Of a DNA stretch of 64,000 nucleotides, positions 1 through 64,000 are shown in pieces. The number at the start of each line of letters is the position of its first letter. Position 1 is the first letter of the stretch. The DNA is from Candidatus Iainarchaeum sp. (lineage in GTDB: Archaea; Iainarchaeota; Iainarchaeia; Iainarchaeales; JAXPJC01): NCBI GenBank assembly GCA_016187745.1, contig JACPJC010000005.1, forward strand, positions 64,001-128,000. The letters are read 5' to 3'. The position numbers were made by a program, and so were the translations under genes. Below the pieces are notes generated by a model, which worked only from the letters and a program-made list of their open reading frames with translations, was not told where the DNA came from and made no database searches.

Positions 1-71
1 GCTTCCTCGCACTCAAGCGCTATTTTCCCTATGGTTTCATTCATCGGCTGCGCCGAGTGCTGCTGCATCAT
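1..71 (-). CDS. 5' end of a gene running off the window (MMQQHSAQPMNETIGKIALECEE...), product unknown
   Basis: ATGs at 71/68 on the minus strand, open to the window edge, divergent from the Lrp gene across an AT-rich TATA-containing spacer. Confidence 0.4.
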   Translation of the reverse strand, partial: MMQQHSAQPMNETIGKIALECEE

Positions 72-160
72 AGGATTATGCGCGCAAAAGTAATAAACCT
101 TGCTTTCGGAAAACAAACTTTTATATAATCTTGCGTTTGGAATATTAACAGGGAGATAGC

Positions 161-634
161 ATGGAGCTGACTTTGGATAAAATTGACCATAAAATAATTC
201 AGAAACTGCTTGAGGACGGAAGGGCGAGCTTCTCGGCAATTGCAAAGGAGATTGCGCTTACTGATGTTGCGATAAAGAAGCGCGTTGAGCGCCTGAAGAA
301 GCGCGGCATAATTTCCAACATTTCCGCCGAGCTCAATCTGAAGGTATTGGGCTATGAAAATCCCATATTTGTGCAGATACGCACGGAAATGAGCAAAAAC
401 AAGGATGTCATAAAGCGCCTGAAAGAACTTGATTACATTGTTGAATTGTATCAAATCCTCGGCGAATACAACCTTCTTGCAAAGCTGATAGTTCCGAACA
501 TTGAAAGCGCGGAAACCTTCATAAACAAGCTTGGAACCTTTGATGGAATTTTAGATGTGAAAACCCAGGTAATTCTCACAGAGCTGAAAAAGACCAATAC
601 GCTTCCCGCGCACTCGCTTCAGAAGAAGCTCTGA
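161..634 (+). CDS. Lrp/AsnC family transcriptional regulator
   Basis: N-terminal LDKIDHKIIQKLLEDGRASFSAIAKEI...RVERLKKRGII HTH; C-terminal RAM-like domain (ILGEYNLLAK); GGAGA upstream. Confidence 0.92.
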   Translation: MELTLDKIDHKIIQKLLEDGRASFSAIAKEIALTDVAIKKRVERLKKRGIISNISAELNLKVLGYENPIFVQIRTEMSKNKDVIKRLKELDYIVELYQILGEYNLLAKLIVPNIESAETFINKLGTFDGILDVKTQVILTELKKTNTLPAHSLQKKL

Positions 635-639
635 TTGCT

Positions 640-1293
640 ATGGCCGGCAGATATAACAGGATTAATTTGGCAAGGCTTAAGAAATTCCTTAAGCTCACAG
701 GCGGAAATATTAACAAAGCAGCCGGGCTGCATGGAAAAATTACAACTGAAGCCGCGAGGCTGGCTGTTTTGAATAATAAAGCGCTTAAGGAATTCAGGAA
801 AAAGGGAGGACAGGGTTCTGTAATGAGGGTGGCAGACCCCAATCTCAAAAAACTTGCCGGAAAGAATTCAGCATTTGAAAGGGATTTGGCGTGGCAGGAA
901 ACAATCCAGAAAGTGCTCGCAGCAAAAAACGTGAAAGAAGCCGCAGAACACCTGAATATAAATAAGGCTGGCCTGTACTCAAGGCTTAATCTCATTGGGG
1001 GAGTTAAAACATTTCTAAGAGATGAAAAACAGGCAAGACCAAAAACCACCACAAGGATTTTTGACGCAAAATTAATAAAGTTTGCAAGGGAATACCCCGG
1101 CCTGACAAGGCAGTTTGCAATACTGGATACTGTCTGGAAGAATAAAATAACAGGGAATGCGGAAAGGACCGCAAAAGCGATGAAACTTAAGGAAATAACA
1201 GTTTTCAAGAGGCTCCAGAACGCAAACGGCGCAATGGCCGCCCTTAGGGCACGGCTCCCGAATAAAACGCTCAGGGAACTGAAACTGCGCTGA
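640..1293 (+). CDS. Very basic hypothetical protein with three Fis-type HTH-like segments
   Basis: 217-aa ORF packed between the Lrp gene and topA; segments GGNINKAAGLHG, KNVKEAAEHLNINKAGLYSRL, GNAERTAKAMKLKEITVFKRL. Confidence 0.65.
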   Translation: MAGRYNRINLARLKKFLKLTGGNINKAAGLHGKITTEAARLAVLNNKALKEFRKKGGQGSVMRVADPNLKKLAGKNSAFERDLAWQETIQKVLAAKNVKEAAEHLNINKAGLYSRLNLIGGVKTFLRDEKQARPKTTTRIFDAKLIKFAREYPGLTRQFAILDTVWKNKITGNAERTAKAMKLKEITVFKRLQNANGAMAALRARLPNKTLRELKLR

Positions 1294-1337
1294 GTTGGCT
1301 TTTTATTACTTTTTGAATTCAAAGTTTGTTGATTGGC

Positions 1338-3563
1338 ATGATAGTGGTAATAACAGAGAAGGCCATTGCGGGCAACAGGATTGCGGGAATACTTTCCGGG
1401 GGGGACTTGAAGGAGGAGATGCGCGAGGGAATTCCCTTCTGGATTTTCGAAAGGGCAAACAAGCAATTTGCAGTTGTGCCATTGAAAGGGCATATTGTTG
1501 AACTGGATTTTCCGCCGCAGTACAAGCACTGGTTGGGAACTGACCTTAGAAAACTGAATTCCGCGCCAATCGAATACCTTCCCTCTGAAAAAAGGATTGT
1601 TGCGCTGCTTGAGAAAACAGCAAAGGGCGCCGATTCCGTAATTGTTGCAACTGATGCGGACAGGGAAGGGGAATCAATAGGGGTTGAGGCGCTGAATTTC
1701 ATGAAGGCAGTTAACCCAAAATTGAAAGCAGAGCGCGCCTATTTCTCGGCTATTACCCCACAGGACATAAATGAGGCATTTGGAAAGCTTGCAGAGGTTG
1801 ATTACAATCTGGCGGATTCCGCGGATGCGCGCAGGGAAATTGATTTGATATGGGGCGCAGTTCTCACGCGCTTCCTTTCCCTAGTTTCGGGGAGGATGGG
1901 TCATGAGTTTCTGAGCATAGGGCGCGTGCAGGGCCCTACCCTAAAAATAATTGTGGACAGGGAAAAGGAGAGGCTCGCCTTTTCCAGCAAAAAATACTGG
2001 GTTGTAAAGGCGATTTTTGAAAAGGAGAAGAAGGAGTTTGAGGCGATTCACAAAAAGGCGCGCCTCTGGGCAAAAGAGGAGGCGGAAGCCATCCTCAAGA
2101 AAAAAGCCCCAAGCGGAACTGTTGTGAAAGTTGAATCGCACAAAAGGGGCATAAGCCGGCCGATTCCCTTCAGCACAACCGGCTTTTTGCGCGCCGCAAC
2201 TCTGCTGGGATTTTCCGCAGGGGAGGCGATGAGCATTGCGGAAACCCTCTACATGCAGGGATATATTTCCTATCCCAGAACGGACAACACAGCATATCCG
2301 AAAACCCTTAACCTAAAGCAAATCCTTAATGAGCTGCTCAAAGGCGAATTTGCGCCGCTTGCTGAAAAAATCCTCGCGCTTGGAAAATTAATCCCGAGTT
2401 TCGGGAAAGAAACAAAGGACCATCCGCCAATCCATCCCGTCGCTTCAGCCCCAAAAAACAAAATCAGCGAAAGGGAGTGGAGGATTTACGAGCTGATTGT
2501 AAGGAATTTCCTTGCGACGCTCGCGGAGGATGCGCAGGTTGAAACAACAACAGTTGAAATTGACCTGAACTCGGAGCCCTTCATTGCAACAGGCCTGGTA
2601 ATACTTTCCCCGGGCTGGAAGGAATTCTATCCATATATTGCGCTAAAGGAAGTTACGCTTCCAAAGCTCCAGAAGGGCGATGTTGTGCTGCTGAAAAAAC
2701 TGGAAATGCTCGAGAAGGAGACCCAGCCCCCGACGCGCTACTCCCAGGGCGCGCTGATAAAGCTGATGGAGCAGTTGGGAATAGGCACAAAATCAACGCG
2801 CCATGAAATTATAAAAAAACTGTATCTGCGCAATTACATTTCCGGAATAAAATCCATCGAGCCCCATAAAATTGCGTTTGCAATAATTGCCGTGCTCGAC
2901 AAGTACTCGCAAAAAGTTGTGAAGCCGGAAATGACCTCTGATTTGGAAAAGGAAATGGACTTTGTTGCGGAGGGAAAAAAGAAGAAGGAAGAGATTGTTG
3001 ACGGAAGCAGGGGCGCGCTTGCAAGCATTTTGGATGAGTTGCTGCAGAACAAGGACAAGATCGGAAGCGAACTGAGGACCGCGCTGAGGCAGGACACAAT
3101 CCTTGCAAAATGCACAAGCTGCCCGGGGGATTTGCGCATAATAAAAAGCCGTTTCGGAAAGCGCTTCCTCGGCTGCACAAACTATCCCAAATGCACAACC
3201 ACTTATCCGCTTCCCCAGAAGGGAATCATTTCCCTTGGGAAGGAGCCCTGCAAGGAATGCGGCAAATTCACAATTGCAATAAAAGGCACGCGCTACAGGT
3301 TTGAGATGTGCATTGACCCCAACTGCAAAACAAAGGACGAGTGGAAGGCAAAAGCCGCGGCAAAAAAAGCGGAGGAAGCCGCGGCGCTTGAGGCGGAAAA
3401 ATTATCCGGCAAAAAAACTGAAGCAGGAATTGAAGCCGCAAAAAAGCCCGAAGCGCAGGCAGAAAAGGCAATTGGAAAGAAAGTGGAAATCAAGCCAATA
3501 AAGCCGCAGGAAAAAAAGGCAAAGCCAAAAGCCGTTAAAATTAAAAAAGAAAAGGGGCAGTGA
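1338..3563 (+). CDS. topA: DNA topoisomerase type IA with C-terminal Zn ribbons and Lys/Ala-rich tail
   Basis: TOPRIM ITEK and ATDADREGE, GRVQGP, catalytic GYISYPRTD, C-terminal CxxC...FLGCTNYPKC. Confidence 0.97.
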   Translation: MIVVITEKAIAGNRIAGILSGGDLKEEMREGIPFWIFERANKQFAVVPLKGHIVELDFPPQYKHWLGTDLRKLNSAPIEYLPSEKRIVALLEKTAKGADSVIVATDADREGESIGVEALNFMKAVNPKLKAERAYFSAITPQDINEAFGKLAEVDYNLADSADARREIDLIWGAVLTRFLSLVSGRMGHEFLSIGRVQGPTLKIIVDREKERLAFSSKKYWVVKAIFEKEKKEFEAIHKKARLWAKEEAEAILKKKAPSGTVVKVESHKRGISRPIPFSTTGFLRAATLLGFSAGEAMSIAETLYMQGYISYPRTDNTAYPKTLNLKQILNELLKGEFAPLAEKILALGKLIPSFGKETKDHPPIHPVASAPKNKISEREWRIYELIVRNFLATLAEDAQVETTTVEIDLNSEPFIATGLVILSPGWKEFYPYIALKEVTLPKLQKGDVVLLKKLEMLEKETQPPTRYSQGALIKLMEQLGIGTKSTRHEIIKKLYLRNYISGIKSIEPHKIAFAIIAVLDKYSQKVVKPEMTSDLEKEMDFVAEGKKKKEEIVDGSRGALASILDELLQNKDKIGSELRTALRQDTILAKCTSCPGDLRIIKSRFGKRFLGCTNYPKCTTTYPLPQKGIISLGKEPCKECGKFTIAIKGTRYRFEMCIDPNCKTKDEWKAKAAAKKAEEAAALEAEKLSGKKTEAGIEAAKKPEAQAEKAIGKKVEIKPIKPQEKKAKPKAVKIKKEKGQ

Positions 3564-3580
3564 AAAATAAAAAAAAGTTT

Positions 3581-3647
3581 AAGAGGGGGATCAGGATATT
3601 TTTTAAAAAAATATACCATTTAAGCCTGGTGAGCCTATCCCCCTCTT
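3581..3647. repeat. Intergenic inverted repeat (11-bp perfect arms) enclosing an AT-only hairpin
   Basis: aagagggggat (3581-3591) / atccccctctt (3637-3647); inner cagg/cctg and atattttt/aaaaatat. Confidence 0.6.
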
Positions 3648-3808
3648 TTGTGAATAATTCTAGGTTTTAGATTTATTCCCCCCTTCTGAGTTGTATAACT
3701 ATTGCATCATATCTTCCTTATATAAATTCTTTGGCTATAATTGTGCTGAAATGGATAGCTATTTTAATTTAATTGTTCTGGAATATATAATAAAGAGGGC
3801 ATATCTAT

Positions 3809-4351
3809 ATGCGCGCACCAAAGCGGATTGGCGATGAAATAAGGCTGAAAATACTGGAAGCGCTGCTCGAGAAGGGAAGCGTTGCCCCCAACATAAGGCA
3901 GATACAGAGAAAAACAGGCTTCCACAAGGCAACAATAAAGGCATCGCTTGATTTCCTCGCGAAGGAAGGCCTGCTCCAGGGCTATGGCCCGAAAATAAAT
4001 TTCCATTCCCTCGGCTACAAGCTTGAAACAACAGTTTTGCTGCAGGCTGACATGTCCGAGAAAAAGACCTTTGATGAGCTTGTGGAAAGAATAAAAAAGG
4101 ATCCGCATATCTATCAGTTAGCATCAGTAATAGGCTCCGGGAACTGGAACCTGCTTGCAAGGCACATCTACAAGGATGTTGAATCCTACCACAACAACGA
4201 CCTGAAAAATTACTATGAGGCAATTCCCGGGATTTTCAAGGTCATAAAGGACAGGCAGATATTCTATGCGACAGAGCCGTACTACAAGAGCGCCTCGCGC
4301 ACGCGCTCGATAATAGAGCTTATAAGGCGCTCAAAGGAAGGGAAGGACTGA
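3809..4351 (+). CDS. Lrp/AsnC-like transcriptional regulator
   Basis: N-terminal wHTH (ILEALLEKG...IQRKTGFHKATIKASLDFLAKEGLL), linker INFHSLGY, RAM-like C-terminus (GNWNLL). Confidence 0.75.
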   Translation: MRAPKRIGDEIRLKILEALLEKGSVAPNIRQIQRKTGFHKATIKASLDFLAKEGLLQGYGPKINFHSLGYKLETTVLLQADMSEKKTFDELVERIKKDPHIYQLASVIGSGNWNLLARHIYKDVESYHNNDLKNYYEAIPGIFKVIKDRQIFYATEPYYKSASRTRSIIELIRRSKEGKD

Positions 4352-4355
4352 AAAA

Positions 4356-5165
4356 ATGAATGTGGAAATTGACTTGCGGAAAAGCCTGAATGAAAACGCA
4401 TCGGATTACTTCAACAGGGCGAAGAAGCTGAAAAGCAAAATACACGGGCTGCAGATTGCGCTGCAGGAAACCCAGAAAAAGGCTGAAATGCTCAGGAGAA
4501 GGGAGCAGCAGCAATTGCAGAGAAAGGAAAGGGTTCCCGAGAAGCGCAGGGAAAGGGAATGGTATGAGAAATTCCACTGGTTTTTCTCCTCTGACAATTA
4601 CCTTGTTATTGCGGGAAGGGACGCGGCAAGCAATGAGCTGCTTGTAAAGAAATACATGGAGCCCAGCGATGTTTATTTCCATTCCGATATCCAGGGGGCG
4701 GCGCACTGCATAATAAAATCAACAAACAGCAAGGCCCCGGAGGCAACAATGAATGAGGCTGCGCAGTTTGCAGCTGTATTCTCAAAGGCATGGGCGCTCG
4801 GAATTGCCGCAGTTGATGTTTATTCTGTTGCGCCTGAACAGGTAAGCAAGTCCGCGAAATCCGGGGAATATCTCTCAAAGGGCGCATTTGCAATCTCCGG
4901 GAGCCGCGAATGGTACAAAAAAATGAAGCTCGAGCTTGCGGTAGGGGTGCGCAAGGAAAAGGAAGCCTATGTAGTAATTTCAGGGCCTGTTTCGGCAACG
5001 GAAAAGCATTCAATCGCGTTTGTAAGGATTGCGCAGGACTCGATGGACAGGAACGGGCTTGCAAAGCAAATCAAAGCCGCATTGGAAAAGAAGATTGAAA
5101 AGTTTGGGGCGCTCAGCCTTGATGAGATAAATTCCATGCTTCCCGGAGGGGGGAAAATTGCATAA
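4356..5165 (+). CDS. Short NFACT/Rqc2-related protein (coiled coil + NFACT-R RNA-binding domain)
   Basis: SLNENASDYFNRAKKLKSK coiled coil; WYEKFHWFFSSDNYLVIAGRDAASNE; FHSDIQGA; QVSKSAKSGEYLSKGAF. Confidence 0.9.
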   Translation: MNVEIDLRKSLNENASDYFNRAKKLKSKIHGLQIALQETQKKAEMLRRREQQQLQRKERVPEKRREREWYEKFHWFFSSDNYLVIAGRDAASNELLVKKYMEPSDVYFHSDIQGAAHCIIKSTNSKAPEATMNEAAQFAAVFSKAWALGIAAVDVYSVAPEQVSKSAKSGEYLSKGAFAISGSREWYKKMKLELAVGVRKEKEAYVVISGPVSATEKHSIAFVRIAQDSMDRNGLAKQIKAALEKKIEKFGALSLDEINSMLPGGGKIA

Positions 5166-5724
5166 CGCAAGGGCGCTTGAGGAATTCGCAAAAAACAGGC
5201 TCAGGGGAATTCCCGTCCTCGGGTTTGCATGCATCCTGAGGGTCAGGCGCAATGCGGAAATAATTTCAGAAGGAATGGATTTTGATGGAAAAATCCTCCA
5301 TGCCGCAATTTACCTCCACAACCTGGGGATGGAGCAGGCGCTGAAATACAACCAGGATGCGATTGCAACCTCAATGGCGCTCGCAAAGAAATTAATGCTC
5401 AACAACAATTTCACGCAATCGGAAATTGACAGGGTACTGCACTGCATTTCCGAAGCCCACCTGAACGGAAAGCCGAAAACAGCCGAGGCAAAAATACTGC
5501 ACGATGCGAAAATGCTTGACGAATGCGGCGCCTCCGGAATCCTCAATGACTGCTATGCGCTCGCGCAGCGCAAAAAAACCTCGCCGCAAATTGCCTCGCA
5601 TTTTGCCTCAAAAGCAAGCCTGCTCAAAGGCGCATTTTTCACGCAGTCCGGAAAGGAGCTCTCAGGCGGGAGCATTGCATTATATGTGGAATTTGCAAAA
5701 TCGCTGGAAAAGGAAATCCTGTAA
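5158..5724 (+). CDS. HD-domain-like protein with degenerate HD motif
   Basis: ILHAAIYLHNLG (HD to HN), IDRVLHCISEAH, PKTAEAKILHDAKMLDECGASG; TTG start overlapping the previous gene. Confidence 0.7.
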   Translation: MHNARALEEFAKNRLRGIPVLGFACILRVRRNAEIISEGMDFDGKILHAAIYLHNLGMEQALKYNQDAIATSMALAKKLMLNNNFTQSEIDRVLHCISEAHLNGKPKTAEAKILHDAKMLDECGASGILNDCYALAQRKKTSPQIASHFASKASLLKGAFFTQSGKELSGGSIALYVEFAKSLEKEIL

Positions 5725-5773
5725 ATTTGTGCCGGATTGGACGGGTTTAAAATCCTTTGGAATTTAAGTTCTT

Positions 5774-7978
5774 ATGGAGCTGGGCAGCATGTTGGCAGGC
5801 GATAAAAAGCGCAAGGAAATTGTCCTCAGGGTGCAGGACCCTGACCCGAGCCATGTGGGGCGCAATATTGTCACGCTGAGCCGCAAGGCAAAGGAAGAGC
5901 TTGAAATTACCTCGGGAGACATTGTTGAGATTGAGGCAACCAAAAAAACTGCTGCTGTTGTATGGCCCGCAAGGCCCGAGGACGAGGGCAAGGACATTAT
6001 AAGGATGGATTCCCTCATAAGGAGAAATGCCGGAGTTGGGCTTGGAGAAAAGGTAACAATAAGGAAGGCGCACGTTGAGGAAGCAAAAAAGGTTGTTCTG
6101 GCCCCAACGCAGGAAGTTAGGATTATAGCTTCAGGCTATGACAGGATATTAAAGCGCAATTTCATCGGAAGGCCGCTCACAAAAGGCGACAGCGTATGGA
6201 TAAGCGTCTTCGGCTCCGGCTTTATTTACATTGTTACTGAAACCTCCCCGCGCGGAATAGTAAGGGTTACCGATTACACGCAGTTCATCCTGAAGGAAGA
6301 GCCGGTAAAGGAAGCCGCCGAAGGAGTCCCGAAGGTTGCCTATGAGGACATTGGGGGCCTGGAAGAGCAGGTCCAGAAAGTAAGGGAAATGATTGAACTG
6401 CCAATGCGCCATCCGGAGCTTTTCAGGCGCTTGGGGATTGACCCCCCTAAAGGCGTTTTATTGCATGGCCCCCCGGGCTGCGGAAAAACGCTCCTTGCAA
6501 AGGCAGTTGCAAATGAAACCAATGCGCATTTCATTTCCATTTCCGCCCCTGAAGTAATGAGCAAATTTGTGGGGGAGGCGGAAGAGCGCATAAGGCAGCT
6601 GTTCAAGGATGCGCAGGAAAATGCCCCGAGCATAATTTTCATTGACGAGATTGATGCGATTGCCCCAAAGCGCGAAGAGGTAATTGGGGAAGTGGAGAGA
6701 AGGGTTGTTGCCCAATTGCTTGCAGCAATGGACGGGATGGAAGCGCGCGGGAATGTTATTGTGATTGCAGCAACAAACCGCATAAATTCAATTGATGAGG
6801 CGCTGCGCAGGCCCGGAAGGTTTGACAGGGAAATAGAATTCCCGGTTCCTGACAGAAAGGGAAGGAAGGAGGTTCTCCAGATTCACACAAGGGGAATGCC
6901 GCTCGCAAAGGATGTTGACCTTGACCATTTTGCAAATATTACGCACGGGTTTGTGGGTGCAGACCTCTCCGCGCTCGGGAAAGAGGCCGCAATGAAGGCA
7001 TTGCGCAGATATCTCCCTGAAATAAACCTGGAGGATGAAACAATCCCGCAGGAAGTCCTTGAGAAGCTTGAGGTAAACAGGGAAGATTTCATAAACGGCC
7101 TTAAGGATGTCCAGCCTTCTGCGCTCAGGGAAGTTACAATTGAAATCCCGAATGTGAAGTGGGAGGACATTGGCGCACTGGACCATGTGAAAGAGGAACT
7201 GCGCCAGGCGGTTGAATGGCCGCTGCAGAACCCGGAGGCATTCAAGAAATTAGGCATAAAGCCCCCGAAAGGAATTCTGCTTTACGGGCCTCCGGGCTGC
7301 GGAAAAACCCTTATTGCAAAGGCGCTCGCAACTGAAAGCGGGATAAATTTCATTTCAATAAAAGGCCCTGAGCTCCTGAGCATGTATGTCGGGGAAAGCG
7401 AGCGCGGGATAAGAAAAGTCTTCAGGCGCGCAAGGCAAGTGGCCCCTGTAATAGTATTCTTTGATGAAATTGATTCAATTGCAAGCAGGCGCGGCGCACA
7501 CACTGATTCCGGGGTAACGGAAAGGGTTGTAAATCAATTGCTTACAGAGCTTGATGGAATAGAAAACCTCAAGGATGTTATTTTTGTTGCCGCAACAAAC
7601 CGCCCCGATTTGATGGATCCGGGATTATTGCGCCCGGGTAGGATTGACAAGATAATCAAGATTGACGCGCCCGAGAAAAAGGCAAGGCTTGAAATACTGA
7701 GAATACACACAAAGAAAATCCCCCTTGACAGGAATGTCCCGCTTGAGGAGCTTGCGGAAAAAACCGAAGGATACAGCGGCGCGGACCTTGAGGGATTGGT
7801 AAGGGAAGCCGCGCTGATTGCGCTTAAGGAAAGCGGAATGAAAGTTGAGAAAGTTGATAAAAAGCACTTTGCGCAGGCAATGCAGAAAATTCTCCCGAGC
7901 ATAAGCAAGGAAACAACAGAGGCGTATGACGAATTCAGGAACAGCTATTCCACATACAAGCCGAGCTATGTAGGCTAA
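5774..7978 (+). CDS. cdc48: CDC48/VAT family AAA+ ATPase
   Basis: N domain plus two AAA modules (GPPGCGKT twice, [30 protein letters not shown]). Confidence 0.97.
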
Positions 7979-8049
7979 CCAATCCTTTCTCTTTTAAAAA
8001 AAAGAAAGTCTAGGTGTTACCTAAAGAGAAAAAAGGTTCAAGTTTCTGA

Positions 8050-8643
8050 TTAAAAAACCAGCCCCGGCAGAAATGCAATTACAGCGCTCGGCACGAACAA
8101 AATTCCCCAGACCAAGGGATTCCATGAAATTACCTTTGTGCCATCCAACGGCCCGAAGGGAAGCAGGTTGAAGGCAGCGAGGAAAAGATTCACGCGCATC
8201 CCAATTCCAGCAATCGCTGCAACAAGCGGCGAAAATGGCAGAACAAGAATTGAAACCAGAAGGAATATGGCCGCAATTATTATGTTTGTAAGCGGCCCCG
8301 CGGCTGAAATTATTCCGTTTTCTTTCCTCCCTAAATTCTCGCCAAATATGTAAACCGCGCCAGGCGCTGCGAAAACAAACCCGCCGTTTGTAAGCAATGA
8401 AAGCAGAAGCGCCAGCCCCAATCCATAGGGCCATGCGAAATACTCGGCATGGCTGCCGTAATGGATTGCGGTGTATTTGTGCGCAAGCTCATGCAATACA
8501 AATCCAGTGCCTACTGCTATAATCACTGCAACAAATGAAATTGCAATCCAATAAAGCGGCGGTAGGGGAAAGCCGGGCCATGCGAATGCTATTGCTATTA
8601 CAAGCATTGAAAGCAATATGTCGCGGACTTCGCGCGGGTTCAT
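8050..8643 (-). CDS. Site-2 protease (M50) membrane metalloprotease
   Basis: HELAH zinc motif, ISAAGPLTN, FNLLPFGPLDG, multiple TM segments. Confidence 0.93.
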   Translation of the reverse strand: MNPREVRDILLSMLVIAIAFAWPGFPLPPLYWIAISFVAVIIAVGTGFVLHELAHKYTAIHYGSHAEYFAWPYGLGLALLLSLLTNGGFVFAAPGAVYIFGENLGRKENGIISAAGPLTNIIIAAIFLLVSILVLPFSPLVAAIAGIGMRVNLFLAAFNLLPFGPLDGTKVISWNPLVWGILFVPSAVIAFLPGLVF

Positions 8644-8686
8644 GGTTAAATTAGAATGCAAAATGCTTTAAATTCTATTTCTGAAT

Positions 8687-9007
8687 TTATTTGGCTATCA
8701 TTTCGAGTTTCTTCTCAGATATGACTTTAAGCATCACCTTCTCCCCGCTTTTCAGCTCCAGCGCCTCCTCTATTCTTTTAGGAATCCTTACAATCAGATT
8801 GCTCCTAATTCTTCCAAGCTTTACCTCAAGCGCAGCACTCTTCAACTTATTCTGGAGAAGAAGCCTCTCGGCCTGTATTGGCTCAAGATACTCCTCCCCG
8901 CACTTGCACTTCCATCCATCTATCTCGCTGCCCTGAATTCTCAGCCTTGCCCCGTAAGCTTTCTTGCCGCATCTGGCGCAAATCATCCAATTTTCATTAT
9001 CCTTCAT
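8687..9007 (-). CDS. Zn-ribbon + AbrB/MazE-type DNA-binding protein (putative antitoxin)
   Basis: CARC...WKCKCGEEY Zn ribbon followed by KLGRIRSNLIVRIPKRIEEALELKSGEKV AbrB signature. Confidence 0.75.
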   Translation of the reverse strand: MKDNENWMICARCGKKAYGARLRIQGSEIDGWKCKCGEEYLEPIQAERLLLQNKLKSAALEVKLGRIRSNLIVRIPKRIEEALELKSGEKVMLKVISEKKLEMIAK

Positions 9008-9008
9008 T

Positions 9009-9287
9009 TTAGAAAACCCCGGCATGAATTATCAGCCAACACCCTGTTCTGTAAAAGTTGTTGTATGCATTAACAACCACAACCTTTAATGTTTTGTTCC
9101 CTCTCCAAATGCATTTTTCAATCACATCCTTCTTTCTTCTGCCGCTTCCGCAATCAAACCCATATTCCAAAATTTCAGCAACATCACACAATGAAATGCC
9201 GCATTGCTCCAATTCAGTGAAAGCGCTTCTTGATGGAATTACCGGCAATCCCATGTAGCGCGGATAAATTACAAAGTCATTATACAT
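9009..9287 (-). CDS. Small DUF4258/RelE-like protein (putative toxin)
   Basis: SRSAFTELEQCGISLCDVAEILEYG...LKVVVV...WLIIHA pattern; directly upstream of the antitoxin-like gene. Confidence 0.55.
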   Translation of the reverse strand: MYNDFVIYPRYMGLPVIPSRSAFTELEQCGISLCDVAEILEYGFDCGSGRRKKDVIEKCIWRGNKTLKVVVVNAYNNFYRTGCWLIIHAGVF

Positions 9288-9392
9288 ATGTAATCAGCAT
9301 ATGTTATTAAAATATGTTTTTACAATCCATTTATATATCGTTAATCAACGAAATATTTAAAATACCTTCCATTCAGTATATGTATGATTTTT

Positions 9393-9560
9393 ATGGATTG
9401 CAAAGCACAAATCTCAATAGAAATGATAATAGTTCTTGCGGCAGTTGTTGCAATTGTATTGCTGCTGGTTTCGCAGCTGCAGCAGACGAGCAAGCAGGGC
9501 GCCGATGTGATAAAAAAGAAAACCGACGACATCTTCAAGGAAATAACGGACATAGCCTAG
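9393..9560 (+). CDS. 55-aa class III signal peptide (pilin-like) protein, absent from the ORF track
   Basis: Manual translation MDCKAQISIEMIIVLAAVVAIVLLLVSQLQQTSKQGADVIKKKTDDIFKEITDIA*; KA|QISIE prepilin-peptidase motif with +5 Glu and a hydrophobic helix. Confidence 0.85.
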   Translation: MDCKAQISIEMIIVLAAVVAIVLLLVSQLQQTSKQGADVIKKKTDDIFKEITDIA

Positions 9561-9565
9561 GGAAA

Positions 9566-10000
9566 ATGCGGAAAATTGAAGTGCACAGCAGGGCGCAGCT
9601 TTCTCTGGAATACATGCTCCTGCTTGCTGCATTTTTCTCAGCGCTGCTGGTTTTCATGCCGGTAATTGCGAGCCTGCACGCAAATGCCGTTTTTGCAAGC
9701 GATGTGCAGAATGCGCAGAACTTCATGGGCGGGCTGGAAAGCGCTTCGGAAAAAATGCTCATCCTTGGCAGCGGCTCGCAGCTGGAATTAACCGCAAAAG
9801 TCCTTACCGCATGGGACTTGGAAATAAGCGGGCCAAAAGCAGTCCTAAATATCAGGTCAGAAAGCGCTGGCAAAAGCAAAACCATTGAGGCAGAGCTTGC
9901 TGCTCCCCTTGAGTTGGGCCGGAGAACATTCACTTCAGGATTCAGCATGCTGCTGAAAAATGAGGACGGGAAAATCACAATCAGGCAGGCTCAGCCGTAA
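9566..10000 (+). CDS. Class III signal peptide (pilin-like) protein
   Basis: MRKIEVHSRA|QLSLEYMLLLAAFFSALLVF; likely start 9566 rather than 9314. Confidence 0.8.
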   Translation: MRKIEVHSRAQLSLEYMLLLAAFFSALLVFMPVIASLHANAVFASDVQNAQNFMGGLESASEKMLILGSGSQLELTAKVLTAWDLEISGPKAVLNIRSESAGKSKTIEAELAAPLELGRRTFTSGFSMLLKNEDGKITIRQAQP

Positions 10001-10347
10001 ATGCTTATGCTTATCTCAACCGCATTCAATTCCCCATCAAGCGCAAATCCCGATGCCGAATAAGTCTCCCTGTGCCTTCCTCCGGGCTTCCCGACAGCAA
10101 TCCTTTCATTTCCAAGCCCTATCTCCCCTGAAGAATTCGGAAAAACGAATTCAAAATCCGCCTTCATCCCATCCAAATCAAAATCCCTTTCAAAGAGCCA
10201 TGCCTTAAGCAGGTCATCCTCTTTCTGCAGGATGTGCAGCTCATCCAAATCTTCCATTTTATTCTGCATGGGGATTGAGAGTATTGCAAACAGGATGAGC
10301 AGGCTCAGCATCGCCTCAAATGCAAGGTAAATTCCCCTGCGCTTCAT
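9991..10347 (-). CDS. Pilin-like protein
   Basis: MKRRG|IYLAFEAMLSLLILFAIL; ATGA overlap with the upstream gene. Confidence 0.7.
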   Translation of the reverse strand: MKRRGIYLAFEAMLSLLILFAILSIPMQNKMEDLDELHILQKEDDLLKAWLFERDFDLDGMKADFEFVFPNSSGEIGLGNERIAVGKPGGRHRETYSASGFALDGELNAVEISISIYG

Positions 10348-10805
10348 TTTCCAACCCCGCACATCAAAAACAGAATTTTCGCTTTCCCATCCCCGGAATC
10401 ATTCCTTATATGAACAAGCCTCTCAACAGCGGAGCAGTTATTTTTATTTCCGCTTTCCGAAATGACCTCTTTTTTTCCATCAACATATTCAAGCGCAATT
10501 TTCCCGATAAGGAATTTCTCATTTTCCGGCTTTTGCGAGCCGCTTTTTTTGAGCAGCCCGTAATCAATCACATTATCCAGAACCCTGCGCCTTTCCATAT
10601 CATAAACCGCGAAAGAATCCTTCACTGAAGAATCTGCAAACGAGAATGCGTTCTGGTAGAATGAAAACTCCCCAAGCGCATCTGCGTCCTGCGCCGCAAT
10701 CAAATTAAAATTAAGGAGCATGAAATACAGCATTGCGCACATTATGAAAAACGCCAGCAGCAGGTCAAAGCTGAAAAGCAATCCCAGCTCATTTATAGTG
10801 CGCAT
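10344..10805 (-). CDS. Pilin-like protein
   Basis: G|LLFSFDLLLAFFIMCAMLYFML N-terminal helix of minor-pilin type. Confidence 0.65.
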   Translation of the reverse strand: MRTINELGLLFSFDLLLAFFIMCAMLYFMLLNFNLIAAQDADALGEFSFYQNAFSFADSSVKDSFAVYDMERRRVLDNVIDYGLLKKSGSQKPENEKFLIGKIALEYVDGKKEVISESGNKNNCSAVERLVHIRNDSGDGKAKILFLMCGVGK

Positions 10806-11133
10806 TTGTTTTCACCCATATTTTGGTCCCGCCCAGTGATTCCACGTTTGTTGCATCCCCATAAAGCAGGAAAGCGTCTGCCTCCTGCCCCGCATATTTG
10901 CTTGCAATTTTATTTCCCTTTATGAAGCAGCTTATTTCAATATTTGTGAGATTTCCTCCCTCCGCGGAATAAAGCCCGTTTACAAGGGCGGCGCATTTCT
11001 CCGCATTTATTTTTGCTGTTGCGTAATCCCTGCTGCTGCCTGCTCCGCTGCCCGCATTCTGCAGTGCGCCAGCAAAAACCCCGATGATTGCGAGGAAGGC
11101 GGCAAATGCGATCAGTGCCTCATAGCTCTGCAT
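10789..11133 (-). CDS. Pilin-like / membrane-anchored protein
   Basis: MQSYEALIAFAAFLAIIGVF with Glu5 and a hydrophobic helix; overlapping operon organisation. Confidence 0.6.
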   Translation of the reverse strand: MQSYEALIAFAAFLAIIGVFAGALQNAGSGAGSSRDYATAKINAEKCAALVNGLYSAEGGNLTNIEISCFIKGNKIASKYAGQEADAFLLYGDATNVESLGGTKIWVKTNAHYK

Positions 11134-11135
11134 TT

Positions 11136-11702
11136 TTATGCCTCCGCGGTTATTGCATAATCAAATGGAATTGCAAAAACCTGCAAATAATTTCCATATG
11201 CAATTTCCGCAAAAACAGCCCTGTCCTTGAATATTCCCCCGGTGTATGAAAATTCCGCGCTATAACCCTCCAAATCCTTGACAACAATCACCTTGCTGTT
11301 TGCGCAAATGTCAGATTCCTGCAAGGGCGCTTTTACTTTCAAAGGCAGCTCCTGATACTCGGAAGAGCTTGCAAAGGCCGAATAGAATTTTATTGAAGGG
11401 TGCGCCGCATATGCCGATTCCACATCCGTAAAATAGCCGAACAGCGCCGAGCAGATTTTTCCCCTTATTGTCTCGGGGTCGTAATTCCCGCCCTTCAGCT
11501 CATTTTCCATGACCCTTTCAATCAGGAAATCTGAATTCTGCTCAATCTCATTGCGCACATAAGAAGCCTTTTCCATCTGCATCAGCAGCGCCTGCGTTTT
11601 CCCAATCTCCATTGCAATTTCGTTCTGCGCCCCGAGCATTGCAAACTCCATGGCAATGAACAGCAGGACAAGCACGAAGCTCAATATGCCCCTTGAGCGC
11701 AT
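11136..11702 (-). CDS. Pilin-like / membrane-anchored protein
   Basis: MRSRG|ILSFVLVLLFIAM. Confidence 0.6.
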   Translation of the reverse strand: MRSRGILSFVLVLLFIAMEFAMLGAQNEIAMEIGKTQALLMQMEKASYVRNEIEQNSDFLIERVMENELKGGNYDPETIRGKICSALFGYFTDVESAYAAHPSIKFYSAFASSSEYQELPLKVKAPLQESDICANSKVIVVKDLEGYSAEFSYTGGIFKDRAVFAEIAYGNYLQVFAIPFDYAITAEA

Positions 11703-11727
11703 GCAATAATTATGGAGAAATAGCTTT

Positions 11728-12345
11728 TTATTTATTTCGCTTATCAACGAAATATGATGCTTTGGGCATTTTGCGCATTTTCATGATGCAAAACGCAATC
11801 AAGAGCCCAAGCGCAATAATTACCGCAATATACAAAACAACATCAGCAAAGCCCGCAGCGGAAACTGCCTGCGCAGCTGCCTTTTCCGCAATGCCCTTCA
11901 CAACTTCATTTTTGCCTGCTTCCAGCGCAGGCGCCGAAGCGCCCGTAAGCCCCTGGCTCATCTCAGGCGCGCCTGAGGCAATAGGTTTTGCGGCTCCCAC
12001 AAATAAAACCCAGAATTTCGAAATGAACTCATAAAGCAGCCCAACCATTGCAAGCGATGCAAGCGCCAGAACTATAAGTATGCTGGCTTCAGCCTTCCCC
12101 ACAAGCGCCTTGCTCTTATTGCTCAGCGTATAGTATTTCCACTTGTGCCTGCTTTCAATCTGCTCAACAAGCCCGGCCTTCCCAAGCGTGCCAAGATGCT
12201 GCTTTATTGTTGGCGAGGACATTCCAAGCTTTGCAGCCAGCTCGCTGAGATTGTGGTTCCTGACTGCAAGCAGCTTTATTATGTCAACGCGCGTTTTGGA
12301 AGAGAGCGCCTTGAACTCGTTTGCGCCCAATGCAACTTCAGCCAT
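11728..12345 (-). CDS. ArsR-type winged-helix regulator with two C-terminal TM helices
   Basis: FKALSSKTRVDIIKLL...LSELAAKLGMSSPTIKQHLGTLGKAGLV...KWKYYTL then two hydrophobic segments. Confidence 0.85.
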   Translation of the reverse strand: MAEVALGANEFKALSSKTRVDIIKLLAVRNHNLSELAAKLGMSSPTIKQHLGTLGKAGLVEQIESRHKWKYYTLSNKSKALVGKAEASILIVLALASLAMVGLLYEFISKFWVLFVGAAKPIASGAPEMSQGLTGASAPALEAGKNEVVKGIAEKAAAQAVSAAGFADVVLYIAVIIALGLLIAFCIMKMRKMPKASYFVDKRNK

Positions 12346-12391
12346 GATTCTATTAATTGTTAAAAGGAATTTATAACCCTTCTTATTTTAC

Positions 12392-12407
12392 TTAGGCAAA
12401 TGCCTAA
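12392..12407. promoter_or_regulatory. Palindromic operator candidate upstream of the ArsR-like gene
   Basis: ttaggca-aa-tgcctaa, perfect 7-bp arms, just upstream of a minus-strand TTATAAAT box (~12369-12376). Confidence 0.45.
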
Positions 12408-12411
12408 CTAA

Positions 12412-12915
12412 CTATTGTCTTTTATTTGATATAATGCGCCTAATCGCAGCAATTTGTGCATGTTGCTTGCCAAGAATTGTTTTAAACAATTTTACAGATT
12501 CTTCATTGCTAGTCGCATTCCTAACAAGGTTATCAATGTTGTCAAATTTATCTAGTACTTGCTGCTGCACTTCCTGCCTTTCAGGACCAGATATTTTATC
12601 AGGGTGTTGCAAATCCTGTGATAAATTAACTATATTTTGAAATTCATTGTGAATGAGGCCTCTATAATAGCGGTCCTGTGGTATCTTCTGATTAAGCCCT
12701 ATTGCACTCAATGCTTCGCTCACAGCAATTCTAGTATTGAGGCCGAATCTTTTTCTAGCTGAATAGTCAATCCAGTTTCCCCCCTCTTTGGAAATTTTTT
12801 CTGCTCTACTTGCAATTTTTTGTTCATGTTTACTAAATGTTTTTTTTAAGGCTCTATCAGTCGGCCCTAGAAGGCCTCTTCTAATAATTCTTTGAATTCC
12901 CTTCGCCCCAGTCAT
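12412..12915 (-). CDS. Hypothetical protein (AT-rich, basic N-terminus)
   Basis: 167-aa ORF filling the gap between housekeeping-type genes. Confidence 0.65.
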   Translation of the reverse strand: MTGAKGIQRIIRRGLLGPTDRALKKTFSKHEQKIASRAEKISKEGGNWIDYSARKRFGLNTRIAVSEALSAIGLNQKIPQDRYYRGLIHNEFQNIVNLSQDLQHPDKISGPERQEVQQQVLDKFDNIDNLVRNATSNEESVKLFKTILGKQHAQIAAIRRIISNKRQ

Positions 12916-12978
12916 TGTTTCACATTGATTTATTGTACAACCTTATTAATAACAATTTCTCATAACAAAAAGAAATAT

Positions 12979-13815
12979 CTATAATTTCTCCCAGTATTTT
13001 TTCATCAGCAGCGCGTCCTCTTCCAGATTTGGGGATTCGCAAATAATGCAGCCTGATGCATTTTCCCCGCGAAGCGCTTCCAAAAGCCATTTGTAGTTGA
13101 AGCTGTTCCCAATTTCCTGCATATTCATATGGTTCCTTTCCCCCTTTGCGCTGAAATTTATTCCAGAAACATGCATCTGCAGGTTTTCCAAAAACTTTCT
13201 GTTTGATTTTTTGATTTCATTTATCGCTTCTGCAAAATCCCTTTTTGTTTTAAACCTTCCATTCTCCCGCGCGTGCAGGTGCGAAAAATCAACCATCGGC
13301 ATTATTTCAGGAATGCGCCTGCACAATTCAAGCGTTTCCGAAAGCGAACCAAATTGCGAGCCCTTTCCTGTTGTTTCAGGCGCAAGCCTTATGTTCATTT
13401 TTTCCTTTTCCATTCCCCCAAGGATGTCATTGACTGCGCTTTCAACAGCCCGCATGCACTCCTCCCTGCCGCTCCCCCCGTAATATGCGGGATGGAACGT
13501 TACAATCTTAGCCCCGCAGATTTCCCCAATCCTTGCGGAATCAAAAATCCTTTTCTTGCTCGCCTCAATTTTCTTTTGTTCAGCAGAAGTCAGATTTATG
13601 AAATAGGGTGCATGCACGCGGAGCATTACATTATTGTCCCTTGCCGCATTCCCAACAGAATGCGCAGTTCCCTCGCTCATGTGCACCCCCCGCACAAATT
13701 CAAGCTCCATCGCATCAAGCCTGAGCGCTGAAACCCTTTCAATCCCGCTTATTGAATCGGGTCCGCCCGAGGAGTGAGGAACCCCCGCAGTGCCAAAAAG
13801 CATTTTTGCTTTCAT
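12979..13815 (-). CDS. nfo: Endonuclease IV (AP endonuclease family 2)
   Basis: FGTAGVP, MELEFVRGV, HAPYFINL, PETTGKGSQFG, DFSHLHAR, GERNH, ICESPNLEEDA. Confidence 0.92.
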   Translation of the reverse strand: MKAKMLFGTAGVPHSSGGPDSISGIERVSALRLDAMELEFVRGVHMSEGTAHSVGNAARDNNVMLRVHAPYFINLTSAEQKKIEASKKRIFDSARIGEICGAKIVTFHPAYYGGSGREECMRAVESAVNDILGGMEKEKMNIRLAPETTGKGSQFGSLSETLELCRRIPEIMPMVDFSHLHARENGRFKTKRDFAEAINEIKKSNRKFLENLQMHVSGINFSAKGERNHMNMQEIGNSFNYKWLLEALRGENASGCIICESPNLEEDALLMKKYWEKL

Positions 13816-13819
13816 GCTT

Positions 13820-15031
13820 CTACCATCTGCCAGTCAGCTTTGCCCCGACATATGGCGCCCCGCCAGGCGTCCTCATAGGTCCCAGGTCCACATTTATGTT
13901 TCTCTCCCTGAGCAATTTCGGGTCAATCCTGCCTGTGAGTGCGGCTTTCCCAAGCCCGCGCAATGTTGACCAGTTTAATGCAAGGTCCATAACCGCGGCT
14001 GCGCCAATCATCCCCCTGCTAACGCCTGTTTCCCTGGAAATGCCGTTCAGGTCATTGATGGATTCTTTGCTTCCCCCAAACAAATAAGCGCTTGCAACAT
14101 ATGTCGGGAAGTCAAGCCTTCCAAAAAGGCCCGCAGTTGCCCAGAATGATGCATGCGCAGGGTCCCCCATAGCCAGATTCTCGGCCATATGGGCGAAATT
14201 TCTTGAATTTTCCAGCCCGCTGACATATACATCAAGCAGGACCCTGCTTGCCGCCTTCGGGTCCTTATCCGCCAATTCCCTGAATTTCTCCGAGTCATAC
14301 CATGTTATCTTGCCGCTGACAGGAAGAAGGCTGGCGCGGAATCTGACATTAAATTCCACGTTTTCAAAAAGATTTCCATAGCTATGTATTGTTTCCAAAT
14401 GCCCCAAATACTCGTGTGCAAAACTCGCAAGCAGGTTGGTGCTGACCGCAGTTGCAACACCCCCAACAAGCGTTAATTTTTGTTCGCCGCCAATAACTCT
14501 TGCAGCCAAAGCCTCAGGCCCGCCTTTTCCTTTTTTTGCGAAGCCCTCGGCTTCCATAACTGATTTCACGCAGCCCGGAGCAAACTTCTGAGCAACAGGC
14601 AGCTGGGAATCATTTATTTCAACCAATCTCATTTCTGCGGTGTTTTTAATCATTTCCTGCGGATTTTCAAGCCCAAACAGGCCTTTTGCATTTATTTCGC
14701 GCACAATTGGTGTTGGCTTTCTGGCTCCGCGCAACATTGCGCTAACATCTTCCTGGACAGCAGCCAGCCTCGGGGCAATTAATGAAGGCAGGATAAACCC
14801 AAGCGCCCCGAGCGCAATGCGCCTTTTGAGGGAGGAATTCCCAAAAAACCTTCCCCGCCGCAGATTCTCAACAGGCGTTTTATTTGGAAAGGGGATTCTG
14901 ATTTTCCCGGGAGGGGCGGCGCGCCGGTTCCCAAATACCGGGAAACGCCGGTTTCCTCTTTTGGATAAACGCCTGTTCTGCGCACTAAGGTTGATATTGC
15001 TCCTGTTTCCAACAATTATTGATCTGCCCAT
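13820..15031 (-). CDS. Hypothetical protein with long Arg-rich N-terminus and one TM/signal segment
   Basis: 403-aa ORF; RRIALGALGFILPSLIAP hydrophobic stretch after ~70 mostly basic/polar residues. Confidence 0.7.
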   Translation of the reverse strand: MGRSIIVGNRSNINLSAQNRRLSKRGNRRFPVFGNRRAAPPGKIRIPFPNKTPVENLRRGRFFGNSSLKRRIALGALGFILPSLIAPRLAAVQEDVSAMLRGARKPTPIVREINAKGLFGLENPQEMIKNTAEMRLVEINDSQLPVAQKFAPGCVKSVMEAEGFAKKGKGGPEALAARVIGGEQKLTLVGGVATAVSTNLLASFAHEYLGHLETIHSYGNLFENVEFNVRFRASLLPVSGKITWYDSEKFRELADKDPKAASRVLLDVYVSGLENSRNFAHMAENLAMGDPAHASFWATAGLFGRLDFPTYVASAYLFGGSKESINDLNGISRETGVSRGMIGAAAVMDLALNWSTLRGLGKAALTGRIDPKLLRERNINVDLGPMRTPGGAPYVGAKLTGRW

Positions 15032-15124
15032 CTGCTCTCAAATCAATTATATCTTAAGAGGTATTAATGCCTTTCGGCATATTCTTTAAATATCCTTTCA
15101 GCCATTTTATTCTCAGGAATTGGA

Positions 15125-16258
15125 ATGCCTCGCAACATATTTGAGAATGCAGCGCTTGAGGGCGCAATATTCAAGAATGAAAGTTATCTGTATCCGGAAT
15201 TCGTTCCCGAGCGCCTCCCGCACCGCGAGGCGCAGATTGATGCGCTTGTTTACTGCTTCTCCCCGATAGCAAAAGGCGCAAAGCCGCACAATGTCTTTGT
15301 CCATGGGAAAACCGGAACAGGGAAAACCGTAACAGTGAAATATGTGATGAATGAGCTGCAGGAGCACACTGACCGCGCGAAAGCGCTTTACATAAACTGC
15401 TTTGAGTTTTCCTCGCGCTCTTCTGTCCTTTCGGAAGTCGCAAACTTCATTGGCGCTGTTGTTCCAAGGCGCGGGCTCTCAACTGATGAGATATACTCAA
15501 AACTTCTTGAAAGCGCCAGGCGCCTGCAATTTACCCCCATAATCATCCTTGATGAGGCGGACCAGCTCTCAGTTCAGGGAAAGGAGGATGCCTCAAAGCT
15601 GCTTTACGATTTGCTGCGCATAATAGAATATGAAAAAATCCGCTTCGGGATTGCGCTCATTTCAAATTCCGGGGAATTCCTTGCAAAGCTTGATGCAAGA
15701 GTAAGGAGCTCCCTTGCCGAGGAGCGCATTGAATTCGAGCCCTATTCCCCCATTCAATTGAAGGAAATCCTGAGGGAGCGCGCGGAATTTGCATTCCTTC
15801 CAAATGCGCTTGAGAATGAGGTTATAAATGTCGCTGCGGCGCACGCTGCAAAATTGGGGGGAGACTGCAGGATTGCGATTGAAAGTTTATGGAAAGCGGG
15901 AAGGATTGCGGAAAAGGAGGGCGCAGGGAAACTCACATTAAAGCACCTGCGCAGCGCCTTTGAGCTTATTGAAAGCTCCCCGGGAAGAAAGCCCGCGAAT
16001 TTCCTTTCCGGAACAGAAAAGGCAATGCTCAAAATAATCCTGCAGGAAAAGCAGCTCAATTCAGGTGAACTGTTCAGGAAATACAATGAAAGCGCAGGGG
16101 AAAAGCTCAGCGAGAGGCGCCTGCGCGAAGTTGCAACCGGGCTTGAAAAAAAGCAGATAATTTCCTCAGAGGGAATAAACCTTCCGGAAAGGGGCAGGAC
16201 CCGGAGGATTTCGCTGAAGATTTCCCGGCGCGAGCTCGCGGAAAAATTAGGCAAATGA
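15125..16258 (+). CDS. cdc6: Cdc6/Orc1 replication initiator
   Basis: PERLPHREAQI, Walker A GKTGTGKT, YINC, ILDEAD, GDCRIAI, C-terminal wH domain. Confidence 0.95.
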   Translation: MPRNIFENAALEGAIFKNESYLYPEFVPERLPHREAQIDALVYCFSPIAKGAKPHNVFVHGKTGTGKTVTVKYVMNELQEHTDRAKALYINCFEFSSRSSVLSEVANFIGAVVPRRGLSTDEIYSKLLESARRLQFTPIIILDEADQLSVQGKEDASKLLYDLLRIIEYEKIRFGIALISNSGEFLAKLDARVRSSLAEERIEFEPYSPIQLKEILRERAEFAFLPNALENEVINVAAAHAAKLGGDCRIAIESLWKAGRIAEKEGAGKLTLKHLRSAFELIESSPGRKPANFLSGTEKAMLKIILQEKQLNSGELFRKYNESAGEKLSERRLREVATGLEKKQIISSEGINLPERGRTRRISLKISRRELAEKLGK

Positions 16259-16292
16259 ATTTAAATAAGTTTCCCCTATTATTCCTTCAATT

Positions 16293-17192
16293 ATGTCTGC
16301 ATTAGGCATACTGAAGAAAATTGTCCTTGCAGTCCTTGCATTCCTCCTAGTTTCAAATCTGGTTGCGCTTGTGCTTCTGCTGAATTTCAAGGCAGTGGCA
16401 TTTGAGCCAACATTCTATGAGGATGAGCTGGAAAAGCTACAGGTTTATGGCTCCGCGAAAAATCTTATTGCAGAGCTGCTGGTTCAGCAGCTTCCCGCGC
16501 AATTAACATTAATAATCCCCGCAGACCGGCTTGAAGCGGAAATAAAAAATGCAATCCCCGATTCCTGGATGAAGGTGCAGTTCAAAAGCCTGACGCAAAA
16601 CACCCTTGCCTATTTAAAAGGCGAAAAAGAAGCCCTTGAGCTTGAAATTTCCCTTTCCGAAGTGAAATCCTCGCTGCAGGCATTTGCGCAGGATTACATT
16701 GCGAAGAACATCCCCCCTGAGCTCGCAGGCGCAATAAATTTAAATCAGCTCTTAAGTTCGCTCCCGGACACATTTGATTTAACATCAATGCTCCCGAATC
16801 TGCAGCAAGTGGAGCAGGCAAGGCGGATAATACAATTGTTTTTCCTTGCGATAAATGCGCTTATTGTGAGCGCGGTAATCCTTTTTGTGCTTATAATTCT
16901 CCTTACATTCAGGAGTTTGAAATCCCTGCTCCGCTGGGTTTCTGAGCCATTGATTGCATCAGGCGCGGTATGCATTTCCCTTGCCTACACGATGCCGGCT
17001 GTTGTAAAGCAGATGCTTTCCCAGCAATTGGGCGCGGCGGGCGGCCTTGCCTATGGCGCCAATACAATTTCCGCATTTATAGCGGATTTCGCAAACGCAA
17101 TCTTCTCGGGCGCAATGGCTTATGGGATAGCGCTTCTGGTTATAGGGCTGGTTCTGTTTATTGCGTCATTTTTCATAAAGAAAAAGATATAA
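16293..17192 (+). CDS. Integral membrane protein, unknown function
   Basis: One N-terminal and three C-terminal TM helices around a helical soluble domain. Confidence 0.75.
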   Translation: MSALGILKKIVLAVLAFLLVSNLVALVLLLNFKAVAFEPTFYEDELEKLQVYGSAKNLIAELLVQQLPAQLTLIIPADRLEAEIKNAIPDSWMKVQFKSLTQNTLAYLKGEKEALELEISLSEVKSSLQAFAQDYIAKNIPPELAGAINLNQLLSSLPDTFDLTSMLPNLQQVEQARRIIQLFFLAINALIVSAVILFVLIILLTFRSLKSLLRWVSEPLIASGAVCISLAYTMPAVVKQMLSQQLGAAGGLAYGANTISAFIADFANAIFSGAMAYGIALLVIGLVLFIASFFIKKKI

Positions 17193-17207
17193 AATATTTA
17201 ACTTTTT

Positions 17208-18167
17208 TTAAATCTGCGGCGCATAATAGATTTTTTCAGTTTTGAAAATAGTTATCCAGTTGAATTCTTTTATTATTTCAGGGAATTTCAGCCTTATTTC
17301 CCTCATCAGCTCATGGAATTCTCTTGGTGTTTGAAGCATTGCCTCAAACTCAAGATCAGAAATGCCAATTGCCTCTGTTACAAACATTACATTCATTTTG
17401 GATTTAAGGAAAGAAATAAGTTGCAGATATTTTTCTGCAGAAAGGTCCTGCAACTGCATGAAGACCTTATACCATGTGTATCCGATTTTTGAATAATCCA
17501 AAACAACCATGTACCCCAGAATGACTTTGTTTCTTTCAAGCCTTTTTATCCTATACTTTACAGTCTTGTCTGATATGCCAAGCTTTTTTCCCATTTCAAC
17601 AAGCGAGGCCCTGCTGTTTTTTGCCAATATGCTAAGAATTCTGCCGTCAATAGAATCTATTTCAAAGTGCGAGAACCTTTGCTCCATCATCAGCTCATGC
17701 AAAGAGGTTTCTTTTGTGAGATATCTATGGGAGATATGGTGCGCCCTCACAATAAAGGAAATATCAACTGTTTTGAGAAACTTCCCAAACTTAAATTTCA
17801 ATGTCTTTATTGCGCCATCAAGCTCAAGCATATCTCTTGACCAGAAAATTATTAAAAGATCATATGCGCCATCAAGCCTTGTGACCCAGCCAACATCGTG
17901 CATCTTCAAAGCAAATTTAATGATGTCATCTTCATTATAGCTGCCTTGCAGCTTTATCCAAAGCCTTGCACTCTGCCTCTGAAGCTTGAAAACATCAATT
18001 ACTGCATAGTATCCAAGAATTATTTTGTTGTACTCAAGTTTTTCAAGTCGCTGCTTTACTGCCTGCTTTGAGAGCCTTACTTTTTTAGCTAAAGCTGAAA
18101 TGGGCTGTCTTGAGTCTTTGTCCAGTTCAGCCAATAGTTTTCTGTCTATCAAGTCTAGCTTATACAT
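17208..18167 (-). CDS. Tandem (double) Lrp/AsnC regulator
   Basis: Two HTH+RAM units (LDLIDRKLLAELDKDSRQPISALAKKV; IDSIDGRILSILAKNSRASLVEMGKKL). Confidence 0.9.
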   Translation of the reverse strand: MYKLDLIDRKLLAELDKDSRQPISALAKKVRLSKQAVKQRLEKLEYNKIILGYYAVIDVFKLQRQSARLWIKLQGSYNEDDIIKFALKMHDVGWVTRLDGAYDLLIIFWSRDMLELDGAIKTLKFKFGKFLKTVDISFIVRAHHISHRYLTKETSLHELMMEQRFSHFEIDSIDGRILSILAKNSRASLVEMGKKLGISDKTVKYRIKRLERNKVILGYMVVLDYSKIGYTWYKVFMQLQDLSAEKYLQLISFLKSKMNVMFVTEAIGISDLEFEAMLQTPREFHELMREIRLKFPEIIKEFNWITIFKTEKIYYAPQI

Positions 18168-18271
18168 ATATTGACAATTGTAAAAAAATATTAATAAATC
18201 TTTCTATTAGTTCTGTAAAATAATAGGAATTCTTATAAATCAGAATGAAGGAAGATGTGTATGGTGGAATA

Positions 18272-18391
18272 ATGAATAAATGGTTAAAATCCTTGACAAA
18301 AGAGAGAATAGAAAAAGATGTGAGAGGCGAACGCTGCTCATCTCCGCTTGAAAGGCAGTTGAGGGGCGGGCATGATTGCCCCTATCCTTAA
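18272..18391 (+). CDS. 39-aa small ORF, candidate precursor peptide 1
   Basis: MNKWLKSLTKERIEKDVRGERCSSPLERQLRGGHDCPYP*; TTATAAAT at 18233-18240 and GGTGG just upstream of the ATG. Confidence 0.5.
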   Translation: MNKWLKSLTKERIEKDVRGERCSSPLERQLRGGHDCPYP

Positions 18392-18394
18392 GGT

Positions 18395-18511
18395 ATGCGT
18401 ATGCAAGAGAAAAATCCTTGGTTGCTTAAAAGGCGCAGAGAAAGGCAAAAAGAATCAATACAAAAGCGCTATGCCTCGGCATCCGACCAATGCAGGCTTC
18501 ATACGATTTGA
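18395..18511 (+). CDS. 38-aa small ORF, candidate precursor peptide 2
   Basis: MRMQEKNPWLLKRRRERQKESIQKRYASASDQCRLHTI*; 3-nt gap after the ORF1 stop, ends 24 nt before the radical SAM gene. Confidence 0.45.
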   Translation: MRMQEKNPWLLKRRRERQKESIQKRYASASDQCRLHTI

Positions 18512-18535
18512 CTACAAAACTCCCGGCTGATTTAA

Positions 18536-20125
18536 ATGCAGATTCAACTAGTTAGGCTTAGAGACGCAAGGACAAATGATGTGTTGCATTTCCCAAAGGT
18601 GGAAAGCCTGGCCCTTGGCTATCTGGCTGGCTTTTTGAAGAGTAAGGGGCTTGAGGCAGAAATCATTGATGAAGAAGTTATGGGTTTGCAAAGGAAGCAA
18701 ACAATTGAAAGCCTCCAATGCAATAGCGACATAATTGCCTTTACAGCAATTGCAAAATCACAAATCTATTCCATACTTGAAGTGATTAAAGAGTTGAAAA
18801 AGAATGGAAATAAAGCACACATAACTATCGGCGGCCAATTTGCAACCTTTCTTTTCAGGGAGCTCCTTTCCCTTGAGAATAAATTTGATTCCGTTGTTCT
18901 ATATGAGGGCGAGGAAACGCTTTTTGAGCTTGCAAATGCCCTTAATAATGAATTTGATTTGGGCTCCATTAAGGGCTTGGCATTTAAAACTTTCAATGGA
19001 CAAATAAAGCAAAATCCTTTAAGGCCTTTAATCTGCAATTTGGATTCACTCCCATTTCCTGCAAGGGATACTTTGCCTAAAGTTATTGAAAATGGCGGCT
19101 TGCCCATTATATCTTCCAGCAGGGGCTGCTATAATCGCTGCTCTTATTGCTCAATAAGCCAGTTTTATTCAGGGCCCGGAGGAAGTGCATTTCGCTACAG
19201 AAGCGCTGGGAATGTCTTGGCAGAATTGAAGCATTTGAAAGAGGAATTTCCCGAAATTAGCGATATTTGGTTTGTTGATGATAATTTTGTTGTTCCTGGA
19301 AAAAAGGGCTTGGAAAGAACAGCAAAGCTTTGCAGAGGGATAAAAGATTTGGATTTGGGAGTTGACCTTAATATTTATCTCAGGGCAAATCAAATCAATG
19401 GAAGGCTCTTGAAGTTATTGGATGAATGCAGTGTCAGGTCTATTTTCATCGGCGCTGAGGCAGGAACAAATTATACATTGCAGCAAATTTTCAAAAAGAA
19501 CCTATCAATTGAACAAACAAAAAGGGCAATAAAATTATGCGGCCAGAGGGGAATAAATGTTGACCCCGGCTTCATAATGTTCCACCCGTGGAGTACACTT
19601 AAAGAAATTGAAAGCAATATTCGCTTTTTGGAGGAGATTGGTCAATTTACCCTGTATGGGATTGTAAGCTTTTTGACTGCTTATAAATTCACGCCGATTG
19701 GAAAGGAAATGCTTTCGGGGGAAAGAACATACAAAAAACCCATTTTCAAATCAAAAGAGCTTATTCAAGATACAGTGCCATATGAAATAGCCGATGAAAA
19801 AGCAGAGGTGCTGCTCTGCCTAACTTTGAAGGCATTTGAAGAATTCCACAAACTGCCTGAGCAATTTGCAAAATTAAAGCAGGAAATAAGGAAGATTAGG
19901 TCAATCAATAAGGAAAAAGCAATGGCACTAGATAAAGAATGGACTATTAGGGTTAATGCGATGAATAGGCAGGGAATGGCTTTCTTTAAAGAGCTATTCA
20001 GATTCATTAAAAAGGCAGATTTAAATGACAAATCAATAAAGCCGTTCTTTGGGCATTTCAAATTAAAGATAAGAAGCTATGTTGCGAAAGAATCAGGAGA
20101 AATAGAAAATTTGACCAAGAATTAA
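18536..20125 (+). CDS. B12-binding domain radical SAM protein
   Basis: LALGYLAGFL...IGGQFAT...YEGEETL cobalamin-binding region; SSRGCYNRCSYC CxxxCxxC; FVDDNF; IGAEAG. Confidence 0.93.
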   Translation: MQIQLVRLRDARTNDVLHFPKVESLALGYLAGFLKSKGLEAEIIDEEVMGLQRKQTIESLQCNSDIIAFTAIAKSQIYSILEVIKELKKNGNKAHITIGGQFATFLFRELLSLENKFDSVVLYEGEETLFELANALNNEFDLGSIKGLAFKTFNGQIKQNPLRPLICNLDSLPFPARDTLPKVIENGGLPIISSSRGCYNRCSYCSISQFYSGPGGSAFRYRSAGNVLAELKHLKEEFPEISDIWFVDDNFVVPGKKGLERTAKLCRGIKDLDLGVDLNIYLRANQINGRLLKLLDECSVRSIFIGAEAGTNYTLQQIFKKNLSIEQTKRAIKLCGQRGINVDPGFIMFHPWSTLKEIESNIRFLEEIGQFTLYGIVSFLTAYKFTPIGKEMLSGERTYKKPIFKSKELIQDTVPYEIADEKAEVLLCLTLKAFEEFHKLPEQFAKLKQEIRKIRSINKEKAMALDKEWTIRVNAMNRQGMAFFKELFRFIKKADLNDKSIKPFFGHFKLKIRSYVAKESGEIENLTKN

Positions 20126-21315
20126 TGGTTCAGCTGTATTTTCACAATGTCATTGCTCTTCAGCGCGTGCTCTTTTCCAAGCTTCATTCCGCTCCTGCAG
20201 TCAACTGCAGCAACAAACCTCTTTATGAAATCGCTGTGTATTTCCCCCGCGAGATCAAGCGCTGTTGCGCCTTTTTTTAGGAGATAAGCATCCGGTAAAT
20301 AATGCCCCTTTCCCGAAAGCATTTTGTGCTGGTCCTCCACGGGATAAACAACCATAAGCTCCAGCAAATTGAATGCGGTTTCATTTATCGCTTCCTGAAC
20401 TCCGGTTCCGCCCCACACATCCAATATGTTTTTCTGTATGAACTCAAGTGCCTTTTTCTGCTTCTCATCAATTTCTTTAAGCACACTGAATTCCTTCGCC
20501 CCGGGAACATATTCTATTGCGCCATTTCTTGCTGCCCTGCGCAATGCAAGTTCAGCTTCCGCACAGCAGGGAACAATTTTCTTCCCCGGCAATTGCGCGC
20601 GCAATTTCTCATAATTCTCCCTGGATTCAGGCAAATCAATTTTATTTGCTGCAATCAACATCGGCTTGCTTTTTTTCCTTATATCCCCGGAAAAGCGCAG
20701 AATCTCATCCTCATTCCAATTGTCAGGCCTTTCGCCGAAGTTCCCCTCCTTAATTACCTCCTTCACATTCTCCTCGGAAATTCCCAATCCGCTCAATTGC
20801 TTCGCAAGCGTTGGCGCAGCGCCCTTGGAATCCATCGCTGCCTGCTTGCTTAGCTTCTGCCAGCTCTCCATCAGAATTCCCCTAATCCAGTAGGAAATTT
20901 CCCTTTCAAGGAATTCAACATCCAGCGCAGGATCCCTTCCCTTTGTAGGATTTCCCTCCGCATCAGTCCTTCCGGAAACATCCAGCACGTGAATCAATGC
21001 GCGCGCCTGCATTATGTCCCCCAAAAACCTGTTCCCAAGCCCCTTCCCCTGCCACGCATCAGGCACAAGCCCAGCAACATCATAAAGCGTAATGGGTATT
21101 TCCCTTATCCCATTAATGCATTTTGAGTTCTGCGGCTGGCATTCCCCCTTTTCAAAATCAGTGTGCGCGCATTTTGCTGTTACGTATCCAATCCCCTGAT
21201 TCGGCTTTATTGTAACAAATGGCCTGTTTGATATTTCAACATCAACAAGCGTTGCCGCGCTGAAGAAGGAAGATTTCCCAGTGTTTGTTTTTCCAACGAT
21301 CCCTATCTGCATCAT
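20122..21315 (-). CDS. ychF: Obg-family ATPase/GTPase YchF
   Basis: GKTNTGKS, PFVTIKPN, DVAGLVP..GKGLGNRFL, ANKID, C-terminal TGS domain. Confidence 0.95.
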   Translation of the reverse strand: MMQIGIVGKTNTGKSSFFSAATLVDVEISNRPFVTIKPNQGIGYVTAKCAHTDFEKGECQPQNSKCINGIREIPITLYDVAGLVPDAWQGKGLGNRFLGDIMQARALIHVLDVSGRTDAEGNPTKGRDPALDVEFLEREISYWIRGILMESWQKLSKQAAMDSKGAAPTLAKQLSGLGISEENVKEVIKEGNFGERPDNWNEDEILRFSGDIRKKSKPMLIAANKIDLPESRENYEKLRAQLPGKKIVPCCAEAELALRRAARNGAIEYVPGAKEFSVLKEIDEKQKKALEFIQKNILDVWGGTGVQEAINETAFNLLELMVVYPVEDQHKMLSGKGHYLPDAYLLKKGATALDLAGEIHSDFIKRFVAAVDCRSGMKLGKEHALKSNDIVKIQLNH

Positions 21316-21375
21316 TTTATCTATCTGGGCACAAAATAGTTAAAAACTCTTGCAACGAAGCTTATATGGGAGAAC

Positions 21376-21759
21376 ATGTTCAAATTCCGAAATAAGAAAG
21401 TGCAATTGCCCAGGGCAGGCAGGCAATCATTGCGCCAAGTTGGTGATAGTAATGTTTTTGTCCTTGGAGAGCCGCCAAGGGGCGCAGGTCATCAAATTGA
21501 TGCGCTTGAACAAATGGTTAATGAGAGATTGGAAAAAGGAAAAATTTCTCTCAAGCCAACACAAACCCGCGGGGCAGGGCTGGAAAAACGCAATCCGGAG
21601 CGCAGGATAAAGATAGACCGCATACTCCATACAAGCGGCATTCCAATTGCAAGCAAAAAGACCATAATAAATCTCCTGAAAATAATAAACCGCTCCCTGA
21701 AGACAAAGGTAGAAAGGGACGTAGCCCTCAGAGCTATAAAGACTTTTTTGGGGGAATGA
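21376..21759 (+). CDS. Basic hypothetical protein
   Basis: 127-aa ORF with GGGAGA upstream, ending just before rfcL. Confidence 0.6.
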   Translation: MFKFRNKKVQLPRAGRQSLRQVGDSNVFVLGEPPRGAGHQIDALEQMVNERLEKGKISLKPTQTRGAGLEKRNPERRIKIDRILHTSGIPIASKKTIINLLKIINRSLKTKVERDVALRAIKTFLGE

Positions 21760-21766
21760 AAAACAC

Positions 21767-23152
21767 ATGCCCGAACTCTGGACTGACAAGTATTTTCCGA
21801 AAAGCCTTTCCGAGTTCATAGGCAATTCCGAAATAGTTGGAACAATTGATAAATGGGCGAATGGATGGAATTCAGGAAAGCAGGGAAAGCCCCTCCTCCT
21901 TTACGGCCAGACAGGCTCCGGGAAAACAGCGCTTGCGCACCTTATTGCGCGCATAAACGGCTGGCAGATTTTTGAATTGAATGCAAGCGATTTCCGCACA
22001 AAGGAAATAATTGAAAGGCTTGCTGGCGCTGCAGCATTGAACGCTTCCTTCAGCGGAAAGCCGCGCCTTGTTCTCCTTGATGAGATTGATGGCCTGCAGT
22101 CAAGCGACAAGGGGGGTGCGGCAGCAATTGTAAATGTGCTGAAGCAGTCCCAGAATCCTGTAATGCTTACGGCAAATGAGATTTATTCCGAAAAAAAGCT
22201 CGCGCCAATCCGCGCTGTTTGCACTCCGCTGGAATTCAGGAAAATAAATTACCTCTCAATCGCGAATTACCTTAAAAAAATCTGCAATGCCAATGCGCTT
22301 GCATATGAGGATTTGGCGCTTGCGGAAATTGCAAAGAACTGCTCCGGGGACCTGCGCTCCGCGCTTCTTGATTTGCAGACCCTTGCAATCAGCTCCGAGC
22401 GCATTACGCTTCAGGAGGTTTCAACCCTCTCCTACAGGGAAAGGCAGGAAAAAATATTCTCAATCCTCGCAAAGGTATTCAATGCGCAGAGCATAAGCGA
22501 GGCGAGAAGCGCGAGATTCTCAAGTGAAGTGGACACTGAAATGCTCCAGAACTGGATTGAGGAGAACATTCCCAGAGCTTATGCAGATGCCAATGACATC
22601 GCCTCGGCATACCGGATGCTGAGCAGGGCTGACATTTACGAGGGAAGGATAAGGAAAAGGCAGCACTACGGCTTCTTGAAATATTCCTCCGAGCTTGCAA
22701 CAAGCGGGGTCGCTCTTTCAAAATCCCAAAAAATCGCTTCCTATGTCCGATATGAGTTTCCGCAATTCCTCAAGAAGCTGAGTGCGGGCTCCTCCCAAAA
22801 GGCCCTGCGCAAAAGCCTTTCCGGGAAAATGGCGGAGCAGATGCACTCCGGCATTAAGGGCATAATCCGCGAGGATTTAACTTACATAAAGATGCTTTTT
22901 GAGAACAAGGCAAATGCGATAAATCTGGCTGCGCAGTTTGATTTTGATGCCGAGGAAGTCGCCTTCCTTCTCAGCACAAAGCCCGAAACAAAGAAAGTGC
23001 AGGCAATAATCGGGGAGGCGCAGAAAATCAGGGGCAGGCACGCAGTGCCGGGAAAGCAATTAATGCAGGAATCCGGGATTGCAGAACCCGCGCATGAGCA
23101 GGAAGAAATTCCAAAGCCGGTTGCGGAAAGCGGCCAGAGGAAATTATTTTAA
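21767..23152 (+). CDS. rfcL: Replication factor C large subunit
   Basis: WTDKYFPKSLSE, GQTGSGKT, ELNASDFR, LLDEIDG, GDLRSA, WIEENIP; C-terminal QRKLF. Confidence 0.95.
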   Translation: MPELWTDKYFPKSLSEFIGNSEIVGTIDKWANGWNSGKQGKPLLLYGQTGSGKTALAHLIARINGWQIFELNASDFRTKEIIERLAGAAALNASFSGKPRLVLLDEIDGLQSSDKGGAAAIVNVLKQSQNPVMLTANEIYSEKKLAPIRAVCTPLEFRKINYLSIANYLKKICNANALAYEDLALAEIAKNCSGDLRSALLDLQTLAISSERITLQEVSTLSYRERQEKIFSILAKVFNAQSISEARSARFSSEVDTEMLQNWIEENIPRAYADANDIASAYRMLSRADIYEGRIRKRQHYGFLKYSSELATSGVALSKSQKIASYVRYEFPQFLKKLSAGSSQKALRKSLSGKMAEQMHSGIKGIIREDLTYIKMLFENKANAINLAAQFDFDAEEVAFLLSTKPETKKVQAIIGEAQKIRGRHAVPGKQLMQESGIAEPAHEQEEIPKPVAESGQRKLF

Positions 23153-23155
23153 CAA

Positions 23156-23881
23156 ATGATCCCAATGGAAAAACAAATAAATAGCAGGGATGTCTTTGAG
23201 GCATTGGCAAAGGATTATATCAGGGAAGACACCCACTGGGGCTCTGATTTGGATTTGATAAAAGCAAGCCTTGACGAACTGATTAAAACAGAACCGAATC
23301 CAAGATGGCTTGATCTGGGATGCGGCGCAGGATTTCATATTGCAGCCATGGCTGAGCTATATCCTGAAGTTAGCATTGTCGGAGTTGACCACTCCCAACA
23401 GATGCTGAATGCCGCAAAATACAAAATTAAAAATCTGGGCCTTAAGAATATAGCCCTCAACAATTCCGATATTACTAAAAAATTTCAGGAAGGCAAATAT
23501 CACCTAATAACTTCCCTCAACAACGCCTTCGGCAACTTGTACGTAAGCGGCACTGACCAGAATGAAATAAGGGCAGGCATAGCCGGGAAAATAACAGATG
23601 CGTTGTGCAGCAAAGGATGCCTAATCCTGTCAGTATACAACATAGAAAAGTTCAATGAAAAATCACAGTATTGCAGCAATGTTACAGTGGTTGAAAATCT
23701 GAGCGATTTAGCAAAAGGGGATTTAATTGCAGAGTACCGCAACAAAGGCAAAAAAGTTCTTTATTACACCCACTGGTTCTCAGAAGGGGAACTCCGCGAA
23801 CTTGCAAAGGAAACAGGCCTTAAAATTGATTTCTTAGAAAGGAGAATGTCCAGGTTTCTGGTTAGATATAAAAAGGACTGA
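23156..23881 (+). CDS. Class I SAM-dependent methyltransferase
   Basis: WLDLGCGAG, VGVDHSQQML; AT-richer than flanks. Confidence 0.88.
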   Translation: MIPMEKQINSRDVFEALAKDYIREDTHWGSDLDLIKASLDELIKTEPNPRWLDLGCGAGFHIAAMAELYPEVSIVGVDHSQQMLNAAKYKIKNLGLKNIALNNSDITKKFQEGKYHLITSLNNAFGNLYVSGTDQNEIRAGIAGKITDALCSKGCLILSVYNIEKFNEKSQYCSNVTVVENLSDLAKGDLIAEYRNKGKKVLYYTHWFSEGELRELAKETGLKIDFLERRMSRFLVRYKKD

Positions 23882-23886
23882 TGAAC

Positions 23887-25527
23887 CTAAATTTCGAATT
23901 CAAGCACAGCAACAGGCGCATCAATGAGGAAATTTTTCAGGACTTTCTCGCCCACTTCCCCGAGGATTCCGCATTTTCCCAATGCAACAATCTCCGCAGC
24001 CCTTCCCTCCGCAAAGCTTGGGTGCTTCATTGCGCGCGTTTCGTATTTTATTCCAAGGTTCTGCAAAAGCGCATTCAAATGCGACTTTATTTCAGTAAAA
24101 TTCGCGTTCTTGTGCGAAATTGCAATGCACACCTGCGTGCGCTCCTTAACTCCCGTTTCAGCGCTTGCATCAAGCGCAAGCGTCCTTCCAATCTCGAATA
24201 TTTTCTGCGGATAGGGGCAGTTCTTGTTTTTTGACAAAAATTCAAGCAGCTCAGGAACAACGCTCCTGCGCAATACGCTCCAGTTGGTTGAAACAGGGTT
24301 TGCGATTTCCACAAACTGCTGCTCTGGGAGTTCCATCATCCTCTGCTGCTTTTCCTTTGAGGTTAGGGTAAAGGTAAGGACTTCCTGCAGCCCAAGCCCG
24401 ACACAAACTTCCCTGCAGGCATTTTCAATCCTGTTGTTCTGCAGCTCATTCCCGATTGTTGCGATTTTCACTTCCGCAGGCGCAATTTTCTCATATCCGT
24501 ATGCAATAATAATGTCTTCAATCACGTCTATCGGATGCAGGATATCCTGGCGGTATGCGGGATACTCCGCAATAATTTTCTTTCCCTTTGCAGCCGCATC
24601 ATAGTGCGCATTTCTGAGGAGTTTTACAATATCTGCGGCGCCCAGCTCCAACCCGCTGATTTTCTGCACATCTGAAACATCAACTGAAATTTTTCCCGGA
24701 GTGAAATCCGGAGTTGTAATCCTGCTTTTCGGATAAACTATCTGCACGGATTCAATTTTTGCATTCCTCTCGGCAAGCGCGCTTGCAATTACATTCAGCG
24801 CGGTATTAACAGTTTCCTGCCTCATTCCCGTAACTTCCACAAACAAATTGCGGGTTTTTTCAGTTACTTTTCCCGTTGCCTGGGAATTTATTATGGGAGG
24901 CATTGATGCAACAACATCCGCGCTGTCAATCAGTATGGGATATTTCTTGCAGCCCTGGAGCAAATGCGCATATTCCTTCCCCTTCGGATGCTCCTTCAGG
25001 ATTTCGTCCAAATCCATCTCAACTCTGTATTCCAGGGGAACGAACTTCAATTCATGCGGGGCAAACGCCTTGTAATGGATTGGCGCCTTCATCGCATCAA
25101 AATCATACAAGCCGATTGCAGCCTCTTTGCGCTTTCTTCCAAATGTTAAGCAGACCTTCTCCTGCAGCTGCACCATCTGCTTGATGAAATTTCCATCCAC
25201 CTTTACATTCCTCGCAATTGCGGCAGCAATGCAGGGCCTTACCGCGGAAACGGAGGCATCAGCAATTACCTTCACTCCGCTTGATTTCACATCATATTTC
25301 GCAAGCCCTTTTTCCTTTCCCAGATGCCCCTTCAATTCCCTTGCAATTCCCTCCGCAGAGAGCAGATCCGGCCTGTTGGTTTCCTTCACATCAACAACAA
25401 TTTCATTCCCATCAACAGAATCGATTTCCCCCTTTACAAAAAGCAGCGCTTCCCTCACCCGCTCAAGGCTCAGCTTCTTCCCCACAAGCGCGCCCAAATC
25501 ATTCAGGTTAATTTCAACGTTTGGCAT
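23887..25527 (-). CDS. pheT: Phenylalanyl-tRNA synthetase beta subunit
   Basis: NRPDLLSAEGIAR, GRKRKEAAIG, SMPPIINS, YRQDILHPIDVIEDI, YPQKIFEIG. Confidence 0.96.
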   Translation of the reverse strand: MPNVEINLNDLGALVGKKLSLERVREALLFVKGEIDSVDGNEIVVDVKETNRPDLLSAEGIARELKGHLGKEKGLAKYDVKSSGVKVIADASVSAVRPCIAAAIARNVKVDGNFIKQMVQLQEKVCLTFGRKRKEAAIGLYDFDAMKAPIHYKAFAPHELKFVPLEYRVEMDLDEILKEHPKGKEYAHLLQGCKKYPILIDSADVVASMPPIINSQATGKVTEKTRNLFVEVTGMRQETVNTALNVIASALAERNAKIESVQIVYPKSRITTPDFTPGKISVDVSDVQKISGLELGAADIVKLLRNAHYDAAAKGKKIIAEYPAYRQDILHPIDVIEDIIIAYGYEKIAPAEVKIATIGNELQNNRIENACREVCVGLGLQEVLTFTLTSKEKQQRMMELPEQQFVEIANPVSTNWSVLRRSVVPELLEFLSKNKNCPYPQKIFEIGRTLALDASAETGVKERTQVCIAISHKNANFTEIKSHLNALLQNLGIKYETRAMKHPSFAEGRAAEIVALGKCGILGEVGEKVLKNFLIDAPVAVLEFEI

Positions 25528-26993
25528 TATTGCACCACCGCGCATTTCCTGAGCCAGCCCAAATCATCCGAGAACAGATAGCGCACGTCCTTTATGTTCA
25601 GTTTGAACATCGCAAGCCTGTCAATCCCTATCCCCCATGCAAGCGCAGGCTCCTTGATTCCAAGGGGCAGCATCATTTCCGGCCTGAAAATTCCCGCGCC
25701 CGCAAATTCAATCCATCCCAATTCAGGATGCTTTGCGCTCAATTGAACTGAAGGCTCCGTGAATGGATAATAATCAGGAAGGAATTTCACTTCCTCCGCG
25801 CCCGCAATTTCCACTGCGAACTGCTTCAGCATCCCCAGAAGATGCCTGAAATTGAATGATTTATCAACAACAAACCCCTCTAATTGGTTGAATTCAATTA
25901 AGTGTGTAGCGTCAACAACATCAGGCCTGTAGCAGCGCGCAATTGCGAAATATTTTCCCGGAATTTCAATACCTTTTACCAATTGCCTTGCGCTGTGCGC
26001 GGTTCCGTGCGCTGAAGGCATGAGCCTTTTTGCAATTTCCTCATTCCATTTGTACTGCCATCCACTGCTTCCCGTATTTCCTCCGTTCTCATGCGCTGCC
26101 TTTACCCCTGAAACAATTCTCGCATCCGGAAGCTTCCCGAATTTCGGCTGTTTTAACTGATAAGTATCAGACCAAGAACGCGCAGGATGCCCCTGCGGCT
26201 GGAAAAGAGCATCAAAATTATAGAACTCCTGCGTTATCAATGGCGCAGGCATTTCCTTGAATCCCAGCGCAACTAACTTATTGCGGATATTCCCCAAAAA
26301 CTGCACATAGGGCTGTTTCTTTCCCAGAAGAATTTCAGGAACCCCAGCATCAACAACATATTTTCTCTCAGTGAACTTTTCAGCAAACGCAAGCGCCTCA
26401 AGCCCAAGCTCATTTATCCTCGCGCTCCTCTCAATTATCTGCTTCCTTTCCACAAACCCGCGCCTGATAAGCTCATTCAGGCCTTCATTTTCAGCTTCGC
26501 TTAATTTCTCATTCTCCCCAATTTTTCCAAGCGCAATTTCGCTTGCATATTTCCCCTGCAATAAATCCTTCTCAAGCCCAGTAAGTTCCAGAACAAGCTC
26601 ATTCCCCTCCTTGTGCAGCGAAACCCAGGCATTGCGCTTTGCAATTCCCAGCACAAAATCGCTTTCCTTTCCCAGATTCGCATTTTTCTGGATCTCAATC
26701 AGCCTTTCCTTTCCCCCGGCCTTATGTATTGCCTCAATTGCCCTTTTCTCCGGCAGGCCCTTCTGCAGCGCCTCCTTCCCCGAAGTAGTCAATGAAATGT
26801 GCATTTTTGCGCTTTCAATCAAATCAACAAGCGCCTTCTCCTTCAGCCACATTATTGCCCTGCGCGCGGAATCTATGTTCATGCCTGCGGAATTTGCAAT
26901 CTGCCCAGCATTTTTTAGCCGCCCGTCCCTAAGCGCAATTAGGGAATTTCTTTCAATCTCGCTCAGCGCCTGAGCGGTTTCCTCGATTTTCAT
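25527..26993 (-). CDS. pheS: Phenylalanyl-tRNA synthetase alpha subunit
   Basis: FYNFDALFQPQGHPAR, DATHLIEFNQLEG, YYPFTEPS, GAGIFRPE, AWGIGIDRLAM. Confidence 0.96.
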   Translation of the reverse strand: MKIEETAQALSEIERNSLIALRDGRLKNAGQIANSAGMNIDSARRAIMWLKEKALVDLIESAKMHISLTTSGKEALQKGLPEKRAIEAIHKAGGKERLIEIQKNANLGKESDFVLGIAKRNAWVSLHKEGNELVLELTGLEKDLLQGKYASEIALGKIGENEKLSEAENEGLNELIRRGFVERKQIIERSARINELGLEALAFAEKFTERKYVVDAGVPEILLGKKQPYVQFLGNIRNKLVALGFKEMPAPLITQEFYNFDALFQPQGHPARSWSDTYQLKQPKFGKLPDARIVSGVKAAHENGGNTGSSGWQYKWNEEIAKRLMPSAHGTAHSARQLVKGIEIPGKYFAIARCYRPDVVDATHLIEFNQLEGFVVDKSFNFRHLLGMLKQFAVEIAGAEEVKFLPDYYPFTEPSVQLSAKHPELGWIEFAGAGIFRPEMMLPLGIKEPALAWGIGIDRLAMFKLNIKDVRYLFSDDLGWLRKCAVVQ

Positions 26994-27053
26994 GGCAATT
27001 CCTTTATATTGTATAATGATGCATTTAATTATATTTATACTTTAGTGATTATT

Positions 27054-27545
27054 ATGCTATATCTCCTTGATGCCGGCGCGATTCTGAACGCCCCGGGCTT
27101 CCGCTTCTCAAGGGAGCACAAATACCTCACAACGGATTCAATCGTTGGGGAAATGCGCGATTTGGTAAGCAGGAACTTCATTCAGGCCGCAATAGGGCAG
27201 AAAAGCCTTAGCATAAGGAATCCTGAAGCCGCGGCCCTCAGGGAAATTTCCCTGCGCTCAAAACAGCTGGGCCTGAGGCTTTCGGATGCGGACAAGTCAA
27301 TACTTGCGCTCGCGCTCGAGCTTCGCTCAAGAAAGCGCTCCTTTACCCTAATTACTGATGACAGGTCTGTGCAGAATCTCGCAAGCGCGCTGAAATTCCG
27401 CTTTATTGATGTACTGCACGGAAGGATTTCTGAAACGCTCAAATTCAGCAAAAACTGCCCGGTGTGCGGTAAGGAGTACAGCAGTTATGTAGAAGAATGC
27501 GAGGATTGCGGGGCAAGGCTTATCCGCGGCAGAAAAAGGCTCTAA
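27054..27545 (+). CDS. nob1: Nob1-like PIN endonuclease with Zn ribbon
   Basis: LLDAGAI, LSDADKSILALA, ITDDRSVQN, CPVC...CEDCG. Confidence 0.88.
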   Translation: MLYLLDAGAILNAPGFRFSREHKYLTTDSIVGEMRDLVSRNFIQAAIGQKSLSIRNPEAAALREISLRSKQLGLRLSDADKSILALALELRSRKRSFTLITDDRSVQNLASALKFRFIDVLHGRISETLKFSKNCPVCGKEYSSYVEECEDCGARLIRGRKRL

Positions 27546-27546
27546 A

Positions 27547-27566
27547 ATTAACTAATTTTAGTTAAT
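27547..27566. promoter_or_regulatory. Palindromic operator candidate
   Basis: attaactaa-tt-ttagttaat (9-bp arms) just upstream of a TTATAAA box. Confidence 0.35.
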
Positions 27567-27681
27567 AAGTTATGCTTATAAAGCCCAAAAGCCATAATAT
27601 TATAGTAGTATAGCGGGCGCTGCGCCCCCTTTGGAAACAGCAAAATGGAATATTTCTTTGAAATAGGTGAAGTGAGCAAAA

Positions 27682-28047
27682 ATGGCAATGTTGTTTGATG
27701 CAATCGCGGCGACTCTTACCCTGAACCTCAGCTGGTGGGTCTGGATTATAATGAACAATTTGTTTTGGGTATTCGGCGTTATGGCCGCCGCCTACTTTTT
27801 CTATGGCAGAAAAAAGATGCTCTCGGGCTTCATTATAGCTGTATTTCTCTTATGGAGCGCGCTGGATTTCAGCGCATTTTCAGGATGGGTTATTCTTTCA
27901 GGAACGTTCCTTGCGCTGCTTTACCTCTCAAGGCTTGCGCTTGTGGGCTTTGTTGAAAATGTGCCGAGCATGCAGAAAAAGCTACCATTCATAATCAGCC
28001 TGCAATTTATCGTGATACTGGTGATTTACAACATATTCCTGCGCTAG
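27682..28047 (+). CDS. Small polytopic membrane protein
   Basis: About 4 hydrophobic helices; AGGTGA upstream. Confidence 0.75.
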   Translation: MAMLFDAIAATLTLNLSWWVWIIMNNLFWVFGVMAAAYFFYGRKKMLSGFIIAVFLLWSALDFSAFSGWVILSGTFLALLYLSRLALVGFVENVPSMQKKLPFIISLQFIVILVIYNIFLR

Positions 28048-28050
28048 TGA

Positions 28051-28233
28051 TTGAAAATGATAATGAAATCAATATTCAAGTCGTTCGTAATAATCTTGGC
28101 CTTTTACCTGGCCTTCATACTCATAGGAACAGGCAATATTACGTTCTTCAGCGGCAGTTTTTTCACGGATTTGGGGATGTTCGCATTTTTCATGTACATA
28201 CTCTGCAATGTAATGCTGTATTATTTTGTCTGA
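28051..28233 (+). CDS. Small two-TM membrane protein
   Basis: Hydrophobic 60-aa ORF filling the gap to the convergent gene; start uncertain. Confidence 0.5.
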   Translation: MKMIMKSIFKSFVIILAFYLAFILIGTGNITFFSGSFFTDLGMFAFFMYILCNVMLYYFV

Positions 28234-28238
28234 ATTCA

Positions 28239-29027
28239 TTACTCCAGCTCAACTTCCTCTTCCGGCGCCTTCGCCTCAATTGAGGAGTGCGCAACAACAT
28301 AATTCTCTATTCTCTGCGCTATTGGCCTGCGCTTCCATATTGCAATGGCAATCAGGATTGCAACTATCGCAACAAAAACAATATTCAGCTCTGATGCCAT
28401 GAACTGCCTTATCAGCTGCGCGAAGTCCACGGGCGGCGCAATCGGCTTCTCAAGCGCGTATTGCAGGTTCACGTAAGTTGTGGAAATGCCGCTCAGCACA
28501 ATCGCGTCCTCAATCCTCTTCGCGTGGCTTGTGAGCTTTGCCTCATCAATTCTCGCTCCAACGGGCAGGACAATCTTAATTTCAACATTTTTAGGAATTA
28601 TTATTATTCCGCCATTCGCAAAATTGCTGAATTTGCTGTCCAGAAGGCGCCAGTCCGCGGTTCTTGCGCTTTCGCTTTCCAGCTTTGCAAATTTGTCATC
28701 TATCGCATAATTGAGTATTACCGCCCTCTCCCTGTCATCAAAGGTTATGTAGGCGGAAATTCTTGTAGTGCTTGCAAAATGCGGGAACAGCCACGGATAA
28801 TCGCTTTTCCACGCATCAAGGCTCGGCCCGTTCTCTGCAACATTCTTGAGGAAAGCGCTGAGGCTGTTCTTGTCCGGGAAATCAAGGGAATAAATTTCAG
28901 TAACTTTCGCATATCCGCTTTTGTCAATGTCAATTTCAATAAGGTGCCTTGTAAGGTTCTGCGCACTTGCGTAGCTGAGCAGAAGGATTGCAAGCGCTGC
29001 CGCCATTGCAAAAGCGATTTTCCTCAT
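28239..29027 (-). CDS. Secreted/membrane-anchored protein
   Basis: Signal peptide MRKIAFAMAAALAILLLSYASA; C-terminal TM followed by KRR. Confidence 0.8.
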   Translation of the reverse strand: MRKIAFAMAAALAILLLSYASAQNLTRHLIEIDIDKSGYAKVTEIYSLDFPDKNSLSAFLKNVAENGPSLDAWKSDYPWLFPHFASTTRISAYITFDDRERAVILNYAIDDKFAKLESESARTADWRLLDSKFSNFANGGIIIIPKNVEIKIVLPVGARIDEAKLTSHAKRIEDAIVLSGISTTYVNLQYALEKPIAPPVDFAQLIRQFMASELNIVFVAIVAILIAIAIWKRRPIAQRIENYVVAHSSIEAKAPEEEVELE

Positions 29028-29210
29028 TTTCCCAGAGCCCCGGATATATTACTACTTCCAAACTCCCTTATATTTCTTATTGTATTAAAGAGTGCTGAAC
29101 ATATAAAAGCTTAATTATGGCTTATATATGCATCAAACTAAAGTGTTCAACACTCTTTATTAATCAAGAACTTATTTAAACTGCATTGCAGTGTATTATA
29201 TCGTAGGCTT

Positions 29211-29903
29211 ATGGTGAAGGCAAGGTTTCTTGGGCATTCCTCATTTTTGATTTCGCTTGCAGGCACAGGCGTCCTTATAGACCCTTATTTCTCGCACGAG
29301 GGCAGCGAGGACCTGAAGCGCATTGTTCCCTCATCCGCCCCGGAAAATGAATTCAGGGACGTTTCCCTTATTTTAATCACCCATGAGCATTTCGACCACT
29401 TTGACAAGAGTGCGATTGAGAAAATCGCATTAAAGAACAATTCAACAGTGATGGCGCACGAGGAAATGCTCAACCAGCTGAAAATCCAAAATTCGCAGAA
29501 GCAGACAATAAAAATGAACGACACCTACCTCCTGCGCAACATAAAGATTGATGTAATGCCCGCGCACCACCCCCAGTCCTTTTACCCTGTTGGCTACATA
29601 CTTTCGCACGAGGGCAAGAGCATCTATCACATGGGGGACACCGAACTCATGGAGGAATTCACTGACCCGAAGCTGAATTCAATAACCCTTATGCTCCTGC
29701 CGATAGGGGGCACATACACGATGGACGTTACTGATGCCGTAAAGACAGTAAAGAGCATGAAGCCGGATTATGCAATCCCAATGCATTTCAACACATTTGG
29801 CGCGATCAGGGCAGACCCGAACGAATTCAAGGAGCGCATTGAAAAGAGCATAATAAAAACAAAGGCAATCATCCTGAAGCCCGGGCAGGAATTTGAGTTC
29901 TAA
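29211..29903 (+). CDS. Metallo-beta-lactamase-fold hydrolase (UPF0173-like)
   Basis: FLGHSSF, LIDPY, THEHFDH, YHMGDT, LPIGGTYTM, IPMHFNTF. Confidence 0.92.
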   Translation: MVKARFLGHSSFLISLAGTGVLIDPYFSHEGSEDLKRIVPSSAPENEFRDVSLILITHEHFDHFDKSAIEKIALKNNSTVMAHEEMLNQLKIQNSQKQTIKMNDTYLLRNIKIDVMPAHHPQSFYPVGYILSHEGKSIYHMGDTELMEEFTDPKLNSITLMLLPIGGTYTMDVTDAVKTVKSMKPDYAIPMHFNTFGAIRADPNEFKERIEKSIIKTKAIILKPGQEFEF

Positions 29904-29912
29904 TAACATAAT

Positions 29913-30056
29913 CTATTTTTTATAAAATCTATTGCCTTCAATTTCTTTTCTAAATTCCTTAATGCATGTGTTTCTGTAGCCGTACTTCTTAAAATGTTCC
30001 TTCTCTATTTTAAGGATTTTTTTAATATAGCTTTCCTTCACTTCAAGTTCTGGCAT
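29913..30056 (-). CDS. 47-aa DUF2683-like antitoxin-type peptide (possibly a fragment)
   Basis: MPELEVKESYIKKILKIEKEH...IKEFRKEIE; AT-rich. Confidence 0.4.
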   Translation of the reverse strand: MPELEVKESYIKKILKIEKEHFKKYGYRNTCIKEFRKEIEGNRFYKK

Positions 30057-30768
30057 TTTCAAACATCCTGTTCGCTTCCTCAAGGTCCTTCGCATTTGAA
30101 ATGTCAATCCTGAATCCATTGTAAAGCAGGCACGCAATTTTTGCGCCTTCGCCCAGCATCAATTCCAATGAATCAGTAATCTCATACTCGTTCCTTATCG
30201 GGTTTATCGGGGTTCTTTCAATTGCGTCAAATATTTTTTCTGAAAAGCGGTAAATCCCGCAGTTTGCAATGTCGGTTTTCGTTTCCCCGGGCTTGGGCTT
30301 TTCAATTATATTTTTTACCAGCCCTCCCTCAATTTCCAGCGCGCCAAACCTGCTTATGTCCTTAACCTTCCTTCCCACCATTACCGCATCATAGCCATTT
30401 TTCCCGGCAAGCTCTTTTATCAGAGAACTTTCAAACAGCAAATCCCCGTTTACGGAAATGAAATCCCCCCGCATGAACTGCCTTGCCAGCCCTGTGGCAT
30501 GCGCCGTTCCTAATTGCGTCTCCTGGGCTGCATAATCTATTTTCAGCCCCTTGAATTCATCCCCGAAATATTCCATTATCCGCCCCTTTTTATAGCCAAC
30601 AACAATCACAGTCTCATCAATTCCTGAACCCCCCAGCATGTCCAGAATCCTTTCAAGCATGGGCTTTCCCGCAATCTCAACCATAGCCTTCGGAATTTCT
30701 TCAGTAACGGGCAGCATCCTTACGCCCTTCCCTGCGGCAAGAACCAGCGCTTTCAATTTTTCATTCAT
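30043..30768 (-). CDS. Sugar-phosphate nucleotidyltransferase
   Basis: LVLAAGKGVRMLP...PKAM, QLGTAHA, VNGD, IIEKP, EYEITD. Confidence 0.92.
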   Translation of the reverse strand: MNEKLKALVLAAGKGVRMLPVTEEIPKAMVEIAGKPMLERILDMLGGSGIDETVIVVGYKKGRIMEYFGDEFKGLKIDYAAQETQLGTAHATGLARQFMRGDFISVNGDLLFESSLIKELAGKNGYDAVMVGRKVKDISRFGALEIEGGLVKNIIEKPKPGETKTDIANCGIYRFSEKIFDAIERTPINPIRNEYEITDSLELMLGEGAKIACLLYNGFRIDISNAKDLEEANRMFENART

Positions 30769-31679
30769 AATTCCACGGCATCCAAATCATTCGGGGCAAT
30801 GGAATTTGCAAAAACCATCCTCGCCTCATTCTCGCTCTGCTTCACATCCTTGTGCCGGGGGCTTATGTGTATGAGGTAAAGCGCCTTCACGTGCGCCCTT
30901 TCCGCAATTTCCCCGGCCTGCCTTGCTGTGCAGTGGAAGGTTTCCTTCGCCCTTTCCCTCATTTTCTCAAGGAACGCGGACTCATGTATTAGGACATCGG
31001 CATCCCTGATTGCGGGAACATACTGCGCGCCCGGAAGCGTATCAGTAATATAGCAGATTTTCCTGCCCTTCCTCGCCTTAGTGTAATCCATCACCTGCGC
31101 GGGGGATATTTTTTTATTTCCGATGGAAATTGTCTCCCCGTTCTGCAGCTTCCCGAAGAGGGGCCCTTCCGGAATGCCAAGCTCCAGCGCCTTCTTCTTG
31201 TTGAATTCCCCGGCTTTTCCAGTCTCCTCGAACACAAAGCCATAGCACGGGACATCATGCTTTAATTTTACGGCCTTCACGCTGAAATCCTTCCCCTGGA
31301 GGAGCGTTCCCTCGCGCATAATTTCCTTAGTGCGGACTTCAAAATTGCACTGCATAAGCGCGAGCTTCAGCGCGGTCTTGACCCTTTCGGAAATTCCCTT
31401 CGGCCCGTAAATATTCAGGGGATAATCGCGCCTGTGCATGCTCATCGTAGCTATCAGCCCCGGAAGCCCAAGCAAATGGTCCGCATGCAGGTGCGAAATG
31501 AAAATGTGCTCAATGCGCATATAGGAAATCCCCGAGCGCATCATCTGCCTCTGCGTTCCCTCCGGGCAGTCAAAAAGCAATGTGTTCCCCTCAAATTTCA
31601 GCGCAACGCTGCTCAGGTTGCGCTCCTTTGTGGGCGCGCTGCATGATGTTCCCAAAAACACTATCTGCATATTCGCCAT
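30765..31679 (-). CDS. rnz: Ribonuclease Z
   Basis: FLGTS..PTKERN, FDCPEGTQRQ, SHLHADH, GIPEGP exosite, LIHES, HISPR. Confidence 0.96.
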   Translation of the reverse strand: MANMQIVFLGTSCSAPTKERNLSSVALKFEGNTLLFDCPEGTQRQMMRSGISYMRIEHIFISHLHADHLLGLPGLIATMSMHRRDYPLNIYGPKGISERVKTALKLALMQCNFEVRTKEIMREGTLLQGKDFSVKAVKLKHDVPCYGFVFEETGKAGEFNKKKALELGIPEGPLFGKLQNGETISIGNKKISPAQVMDYTKARKGRKICYITDTLPGAQYVPAIRDADVLIHESAFLEKMRERAKETFHCTARQAGEIAERAHVKALYLIHISPRHKDVKQSENEARMVFANSIAPNDLDAVEL

Positions 31680-31738
31680 ATTTTCCCCAAATAATTGAAT
31701 TGTGAACCTTTTTAATTATTAATCAATATAATACATTT

Positions 31739-33724
31739 ATGAAAAAGGCCCCGAAAAAAGAAAAAAAAGGGAAAATTGCGCATGCAAAGGCGCGCAGGCA
31801 GATTCCAATTTCCGAAATTCCAGGCGATTGGAATTCCACTTCTGAAATTGCGGTTCCCGAAAGGATCATTGACCAGGTTATTGGGCAGGACAATTGCGTT
31901 GAGCTGATTAAAAAGGCTGCGATGCAGAAGCGCAACGTCCTTCTTGTGGGGCTGCCCGGAACCGGAAAGTCAATGCTCGCGCAGGCAATGGCCGAAATCC
32001 TGCCTGTGCAGAAGATGCAGGACATTCTGGTCTATCCGAATCCATTGGACTCGAACAGCCCGAAGGTTAAGATGGTTGATGCGGGAAAGGGCAAGCAGAT
32101 TGTAAATACTGAAAGGATGAATGCGCTTGCGAACGAGCACAACTCAAGGATGCTCGCAATCCTATTCCCCCTGGGATTTTTTATTTTAAGCTCCTTCATG
32201 TGGAGCCTTAAATGGATTTCCGATGTGATATTTGCTGCAACAATAATCCTCGGCGGCATACTCCTTATGGGCTTTGTTGTCGCATCCCAGATGCGCATGC
32301 GCTTTTCCCATGAAACCCCGAAACTGCTGATTGACAATTCCGAGAAAAAGACCGCGCCCTTCATTGAGGCGACAGGCTCCCGCGCCGGCTCATTGCTTGG
32401 GGATGTTTTGCACGATCCCCTGCAATCCGGGGGCCTTGGAACGCCTGCGCATTTACGAGTAGAACCAGGCGCAATCCACAAGGCAAACGGCGGAGTTCTC
32501 TTCCTTGATGAAATTGCAACCCTTTCCCCGAAGGCGCAGCAGGAACTTCTTACTGCAATGCAGGAGAAAAAATATCCAATCACAGGGCAGAGCGAAAATT
32601 CCAGCGGCGCAATGGTGCGCACGGAAGCAGTCCCATGCGACTTTGTCCTGGTAGCCGCTGGAAATTACGAGGACTTGCAGAAGGTCCATCCTGCCCTGCG
32701 CTCGCGCATAAGGGGCTATGGCTATGAGATTTACATGAACTGGGACATGCCTGACACTGAAGAAAACCGCAAAAAAATAGTGCAATTCATTGCGCAGGAG
32801 ATAAAAAAGGACGGAAGGATTCCTGCGTTCAGCAGGGATGCCGCAGAAGCGATCATATTTGAGGCAAGAAGGCGCGCAACAAAGAAAAACACATTAACCC
32901 TGAAACTGCGCGATTTGGGCGGGCTGATTCGCGCCTCAGGCGACATTGCAGCCGCAAAGCAGCACAAGATTGTAGTTCCGGAAGATTTGCAGGAAGCAAA
33001 AATTTCAGCAAAAACACTTGAGCAGCAGATTGCAGGCAAGATAATTGAGGACAGGAAGGCCTATGAGGTTTATTTCACCCAGGGAACCGCAGTCGGAAGG
33101 GTCAACGGGCTTGCGGTTTCAGGCGAGGGCGACGCCGGGCTTGTGCTTCCAATTGAAGCCGAGATTGCGCCCGCGGCAAGCAAATCCGAGGGAAAACTGA
33201 TTGCAACAGGAAAGTTGGGGGAGATTGCAAAGGAAGCGGTCCAGAACGTTTCCGCCTTAATTAAAAAGCTTTCAGGAAAGGATGTGAGCAAATATGATTT
33301 GCATATCCAGTTTTTGCAGACCTATGAGGGGGTTGAGGGGGACTCGGCAAGCATTTCCGTGGCAACAGCGGTAATTTCGGCCCTTGAGGGAATTCCAATA
33401 AAGCAGAATCTTGCAATGACCGGCTCGCTTTCAGTAAGGGGGGAAGTCCTTCCTGTTGCCGGAATCACAGCAAAGGTGCAGGCGGCAATCAAGGCGGGGT
33501 TCTCGGAAGTAATAATTCCCAAGGCAAACCTTGAGGATGTTGTTCTTGGAAAAAAGGAATTGCAGAATATAAGAATAATCCCTGTGAGCACGCTGAGCGA
33601 TGTCCTGTCCAATGCATTTGAAAAATCAGGCGCAAAAGTCAAATTGCTGTCCAATCTGAAAAAGATTATCGAACTGCACATTCCTGTTGCGGGAATCGGG
33701 AAAATCTCCCGCGCAGGCGCCTAG
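31739..33724 (+). CDS. lonB: Archaeal membrane-anchored Lon protease
   Basis: GLPGTGKS, two TM helices within the AAA domain, [16 protein letters not shown] catalytic Ser and downstream Lys. Confidence 0.96.
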
Positions 33725-34950
33725 GCAGCAACTATCACTTTGTCAATGCCTATTGTAAGGTCCTTCTTCCTGAGCTTTACTGCTTCCTTTTCCTTCAGGG
33801 GAATGTATTCAACAACATCCCTGCTTGCGGAGATTGAGGTAACCCTTCCAAGCCATTTCCCTTCCCTGCTGTATACGGGAAGGCCAACAAGCAGCCTTGT
33901 TATCTTCCCGCGCACATCAAATACCGATGAAACGTAATACGCAAGTATTGCGGCTCCGAAGCTAACTATTACCACAAAGAGGAAGAGGTTGAGGTCTGCG
34001 ACCCCCACAAACACATTCCTGCCTGAATCAAGTATGAGCCATATGATCGCGACATACACTATTGAAAGGAAGTATTTTCTTAGCATATATGCCATGCGGA
34101 AATGCACGGCATCAACGCTTTTTGCAAGCGCGAATGAAATTGCGGAGAGCATTGTGAAATTCACGACCTGCATAATCGCATCAACAGTCCTCGCAATGAT
34201 ATCCGCAGTCTTCTCCCCTGTAATGAATTCAGTATATCCTGAATAAATTCCGAACACAAACAGCAGTATTACCGCAATGTAAAGCGGGAATGAGGTCCTC
34301 TGCACTGAAATTGAGGATGTAACGCTCCTTATTGTGGACAGTGCAGCATCATAAATCCCAAATCCGTAAAGAAGAAGGAACGCGCCTATCCCTCCAACGG
34401 CCAGCTGCAGGCCGATGTTCGGAAGCGAGGCAATCAGCAGAAGTATTATCCCCGGGATTCCGAAAACAATGAGCGCGAGCGTAGGGTCCTTAATTGCCTC
34501 CTTTATTGCATAATAAGTCCCCTCAATCTCCTTCGCCTGCTTTATTATTACGGTTTCCTTTGAGATTATTTTTGCCCTGCTCTGGAGTATGGGGATTATC
34601 TGGTCGTCTTCCGCCCCGTCTGTAACGAGCACAAAGCCCTCCGCATGGAACTTTTCAAGGAAAGCATCAAGCTGCTCATTCAGCCTCTTGTCTGATTCAA
34701 AATCGGATTTCCCATAGCCCGTAAGCGTTGCAATCTCAACATTCGCATAGTGCTTTTTTACCTCGTCAAATTTCCTTACCGCAGCGAACATGCAGTTCGC
34801 ATCGCTTTCCTCCGGGTCCGCAACAGCAAGCTTTGCAGCCGCCTTGAGGTTTTCCTTCCTCCCTATCACAGGGCCTTCAACATTCGCCTTCCTGCCCAAA
34901 TCATTGTCCCTGTCGGCGCAAAGCACCGCAACATTCTGTATTTTAGCCAT
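33721..34950 (-). CDS. DUF373-family membrane protein with C-terminal PRC-barrel-like domain
   Basis: [26 protein letters not shown]; TM region; [17 protein letters not shown]. Confidence 0.85.
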
Positions 34951-35029
34951 GACCTTCAGCCCGCCTGTATTTATATAGGGGTAAATAATTAATAATAGCT
35001 GCTTAATATATATTTACTATACAGGGAAA

Positions 35030-36058
35030 GTGGAAAAAATGCAGAATTCGGCAATGAAGCAGATTGTGTTTGGCGCCTTGCTAATTCTGGCAATACTTGC
35101 GGTATATGCTGCAATTTCCCTTGCAAGCATATGGGCGCAGTATGTCATATGGGCGCTCATAATTGCGGCATTCCTGCTTCTGATATGGAAGTTTGATTTC
35201 ATCCTGATGCTCAAGGATTACGAGCGCTCTGTGATATTCCGCTTCGGAAAAATTCATAGGGTAGGAGGCCCTGGCTGGTGCATTATCCTACCGGGCATTG
35301 AGCAGTCAAACTATGTTGACCTGCGTGTGCACACAATTGACATTCCGAGGCAGGATGTTGTTACGCGCGATAAAATAGAATTGAACATTGATGCTGTAAT
35401 TTACCTTGCGGTGAAGAAGGACAAGCAGAGCGTGATAAATTCCGTTGTGGCGGTAAAGGACTACAGGACCGCAGCAACAGATTATGCGATTGCCACATTG
35501 CGTGATGTCATGGGCGGGATGGACCTGAGCGAAGTGCTTGTGAATATTGAAGGCATAAACCGCCAGCTGAAGGAAATGCTTGAGAAAATTTCCGAGGGCT
35601 GGGGAGTAAGCGTTGATGCCGTGCAGATCAAGGACATAAACATCCCGAAAACTGTAATTGAGGCAATGCACGCCGAAAAGGCTGCGGAGCAGGAAAAGCT
35701 CGCGCGCATGGAAAGGGCAAAGGCCCAGCAGGCCGAAATAGATGCGGTAAAGGAATCCGCCGCAGGGCTTTCGGAAAATGCGCTTTCCTATTATTATATC
35801 CGCGCGCTTGAAAAGATGGCCGAAGGCCAGAGCACGAAATTCATCTTTCCCATGGAACTGAGCGGATTAGCATCAGCGCTTTCAGGAAAAATAGGCATTT
35901 CAAAGGGCTCGGGGGGAATTACCATTGCGCCGGAAACCCTCTCACAGCTTGCCCCGCTCCTGAAATCCCTGCAGAAGGGCAGATCCAAGGCAAAAGTAAA
36001 AAGAACAAAAAGGGCAAAAGCGAAAAAGCGCAAAAAGGCGGGAAATAAAAATAAGTAG
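35030..36058 (+). CDS. SPFH/stomatin (band 7) protein with basic tail
   Basis: YERSVIFRFGK..GPG, VDLRVHTIDIPRQDVVTRD, TLRDVMG, WGVSV. Confidence 0.93.
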   Translation: MEKMQNSAMKQIVFGALLILAILAVYAAISLASIWAQYVIWALIIAAFLLLIWKFDFILMLKDYERSVIFRFGKIHRVGGPGWCIILPGIEQSNYVDLRVHTIDIPRQDVVTRDKIELNIDAVIYLAVKKDKQSVINSVVAVKDYRTAATDYAIATLRDVMGGMDLSEVLVNIEGINRQLKEMLEKISEGWGVSVDAVQIKDINIPKTVIEAMHAEKAAEQEKLARMERAKAQQAEIDAVKESAAGLSENALSYYYIRALEKMAEGQSTKFIFPMELSGLASALSGKIGISKGSGGITIAPETLSQLAPLLKSLQKGRSKAKVKRTKRAKAKKRKKAGNKNK

Positions 36059-37375
36059 TCAGGCAAATAATTCTAATGTCTTCTGCTCTTTGCTTTTTCT
36101 ATAATTTTTTCCATATCTTCCCGTAAATTCGCCATTCTCTTTTCTTTCTTTAAAGGTTTTCATTACAAAATGCCTTGATATTTCTTCATTTGCGCAATCT
36201 ATTTCTTCCCTAAAATTTCTCGCTCTTTTTTCCGCAAGTTTAGCATACTCTTGAGAAATTTCAATCCCCAAATAATCATGCCCCAATATTTTTGCAGCAG
36301 CTAATGTTGTTCCGCTTCCGCAATAAGGGTCAATTATTAATCCTCGTTTATCATCCATAACAGAATAAATAGCTCTTACGGGCAGTGCCAGTGGAAAGGG
36401 GGCAGGATGCAGGTTATTCTGCTCAGGCGAAAACCTCCATATTGAGCTCAGAAGAGCGTGTTTTGATTTTAATTCTTCCCCTATAAGATCATTACCCTGC
36501 GGCTTGTAAAGCCAATAAATTCTTTCTTCTACCTGCCAGAACCTCCAGCCCCTTATGTTTGCAGCAATCATCCTGTCCCAAATAATTTCCTGTCGCATTT
36601 CCCACTTTGTTTTTTTCAGCCAGTCAATGGGATGGAGCATTTTCCCTTTTTCCCATCTAACTTTGTGGTTGTAAAAGAAGGATCCACCTGTTTTAGCAAC
36701 CCTAAACAACTCATTTAAAACTTCTATTTGATTTTTTTGATATACATCCTCTGCTTTGTACTGCTCCAGCTTCTCCCTATTCAAAAGATAAACAGTCCTA
36801 AGATTTCTGCAGTCTATAAAATATTTGTAATCAAAATTCGCACTTCTTAGATATTGGCCGCTCATGTCTTTTCCACCTTTAAATCTGTGATGCAATTGCT
36901 CTTCCAAACGTTTTGTAAAAGTATTGTAGTTAAAAGGAAATTCAAGTATGTAAATAAGCTTGCCGTCAACAAAGCCGCTTATCAGCATATTCAGGTTTTT
37001 TTCTTTTTTGTCTTTTTTCAGCCTGGCAAAAGTATAATCTGTAAAGTTTCCTCCGCCATTGAGTTTTCTTAATGGTTTTGAATTAGTATCCACATTTTTT
37101 GGTTTTGCTTCGCACATTATAGTTTTTCCTGAAACAAAAGAATCCTGCTTAAAGCCATTATATCCTATTTTGCCTTCTTTGTGCTTGTAGCCTGCAATAT
37201 TAACCGTTATAAATTCCCTGATTGTTGATGAATTTTTGTCATTTATATACATTGTAAGCAGGTCATTTAGCATTCCAATTAGAACATCTTTTGATTTTCC
37301 TAAAATATAACTATTTAGTTCTTCATGGCTTCCAGTAGAGTATATCTTAATCACATTAATTAGCTCTTGATTCAT
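36059..37375 (-). CDS. In-frame fusion of a putative type II restriction endonuclease and an N-terminally truncated N4/N6 (beta-class) DNA methyltransferase
   Basis: N-half with CEAKPK (PD-(D/E)xK-like); C-half RQEIIWDR, HPAPFP, DPYCGSGTT, GIEIS; no (D/S/N)PPY motif; AT-rich. Confidence 0.75.
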   Translation of the reverse strand: MNQELINVIKIYSTGSHEELNSYILGKSKDVLIGMLNDLLTMYINDKNSSTIREFITVNIAGYKHKEGKIGYNGFKQDSFVSGKTIMCEAKPKNVDTNSKPLRKLNGGGNFTDYTFARLKKDKKEKNLNMLISGFVDGKLIYILEFPFNYNTFTKRLEEQLHHRFKGGKDMSGQYLRSANFDYKYFIDCRNLRTVYLLNREKLEQYKAEDVYQKNQIEVLNELFRVAKTGGSFFYNHKVRWEKGKMLHPIDWLKKTKWEMRQEIIWDRMIAANIRGWRFWQVEERIYWLYKPQGNDLIGEELKSKHALLSSIWRFSPEQNNLHPAPFPLALPVRAIYSVMDDKRGLIIDPYCGSGTTLAAAKILGHDYLGIEISQEYAKLAEKRARNFREEIDCANEEISRHFVMKTFKERKENGEFTGRYGKNYRKSKEQKTLELFA

Positions 37376-37436
37376 AATCTATTAATTATATGCAAAGATA
37401 ATTTAAATAACTTTTGGGAGCAGATTTCCGCTGAAA

Positions 37437-38324
37437 TTATCCCGCAACTATTATCCATGCCTCAATGAGCGCGCCCAACAGCAAAATCGCATATGCAAGC
37501 GCTATAAGCACAAGCACATCCTTCGCAATTATTTCAAATTCGAATTTATGGTAGGATTTTTTTGAAATTGCAGCGCTTATTATGCCCCCTGCAATTGCGC
37601 CTATGAAATACGCGATGAATTCGGGAATCCCGTGCGGCAGCAGCCCGACAACAATCAGCATTCCCGAAAGCACATCGCTCCTGAGCATTTCCTTCCCCAC
37701 TACAACCCCGATGAAGCTCCCGTTCCACGCAAGCAGGAAGATTGCGCCCGCGCCGAAAATGAATGAGAACAATACCGCCAGCCCGAACACCGAGGCGTTG
37801 TTGGTAAATATCAGCAGGAACACATCAACAAAGTTCGCGCCCCCCCCTCCTATTGCATCAGTGGCCTTTCCTGTTGCAATGCCCTGCCTTATGCTCTGGA
37901 ACGCACTGAATGTATTTTCCTGCTCCCTGAATACCTTCTCCTTTGCGGGCATTGCCATGCATATTCCCTCCCCAAGGCAAAAGGAGGCCTCCTTCTGCGG
38001 AAGAACAACATACCACATGCTGTAGCTGAATATCAATCCGATCAAAAACCAGGAGTAAATCGCAATTATGTCAAAATGCCTCTCAATGAATGTTGCCGCT
38101 TTCCCCGGATGCGCGGCCTCCTCCTCCTCTTCCACAGTGAAAAGCGAGAACATGACCGGCATCATTCCTATTGTTACGAATGCCAGGCTCAGGATGCTCG
38201 AGCTCTCAGGGAACGTAAAATAGCTCACCCAGATGCTTATGCTTGAGAATGCAATGCTCAGGAACAGTATGTAAAGGGGATGCCTCCTTATTTGCGCCTC
38301 TCCAAGGATTGATTCAAACACCAT
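37437..38324 (-). CDS. SpoIIM/DUF95-family membrane protein
   Basis: IFTNN, LAWNG, LLPHGIPEF, GALIEA. Confidence 0.88.
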   Translation of the reverse strand: MVFESILGEAQIRRHPLYILFLSIAFSSISIWVSYFTFPESSSILSLAFVTIGMMPVMFSLFTVEEEEEAAHPGKAATFIERHFDIIAIYSWFLIGLIFSYSMWYVVLPQKEASFCLGEGICMAMPAKEKVFREQENTFSAFQSIRQGIATGKATDAIGGGGANFVDVFLLIFTNNASVFGLAVLFSFIFGAGAIFLLAWNGSFIGVVVGKEMLRSDVLSGMLIVVGLLPHGIPEFIAYFIGAIAGGIISAAISKKSYHKFEFEIIAKDVLVLIALAYAILLLGALIEAWIIVAG

Positions 38325-38452
38325 TTTCCCATTCCCCAAAAAAACCGCAAAACCAATAATTTAAATAGGTTTCTGGGTTAATATAATTATTGTTTTATTT
38401 CCGTTTAAGGAAGGCATCGGAAACTCAGTTTCTGATTTTTGATGGTTAAAAA

Positions 38453-39019
38453 ATGGACAGCAGAATAGTTTTTCCCGGGGATTTCCTCACAACAGCGGAG
38501 GAATTTGTCGCGGGCAAAAACACCTACGAGGATGTTTCAGGCAGGATATATGCCGCGACCGTTGGAAGCGCGCAGTTTGACCTTGGCAAGAGGGAAGTGA
38601 GCGTAGAGAAAGACGGGCGGGAGATAGAGCTGCTTGAAGTTGGGGCAATCATTGAGGGCGTTGTTATAATGCTCAAGCCCCAGGCCGCAATAATTGAGAT
38701 TTATGCGGCGGAAAAGGACGGGAGAAAGCTCAACATACAGCAGTCCATCGGCGCAGTTCCCATTTCTCTGGTAAGCAGGGGCTATGTTACAACAATGGAC
38801 ACAAAATTCAGGATCGGGGATTTAATAAGGGCGAAGGTCGAGGTAATAACCGCCTATTCTGTTGACAGCTCAACGGCAGACGCGGAATTGGGGGTCATAA
38901 GGGCATACTGCACCAAGTGCAGGGATGTTCTGGGATTGTTTGATTCGCAGCTCAAGTGCATAAACTGCGGTAATGTAGAGCAGCGCAAGTTCTCAACGCT
39001 TTACACGCTTAAATACTGA
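38453..39019 (+). CDS. csl4: Exosome RNA-binding subunit Csl4
   Basis: VFPGDFLTTAEEF, S1 domain FRIGDLIRAKV, LGVIRAYCTKC...CINCG. Confidence 0.93.
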   Translation: MDSRIVFPGDFLTTAEEFVAGKNTYEDVSGRIYAATVGSAQFDLGKREVSVEKDGREIELLEVGAIIEGVVIMLKPQAAIIEIYAAEKDGRKLNIQQSIGAVPISLVSRGYVTTMDTKFRIGDLIRAKVEVITAYSVDSSTADAELGVIRAYCTKCRDVLGLFDSQLKCINCGNVEQRKFSTLYTLKY

Positions 39020-39037
39020 ATTTATTGGGGGGAAAAA

Positions 39038-39316
39038 ATGGACCTGGGGCTGATAAGAAAACAGAAAAATCTTCTGGAATTCACAATAAAGGGGGAAAGG
39101 CACACTTTCCCGAATCTGCTGCGCTCTTATCTCCTGAATGACGCGGGAGTTGAATTCGCGGCATACACATTGGCACATCCCATGGACAACGATGCGAAAT
39201 TCATAGTAAGGACAAAGGACTCTGAAACCGCGGAAAAGGCGCTTACAAAGGCGTGCGATGCGATTGATTCGGACTTGGAGGAATTCTCCAAGCAGTTCAG
39301 GAAGGCTGTGAAGTAA
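39038..39316 (+). CDS. rpoL: RNA polymerase subunit L (Rpo11)
   Basis: GERHTFPNLL, VEFAAYTLAHP; follows csl4. Confidence 0.93.
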   Translation: MDLGLIRKQKNLLEFTIKGERHTFPNLLRSYLLNDAGVEFAAYTLAHPMDNDAKFIVRTKDSETAEKALTKACDAIDSDLEEFSKQFRKAVK

Positions 39317-39328
39317 AAGGCTTATTTT

Positions 39329-39904
39329 ATGCAGAATGTCTTGCTGAAACCCAATTTCCGCGTTCTTGCGATTGATGACGGCTCCTTCAGGCCCGGGCAA
39401 AAGCAAAAAATCCCCCTTGTGGGGGTAATTTACAGGATTGACGGCAGGATTGAAGGGATTCTCTCCCAAAAAATTTCCGTTGATGCGCTCGATTGCACTG
39501 AAAAAATAATTGAAATGCTCTCAGGGGGCAAATTCCTTCCGCAGATTTCATTCATTCTCCTTCAGGGAATAAATTTCGCCGGCTTCAACATTGCGGACGT
39601 GAAGAAGCTCAACTCCGTTCTCAAAAAGCCGGTTATAATTGTCTTCAGGAAGTTTCCCGATATGGATGAAATTGAAAATGCGCTGCAAAAATTTCCTGAC
39701 AGGGAAAAAAGGCTCGCGCTGATAAAAAATGCGGGGAAAATCCGCAAAATCAATTCAATCCACTTCCAGTTCATTGGAACCGATGAGCAAACCGCGAGGG
39801 AAGTGATTAAAAAGACCCTGATGCATAGTTTCCTTCCAGAGCCCATAAGGATTGCGCACATGATTGCAAGCGGCATAACCCTTGGGCAATCCACGAGGCC
39901 GTAA
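39329..39904 (+). CDS. DUF99 family (endonuclease V-like) protein
   Basis: VLAIDDG, GINFAGFN, PEPIRIAHMIASG. Confidence 0.88.
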   Translation: MQNVLLKPNFRVLAIDDGSFRPGQKQKIPLVGVIYRIDGRIEGILSQKISVDALDCTEKIIEMLSGGKFLPQISFILLQGINFAGFNIADVKKLNSVLKKPVIIVFRKFPDMDEIENALQKFPDREKRLALIKNAGKIRKINSIHFQFIGTDEQTAREVIKKTLMHSFLPEPIRIAHMIASGITLGQSTRP

Positions 39905-39905
39905 A

Positions 39906-40652
39906 ATGGAAAAAATATTCTCAAAATTGAAATGGCTTGACCCATTCACATATGTGGATATCCTGTTGGATAAAATAAAGCCCAGGGCGCAGCGCAACAG
40001 ATATCTGGATTGGATTATCTACCTCGCATTCGCGGCGATTTTTGCTTATGCCCTGCTTTTTATTTTCGGCCTTATTCTGGGCACTTCCGCTCCCGGCGTA
40101 ATAGTCCTTTCCGGCAGCATGGAGCCAAGCTTTTACAGGGGCGATATAATAATACTCCAAGGCGCGGATGCAGAAAACATAAAAGGCCAGGATGTTTATT
40201 TCCCCGGAATAAGCACGCTCAAGGGAAAAATGCTGGAAGAAATCGCAGAAGTTGATTATGAAAAGCAGAAAATAATTTTTGCAAATGGCGCCGAAGTAAA
40301 AATCAACAAAGAGGGGGATGTGATTGTTTATAACTCCCAATACTACCCCGAGCCCATAATCCACAGGGTGATTGCAAAAGTCCATGTTTCTGACGGCACA
40401 TATTTCATTACAAAGGGCGACAACCCGAAAACAAACTGGTTTGTTGACCAGGCCTGCGGCAATGTTGTTTTTGGCTATGTTCCGGGAACTGACCTCATAA
40501 CAATAACCTCCATTGAAAGCGCATGCATAACCCCCTACCTCCCAAGCGAGAATGAAATTGAAGGGAAGATGATTGGGAAAATCCCCCTCCTCGGGTGGGT
40601 CAAGCTGATTCCCTTTGATGAAATCCCAAAACTGCTTGGATTGAAGAAATAG
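39906..40652 (+). CDS. Signal peptidase I (Sec11-type)
   Basis: VLSGSMEP..RGDI, IIHRV, TKGDNP, GKIPLLGW. Confidence 0.9.
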   Translation: MEKIFSKLKWLDPFTYVDILLDKIKPRAQRNRYLDWIIYLAFAAIFAYALLFIFGLILGTSAPGVIVLSGSMEPSFYRGDIIILQGADAENIKGQDVYFPGISTLKGKMLEEIAEVDYEKQKIIFANGAEVKINKEGDVIVYNSQYYPEPIIHRVIAKVHVSDGTYFITKGDNPKTNWFVDQACGNVVFGYVPGTDLITITSIESACITPYLPSENEIEGKMIGKIPLLGWVKLIPFDEIPKLLGLKK

Positions 40653-40703
40653 CCCTATTGCGACATATTCGCTGATAAGCGTAAAAATAGAAAGGCTTAA
40701 ATA

Positions 40704-41510
40704 TTGGTTGCATCCATTATTTATTGTGAAAAATTGACAATAGCAAGAGTTCTTGTTTTTGGGAATGTGCAGGGCGTCGGCTTCCGCGCATATGTTGAGC
40801 AGGTAGCAAGAGGCATGCAGATCAATGGCTTTATAAGAAACCTTGATGACGGCACAGTAGAAATTTATGTGAAGACCCAAAAACAAAAAATAAATGCCTT
40901 TGCCAAAAGAATAAACCTTCAAGAAGACCATTCAGATCCTTTTTCTTTGCATGTTACAAAAATCGAAGTTGCATTTGAGTCTGACAGAAGATTCATAAAA
41001 CCAAATAGAAAACTTGGGAGATTTGAGATAGATTACGGAGAAGAGGCAGATATGCAGAAAGAAATGGTAAAAAAGGCGGGCATTGCAACATGGATGATGC
41101 GCTCCTTAGTATCAAAGACGGATTCATTAGTATCAAAAACCGACTCGCTTAAGTCTGAAACTAAAACATTCAGAAAAGAAACCTCCCATAATTTCAAACG
41201 GCTCGAATCTACTCTCGGCGGCAAAACAGACTCTTTCAGGAAAGAAACATCCAATAACTTCAAAAGGCTTGAAAATACGCTAGGTGGAAAAACAGACTCA
41301 TTAAGAAAAGAAACTTCCTGCAATTTCAAACGGCTCGAATCTACTTTAGGCGGCAAAACAGACTTTTTCCGAAAAGAAACCTCTGATAATTTCAGCAAGC
41401 TGGATGGCAAATATGGCAGTATTTCAAAAGCAATGGGCAGCATAAATGGGAATATAACAAAAAATAACAAACTTCTTTCTAAAATTGCAGGAGTGCTCAG
41501 CAGGGCATAA
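40704..41510 (+). CDS. Acylphosphatase domain protein with C-terminal tandem-repeat coiled coil
   Basis: GNVQGVGFR...GFIRNLDDGTVEI; C-terminal 22-aa repeats; start uncertain. Confidence 0.88.
   Translation: MVASIIYCEKLTIARVLVFGNVQGVGFRAYVEQVARGMQINGFIRNLDDGTVEIYVKTQKQKINAFAKRINLQEDHSDPFSLHVTKIEVAFESDRRFIKPNRKLGRFEIDYGEEADMQKEMVKKAGIATWMMRSLVSKTDSLVSKTDSLKSETKTFRKETSHNFKRLESTLGGKTDSFRKETSNNFKRLENTLGGKTDSLRKETSCNFKRLESTLGGKTDFFRKETSDNFSKLDGKYGSISKAMGSINGNITKNNKLLSKIAGVLSRA
41169..41400 (+). repeat. 66-bp intragenic tandem repeat (~3.5 copies)
   Basis: Units start at 41169, 41235, 41301 and 41367, encoding (F/L)RKETSxNFKRLExTLGGKTDS. Confidence 0.9.
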
Positions 41511-41579
41511 TTTCTCCGGTGCTTTCGGATTAGGCAACTCCCTTAAAAATATTCGCTTGCTGAATTTATATGTGGGAGC

Positions 41580-42326
41580 ATGAAACTTGTTTTTTCAGAC
41601 GCGCTTGCCTTCAAAAAGGCAGTTGATGCAATTGCGGTCCTTATTGATGAGGCTGAATTCGTAATAACCCAGACAGGCCTCACGCTTAAGGCAACAGACC
41701 CCAGCCAGATAAGCATGATTGATTTTTCCCTTGGAAGGGAAGCATTCAAGGAATACAATCTTTCCGAGCCCGCAAAAATCGGCCTCGATCTGGAATATCT
41801 CTCAGGGATTTTAGGCAGGGCAAAGTCCGGGGACGAGCTTACAATAAGCATGGATGAGAAGCAGGCGCGCCTTGAAGTGCTTTTGAAGGGCGCATCAGCA
41901 AGGAAATTTTCCGTTCCGCTCATTGACATTTCCTCGCAGGAGCTTCCAAACCCGAAAATTGAGTTTGATGCAGAGCTTAAAGTAAGGGCGGACATCCTGC
42001 AGGACGCATTGAAGGACGCCTCGCTTATAGGAAGCCATATAACGCTTGGCGCAGATGCGGAGAAATTCTTTGTAAAGGCAACAAGCAGCAAGGGCGAACT
42101 GAACAATGAAACCCCGAAAACCGACAAGGCAATAGTGCAGGAATTCTCGGTAAAAAAAGAATGCAGCGCAATGTTCCCTCTTGATTATATGCAATATATG
42201 CTGAAAGCCGCAGACTCCTCAACAATCGCAGGAATAAACATAAAAGCAAGCGCGCCGATAAAAATCGCATACAAAATCGGAAGCGCAAACATCTGCTACT
42301 ACCTCGCCCCGCGCATAGAAGGCTGA
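41580..42326 (+). CDS. pcn: PCNA sliding clamp, paralog 1
   Basis: LIDEAEF...LKATDPSQISM, IGLDL, FPLDY, YYLAPRIE. Confidence 0.95.
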   Translation: MKLVFSDALAFKKAVDAIAVLIDEAEFVITQTGLTLKATDPSQISMIDFSLGREAFKEYNLSEPAKIGLDLEYLSGILGRAKSGDELTISMDEKQARLEVLLKGASARKFSVPLIDISSQELPNPKIEFDAELKVRADILQDALKDASLIGSHITLGADAEKFFVKATSSKGELNNETPKTDKAIVQEFSVKKECSAMFPLDYMQYMLKAADSSTIAGINIKASAPIKIAYKIGSANICYYLAPRIEG

Positions 42327-42382
42327 CTGCTTTAAATAACAAAAAGACATTTAAACCCTACGGCTGTTAATTTCTATTGGTA

Positions 42383-43114
42383 ATGGATATGGCTATTGAG
42401 TTGAAAAATGTCGATTTGTGGCGCCGTTCCATAGACGCAATCGCCTCTTTCATTTCAGAGGGGAATTTCCGCTTCAATGAAAAGGGCATTTCCTTCAAGG
42501 CCGTAGATCCCAGCCAGATTGTGCTTGTTGACTATATAATTGACAAAAGCGCATTTGAGAAATTTGACATCGAGCCCACTTATATCGGCATTGACCTTGT
42601 GGAATTGAACAAAATAATGCAGCGCACGCTTCCAAATGACAAACTGACAATGGAAGTCAGCGATTCCGAGCTTTCGCTCAAACTGGAAGGGGACATGGTA
42701 AGGAGCTTCAAGCTGCCGCTTATAGAGGTCAGCGAGGAGGACATCAATATCCCGCAGCCGAAATTCGACGCAAGGGTTGAAATTGCTGGAAAAATAATAA
42801 AAGAAGCGCTCAAGGACGCAAGCTTGTTCGGAAGCTCAGTAGTACTGCGCATAAAGGGCAGCCAATTCACGATTGAAGCGCGCGGCTCCCAGGGGACATT
42901 GAAAAGCCAGACAAAAGAGGCGCAGAAGGTTGTTGTAAAATCCGCTACTGAAGTGGTTAGCAAATATTCCCTTAATTTTCTTATGAATATCGTTAAGAGC
43001 GCGGACCCGGAAGCAAAAGTCGCATTGGAGCTGAAATCCGATGCGCCGATGAAAGTTTCCTATTCAATCGGGCAGGCGCAGATCCAATACCACTTAGCGC
43101 CGATGATACTGTAA
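42383..43114 (+). CDS. pcn: PCNA sliding clamp, paralog 2
   Basis: FISEGNF...FKAVDPSQIVL, IGIDL, KYSLNFL, YHLAPMIL. Confidence 0.93.
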   Translation: MDMAIELKNVDLWRRSIDAIASFISEGNFRFNEKGISFKAVDPSQIVLVDYIIDKSAFEKFDIEPTYIGIDLVELNKIMQRTLPNDKLTMEVSDSELSLKLEGDMVRSFKLPLIEVSEEDINIPQPKFDARVEIAGKIIKEALKDASLFGSSVVLRIKGSQFTIEARGSQGTLKSQTKEAQKVVVKSATEVVSKYSLNFLMNIVKSADPEAKVALELKSDAPMKVSYSIGQAQIQYHLAPMIL

Positions 43115-43157
43115 ATTCACCGGCAATCCGCTCCCAAAACCCTTTTTATTCCCTTTT

Positions 43158-44189
43158 GTGGCAGATTATTTCATGAACCTTGAGGACCTGCAGTTCGCGC
43201 AGCGCTATCCGTTCAGCGGAACCGCAAGGAAAATAGTGGCTGAAACCGGCCTTAATCTGCAGGACGTTTCCGAGGCAGTAACTGAAAGGGCGCAGAAGAT
43301 GATTCTTGCCTCCGCAAAGCAGCAGAAGTATGACCCCCAAATCGGGAATTATGAGGAACTGCTCCAGAACGAGGTGCTTGCGTTCCCTGTCGCAAAAATT
43401 CTGCTTTCAATAATTGCAAAGCCAGAACTCTATTCCAAGTTCGCAAATATGTTCTCAAAATCAGCATTTGTTTCCCTGCAGAGCGAGAGCGATGAAACCC
43501 TCTGCGACATTGCAAAAGACCTTGGAATAATTATAAAATTCTCAGGCAATCCCGAGGAATTTGCGGAAATCGGCATGCTGCAGTATTTAAGCGCGGACTT
43601 CAGGGAAGATTTCATGAAGCTGGCGAACCAGAGGCTTGAGAAGGGAAGAATAATCCTGAGCAAAAACGAATTTGTGCGCTTTCTCTCACAGGCAATCTAC
43701 AAAAAAATTTTCTCCTCAATGCCCGCAGACACAAAGCAGATCCCAAATTCCCTAAAAACAATCGCGAATTCCCTTTCAAAGCAGGCATTTTCCGAAAGCT
43801 TCCAGGCATTCAACGCAAAGCTTTCAGGAAACATAAAGGCCGATGCATTCCCCCCGTGCATTTCCGAACTGTATGCAAAAATGCTCTCCGGCGCAAACCT
43901 CAGCCATACGGAGCGCTTTACCCTTGCAAGTTTCCTTGTTTCAGCCGGAATGGGCACTGAGCAGATAATTGCAATTTTCAAAAATGCGCCGAATTTCAAT
44001 GAAAAAATATCCCGCTACCAGATTGAAAGGATTGCAGGCTCCGGAAACAAGACAAATTATGCTCCCGCAAGCTGCGCGAAGATGAAAAGCTACAAGCTCT
44101 GCATAAGAAACGGCGAATTGTGCGGAAATGTGAAGCACCCGATGCAGTTTTACAGGAGCAGGGCATTTCCGCGCAGAAAAGCCCAATAA
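43158..44189 (+). CDS. priL: DNA primase large subunit
   Basis: RYPF; FPPCI, LSHTERF, PNFNEKISRYQI, PASC...C...C..KHP Fe-S domain. Confidence 0.92.
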   Translation: MADYFMNLEDLQFAQRYPFSGTARKIVAETGLNLQDVSEAVTERAQKMILASAKQQKYDPQIGNYEELLQNEVLAFPVAKILLSIIAKPELYSKFANMFSKSAFVSLQSESDETLCDIAKDLGIIIKFSGNPEEFAEIGMLQYLSADFREDFMKLANQRLEKGRIILSKNEFVRFLSQAIYKKIFSSMPADTKQIPNSLKTIANSLSKQAFSESFQAFNAKLSGNIKADAFPPCISELYAKMLSGANLSHTERFTLASFLVSAGMGTEQIIAIFKNAPNFNEKISRYQIERIAGSGNKTNYAPASCAKMKSYKLCIRNGELCGNVKHPMQFYRSRAFPRRKAQ

Positions 44190-44256
44190 AGAACCTTGGC
44201 ATAAACGCCAAGCTGCTTAAAGAAAGCAAAAATACAACCAGCGCCAAGGTTCTTTA
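44187..44256. repeat. 70-bp element bounded by a perfect 14-bp inverted repeat
   Basis: taaagaaccttggc (44187-44200) / gccaaggttcttta (44243-44256); a second gccaag at 44207-44212. Confidence 0.7.
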
Positions 44257-44357
44257 ATAAATGCTCCAATTTATAAATTTTTTGCACTTCCATAGTTCAA
44301 CTCCCACTGATTTTAGTGGAATTTAGCTGAATATTTGGATTTTCGGGGTGAATTGCA

Positions 44358-45266
44358 TTGAATGCGCTGGCATCGGTAATAGGCACTGGCAATTTCGCTA
44401 TTGTGCAGGACATTCTCGCATTTGTGCCTAACATAATTTTCGCGGCAGTGGTTCTGATTGCAGTATTCATATCCTACAAGCTGCTCACGAGGTCAATAAC
44501 AAATGCGCTCTCAAATTCCATAAAGCGCAAGCAGGATGTCAAAACCTTCCTTAACCTCTGGCGCTACAGCTTCTTTGTTGTTGCGGCAATTCTAATCCTC
44601 ATTTCATTTTCCGGCTCGCTCACAACATTCGGAATCAGCGTCGGGTTTTTTTCCGTAATGCTTGGCTGGGCGCTCCAGAAGCCCATTACGGGAATTGCCG
44701 CATGGCTGATGATTGTGACGCAGCGCCCTTTCAGAATCGGCGACAGGATAATAATTGACGAGCACATTGGCGATGTAGCGGACATAAGGCTGTTCTATAT
44801 TGTGCTTAACGAGATTGGCGGGACTGTTGAGGGCGAGGAGCAGAGCGGAAGGGCAATCCACATTCCCACTTCAATACTCTTTGACAAGAATCTTGTGAAT
44901 TACACGATGCACGACCCCTTCATACTTGACGAGGTTTCAGCAACCGTTACATACGAAAGCAACCTGGCAAAGGCGCAGGAGCTTGCAGTAGAATGCGCGA
45001 AGGAAATTACAAAGGAAATCCTGCCGGATGTGAAGGAAAAGCCCTTTGCAAGGGTTTCTTTCAAAGATTCGGGCATTGATGTGAAGGTGCGCTATTACAC
45101 AATTGCGGACAAGAGGCAGAAGGTCGCGAGCGAAATCACGGAAAAAATCCATGAGAAAATCTCAAAGGCGCGCGACATAGAGTTCGCATACCCGCACATA
45201 GAGCTGAAATTCAAGCAGGGCGCGAAATTCATCCAGGGGAAAAAGTTATCCGAGTTCATGCAATAA
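44358..45266 (+). CDS. Small-conductance mechanosensitive channel (MscS family)
   Basis: GWALQKP, RPFRIGDRI, GDVADI, IPTS, IEFAYP. Confidence 0.93.
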   Translation: MNALASVIGTGNFAIVQDILAFVPNIIFAAVVLIAVFISYKLLTRSITNALSNSIKRKQDVKTFLNLWRYSFFVVAAILILISFSGSLTTFGISVGFFSVMLGWALQKPITGIAAWLMIVTQRPFRIGDRIIIDEHIGDVADIRLFYIVLNEIGGTVEGEEQSGRAIHIPTSILFDKNLVNYTMHDPFILDEVSATVTYESNLAKAQELAVECAKEITKEILPDVKEKPFARVSFKDSGIDVKVRYYTIADKRQKVASEITEKIHEKISKARDIEFAYPHIELKFKQGAKFIQGKKLSEFMQ

Positions 45267-46248
45267 TTGCGCCGGCAATGCTGAAATAAATTGCCGCAAT
45301 GTAAAGCGCAATGAGAAGCAATCCCTCCTTCCTGCTGATTCTCAGGCTCACATACCCGAACATGAGCAGCACTGCGGCAATTATGAGCATCAGCGGCATG
45401 CTGTAGTCCAGGAGGCTTTTTGCAACATTCAGGGGATTGAGCAGCGCTGCAAAACCCACAACAAGCAGAACATTCGCAATATTGCTCCCGAGGATGTTCC
45501 CAATCAGGATATTCGGCATTCTCCTTTTTATTGCCTGCAATGAAACCGCAAGTTCCGGCGCAGAAGTGGAAAGCGCAACAAGAGTCAATCCGACAATGCC
45601 GCCGCTTAAATTAAGCTCATCTGCAATTCCGGAAGCGCCGCTTACAAGCAGATAGCCGCCGAACAAAAGCGCGGCAATTGAAAGCGCAGCAAGCAGCAGA
45701 TTTTTCATACTGATTTTTTCTTTTGCAGTTTTTCCCTTCCCATTTCCCCTTCTGAAAAACAGGTTTATGTATGAGCGGAATTCAAAAACCTCCTCAAGAT
45801 GCCTGATGCGCCCGAAGAGAAAAAGCACATAATAAACGAATATCCCCAAAAGAATTATCCCGTCAATCCTTGAAATCACATTGTCAAGGGAAAGCACATA
45901 GAGAAGCGCAGCGGAGCCAAACACTATCAGGCAGTCCTTGTCAAAAATCCTCCTTTTGATGTATATGCTTGCAATGCTCGCGGAAATCCCCAGATTCAGC
46001 GCAATATTTGCAATGTTAGCCCCCACAACGTCCCCAAGCGCAATTCCCGGATTATTTGTCAGCGATGCAATTGATGCGACCATGAACTCCGGGAGCGATG
46101 TCCCGATTGCAATCAGGCTCACTCCGATAACAAAGTCGCTTATGCCAAATTGCTTTGCGATTTTTGAGGCATTTTCTATGAGCGCGCCGGCGCCCTTGAG
46201 AAGGAATGCCAGCCCGATGGCAAACACAATCAAATCATACGCAAGCAT
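45256..46248 (-). CDS. Ca2+/Na+ (CaCA, YrbG-like) antiporter
   Basis: Alpha repeats GTSLPE...GANIAN and STSAPE...GNILGSNIAN. Confidence 0.93.
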   Translation of the reverse strand: MLAYDLIVFAIGLAFLLKGAGALIENASKIAKQFGISDFVIGVSLIAIGTSLPEFMVASIASLTNNPGIALGDVVGANIANIALNLGISASIASIYIKRRIFDKDCLIVFGSAALLYVLSLDNVISRIDGIILLGIFVYYVLFLFGRIRHLEEVFEFRSYINLFFRRGNGKGKTAKEKISMKNLLLAALSIAALLFGGYLLVSGASGIADELNLSGGIVGLTLVALSTSAPELAVSLQAIKRRMPNILIGNILGSNIANVLLVVGFAALLNPLNVAKSLLDYSMPLMLIIAAVLLMFGYVSLRISRKEGLLLIALYIAAIYFSIAGAIIA

Positions 46249-46300
46249 GCAATTAAATGGCAATAATTGCTTATTAAACGTTTCCAATTAACATTCAATT

Positions 46301-47527
46301 ATGCAGCCCACTGAGCAGTTCCTGCGCTCGAAATTCCAGCAGTATTACCGCGCGCACGCGGTTTCCGCGCCGCTGAAAATAGGGCAGCGCGAGTTCGGGA
46401 TAGGCGCCTTCGGGAAAAAAATAAGCATGCGCCATCTTGCCTTTGCGGACTCAAACGAGCTTAATGGCTTCCTGCGCAATGAAGTGCCATTTTACATTTC
46501 CTATTCCTGCGCCTACTATAAGTATCCGGAAATGCAGCCCATGAATGCAAAGCATTTTTTGCAAGCGGACCTGGTCTATGAGTTTGATGCGGATGACCTG
46601 CAGACTGACTGCAAGCAGGGGCACGATTCCTGGAAGTGCGTGAAATGCGGCGCCTCAGGAAAGGGAACAATAGAGAACTGCACGAAATGCGGGGCGCACA
46701 CGCTAAAAGAGGAATGGGTCTGCGGCAAATGCCTAAATGAAACAAAAAAGCAGAGCCTGCGCCTCATCGGATTCCTGCAGGATGATTTTGATTTTTCCGA
46801 TGGGATAGAAGTGAATTATTCAGGCTCCAAGGGCTTCCACATCCACGTTAATAATGAAAAAGCCCTTCAGCTGAGCCAGAACGCAAGGACGGAGCTTATT
46901 GATTACCTTAGCGGAAACGGCATAATCCAGAAAAACCTCGGATTTGATACGGAAAGCAGGATGTTTTCCTGCCCCATTCCCGAAAAAGCAAAGGGCTGGC
47001 AGAAAAAAATAATCAGCTGGATGCTTGGAAAAATTGAAAATTCCGATTCCGAGGAGCTCGCGCTTTATGGGGGCATTTCAAACGCCCTAGCAAAAAAGTT
47101 AATAACCATGCGCTCCACAATTATCTCAGGCATCAGCTCCGGAATGCTCTACCAGTTCCCGGGGAGCAAGGCGGAAGCCTTCTGGAATTCATTGATTGCA
47201 AGCGCGATTGATGCGCTTAAGCTCGGGATAGACAGGCAGACCTCAATTGATTTGCACAAGATAATAAGGCTGCCGGAAACGCTCCACGGCGGAACTGGCC
47301 TTGCGGCAAAAAAAATCCCCCTGGAGAAAATTGTGGAATTTGATGCACTGAAGGAGTGCATCGCATTTTCAGGCGATGAAGTGAAAGTGAGAACAATTGC
47401 GGAGATTCCCGAATTTGAATTGAACGCGCGGAAATTCGGGAAATTCGGCGCAAACGAGGAGATAAAAATTCCCGAATATGCTGCAATTTATTTGCTTGCG
47501 AGGAATGCGGCGCAATTGGCGGAATGA
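46301..47527 (+). CDS. priS: DNA primase small (catalytic) subunit
   Basis: REFG, YSCAYY, LVYEFDADD, YSGSKGFHI, IDRQTSID..KIIRLP.TLHG. Confidence 0.93.
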   Translation: MQPTEQFLRSKFQQYYRAHAVSAPLKIGQREFGIGAFGKKISMRHLAFADSNELNGFLRNEVPFYISYSCAYYKYPEMQPMNAKHFLQADLVYEFDADDLQTDCKQGHDSWKCVKCGASGKGTIENCTKCGAHTLKEEWVCGKCLNETKKQSLRLIGFLQDDFDFSDGIEVNYSGSKGFHIHVNNEKALQLSQNARTELIDYLSGNGIIQKNLGFDTESRMFSCPIPEKAKGWQKKIISWMLGKIENSDSEELALYGGISNALAKKLITMRSTIISGISSGMLYQFPGSKAEAFWNSLIASAIDALKLGIDRQTSIDLHKIIRLPETLHGGTGLAAKKIPLEKIVEFDALKECIAFSGDEVKVRTIAEIPEFELNARKFGKFGANEEIKIPEYAAIYLLARNAAQLAE

Positions 47528-47546
47528 AAAAACAGGGTTGTAAATT

Positions 47547-48137
47547 ATGGCGGAACTGAATTACGATGAGATAATGCGCCTTTACAGGCTTGAGAAGAAT
47601 GCGACAAAGCCGATTGAGCTTGATGAGAATTTCTATGACGCGCTTGTGAAATTAATGGACAATGAAAAAGCGCTCTACTTGAAATCGCTCAAGGAATTCT
47701 CGGTCTCAAAGGCAAGGAATTTCACAAACCTGAAGAAGATTGTTGAGGACTTCTTTGATTTGCGCGAAAAGAAAATCCTGAACAAGGCGCTTCTTGCGCT
47801 GCACAGCAGCGAGATAAACGAGGAGAACCTGACCTCGCAGGAAAGGAAGACGATGCGCGCGCTGCTTGAAATCCTGCAGGCGCACCACGCCCTTCTTGAC
47901 GGGATGTTCACGGAGGGAAAAGAAAAAAGCGAAGGCGCTGAGAAGGAAAAGGGGGGCATCGGAACCGCAGGTTCTGATTTTAATATGATTTCACTGACAA
48001 TTCTTTCTGAAGTGCAGCCTTTTATTGGCGCTGACATGAAGGAATACGGCCCATATGCGGTTGGGCAGATGGCAGAAGTTCCGCACAAGGTCGCCAGTCT
48101 CCTGGTTTCAAGAAAACTGGCAAAAACAAACGAGTGA
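47547..48137 (+). CDS. GINS subunit (Gins15/51 type)
   Basis: LDENFY, LREKKI, NLT.QE, B-domain FIGADMKEYGP...VP..VASLLV; follows priS. Confidence 0.85.
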   Translation: MAELNYDEIMRLYRLEKNATKPIELDENFYDALVKLMDNEKALYLKSLKEFSVSKARNFTNLKKIVEDFFDLREKKILNKALLALHSSEINEENLTSQERKTMRALLEILQAHHALLDGMFTEGKEKSEGAEKEKGGIGTAGSDFNMISLTILSEVQPFIGADMKEYGPYAVGQMAEVPHKVASLLVSRKLAKTNE

Positions 48138-48146
48138 GGCGAAAAA

Positions 48147-48344
48147 ATGAGCAGAAAAACAGAACTTGCACCGAAGGCGGGGAACAAATTCATAAGGGTG
48201 AAATGCCCCTCATGCAGCAACGAGCAGACAATATACTCCCTTGCTTCCACCCCCATAAAATGCATTGTCTGCAACCATGAGCTTGCGGAAACAGGCGCGG
48301 GAAAAATAAGGCTCAGGATAAAGCCTGCGAGGCTATTTGAATGA
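48147..48344 (+). CDS. rps27e: 30S ribosomal protein S27e
   Basis: FIRVKCPSCSNEQ...CIVC...GK. Confidence 0.93.
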   Translation: MSRKTELAPKAGNKFIRVKCPSCSNEQTIYSLASTPIKCIVCNHELAETGAGKIRLRIKPARLFE

Positions 48345-49102
48345 ATCTCCCCGAACTGAACGAGTATGTTGTCTGCAGGGTAACGAAAATCCTTGATTAC
48401 GGGGTTTTTGCGGATTTGGTGGAATACCCGAATACAAGCGGATTTGTGCACATTTCCCAAGTGGCGAGCGGATGGATAAAGAACATAAGGAATTTCGCGA
48501 AGGAAAATGAGGTAAGGGTTGCGAAAGTGCTTCATGTGGATGCTGAAAAAAAGCAGATTGACCTGTCCTTCACTAAAGTTTCAACGTCCGATGAGAGGGC
48601 AAGGCTTGACGCATGGAAAAAAATGAAGCGCGCGCAGAAGCTTGTTGAAATAATCGCGAAGGAAAAGAGCTCAACAATGGAAGAGGCATGGAAAAATGTC
48701 GCTCTTCCGCTCCTTGAGAAATATGATTCATTGCATGATGCATTCCAGGCAATTGCCCTGAATTCGGAAGAGGCCTCAAAGCCGATCCAGAAGGAATGGC
48801 TGAAGCCAGCGCTTGATGTCATAACGAAAAATGTTGAAATCCCCAGCAGGACAATCCAGGGGGTTATTGCATTGAGCAGTTATGCCCCGAACGGAATTGA
48901 ACTTATAAAGGACGCGCTGGTTTCCGCGCAGAATTCCACAAGGGATGCGGAAATCTCCATATACTATTCGGGCTCTGGGAAATATGTCATAAGGGTGAGC
49001 AGCTTTGATTATAAAGTGGCGGAGCGCGTGCTTAAGTTTGCCGCAGGAAATGCAATAGAATCAATAAAGGCAGCCGGCGGAACAGGCAGCTTTGAATCCT
49101 GA
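48341..49102 (+). CDS. eif2a: Translation initiation factor 2 alpha subunit
   Basis: S1 domain GFVHISQVASGWIKNIRNF, IDLS. Confidence 0.94.
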   Translation: MNLPELNEYVVCRVTKILDYGVFADLVEYPNTSGFVHISQVASGWIKNIRNFAKENEVRVAKVLHVDAEKKQIDLSFTKVSTSDERARLDAWKKMKRAQKLVEIIAKEKSSTMEEAWKNVALPLLEKYDSLHDAFQAIALNSEEASKPIQKEWLKPALDVITKNVEIPSRTIQGVIALSSYAPNGIELIKDALVSAQNSTRDAEISIYYSGSGKYVIRVSSFDYKVAERVLKFAAGNAIESIKAAGGTGSFES

Positions 49103-49158
49103 AGCGCAAACTAATAAAAATATTCGCTTATTGCAATTTATAGGAGAGAGTTGAGAAA

Positions 49159-49935
49159 TTGGCGACAACAGTGAAATTGGTGAAGAAGGCAAAGCTCAAG
49201 GCGCCGGTCATTTTCACAGGCCTTCCGGGAATAGGGCTTGTCGGGAAAATTGTTGTTGATTACCTGCTGAAAGAGCTCAATACTGAAAAGATTGCGGAAA
49301 TCATTTCGGATTCATTCCCCCCGAGCGCGCACACAAAAGAGGGGGTGCTGGAACTTATAAAGGACGAGATTTACCATTTCAATTTCAAGGGGAAGGACTA
49401 TCTCTTTTTGTCGGGGCCGGTGCAGCCGAGCCTTGATTTTCGCACAGGAAGCGCGAACGAGCATTATGAATTTGCGCGCGCAATATGCGAATTTCTCAAG
49501 CAGCAGAATGTAAAGGAGGTTTATGCACTTGCGGGGATAAATGTTGGCGAGAAGCGCATGAACCACGAGCCGAAAGTGATTGTTGCTGCAACAAGCAAGG
49601 CGCTTCTGAATGACCTGAAAAAATACGGCGTAATAATTGACAAGAACGAGGGGCTGATAAGCGGGGCGGCAGGCCTTCTCCCGGGAATTGCAGCGGAATT
49701 CGGGATGGATGCAGCGTGCCTGATGGGCGAAACAAATGTGAGGCTGGTTTACGGCGACCATGGCGCAGCAAAGAAAGTTCTGGAGCTTCTGATAAAAAAA
49801 TTCGGATTCAAGGTTGATATGCGCAAAATAGAGAAGGAATCCGTTGAAATAGAAAAGGCCTTTACCCAGCTTGCGGAGCAGCTTGAAGAGCAGGAAGAGA
49901 AGCCATTGCCAAGCGGATTGAGCTATGTTAGATAG
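49159..49935 (+). CDS. PAC2-family proteasome assembly chaperone
   Basis: GLPGIGLVGKI, ISGAAGLL, ACLMGET, C-terminal YVR (HbYX-like). Confidence 0.92.
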   Translation: MATTVKLVKKAKLKAPVIFTGLPGIGLVGKIVVDYLLKELNTEKIAEIISDSFPPSAHTKEGVLELIKDEIYHFNFKGKDYLFLSGPVQPSLDFRTGSANEHYEFARAICEFLKQQNVKEVYALAGINVGEKRMNHEPKVIVAATSKALLNDLKKYGVIIDKNEGLISGAAGLLPGIAAEFGMDAACLMGETNVRLVYGDHGAAKKVLELLIKKFGFKVDMRKIEKESVEIEKAFTQLAEQLEEQEEKPLPSGLSYVR

Positions 49936-49976
49936 CACATATAATTATTAACAATTAAACAAAAATAAAAAATGAA

Positions 49977-50438
49977 ATGAGGCAAAAAATGCAAAAAAAG
50001 CAATTCTGGAAAAGCATAAAAATTAAAAAAGAACAATTGTGGACAATTGTTGGTGTTGCTCTTGTTGCTGCTGTTATTGCTTCAATCACAACAGCCTCTA
50101 TAACTGGGGGTTATACAAAGGCAGAGATTGATGCAAAAATGGAAAAGGTTTCTACAAATCAGGGAGTTCTAAATATGCTGAATGAATGCGTAATCGGGAA
50201 AGTTACAACTCAGGATGGTGAAGAAAGCGGGTTACTAAATAAAGACTTGACTTGCAACGACTTATGCGATTATTATGGAGAAAACATCTGGAACAAGAAG
50301 CTTACTTGTGTAGAAGGGTTCATGCACGTGGCAACTGCAGAAGGATTATCAAGCCCGGAGACATGCAGCACATCCTTTACTGTTTATTCTGACAAGAATC
50401 TCTATTATGAATATGATTGCATTTGTTGCTCTGTTTAA
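49977..50438 (+). CDS. Membrane-anchored Cys-rich exported protein
   Basis: N-terminal TM, 8 Cys ending CICCSV; AT-rich. Confidence 0.7.
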   Translation: MRQKMQKKQFWKSIKIKKEQLWTIVGVALVAAVIASITTASITGGYTKAEIDAKMEKVSTNQGVLNMLNECVIGKVTTQDGEESGLLNKDLTCNDLCDYYGENIWNKKLTCVEGFMHVATAEGLSSPETCSTSFTVYSDKNLYYEYDCICCSV

Positions 50439-50456
50439 GCTTTTATTTTTTAAAAT

Positions 50457-51731
50457 TCAGAACTCCCCAAGCGTCTTCTGCCCTGAGAATTCGGATTTTC
50501 CTGAAATTTCCTTTTCAAGCTCTTTTTGCTTTTGCGCCATTTCCTCTTTGCTCTTGCAGATTACGGGCGTCCCATACTGCCCGCCGCCCCCGGGGATGTA
50601 AATGACATATCCCTTCCTGAAAGATTCAATGTTCTTTGCTGTTTCTGAATGCACTTTTGCAAGCTCTTCCAATGGCGCATCAATAACAGCATTTATCTCA
50701 TTCCCGAAGGCATCAACAAAATTGCGCCAAAGGGTCTGCACTTCCGGCGCCTGCACAATTTTTGCAGCGAGGGAAATCTGTATTATTTCCGCAAGGGAAA
50801 GTATGTGCATGTACGGAGGGCGGAATTTCGGATGATTTTCTTCTTTGTAATTTGCCAATTCAAAAATTCTGTCCCTTACTCCCTTTTTTATTGTTGCCTT
50901 GCATTTCGGGCATTTCCATTTGAAGGCCTCGGCCTCCAGCATTGAGAATTTCGTATAGCACTTATTGCAGGCGCTCAAGTGGTATTTTCCCTCGCGCGGG
51001 TCAAGGCCGGCATTCAGTGTAATCAATGCCTCTTCCCTCTCCCTGAGCGCGTGCCTAAGGGATTTGAAATCAGGCTCTTTCATTTTTATGCGCGTAAACT
51101 CTCTTCCAATCCTGTGCGGATAGGGGGAATGGGAATCGCTTGCGGTAATGAACTGATAATTGTGATTGTCCGCAATGAGGTCGGCGAAATACGAATCTGC
51201 GCTCAATCCGAGCTCCATGAAGTAAATCTCGCTTAGCATTTTCCCATAGCACGAAAGCATTGAATCAAAATGCGCATATATGGAAAAGTAAGGGGTAAAA
51301 GCATGCGCAGGGCCCATAATGCCATTGCAGTCCTTCACAATCTCCGCAGTCTGCTCCGCATTGGTCTTCAGCCTGGGCCTTCCGTTCCCATAGCCGTCAA
51401 GATTTCCGAATTTAAGGAGCCTTTCGCGCAAATTCTCAGCGGAGGCAATGTCCGGCAGATACACAAGATGATGCACCCTGTTCACATCCTGCAATTCTGT
51501 TCCGACAATGAATTTTATTTCCCTTCCCTCAATCCCGAAAATCCCGTTTTCCTCTTCCTTCAGGTTCTGCTTCACATGCTTCAGCCATTCGTTGTGCAGT
51601 ATGTCCGCAGTGCTGCAAATATGCAGGCCCTTAAGCTGCGCCTGCTCCGCTATTACCGGAAGAAGCATGTTCTTGCTGACCCCCCCGGAATAGGGCCCAT
51701 GGAAGTGCAAATCCGCATTGTATTCCCGCAT
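50457..51731 (-). CDS. endoQ: Endonuclease Q (PHP domain + Zn finger)
   Basis: DLHFH..YS, GPAHAFTP, ELGLSAD, SDSHS, GKYH..C..C, C..C..KKGV; C-terminal QKTLGEF PIP box. Confidence 0.9.
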   Translation of the reverse strand: MREYNADLHFHGPYSGGVSKNMLLPVIAEQAQLKGLHICSTADILHNEWLKHVKQNLKEEENGIFGIEGREIKFIVGTELQDVNRVHHLVYLPDIASAENLRERLLKFGNLDGYGNGRPRLKTNAEQTAEIVKDCNGIMGPAHAFTPYFSIYAHFDSMLSCYGKMLSEIYFMELGLSADSYFADLIADNHNYQFITASDSHSPYPHRIGREFTRIKMKEPDFKSLRHALREREEALITLNAGLDPREGKYHLSACNKCYTKFSMLEAEAFKWKCPKCKATIKKGVRDRIFELANYKEENHPKFRPPYMHILSLAEIIQISLAAKIVQAPEVQTLWRNFVDAFGNEINAVIDAPLEELAKVHSETAKNIESFRKGYVIYIPGGGGQYGTPVICKSKEEMAQKQKELEKEISGKSEFSGQKTLGEF

Positions 51732-51786
51732 TTCTCAAAACCCCTAAAAATATCCCTATTTAATGCTTTATAAATGAATATATTAT

Positions 51787-52857
51787 ATGTACCCCCAGGA
51801 GCATACTCCGGAAAAAAGCCAGAGCGTGATGCAGAAGGACTTTTTCAAGGGCATAAAGGAAGCGCAGCTCTATAAAAAACTTGCAAACAAGAAGGTCCAT
51901 TGCCTTGTGTGCAGGCGCTTCTGCGTGATTTCCGACGGGCTAACGGGCGCATGTAGAGTGCGCAAAAACATAAAGGGAAAGCTCTACAGCCTTGTTTATG
52001 GTAGAACGCTTACAATGGCAATTGATCCCATAGAAAAAAAGCCACTGTTCCATTTTATGCCGGGCACTTCCTGCATGAGCATTTCCACCCATGGGTGCAA
52101 TTTCCACTGCACCTTCTGCCAGAACTGGGAAAGCTCGCAGGAATTTACAGAGCACGCAATAACCCAGGTGCCTTACGCTTCCCCCGAACAAATAGTTGAG
52201 CAGACGCTTGAGGCGCATGTCCCCGGAATTTCATACACCTATACCGAGCCAACAATATTCTTTGAATACGCCCTTGACACGATGAAGCTTGCGAAGAAAG
52301 CCGGGCTTTACAATGTGTGGGTTTCAAACGGCTACATGTCAAGGCAAGTGGCAGATGCGATAATCCCCTATCTTGACGCAATAAACATTGATTTGAAGGG
52401 GAACGCGGATTTTTACAAAAAGCTCTGCGTCGGGATAGACATAATGGGGGTGAAGGAGAACATAAAATATTTTGCCAAGAAAAAGGTCCATGTTGAAGTT
52501 ACTAACTTAATTGTTCCGGGCTTCAATGACAAGGACACTGACTTCAAGGAAGTGGCGCAGTTCATAAAAAAAATAAACCCGGGAATGCCGCTGCATTTCT
52601 CAAAATTCTTCCCGAACTACAAGCTCAATTATCTGCCCCAGACCCCGGAAGAGAAAATCCTGCGCGCGAAGGAGATTGCGGAAAAATCCGGATTGAAATA
52701 CGTTTATGCCGGAAACCTCGCCAAAGAGGAAAGCACTTTCTGCGAAAAATGCAAAAACATACTGATAAAGCGCGCTGGCTTTGAGGCAAGCATAATGGGA
52801 ATTGATTCCGAGGGCAAATGCAAGCGCTGCGGGACAAAGGCAAACATCATCCTATAG
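51787..52857 (+). CDS. AmmeMemoRadiSam-type radical SAM enzyme
   Basis: CLVCRRFC...GACRVR, DPIEKKPLFHF, GCNFHCTFCQNW, YTYTEP. Confidence 0.92.
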   Translation: MYPQEHTPEKSQSVMQKDFFKGIKEAQLYKKLANKKVHCLVCRRFCVISDGLTGACRVRKNIKGKLYSLVYGRTLTMAIDPIEKKPLFHFMPGTSCMSISTHGCNFHCTFCQNWESSQEFTEHAITQVPYASPEQIVEQTLEAHVPGISYTYTEPTIFFEYALDTMKLAKKAGLYNVWVSNGYMSRQVADAIIPYLDAINIDLKGNADFYKKLCVGIDIMGVKENIKYFAKKKVHVEVTNLIVPGFNDKDTDFKEVAQFIKKINPGMPLHFSKFFPNYKLNYLPQTPEEKILRAKEIAEKSGLKYVYAGNLAKEESTFCEKCKNILIKRAGFEASIMGIDSEGKCKRCGTKANIIL

Positions 52858-53130
52858 CCTAAGCGCCTTTTTAATGTCATTCCGCCTGCCTTCGGATATG
52901 CCTGTAAATTCCTCGTCACGTTTCATAAGGATGATTTCTTTTCCTGTTTTATCAGCCACCTTGGCATAAGTTAAGCCCTCGTATTCAAACGTTTTTATAA
53001 TTCTTTCAAAATCCCTGCCAGGAGTATAATTCTTATGCAAAGCAAAAACAGCGCGCTCGCGCGCTTTCTCAACTGATTCAAGACTCTTCCTGACCCCTTG
53101 CCTGTATGTTTTGTATCTCGGCGGCATCAT
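52852..53130 (-). CDS. Small basic hypothetical protein
   Basis: 92-aa ORF, 4-nt overlap with the upstream gene. Confidence 0.6.
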   Translation of the reverse strand: MMPPRYKTYRQGVRKSLESVEKARERAVFALHKNYTPGRDFERIIKTFEYEGLTYAKVADKTGKEIILMKRDEEFTGISEGRRNDIKKALRL

Positions 53131-53438
53131 CCGACCCCGAGGAATTTGAGTATAAGGACAGTTGCAATTCCCGCAGGGCCCCCGATTGCAGCTGAAACAA
53201 GCGCGGGCCAGAAAGGCAGCTCAATATTGAAAACAAAATGTATTATCCCCCACACAACAAACCCAAGGACGGAATTTATGACAATCTGCCTCAGCACAAG
53301 GAAAATTATGACAGTTACAACAATAAGCGCAACAGCTGCAATAAGAATCCAGTAATTCCCCGCAAGGCCTTTTGCTGCCTCGGCTGCTCCGCTTGCAGCA
53401 GCGCCGGCAAGGTCATTGGCAATCAATGCAAAGCCCAT
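53127..53438 (-). CDS. BofA-like small membrane protein
   Basis: INSVLG...SAAIGGPAG pattern, three TM helices. Confidence 0.75.
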   Translation of the reverse strand: MGFALIANDLAGAAASGAAEAAKGLAGNYWILIAAVALIVVTVIIFLVLRQIVINSVLGFVVWGIIHFVFNIELPFWPALVSAAIGGPAGIATVLILKFLGVG

Positions 53439-53514
53439 ATCATACCCAATTAATTTAGATTTAAACCAGTATTAAAGCCTAACCCTTTTAATCCCTTCCC
53501 ACAACAGTTCATTA

Positions 53515-54156
53515 ATGGCGCAATTATCCGAACTGCAGAAGCGCATTGGCTCTTCCCTGCAGCGCAGGCCGGGCACAATGGAGGAGATGCAGGCCTCACT
53601 GAAAATCGGAAGCTCGGAGCTGAGCGCGGAACTGAAGCAGATGCTGAAACTGGGGCTTATTGAAAAGCTGCCCGGATTCCCAATAAAATATGCGCTCAGG
53701 AAGGAAATTACAGGCGAGCTGGACAGGCGCAAATCAATTGAAGTTGAAGACCCAAACAAGCTGCGCCTCAAGATAATAATTGAAATCCAGGCGATTGAGG
53801 AAAGCCTAATTAAGAAGCAGATTGACGACATTACCAAAGGCCTTCGCAAGGAGGAAAATTTCACAATCTATGCGCTGGATGCGGCTGAAATAATAAAAGA
53901 GGGCGAGCACTACTCAAGCTATCTGGAACTGAACTTAACGGTAAAGAATTTCAAGGCGCTTGTAAGGCTGATGTTTTTCTACGGGCCCACAAGCGTTGAG
54001 GTAATAAAGCCCAAGGAATACAAATTCAGCGCCGCGGACCTGCAGGATGCGCTTGTTGATTTTGCGCAGATGGTGCACAATTACACTGAATATATAACAA
54101 AGCTCATGAACCGCAAGGAGCTTGATGAGTTCTATGGCAAGGTTTTCGGGCCATAA
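53515..54156 (+). CDS. Hypothetical protein with N-terminal wHTH
   Basis: HTH-like N-terminus; C-terminal YGPTSVEVIKP domain. Confidence 0.75.
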   Translation: MAQLSELQKRIGSSLQRRPGTMEEMQASLKIGSSELSAELKQMLKLGLIEKLPGFPIKYALRKEITGELDRRKSIEVEDPNKLRLKIIIEIQAIEESLIKKQIDDITKGLRKEENFTIYALDAAEIIKEGEHYSSYLELNLTVKNFKALVRLMFFYGPTSVEVIKPKEYKFSAADLQDALVDFAQMVHNYTEYITKLMNRKELDEFYGKVFGP

Positions 54157-54170
54157 ATAGCAAAACAAGA

Positions 54171-54255
54171 ATGTGGACCGAGCGCCCTTGCGAGCTGAAC
54201 CCTAGTTTGCCCCCAGGAATGGTTACCTGCAGAACGCCCTAGCATCAGTTCACAT
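54171..54255 (-). ncRNA. Candidate structured small RNA, class not recognised
   Basis: Terminal 11-bp stem, G-U-rich inner stem, GCUC-GCAA-GGGC tetraloop hairpin; TTAAATA box at 54276-54282; U-rich tract downstream. Confidence 0.6.
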
Positions 54256-54355
54256 ATATACTCTTCACAAACAACTATTTAAGAGTTTTGCAGTGTCTAA
54301 AGCCCATAACCAAAAGCCTTTTATATTAGTCGTAGATTAGTAGTATACGAGATAT

Positions 54356-54640
54356 ATGAGGACGCTTACAACAGTTGTAAAGGACGAATATGTTGAGCTG
54401 CTGGACAAGGCAATCAGCAATTCAAGGATGTACAGCTCAAGAAGCGAGTTTCTTAAGGATGCAGTAAGGGAAAAGCTTGAAAAGCTGATCAAGTTCAATG
54501 AAGAAACAGCAGACATAAGGGTAGGGGCAAGAAAGTTAGCTGCCCTAGCAAAGGCAAGGGGATGGGACGGCAGCCTGATTACAAGGGAAGAAAAGGAGAA
54601 GGCCCATCAGGAACTGCTAAAAAAGAAAGGCTTTATATAA
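54356..54640 (+). CDS. Ribbon-helix-helix (CopG-like) protein, putative antitoxin
   Basis: MRTLTTVV...LLDKAI..MYSSRSEFLKDAVREKL. Confidence 0.82.
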   Translation: MRTLTTVVKDEYVELLDKAISNSRMYSSRSEFLKDAVREKLEKLIKFNEETADIRVGARKLAALAKARGWDGSLITREEKEKAHQELLKKKGFI

Positions 54641-55082
54641 ATTTTATAAATTCATCAGGCTCTCTGATTCTGATAACTGCCATTGCCTTTTCAAAATCCC
54701 TTCTGTTGAACGTAACAATCGCATTGCATTTTAGCCTGAGAGCAATTGCCAAATGTTTTGCATCTGAAGAATGAATGCCAATGGCCATAAACTTCCTGAC
54801 TTCTGGGAAATCCTGATTCGTAAATTCAGCTTGCTCAGTCTTTATATTAATTGATTTAAAATAGCCAAGGGCATCCTCCTTTTTCATATTGAGTTTTTTT
54901 TGAACTTCTGAGAAGAACAAATCAGAAACCACAACAATTGCCCCATATTTTCTGACATAATCAAAGAATGCAGAAGATTCGCTGAATAAGGATCTGAAAT
55001 TACCATTAATCTCTTCCCGCAGCAGAGATATTAGAACATTGGAATCAAGGTAAAACCTTTCGGCAGGCATATTAATTATCAA
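54633..55082 (-). CDS. PIN-domain (VapC-like) ribonuclease
   Basis: YLDSNVLI, SEV, DAKHLAIA, IVTFNRRDF, PDEF. Confidence 0.88.
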   Translation of the reverse strand: MIINMPAERFYLDSNVLISLLREEINGNFRSLFSESSAFFDYVRKYGAIVVVSDLFFSEVQKKLNMKKEDALGYFKSINIKTEQAEFTNQDFPEVRKFMAIGIHSSDAKHLAIALRLKCNAIVTFNRRDFEKAMAVIRIREPDEFIKFI

Positions 55083-55227
55083 CTACAACACTCTTTTAAT
55101 ATATTCGTTTTTCAACGAAGTAGTAGCCCATTCGCCCATCGCCAAGGGGCACTTCGCCAAAAGCCTTAAAAAATGCCCCAAAAAGCCCCCTCGGGCGCCC
55201 CCGGCTTTAAAAGCCTTTCCCACTGAC

Positions 55228-55350
55228 CGAAACCTATTTAAATGAGTCCCAGATTTTATATAAAAGCCGTAATAGATAACTGTCTTCAATTATTTTTTCT
55301 ATTGCATTGTTATTGGCGGTTATCTATTTTTGGCTAGATTTGTGAGGTGA
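55228..55350 (+). promoter_or_regulatory. S-layer gene promoter region and RBS
   Basis: cgaaa BRE-like + atttaaat (~55228-55243), second TATA-like ttttatataa; GAGGTGA at 55344-55350. Confidence 0.55.
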
Positions 55351-55354
55351 ATTA

Positions 55355-58252
55355 ATGAAAGGACTAAATGTAAAGAAGCTGGCCGCTGTTGCAGCAGGCG
55401 CTGCATTAGTGGGAAGCGCTTTACTGCCTATCGTAACTGCAGCTGCCTCTGATTTGACGAAGACAGATATCTATTCAGACGGCACACCAGCAGTCAATGT
55501 GGTTGTTGGTGCAAGCGCAGCTGTAAGCGACGTAGTATGGGCAGGAAACATCGCAGCAGCAGTAGCTAGAAACGCGGTAACAACTACCGACACAACAGGA
55601 ACTCCCAGCGCTGGGACATGCTCAGGCACATGGGAAGCTCCATCAGACCTCAAGGCAAAGCTCGTTGTTGGCGGCACAACCACAATAACAGGCGGAGCAA
55701 GAGAGCTGATAACTGCATTAGTGAATAACAAGGTAAACACAGCGGAGTACCAGGAATCAGTAGGAAATGCCTACTTCACAAGCTTCAAGAACGGAAGCTT
55801 AACCGCCAAAAAGGGCACAGACACAAACAGCATAACAGAAACAGAAACTATTGGTGTGAAGATAGATGCAAGCTGGGACACAACACACACAGATGTTAAG
55901 GACCTTGTAGCAGTAATAAACAACGGCGACCTTAACTATGTGGCTGACTTCGGTTCAGGCGTAGTGCCATGCGCATACACTGACACAGGATCAGCGGACT
56001 ATGTGCCAATAAACTTCCTCGGCAAGCCATACGTCATTGACTCAGTAAATTCCGACTGCACACAGGTCGAATTAGTAACAAACACTGCTGAGACAATAAT
56101 GGCTGTCGGCGACACAGTTGATGTAACCGGCAGAACCGCAGGAACCGCATACAAGTTCAAGTTAATGGGCGGTTCAACAAAGAGCGACGGCACATACCAG
56201 GCACAGATTGAATTGCAGGATGCAAACGGGAATAAATTGCAGAGCCAGCAATTCACTGCAAGCACAACCTCGGATGTTACATTCTATGACGGTGTAGGCG
56301 CAAACCTCATCGAAACAAGGGTAACACTGAAGTCAATCGCAAAGCAGTCTGTTGCCAGCAGCGATGTCTGGAGCTTCACCTTATTGGTAGGCTCTGACAG
56401 AATAACCGTCAAAAACGGACAGAGATTCCCATACGATCCAAACAACACTTCAGGAACATATCCCTGGACAGGCACAATAACCTTGGGCAGCTCAAGCACA
56501 ATGGTTGCAAAGCTTATTGTGAAGAACCAGGCAAAAGTCTGGGATGCAACAAACCCGCTCTACTCAAGCACATATTCCTTGAAGAGCACGGGAAACAGCA
56601 AAGCAATAATCCTGGAAGGAAGCGGTTTGGACACTCTTGGAGAAGTAGAATTCAAGGGATACTATGACTCAGGAGTGCAGAAAACAACCATTAAGTTCCA
56701 GCCATCAGGGGCTGATGTGACAGGCCAAGCAACAGCATATGGTAACCTGGACTACTACGATGCATCATCTGTGCATCACATGATACCATACGCAATGAAG
56801 TTGTCTTCAGTCGGCTACGGAAGCGGAACATTCGTTTTCGAAGGCCAGACATACAACTTCAGAGCAGGCATTACACCGGCTCCCGGAACAGCAGAAAGTT
56901 CACTCTCCTCAGGAGATGGAAACTTCTGGTTCAAGACCGGCTCAACTATCGGCTCAGGCACATCACAGAACGGGTCTGACAGCAACTACACACTAGATGG
57001 CAACACAGGAAACAACGAGTGGGGAAATCCAGGGGACATTGATGCGAATGTTGGCATACAGCCAGCAGGCGTTTCTGGCCTGAAATCCCTGTACACAGGA
57101 ACATACAGCCCTGTTCTAACATTGACAGGACGAAACAGCAAGACCTATAACTATGCCTTGAAAGCAACAGCATCAGGATTGTGGCTTGTCTTGACAGGCT
57201 ACTACGACAGCAACAATGCAGCGCCATACACAGGAAAGATAGATGACTTGCAGTGGAATGCAGGAACTATCTGGCTGTTGGGAACAGACTACGACGACAT
57301 AAACGGCATTGCAACAAGGGCATCAGACACAAACCTCTATCAGTCAATAGTGAATTCCACAACCAAATTGCAGAACTCAGACACACTGCAGGGCAGGTCA
57401 CCGGGGTCAGTATTGCCATACTACGCGCCAGACACTGTTGAATTCGGAGCAAATCCGGGTGCAACAACAGGCATCTTCAAGACAGCAGTCTTCAAGATAA
57501 AGCCAATAGCGGTAGGCACGACAATGCCAGACTACAGCTCTGATGCGCAGAGAGGCCCAACAATTTATGTGGACACAGCAGACCACAAGATTGTTGACAC
57601 AGCAAACATCAACAAGACCAACTACACAGGAAAGCTCACAGCAATAGACTACAACTCAGACATTGCGGGCACAAGGGACTACAACATCAATAACCTGAGC
57701 GAATACACAGGCTCTAGCTCAACCTACACACAAGGGTTTGATGCAAACGGCGTATTGTACAAGCTTGCAAGCCGCGAGCTCACAGTGACAATACCGAATG
57801 CAGCTATGAAAGCCTATGTTGTTGTGAAGAGCAACGATGTAAAGTCCTCAGTAACCGGAGAAACCCTTGAAATTGCAAAGGGCGAATCCAAGACAACCAC
57901 AGGCGGAACAAAGATAGATGTAACTGACCTGACCTACACAGCAGGCTCATGCGGCGCCGCAACAGGCGACATCACATGCAGCGCTGTTACAAGCAGCACT
58001 GTAGCAAGCGGCTACGGCAACTTGGTTGTAACAGACTCAAGCGCAGGAACAGGCAGGCACATCATTGTTGGCGGATGGAAAGTCAACAAGCTGGCAAAAG
58101 ACCTGGACTTGGAGGCAGAGCTGACAGCAGCAGGCGACAAGGTTGTTGATGTAACAGCCGATGGCGATGTTGTTGTTGCAGGATACACAGCCTCAGACAC
58201 AGGCAACGCAGCAAAGGAATTGATTGCCGCACTGGACGCAGGTCTTGCGTAA
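55355..58252 (+). CDS. S-layer protein (Methanococcus/Thermococcus-type terminal domains)
   Basis: KKLAAVAAGAALVG signal, VVVGASAAVSDV N-domain, IIVGG..VNKL and VVAG...DT..AA C-domain; Thr/Gly/Ser-rich; strong codon bias. Confidence 0.92.
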   Translation: MKGLNVKKLAAVAAGAALVGSALLPIVTAAASDLTKTDIYSDGTPAVNVVVGASAAVSDVVWAGNIAAAVARNAVTTTDTTGTPSAGTCSGTWEAPSDLKAKLVVGGTTTITGGARELITALVNNKVNTAEYQESVGNAYFTSFKNGSLTAKKGTDTNSITETETIGVKIDASWDTTHTDVKDLVAVINNGDLNYVADFGSGVVPCAYTDTGSADYVPINFLGKPYVIDSVNSDCTQVELVTNTAETIMAVGDTVDVTGRTAGTAYKFKLMGGSTKSDGTYQAQIELQDANGNKLQSQQFTASTTSDVTFYDGVGANLIETRVTLKSIAKQSVASSDVWSFTLLVGSDRITVKNGQRFPYDPNNTSGTYPWTGTITLGSSSTMVAKLIVKNQAKVWDATNPLYSSTYSLKSTGNSKAIILEGSGLDTLGEVEFKGYYDSGVQKTTIKFQPSGADVTGQATAYGNLDYYDASSVHHMIPYAMKLSSVGYGSGTFVFEGQTYNFRAGITPAPGTAESSLSSGDGNFWFKTGSTIGSGTSQNGSDSNYTLDGNTGNNEWGNPGDIDANVGIQPAGVSGLKSLYTGTYSPVLTLTGRNSKTYNYALKATASGLWLVLTGYYDSNNAAPYTGKIDDLQWNAGTIWLLGTDYDDINGIATRASDTNLYQSIVNSTTKLQNSDTLQGRSPGSVLPYYAPDTVEFGANPGATTGIFKTAVFKIKPIAVGTTMPDYSSDAQRGPTIYVDTADHKIVDTANINKTNYTGKLTAIDYNSDIAGTRDYNINNLSEYTGSSSTYTQGFDANGVLYKLASRELTVTIPNAAMKAYVVVKSNDVKSSVTGETLEIAKGESKTTTGGTKIDVTDLTYTAGSCGAATGDITCSAVTSSTVASGYGNLVVTDSSAGTGRHIIVGGWKVNKLAKDLDLEAELTAAGDKVVDVTADGDVVVAGYTASDTGNAAKELIAALDAGLA

Positions 58253-58259
58253 GTAGCAC

Positions 58260-58308
58260 AAAAAAACGGGCTTCAAAACCCGTTCTTTTTTTCTTTTTCT
58301 TTTATTTT
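58260..58308 (+). terminator. Hairpin + long U-tract terminator after the S-layer gene
   Basis: aacggg-cttcaaaa-cccgtt followed by cttttttt ctttttcttttt. Confidence 0.75.
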
Positions 58309-58356
58309 CATTAAACCCAGCCGCAAGGCTTTTTATTGGTTTTGATTGTAATCTGA

Positions 58357-59001
58357 ATGAGAGCCATGGAGCAATCAGAAATTTCAAAGCCGAAAAACAG
58401 GGCATTTCCAATTGCAATAATTGTTGCAATCCTGATAGCGCTGTTTTCAATTGCCATTTTCCTGCTTTTCTATTCCGGCCCCTACAAATACGGCCTTGAG
58501 CAGGAGGGCATTGAATTTTTCTCGAATTCCGCGGAGCCGGCGCAGATGCTGAAATCCCTGGGCTCAAGAAACTCCTTCATAATTTCCCCGGAATTTGAGG
58601 AGAAGGGGAGCGCGCTCCCATTTATGACAAGCGCACTTACAACATTTACAGGAATCCTTGTCGCAAATAAAAAGGAGGCAATTACCCTGCTGAGGATAAT
58701 TGATGCTTCCGGGGAGCTGCGCTACTGCTCAACAAATGATGGCAACAGGAACATTGCAAGGAACATAACTTCCGGGGAATGCGACAGCATGCTTTCAGGA
58801 AATCGCAGCGTAAAAATCCTCATAGAAAGCGCAAACCCCCTGCTCCCAAAACCAAGGGTAATTCTGGATGAGGATAAAATTACAATAGAGCCAAAGGGGC
58901 TTAGCGGCATGCAAAGGCTTTCCCTTCTTGTGCTGAAGGCCATGTATGCGAATTCCGAGGACATAATAAGGCAGATAAATGAGCGCCTCGGAGGGGCTTA
59001 G
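58357..59001 (+). CDS. Single-pass membrane protein, unknown function
   Basis: One N-terminal TM and a soluble C-domain with a Cys pair. Confidence 0.75.
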   Translation: MRAMEQSEISKPKNRAFPIAIIVAILIALFSIAIFLLFYSGPYKYGLEQEGIEFFSNSAEPAQMLKSLGSRNSFIISPEFEEKGSALPFMTSALTTFTGILVANKKEAITLLRIIDASGELRYCSTNDGNRNIARNITSGECDSMLSGNRSVKILIESANPLLPKPRVILDEDKITIEPKGLSGMQRLSLLVLKAMYANSEDIIRQINERLGGA

Positions 59002-59003
59002 CC

Positions 59004-60008
59004 ATGGTTTCATATCTCAAGCAATCCCTGCTGAGCATTATTGCCATTGCCGCAGTATTCGGATTGGTAGTAGGCCTAACCAACGCAGGGGCTGTTTTGA
59101 GTGTTATTGACCTGAAATTCTTCATATTGGCTTGCATTTTCTACATTATTTCCATAGGAATATGGCTTATTTCGTGGGCCTTCCTCATTAAAAAGCGCTC
59201 AAAGATACCCTACACAAAGCTGCTTGGCGTAGGGATAGCCGCGCTTTACGGCGCCCTAACCCCTGTGCAATTGGGGGCTGAAGCGCTTAGGAGCATAAGG
59301 CTCAAGGACTATTTTGCTGTTTCATATTCTGATTCGGTTTCCGCAAGCATGATTGCAAAGGGCATAAAGTTCTCAATACTTGCGATTGTTTTTGTGGTTG
59401 TGTTTTTCCTCTATCTCCTTAACACAAAGTTGGGGCTTCTCCTTACTGCGGGATTGTTTTCCGGCTTTGTCATTATTGTAATTGCGGCCTGCCTTTTCCT
59501 GATGCCATTGCAGAAAGGAATAGGCATGCGCATATCGAATTTCTTTTCGCGCATTTCAAAAACCTTCAGGCAGTTCGCCGCGCTGGGGAAGTTCTTTGCG
59601 GATTACTGCAATTACCTCCAGAAAATCAGGCCAAAATCATTTGCTGTTGTGTTTGCGCTTTCTTTTTTCTCCCTGTTTTTTGAATTCCTTGCCCTGCAGT
59701 TTTCCTTCATGTCCCTCGGGATTTACCTCCAGCTGCAGGCGGTTATTGTATTGATGATTTTTGTTTCAATCCTGGAAAGGACGCCAATACTTCCAAGGGG
59801 GATAGGCATTGTGGAAATATTCAGCTATGCATACCTCTCAGTGCACAGCCTTGTAAGCCCCTATATTACGCTTACTGCTGCTCAGATAGGCGCCGTTCTT
59901 ATTGTCTATGACATTGCAAGGCTTGTTGTTCCAACAATTGTGGGGATTGCAATGAGCTTCATCCTTTATGCGATGCACAGGAACGGGAAATTACACAAGG
60001 CCAAATAG
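59004..60008 (+). CDS. UPF0104/lysylphosphatidylglycerol-synthase-TM (flippase-like) protein
   Basis: LTPVQLGAE..R, P.GIGIVE, multiple TMs. Confidence 0.85.
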   Translation: MVSYLKQSLLSIIAIAAVFGLVVGLTNAGAVLSVIDLKFFILACIFYIISIGIWLISWAFLIKKRSKIPYTKLLGVGIAALYGALTPVQLGAEALRSIRLKDYFAVSYSDSVSASMIAKGIKFSILAIVFVVVFFLYLLNTKLGLLLTAGLFSGFVIIVIAACLFLMPLQKGIGMRISNFFSRISKTFRQFAALGKFFADYCNYLQKIRPKSFAVVFALSFFSLFFEFLALQFSFMSLGIYLQLQAVIVLMIFVSILERTPILPRGIGIVEIFSYAYLSVHSLVSPYITLTAAQIGAVLIVYDIARLVVPTIVGIAMSFILYAMHRNGKLHKAK

Positions 60009-60962
60009 CAGGAGCCAGAATGCCGCATTTAGCGCAACAATTGCCCATATTATTGCAACCAATTCCCATTCGCGCATCGGGCCGAAAATCCTTATCAGCA
60101 TCTTCGCAAAATCATACTGCACTTTCCCTTTCGCATATTCGGGAATTGCGATTTTCCCGTTTTCAAGGACCCTGTAGGGCAATTGCCTCATCTGCCCCGG
60201 ATCGCGCGCTTTCGAGAGAATTAATTTCAGAACAACGAATTCAAACATGTGCGGCAAAAAGAAAAGCAATGAAAATGCCATCAGCCCAATTTTCCCGTTC
60301 AGGATGAAAATTCCCGCAATTGCGCTTCCGATAATAAGCGTTCCTGAATTCCCCTCAAATACCTTCGCAGGGTATTTGTTCCATGCAAGGAAGCCTAGGA
60401 TTGCCGCAATCAGGACCGCATTAAGCCAAACGCCCCCAGGGCCTTCCTTTGCAACCATCAGCGCTGAAGCAGCAACAATTATTGCCGCGCTTCCCCCCTG
60501 CCAGCCGTTCAATCCCGCAAAGGTATTCTGGAATGATGCGATTCCCGCAATGTAAAGCGCAGCAAGCACAATCCACAAAACCCCAAAATTCCAGAAATAA
60601 ATTCCCGAAAACGCCAGGCAGACAACTGCGATTGCAACTGCCCTTTTCCTCCATGAAAGCGCCTTCTTGAGGAACTTGTGCTTCGTGTCATCAATTATGC
60701 CTATTGCGGCGAAAGCGCTCAGCAGCAATCCCCATGCGATGTAATTGAAATTTCCTGAGCCGAAAAACAGGAAAGCGATTGCAAACCATATTGCAGGGAG
60801 CATTGCAATCCCGCCCCCCTCGGAAAGCAATACTCTTCCCTTTTTCGCCCAGTCCAGGCCCACAAGCCCGCGCGCTTTGGCAAATTTGATCCAGAGCGCC
60901 TCGCATATTGCAGTAATTAAAAAAACAGCGATTGCAAGGATAGCAATTTCAAATGCGCCCAT
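59991..60962 (-). CDS. MraY/DPAGT1 (AglH-like) polyprenyl-phosphate HexNAc-1-P transferase
   Basis: GLDWAK...EGGG, IGIIDD, NTFAGLNG, WNKYPAKVF.G. Confidence 0.85.
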   Translation of the reverse strand: MGAFEIAILAIAVFLITAICEALWIKFAKARGLVGLDWAKKGRVLLSEGGGIAMLPAIWFAIAFLFFGSGNFNYIAWGLLLSAFAAIGIIDDTKHKFLKKALSWRKRAVAIAVVCLAFSGIYFWNFGVLWIVLAALYIAGIASFQNTFAGLNGWQGGSAAIIVAASALMVAKEGPGGVWLNAVLIAAILGFLAWNKYPAKVFEGNSGTLIIGSAIAGIFILNGKIGLMAFSLLFFLPHMFEFVVLKLILSKARDPGQMRQLPYRVLENGKIAIPEYAKGKVQYDFAKMLIRIFGPMREWELVAIIWAIVALNAAFWLLLFGLV

Positions 60963-60964
60963 AC

Positions 60965-62251
60965 TTATTTATTTTCCTGAACATCTTTTAATTGCTCGGG
61001 TTTCATCAACTCGCGCAGCACAGTTGTTGCGTAATTCCCCTTTTCCAGTGTGAATGAGATTTTCGCCTTGAGCGCGCCCTCGAAATACTCATCATATGCA
61101 ATTTCCTCAAGCTTCAAATCCTGCGGAAACAGCAGAATTGTTTTCCTCGCGCCCTTTGAGCTTATTTGCGGAAATGCCTTTATGTAGAAGTCTTCCGGCT
61201 TTATTCCTTCCTTGCCAAGCACTTCCCTCTCAATTTCCCCGACTTTCCCCTCAGAGAATTTTGATTCAAACCCGAAAAGCTGCGCGGTTGCAATTCCATC
61301 CTCAAGCACGTCCCCCTCTGCCGCCTGCAATCCCAATCCACTTTCAATCCGCTTATTTATGATTTGATTGAATAGATAGCTCTGATACGCATGCGTGAAC
61401 ATGTATGTAAGGGACTTCGGCAGGCGCGAAAAGGCCCCGACAAAATCCTTGGGGTATTTGCACAAATGATGGATTATTATCCTCTCATAGCGGTATTTCG
61501 GGGGGAACTCATTTATTGCCCTTGAAAAGTCCTTCGTATCCGCGAGATTCTTCCTCGCATTTTTAATGTCTTCCTCTTCCCTTTCATCAATTGCCGTCAG
61601 GTAGAGCATTACTGCATTTTCAGTATTTCCCATTATGAATTCCTTCCCCACGAGATGCGTAATTCCGCGGATTCCCCCGAAGCGCTGCTCCCCGAAATAA
61701 TTCGCAATTCCCCCTTTAATTTCCCCAAAGCACGCATTAATGCGCCTCTCCAGTTCCTCCTTTTCAAGCTGCAGATTGCGCACCATTATTGTGAATTTAT
61801 TCCCGATCAAATCCCCGATTTCAACCCTCTTATCGCTCCACTCCGCCTCCCTCAGGTCAATATAGCGCGAATCAAAAGCCTTCAGCAGCTCAACATCAGC
61901 CTTCCATATTGAAATGCGCTGGCAGGTTATTGCGCGCTTGTCCTTCATTCCCGCAAACCCAATCCTTTTCCTGCTCGTGTGCAGCGCCCTTGCAATTCTT
62001 CTCAGCGCATTTGCGGTATCAACATTGAATTTTTCCATCTTCACTATCAGCTGATTCTCCTTAGCCCTCTCATCCGCAAGAGGCGCCGGCCATTTCTTCT
62101 CAAGCGTTTTTTTCTCCGAATCAGTAAAAACCATGGCTTCGCAAATTTCATTTCCGGGCGCAACTTCCTCCACAATGAAATCCGCAATGCGTTTCCTCAG
62201 AACGCCGCCAATTCCCGGAGCGGAAGTCGAATAATGGTTTATTGCGCTCAA
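60965..62251 (-). CDS. truD: tRNA pseudouridine(13) synthase
   Basis: DFIVEE, AGMKDKRAITCQ, GNKF, NYFGEQRFG, HAYQSYLFN, G.YAT.VLRE. Confidence 0.96.
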   Translation of the reverse strand: MSAINHYSTSAPGIGGVLRKRIADFIVEEVAPGNEICEAMVFTDSEKKTLEKKWPAPLADERAKENQLIVKMEKFNVDTANALRRIARALHTSRKRIGFAGMKDKRAITCQRISIWKADVELLKAFDSRYIDLREAEWSDKRVEIGDLIGNKFTIMVRNLQLEKEELERRINACFGEIKGGIANYFGEQRFGGIRGITHLVGKEFIMGNTENAVMLYLTAIDEREEEDIKNARKNLADTKDFSRAINEFPPKYRYERIIIHHLCKYPKDFVGAFSRLPKSLTYMFTHAYQSYLFNQIINKRIESGLGLQAAEGDVLEDGIATAQLFGFESKFSEGKVGEIEREVLGKEGIKPEDFYIKAFPQISSKGARKTILLFPQDLKLEEIAYDEYFEGALKAKISFTLEKGNYATTVLRELMKPEQLKDVQENK

Positions 62252-62255
62252 AGGA

Positions 62256-62528
62256 TCACTTTTTTATTATTTTAGCAATCATACTAATTCTGGGGTTACC
62301 TTCATCATCAATAACTTTTCGGGCATAATAATTAACCCCTGTTCCAATAGCATAACCCAAAAATACTTCATCATTTGTTCCAAGAATTGTGCTTCTTTTG
62401 CGTGCAAGGGACAGCAGAATTGATTTTGGAACACCCTCTCCATACAAAAGATCCTCAGGATTAAGTTTTTTATATAACTTTCCGCCAATTTTTACACGCC
62501 TAGATCTTGGTGGCTTGTTTCCCGGCAT
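62256..62528 (-). CDS. Small basic hypothetical protein
   Basis: 90-aa AT-rich ORF tightly packed between aRF1 and truD. Confidence 0.6.
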   Translation of the reverse strand: MPGNKPPRSRRVKIGGKLYKKLNPEDLLYGEGVPKSILLSLARKRSTILGTNDEVFLGYAIGTGVNYYARKVIDDEGNPRISMIAKIIKK

Positions 62529-62533
62529 ATTCC

Positions 62534-63781
62534 CTACCTATATCTCAATATTGCTCCGAGCCCGCCGAAGGTTTTGTAGAACTGCTCCCCTTCCGCGGTT
62601 TCTGTTGAAATTAATTTCATTTCCGCATCAATCTTGTGCACCTTTTCCAGCAGCCAGTCTGCATAATCCACTTCCTCCATTATTTCAGCCTCGGCATTGC
62701 ATTTTGTGCATTTTGGGATTCCCCCCAAACCGAAGCGGTTTTTCACAAGGATTTCCTCGTTATTATTGCAGTGCCCGCAGAGCAGCCTGTAAACAACCCA
62801 GTCTATCGCCTCAGAAACCAGAAGGGTTTTTACCTTTCCCTCAGCAAGCGCAGTTTCCACTTCCTTCTGCCCGTAGGTCGCAAGCGCGCCCTTCACAACC
62901 TCCTGAAGGAAACTGTTAACAGCAAGCCTTTCCTTCATTACCTCTGTGCTTTTCAGTATTTCCTCGCTTTTCTGGAACAATTCCCTTATTCCGGACTCAT
63001 CAGTGTAGGAAGTGTCAAGTGTTCCTAGCACCATCCCCTTAAGCCTGTAATCAAGCAGGTCCTGCTCAAGAAAATAATTTTTTGTGGCGCCAGGCCCCCC
63101 GATAATTATGCCCTTCATTTTATTCCCGTATACAAGATAGATTGCGCCCATTTTTTCCGCAATGCGCTTGAAGAAGTCGTGCGTTGCCTCTTCCCTCAAT
63201 CTCTCATACCTGTGCGCCGAAAATCCCCCTGCCTTTACCTTTCCCGGAACCGCGGAAGTTATTCTTCCCAGAACCTCGTATTTCTTGCCCACAAGCGCAG
63301 CAAATGTCGCCTCCCTCTTGTCAAGGGTTGCCAATCCATAAATCTCCGAGGGCGCAGCCATTTCCTCAAGCGGATCCAGATGGAACTGCGAATCGCACCA
63401 GTACAATTTTACTTTCAGCCTCCTCAGCGGCCTTACAGTAAAGAGGGTTATGTCGCTCCTTCCCTCCTGCTCGGAAATATTCCCGCAAAAAACTACCAAC
63501 CCCCTCTCAGGCAGCTGGAAATTTATCCTTTTGAGGAAATTTGATATTTTCCTGAGCGCGCCCTGCACATTCTTGCGCGTTGTGGGGCTCTTTATGTTGG
63601 AGCTCTGCGAAGTTTCCTCGGTAAGCTGCCCCATAACCAGGCTTCTGTCAACATCCGGGGGCAAATAAAGTGAAATCAGCTCAGTCCCCTTTCCCTTGAA
63701 GGCCTTGAGCATCTTTAGTTTTTTCTTGAATACTGCTGCTTCAGCCTCGTCAATCTTCTCCAGTTCCTTCATGTTCATCAT
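62534..63781 (-). CDS. prf1: Peptide chain release factor aRF1 (GGQ motif reads GGF)
   Basis: GTELISLY, NIKS, YWCDSQF, VPGK..AGGFSAHRYERLRE, IGGPG.TK, FGGLGAILRY. Confidence 0.95.
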   Translation of the reverse strand: MMNMKELEKIDEAEAAVFKKKLKMLKAFKGKGTELISLYLPPDVDRSLVMGQLTEETSQSSNIKSPTTRKNVQGALRKISNFLKRINFQLPERGLVVFCGNISEQEGRSDITLFTVRPLRRLKVKLYWCDSQFHLDPLEEMAAPSEIYGLATLDKREATFAALVGKKYEVLGRITSAVPGKVKAGGFSAHRYERLREEATHDFFKRIAEKMGAIYLVYGNKMKGIIIGGPGATKNYFLEQDLLDYRLKGMVLGTLDTSYTDESGIRELFQKSEEILKSTEVMKERLAVNSFLQEVVKGALATYGQKEVETALAEGKVKTLLVSEAIDWVVYRLLCGHCNNNEEILVKNRFGLGGIPKCTKCNAEAEIMEEVDYADWLLEKVHKIDAEMKLISTETAEGEQFYKTFGGLGAILRYR

Positions 63782-63871
63782 TACTTCTTCTTGATTTTTA
63801 TAGTTTGGGTTTAGGTTATCTTTTTATATTACCTTTCCCATTAATTATCAGCAAAACAAAAGGCTGCAAAA

Positions 63872-64000
63872 ATGTTTGAGATGTTCCAGAATTACAATGA
63901 GCCGGCGCAACAGCAGCAGGGCGCAGGCTCCTCAAATCAGACCTTTGTGCTTTCAATTAGCGGCTCCTCAATTGTGCCTGACAGGATAAATACCGCGCTG
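63872..64000 (+). CDS. 5' part of a gene, probably UMP kinase (amino-acid kinase fold)
   Basis: MFEMFQNYNEPAQQQQGAGSSNQTFVLSISGSSIVPDRINTAL, open to the window end; resembles the archaeal PyrH N-terminal V.S.GGS..VP motif. Confidence 0.5.
   Translation, partial: MFEMFQNYNEPAQQQQGAGSSNQTFVLSISGSSIVPDRINTAL

What the first reader, a model, noticed from the sequence alone, without database searches (positions are those of the whole stretch)
62534..63781. aRF1 with the catalytic GGQ replaced by GGF
Seen: codons at 63229-63221 (minus) read GGG GGA TTT, giving VPGKVKAGGFSAHRYERLRE. TTT differs from CAA/CAG at all three positions, so one miscalled base cannot explain it. Stop-recognition motifs (NIKS, YxCxxxF) and all three domains are intact. 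Known: GGQ is considered invariant in class I release factors, its Gln positions the hydrolytic water and is N5-methylated; aromatic variants (GG[W/F]SQ) occur in VLRF1-type paralogs, which lack the NIKS domain and retain a downstream Gln that is absent here. Inference: either termination uses a non-canonical catalytic loop in this lineage, or this is a stop-codon-reading but hydrolysis-deficient paralog with a regulatory or stalling role.
Basis: partly seen in the sequence, partly recalled or inferred. Interest (0 to 1): 0.85.

Follow-up and report, generated by a model that had tools for sequence, protein, structure and literature searches.

The report
Release factor lacking its catalytic glutamine
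The only stop-codon release factor of this small archaeon has phenylalanine where release factors normally have an essential glutamine, and similar swaps recur in many related lineages that also lack the enzyme that methylates that glutamine.

Summary
Codons 63229-63221 (minus strand) read GGG GGA TTT inside a full-length, three-domain aRF1. Contigs from four sequencing runs reproduce it without a difference. A relative diverged by dS 0.52 keeps TTT, with dN/dS 0.03.

It is the only aRF1-like gene in the 91%-complete genome apart from Pelota. This makes a spare paralog unlikely.

The case is not isolated. In the same order, 3 of 138 genomes with a readable motif carry F or W. In a second DPANN phylum, 58 of 75 pattern-matching genomes carry W, M or A. 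A Woesearchaeota-type group has F or Y. A gene tree of 114 aRF1 needs 11 Q/non-Q changes.

None of the non-Gln genomes examined has a canonical Mtq2 methylase, which 163 of 196 genomes of the order possess.

Core peptidyl-transferase nucleotides are unchanged.

Best reading: a working release factor in which a hydrophobic side chain fills the pocket of the methylated Gln, and the backbone and ribosome carry out hydrolysis. I found no description of this in the papers searched.

The parts
62534..63781 (-). aRF1 gene, 415 aa, the only class I release factor gene found in the genome
   Evidence: ORF. TIGR03676 scores 455.3 bits against a cut-off of 234.7. eRF1_1 covers residues 23-141, eRF1_2 148-277 and eRF1_3 282-415. 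The own-genome search finds only this gene and a Pelota-like frame.
63221..63229 (-). [quoted passage not shown]
   Evidence: F187 aligns to the Gln of GGQ in PDB 4af1_A. The codons are the same in four runs' contigs and in L090/L094.
63587..63598 (-). NIKS stop-codon recognition motif (residues 62-65), intact
   Evidence: Translation. The same motif is found in close relatives.
63383..63403 (-). YxCxxxF motif (YWCDSQF, residues 127-133), intact
   Evidence: Translation.
62699..62779 (-). CxxC...CxxC insert in domain C (C335-C361), an ordinary feature of archaeal aRF1
   Evidence: Translation. It aligns to the corresponding Cys-bearing insert of 4af1_A.

Best explanation
This gene is the orthologue of archaeal release factor aRF1 and the organism's only class I release factor. 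It reads all three stop codons through its intact NIKS and YxCxxxF elements. It still releases peptides, although Phe has replaced the Gln of the GGQ loop.

Proposed mechanism (inferred, not shown): the two glycines keep the loop geometry that places residue 187 in the peptidyl-transferase centre. The main-chain NH of residue 187, the 2'-OH of A76 and the rRNA carry out hydrolysis. The Phe side chain takes over the packing role that N5-methyl-Gln normally plays in the pocket beside A2451 and U2506.

Consistent with this, the methylase Mtq2 (and Trm112) is missing. The same outcome, GG followed by F, W, Y or M, arose repeatedly in DPANN archaea.

Shown here: the sequence, single copy, purifying selection, recurrence, the association with Mtq2 loss, and an unchanged core of the peptidyl-transferase centre.

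Inferred: catalytic competence, the packing role of Phe, and the order of events (Mtq2 loss first or at the same time).
For: - Sole copy: one search finds only this gene plus a Pelota-like frame in G000 (91% complete, 10 contigs).
- Selection: 100 synonymous against 8 non-synonymous codon differences from L090/L094. dN is 0.0156, dS is 0.519, and F is kept.
- Conserved positions: at 101 columns near-invariant among 105 GGQ homologs, the window's protein departs at 3, one of them position 187. The maximum among GGQ sequences is 8.
- Recurrence within the order: of 138 genomes with a motif match, G000 has TTT, G109 has TTC and G036 has TGG. The 120 best homologs hold 111 Q, 4 F, 4 W and 1 truncated. 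The tree needs 3 changes.
- Recurrence in other groups: 7 F and 1 Y among 120 Woesearchaeota-type homologs. All 19 hits of a GTDB-wide scan are aRF1, 16 W and 3 F. In the phylum of G196, the 75 genomes with a match hold 45 W, 12 M, 1 A, 16 Q and 1 F that proved to be a VLRF-1-type paralog (my hand tally). A tree of 114 aRF1 needs 11 Q/non-Q changes.
- One aRF1 over the cut-off in each of G196, G197, G198 (the same genome as G036), G199, G200, G232, G109, G498, G499, G220, G223, G282, G315 and G242.
- Mtq2 (TIGR00537, cut-off 87 bits) is over the cut-off in 163 of 196 genomes of the order. The best score in G000 is 37 bits. tblastn with 8 relatives' Mtq2 gives at most 38.5 bits, and no NPPY methylase ORF exists. 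None is over the cut-off in G036, G196, G197, G199, G200, G498, G499, G230, G211 or G420.
- In the G196 phylum, 1 of 58 non-Gln genomes scores over the cut-off, against 10 of 17 GGQ genomes. That one (G232) and G109 carry a long paralog without NPPY.
- All three stop codons end long frames in G000: TAA 206, TGA 201, TAG 108. tRNA-Phe(GAA) and two tRNA-Gln are present.
- Literature: the Gln side chain has a packing role that methylation enhances (PMC5799190, Introduction read). The Gln backbone amide can catalyse hydrolysis (PMC6742477, passage). Mtq2 methylates Gln187 of Haloferax aRF1 (PMC6144793, passages).
Against: - There is no biochemical or expression evidence for this protein.
- Mutational work is cited in the papers I read only by title. 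Frolova 1999 and Mora 2003 treat GGQ as essential, while Seit-Nebi 2000 reports that Gln mutants keep partial activity. I could not read these, and Shaw and Green 2007 is not held.
- G000 is a 91%-complete assembly, so a second aRF1 or an Mtq2 in the missing part cannot be strictly excluded.
- The read check used contigs, from one study that may be the source of the assembly.
- Phe and Trp are much bulkier than methyl-Gln, and no compensating change in the peptidyl-transferase centre was seen.
- Mtq2 is also missing from some GGQ genomes, for example G001 at 99% completeness. Its loss is therefore not specific to the swap.
- Relatives are not independent, so the association is carried by about 8-11 events.
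Confidence: 0.7

Rival explanations
1. The GGF protein still recognises stop codons but cannot hydrolyse peptidyl-tRNA. Another, unrecognised factor carries out release, or the protein acts mainly in stalling, recycling or regulation, much as Pelota does.
For: - Gln is treated as the catalytic residue in the literature (PMC6514570, passages). PMC2613156 (passages) calls GGQ universal in a/eRF1.
- Families that lost the Gln, such as Dom34 and most baeRF-1, are read as non-catalytic.
Against: - No other release-factor-like gene is in G000 except Pelota. Each of 13 other non-Gln genomes has only one aRF1.
- All three stop codons are in normal use, so some factor must release peptides.
- GG and the flanking GKxxxGG.SxxR[FY]xR stay conserved. 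Loop length is fixed and dN/dS is 0.03. Inactive families instead show loop decay.
- The replacements are confined to F, W, Y, M and one A, not random residues.
Confidence: 0.1
2. The change is driven by selfish-element pressure. Inteins home exactly between Q187 and S188, so replacing the CAR codon destroys the homing site and gives immunity. The hydrophobic residue is merely what the ribosome tolerates.
For: - Inteins sit at GGQ|S in 9 of 40 relatives.
- They also appear in 4 of 120 and 10 of 120 listed homologs as 'GGQC..'.
- Every intein seen is flanked by Q. None is flanked by F, W, Y or M.
Against: - Synonymous or neighbouring changes would serve as well at far less risk.
- The tight link with Mtq2 absence is not predicted by this idea.
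- The homing enzyme's recognition site was not determined.
- Whether intein-bearing alleles lie near the non-Gln clades on the tree was not tested.
Confidence: 0.06
3. The loop performs altered chemistry. The aromatic residue changes nucleophile choice, or the factor cleaves the tRNA 3' end instead of the ester bond, as has been claimed for Vms1/ANKZF1-type relatives.
For: - VLRF-1 families carry GGxSQ, and a VLRF-1-type paralog with GGFSQ exists in G246.
- Many non-Gln aRF1 outside this window read GG[WMFA]SQ.
- A nuclease activity is mentioned as a disputed claim in PMC6514570.
Against: - The window's loop is GGFSA, with no Gln at +2.
- Its architecture and HMM scores are those of classical aRF1.
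- Routine termination by tRNA cleavage would require CCA repair at every stop codon.
- Nothing in the genome was tested that supports this.
Confidence: 0.05
4. The finding is an artefact: an assembly or sequencing error, a contaminating contig or a decaying pseudogene.
For: - G000 is a metagenome-type assembly with 1.79% estimated contamination.
- Its 23S gene has an odd 138-nt gap.
Against: - All three bases of the codon differ from CAA/CAG.
- Four runs' contigs are identical at depths of 25-96.
- The gene lies on the largest contig (298 kb), which also carries Pelota.
- A diverged copy keeps TTT, with dN/dS 0.03.
- Dozens of independent assemblies show the same class of change.
Confidence: 0.01

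Closest known systems
Classical archaeal/eukaryotic class I release factor (aRF1/eRF1; TIGR03676; solved examples 4af1_A, 3agk_A, 1dt9_A)
   Same: - Three domains, with NIKS, YxCxxxF, the GG of the loop, the flanking GK...S..R[FY].R and the CxxC insert.
- 455 bits to the equivalog model.
- Full-length alignment to 4af1_A at E 7.6e-75.
- Single copy and orthologous placement among Iainarchaeales aRF1.
   Different: - The Gln of GGQ is Phe.
- PMC2613156 and PMC6144793 call GGQ universally conserved.
- The genome lacks the Mtq2 methylase, which PMC6144793 states is present in all archaeal phyla.
aVLRF-1 / acVLRF-1 (Vms1-like RF-1 clade; Burroughs and Aravind 2019, PMC6514570)
   Same: - The same superfamily and the same GG-x position occupied by a non-Gln residue.
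- A natural example with GGFSQ was found in G246 (L119).
   Different: - Those families keep a Gln two residues later (GGxSQ). They lack the C-terminal Pelota-type domain (aVLRF-1) or the stop-codon domain (acVLRF-1), and they coexist with a canonical RF.
- The window's protein has all three domains, GGFSA with no later Gln, eRF1_2 at 125 bits against acVLRF1 at 29 bits, and no canonical partner.
Pelota/Dom34 and Gln-less baeRF-1 families
   Same: eRF1-fold proteins that enter the A site without a catalytic Gln.
   Different: - They lack NIKS and YxCxxxF, and have a truncated or variable loop.
- They are read as non-catalytic.
- The window's protein scores 61 bits to the Pelota model against a cut-off of 177.65, and G000 has a separate Pelota-like gene.
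Laboratory Gln substitutions in RF1/RF2/eRF1
   Same: The same residue is replaced. The published view is that the side chain packs while the backbone amide catalyses (PMC5799190; PMC6742477). Seit-Nebi 2000 is known to me only by its title in a reference list. Shaw and Green 2007 is recalled and was not read.
   Different: Those are engineered variants, which I recall as impaired or lethal in vivo. Here the replacement is natural, fixed, under purifying selection and the cell's only factor.

Membership tests
Classical aRF1 (aeRF-1, TIGR03676) | Three-domain architecture eRF1_1 + eRF1_2 + eRF1_3 and a score over the curated equivalog cut-off | tested here: met
   Pfam scores are 51.1, 125.3 and 76.7 bits, all over their cut-offs. 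TIGR03676 scores 455.3 against 234.7.
Classical aRF1 (aeRF-1, TIGR03676) | Stop-codon recognition motifs NIKS and YxCxxxF | tested here: met
   NIKS at residues 62-65 and YWCDSQF at residues 127-133.
Classical aRF1 (aeRF-1, TIGR03676) | [quoted passage not shown] | tested here: not met
   The tripeptide is GGF. I therefore file it as the orthologue by descent and a variant of the kind, not as a canonical member by motif.
Classical aRF1 (aeRF-1, TIGR03676) | Orthology: single copy, nested among the aRF1 of its order | tested here: met
   One search shows it is the sole copy. In the tree it is sister to the GGQ protein P0003 (70% identity) with SH-aLRT support of 99.
Classical aRF1 (aeRF-1, TIGR03676) | Stop-codon-dependent peptidyl-tRNA hydrolysis on the ribosome | not testable with these tools
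   This needs a biochemical assay.
aVLRF-1 / acVLRF-1 | GGxSQ motif | tested here: not met
   The loop reads GGFSAH, with Ala at the Gln position. The motif definition comes from PMC6514570.
aVLRF-1 / acVLRF-1 | No C-terminal Pelota-type domain and an N-terminal coiled coil (aVLRF-1), or no stop-codon domain (acVLRF-1) | tested here: not met
   eRF1_3 and eRF1_1 are both present. This contrasts with the G246 paralog, which has acVLRF1 at 65 bits and no eRF1_3.
Pelota/Dom34 (TIGR00111) | Score over the equivalog cut-off, and absence of NIKS and YxCxxxF | tested here: not met
   The score is 61.3 bits against a cut-off of 177.65, and both motifs are present.

The most novel reading that the evidence does not exclude
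In several DPANN lineages, routine translation termination runs without the supposedly universal catalytic glutamine and without its methyltransferase. A genetically encoded hydrophobic residue (F, W, Y or M, with Met close in shape to N5-methyl-Gln) replaces the methylated Gln. This happened about ten times independently, and always by multi-step codon changes.

If so, the Gln side chain is dispensable for hydrolysis chemistry in vivo. Its conserved role would be hydrophobic packing, which most of life obtains by methylation.
Probability: 0.6. Interest if true: 0.9.

Novelty: new variant of a known kind. Interest (0 to 1): 0.85.

Why it matters
GGQ is the textbook example of a motif shared by unrelated release factors in all three domains of life, and its Gln and that Gln's methylation are described as universal (PMC2613156, PMC6144793).

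Natural organisms whose only release factor reads GGF, GGW, GGM or GGY, and which have no Mtq2, provide an evolutionary experiment on a long-running question. Does the Gln side chain take part in catalysis, or does it only pack and exclude other nucleophiles? And what is the methyl group for?

These variants give ready-made sequences for termination assays and ribosome structures. They also show that annotation pipelines label them 'aRF-1' without flagging the missing residue, and they add a trait to the reduced translation apparatus of DPANN archaea.

Tried and rejected
- Co-variation in the peptidyl-transferase centre. I aligned 27 Iainarchaeales 23S genes to E. coli numbering and domain V of 23 genomes of the G196 phylum. 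G2061, C2063, G2251-2253, G2447, A2450, A2451, G2505, U2506, G2553, U2584, U2585 and A2602 are the same in Q, F, W, M and A types. Two single deviant cells were seen, in G211 and G254, the latter at the edge of an alignment piece. G000 has 3 private changes in domain V and G036 has 2, none in the core. Rejected as an explanation.
- Shared 23S changes. G000 and G036 share private changes at positions 1299 and 2773 and are sisters on the 23S tree (SH-aLRT 94, unstarred). An AU test on the aRF1 tree rejects joining their aRF1 at p = 0.024, but I named that group after seeing the tree. Whether F and W arose once or twice in these two families stays open.
- Compensating residues within aRF1. K183, V381, R93 and L408 are shared by the window's lineage and the W clade, but the GGQ sister P0003 also has K183 and L408. 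No consistent partner position was found.
- Downstream Gln. It is present in all 8 Woesearchaeota-type variants and in the M and A types, but absent from the window and from many W types. It is not required.
- G109's Mtq2 match (92.9 bits). It is a 362-aa protein with NPPF. It is homologous over its length to G232's 384-aa protein, which has no NPPY. This is a paralogous family, not a canonical Mtq2.
- G246's 'GGFSQ' match is a VLRF-1-type paralog, not an aRF1. I removed it from the count.
- Suppressor tRNA. ARAGORN called a tRNA-Stop(tta). With the intron placed at position 37/38 it is tRNA-Gln(UUG). Rejected.
- Expression. No RNA holder is listed for this stretch, so nothing can be said.
- Missing 23S block. 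It was sought elsewhere in G000 and not found. The matter is unresolved.
- Papers not reached. Shaw and Green 2007 and Seit-Nebi 2001 are not held, and supplements were not consulted.
- Prior description. I searched and found none in the held library. Subscription journals are largely absent from it.
- Not every one of the 58 non-Gln matches was individually verified as an aRF1. About 25 were.
- The cross-tabulation is my hand count from the printed tables.
Full report
**The observation.** The window holds a 415-aa ORF at 62534-63781 on the minus strand. Bases 63229-63221 read GGG GGA TTT, giving AGGFSAH. Pfam finds eRF1 domains 1, 2 and 3. The NCBIfam aRF-1 equivalog TIGR03676 scores 455.3 bits against a cut-off of 234.7. 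Pelota and acVLRF1 models score far below their cut-offs. NIKS (residues 62-65) and YWCDSQF (residues 127-133) are intact. Against solved structures, the best match is the archaeal aRF1 4af1_A (E 7.6e-75). There the stretch PGKVKAGGFSAHRYERLR aligns without a gap to PGKQRKGGQSAQRFARLR, so F187 stands on the catalytic Gln.

**It is not an error.** TTT differs from CAA/CAG at all three bases. Logan contigs of four runs cover 62400-63900 with no difference, at word depths of 96, 63, 25 and 44. The runs come from four samples of one study that may be the source of the assembly, and they are contigs rather than raw reads. Two metagenome contigs (L090 and L094, identical to each other in this gene) hold a diverged copy. 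It has 118 of 1248 bases different, 100 synonymous and 8 non-synonymous codon differences, dN 0.0156, dS 0.519 and dN/dS 0.03. It still reads GGG GGA TTT. The gene has therefore been under strong purifying selection since the change.

**It is the only release factor.** The genome (G000: 964 kb, 10 contigs, 91% complete, 1.8% contamination) was searched with the protein at E up to 10. It contains only this gene and a Pelota-like 362-aa frame. Long frames of 250 codons or more end in TAA 206, TGA 201 and TAG 108 times out of 515. tRNA-Phe(GAA), tRNA-Gln(CUG) and an intron-bearing tRNA-Gln(UUG) are present. ARAGORN first called that last tRNA 'Stop(tta)'. There is no sign of recoding.

**The relatives in the same order.** Sources' names for the homologs place the organism in Diapherotrites/Iainarchaeum.
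- Of 28 relatives' aRF1 read through the loop, 27 have GGQ and one (G036) has GGW.
- A pattern scan with a free codon at the Gln position matched 138 of 196 genomes of the order. Only G000 (TTT), G109 (TTC) and G036 (TGG) are not CAA/CAG.
- Among the 120 best homologs in the large protein collection, 111 have Q, 4 have F, 4 have W, and 1 is truncated. The four F are the window's own 98% cluster plus a separate three-member clade.
- A tree of 114 of these needs three changes. The window's nearest relative outside its own cluster is a GGQ protein (P0003, 70% identity, support 99).
- The F2 and W clades are internally diverse, with end branches of 0.15-0.32, so the aromatic residue has been kept for a long time.
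- On a 23S tree, G000 and G036 are sisters with moderate support (94). An AU test on the aRF1 alignment rejects uniting their aRF1 at p = 0.024, but I chose that group after seeing the tree. I therefore count two or three origins within the order.

**The pattern is much wider.**
- A metagenome scan for T-initial codons at the site found further F variants. They lie in roughly 360-aa aRF1 with NIKD, YRCDQTF and GGFSQ.
- The homologs of those proteins are named Woesearchaeota or Nanoarchaeia by their sources. They hold 112 Q, 7 F and 1 Y among 120.
- The same scan over one genome per GTDB species returned 19 loci. All are full-length aRF1 homologs (E at most 1e-71), 16 with W and 3 with F. Most come from records titled Candidatus Aenigmatarchaeota.
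- I sampled 301 genomes of the phylum of one of them (G196) with a free codon at the site. This gave 77 matches in 75 genomes. By my hand tally they are W 45, M 12, A 1, F 1, and Q 18 matches in 16 genomes.
- The single F proved to be a 327-aa VLRF-1-type paralog in G246. It has an N-terminal coiled coil, no eRF1_3 domain and acVLRF1 at 65 bits. G246's true aRF1 has GGQ.
- The M and A matches checked (G220, G223, G282, G315, G242) and the W matches checked (G196, G197, G199, G200, G232) lie inside the only TIGR03676 match over the cut-off in their genomes.
- A tree of 114 aRF1 from the three groups needs 11 changes between Q and non-Q. Several of the branches involved are weakly supported.
- None of the observed residues is one base change away from CAA or CAG. 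W, M, Y and A need two changes and F needs three. None of the one-step neighbours (K, E, H, R, L, P) was seen in any scan. This points to selection for particular hydrophobic end states rather than drift.

**The methyltransferase.** In Haloferax, Mtq2 methylates Gln187 of aRF1 and its loss halves the growth rate. The authors state that Mtq2 orthologues occur in all archaeal phyla (PMC6144793, passages). The findings here are:
- TIGR00537 is over its cut-off in 163 of 196 genomes of the order.
- In G000 the best score is 37 bits. Eight relatives' Mtq2 proteins find nothing above 38.5 bits, and no NPPY methylase ORF exists. Trm112 is also not found over its cut-off.
- G036 has neither gene.
- G109 has Trm112 and a 362-aa NPPF protein at 92.9 bits. 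That protein has no close counterpart in 30 relatives. It is homologous over its length to a 384-aa protein of G232 that lacks NPPY. I read it as a paralogous family.
- None of G196, G197, G199, G200, G498, G499, G230, G211 and G420 has a match over the cut-off.
- Across the G196 phylum sample, 106 of 301 genomes have one. By my cross-tabulation, 1 of 58 non-Gln genomes has one (G232, the long form, 87.5 bits). This compares with 10 of 17 GGQ genomes, plus one more cut by a contig end.
- GGQ genomes without Mtq2 exist, for example G001 at 99% completeness. No non-Gln genome with a canonical Mtq2 was seen. This asymmetry fits loss of methylation before, or together with, replacement of the Gln.
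- Kin are not independent, so the association rests on roughly 8-11 events.

**The ribosome.** I aligned 27 Iainarchaeales 23S genes to an E. coli reference and domain V of 23 genomes of the G196 phylum. The nucleotides that line the active site are the same whatever the aRF1 type. One lineage-wide oddity was seen. E. coli position 2503 (A) is C or U in 26 of 27 Iainarchaeales, with one gapped, and in 19 of 20 covered sequences of the other phylum. This holds in GGQ genomes too, so it may be a permissive background. That A2503 is otherwise conserved is my recollection, not a result.

**How it probably works.** Published structures and kinetics are summarised as showing two things. [quoted passage not shown] The Gln backbone amide can catalyse hydrolysis (PMC6742477, passage). 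A reference title reports that Gln mutants of human eRF1 keep partial activity (seen; paper not read). On this basis, I propose that the GG hinge still delivers residue 187 to the ester bond. The backbone NH and A76 2'-OH would position the water. Phe (elsewhere Trp, Tyr or Met) would fill the hydrophobic pocket that methyl-Gln normally fills. That would make Mtq2 useless, or make up for its earlier loss during genome reduction. The recurrence of Met supports packing over chemistry, since Met is close to methyl-Gln in length and ends in a methyl group. Catalytic competence itself is inferred, not shown.

**Rivals.**
- A hydrolysis-dead factor is unlikely. There is no second factor, the loop stays fixed in length and flanks, and stop codons are in normal use.
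- Intein avoidance is a possible contributing pressure, because inteins sit exactly at GGQ|S in many relatives. It does not predict the Mtq2 pattern.
- Altered chemistry of the Vms1 kind is not excluded but has no support here.

**Comparison with what is known.** By descent and architecture this is the aRF1 orthologue, but it fails the GGQ criterion. It is not aVLRF-1 or acVLRF-1, which have GGxSQ, lack a flanking domain and accompany a canonical RF (PMC6514570). It is not Pelota. GGQ is called universally conserved in a/eRF1 (PMC2613156; PMC6144793). Four full-text searches combined the motif, aRF1 or Mtq2 with the DPANN group names or with GGW, GGF and GGM. They found no description of such factors. 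The library lacks most subscription journals, and I saw no supplements.

**Verdict.** The finding is a real, selected, single-copy aRF1 with GGF. It is one instance of a recurrent and apparently undescribed replacement of the catalytic Gln in DPANN archaea, coupled to absence of the Gln methylase. I rate it a new variant of a known kind, interest 0.85.

Noticed in passing
Relatives' aRF1 genes (for example G031:C11:38009-40750 and L032; proteins P0047, P0093, P0095, P0118, P0167, P0189): Inteins are inserted exactly between the Gln of GGQ and the following Ser. They occur in 9 of 40 Iainarchaeales relatives as single frames of 571-928 aa, and as 'GGQC..' in 4 of 120 and 10 of 120 listed homologs. 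Both mini and large forms occur.
   Followed up: partly
G000 contig C4:27111-29959 (minus strand), outside the window; locus L062: The 23S rRNA gene is the shortest (2849 nt) and lowest-scoring of the 27 compared. It lacks one block of about 138 nt, corresponding to E. coli positions ~927-1064. The block is not found elsewhere in the 10 contigs. Whether this is a real deletion or a misassembly is not resolved.
   Followed up: partly
23S rRNA of loci L059-L085 and L128-L152, E. coli position 2503: The position is C or U instead of A in 26 of 27 Iainarchaeales (one gapped) and in 19 of 20 covered genomes of the G196 phylum, in GGQ and non-GGQ genomes alike. Position 2504 is often C as well.
   Followed up: partly
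L119:1015-1995 (+), genome G246: This is a 327-aa VLRF-1-type paralog. It has an N-terminal coiled coil, no eRF1_3 domain, a GGFSQ loop and acVLRF1 as its best Pfam hit (65 bits). It sits beside a GGQ aRF1 and the strongest Mtq2 match of the sample (196 bits).
   Followed up: yes
L050:1201-2286 (+) in G109; L175 (minus strand) in G232: These belong to a family of long (362-384 aa) Mtq2-related methyltransferases with an N-terminal extension of about 100 aa and no NPPY (NPPF or NGPT instead). They are 29% identical over 336 aa across two phyla. Their substrate is unknown.
   Followed up: partly
G000 contig C1:292925-293048, outside the window: ARAGORN calls a tRNA-Stop(tta) with an intron. With the 48-nt intron placed at the canonical position 37/38, the anticodon is UUG, so this is tRNA-Gln and not a suppressor.
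   Followed up: yes
window 60965-62251 (-) and 62256-62528 (-): Directly downstream of aRF1 lie a 90-aa ORF with no Pfam match and a TruD-family tRNA pseudouridine synthase (393 bits). All three are on the same strand with gaps of 4-5 bases, so they may form one operon.
   Followed up: partly
23S genes of the G196 phylum (L133, L135, L137, L141, L144-L146): Many of these 23S genes span 3.9-5.9 kb and match the model in pieces, which suggests large insertions or introns. Two genomes (G465, G384) show two GGQ-type pattern matches each.
   Followed up: no
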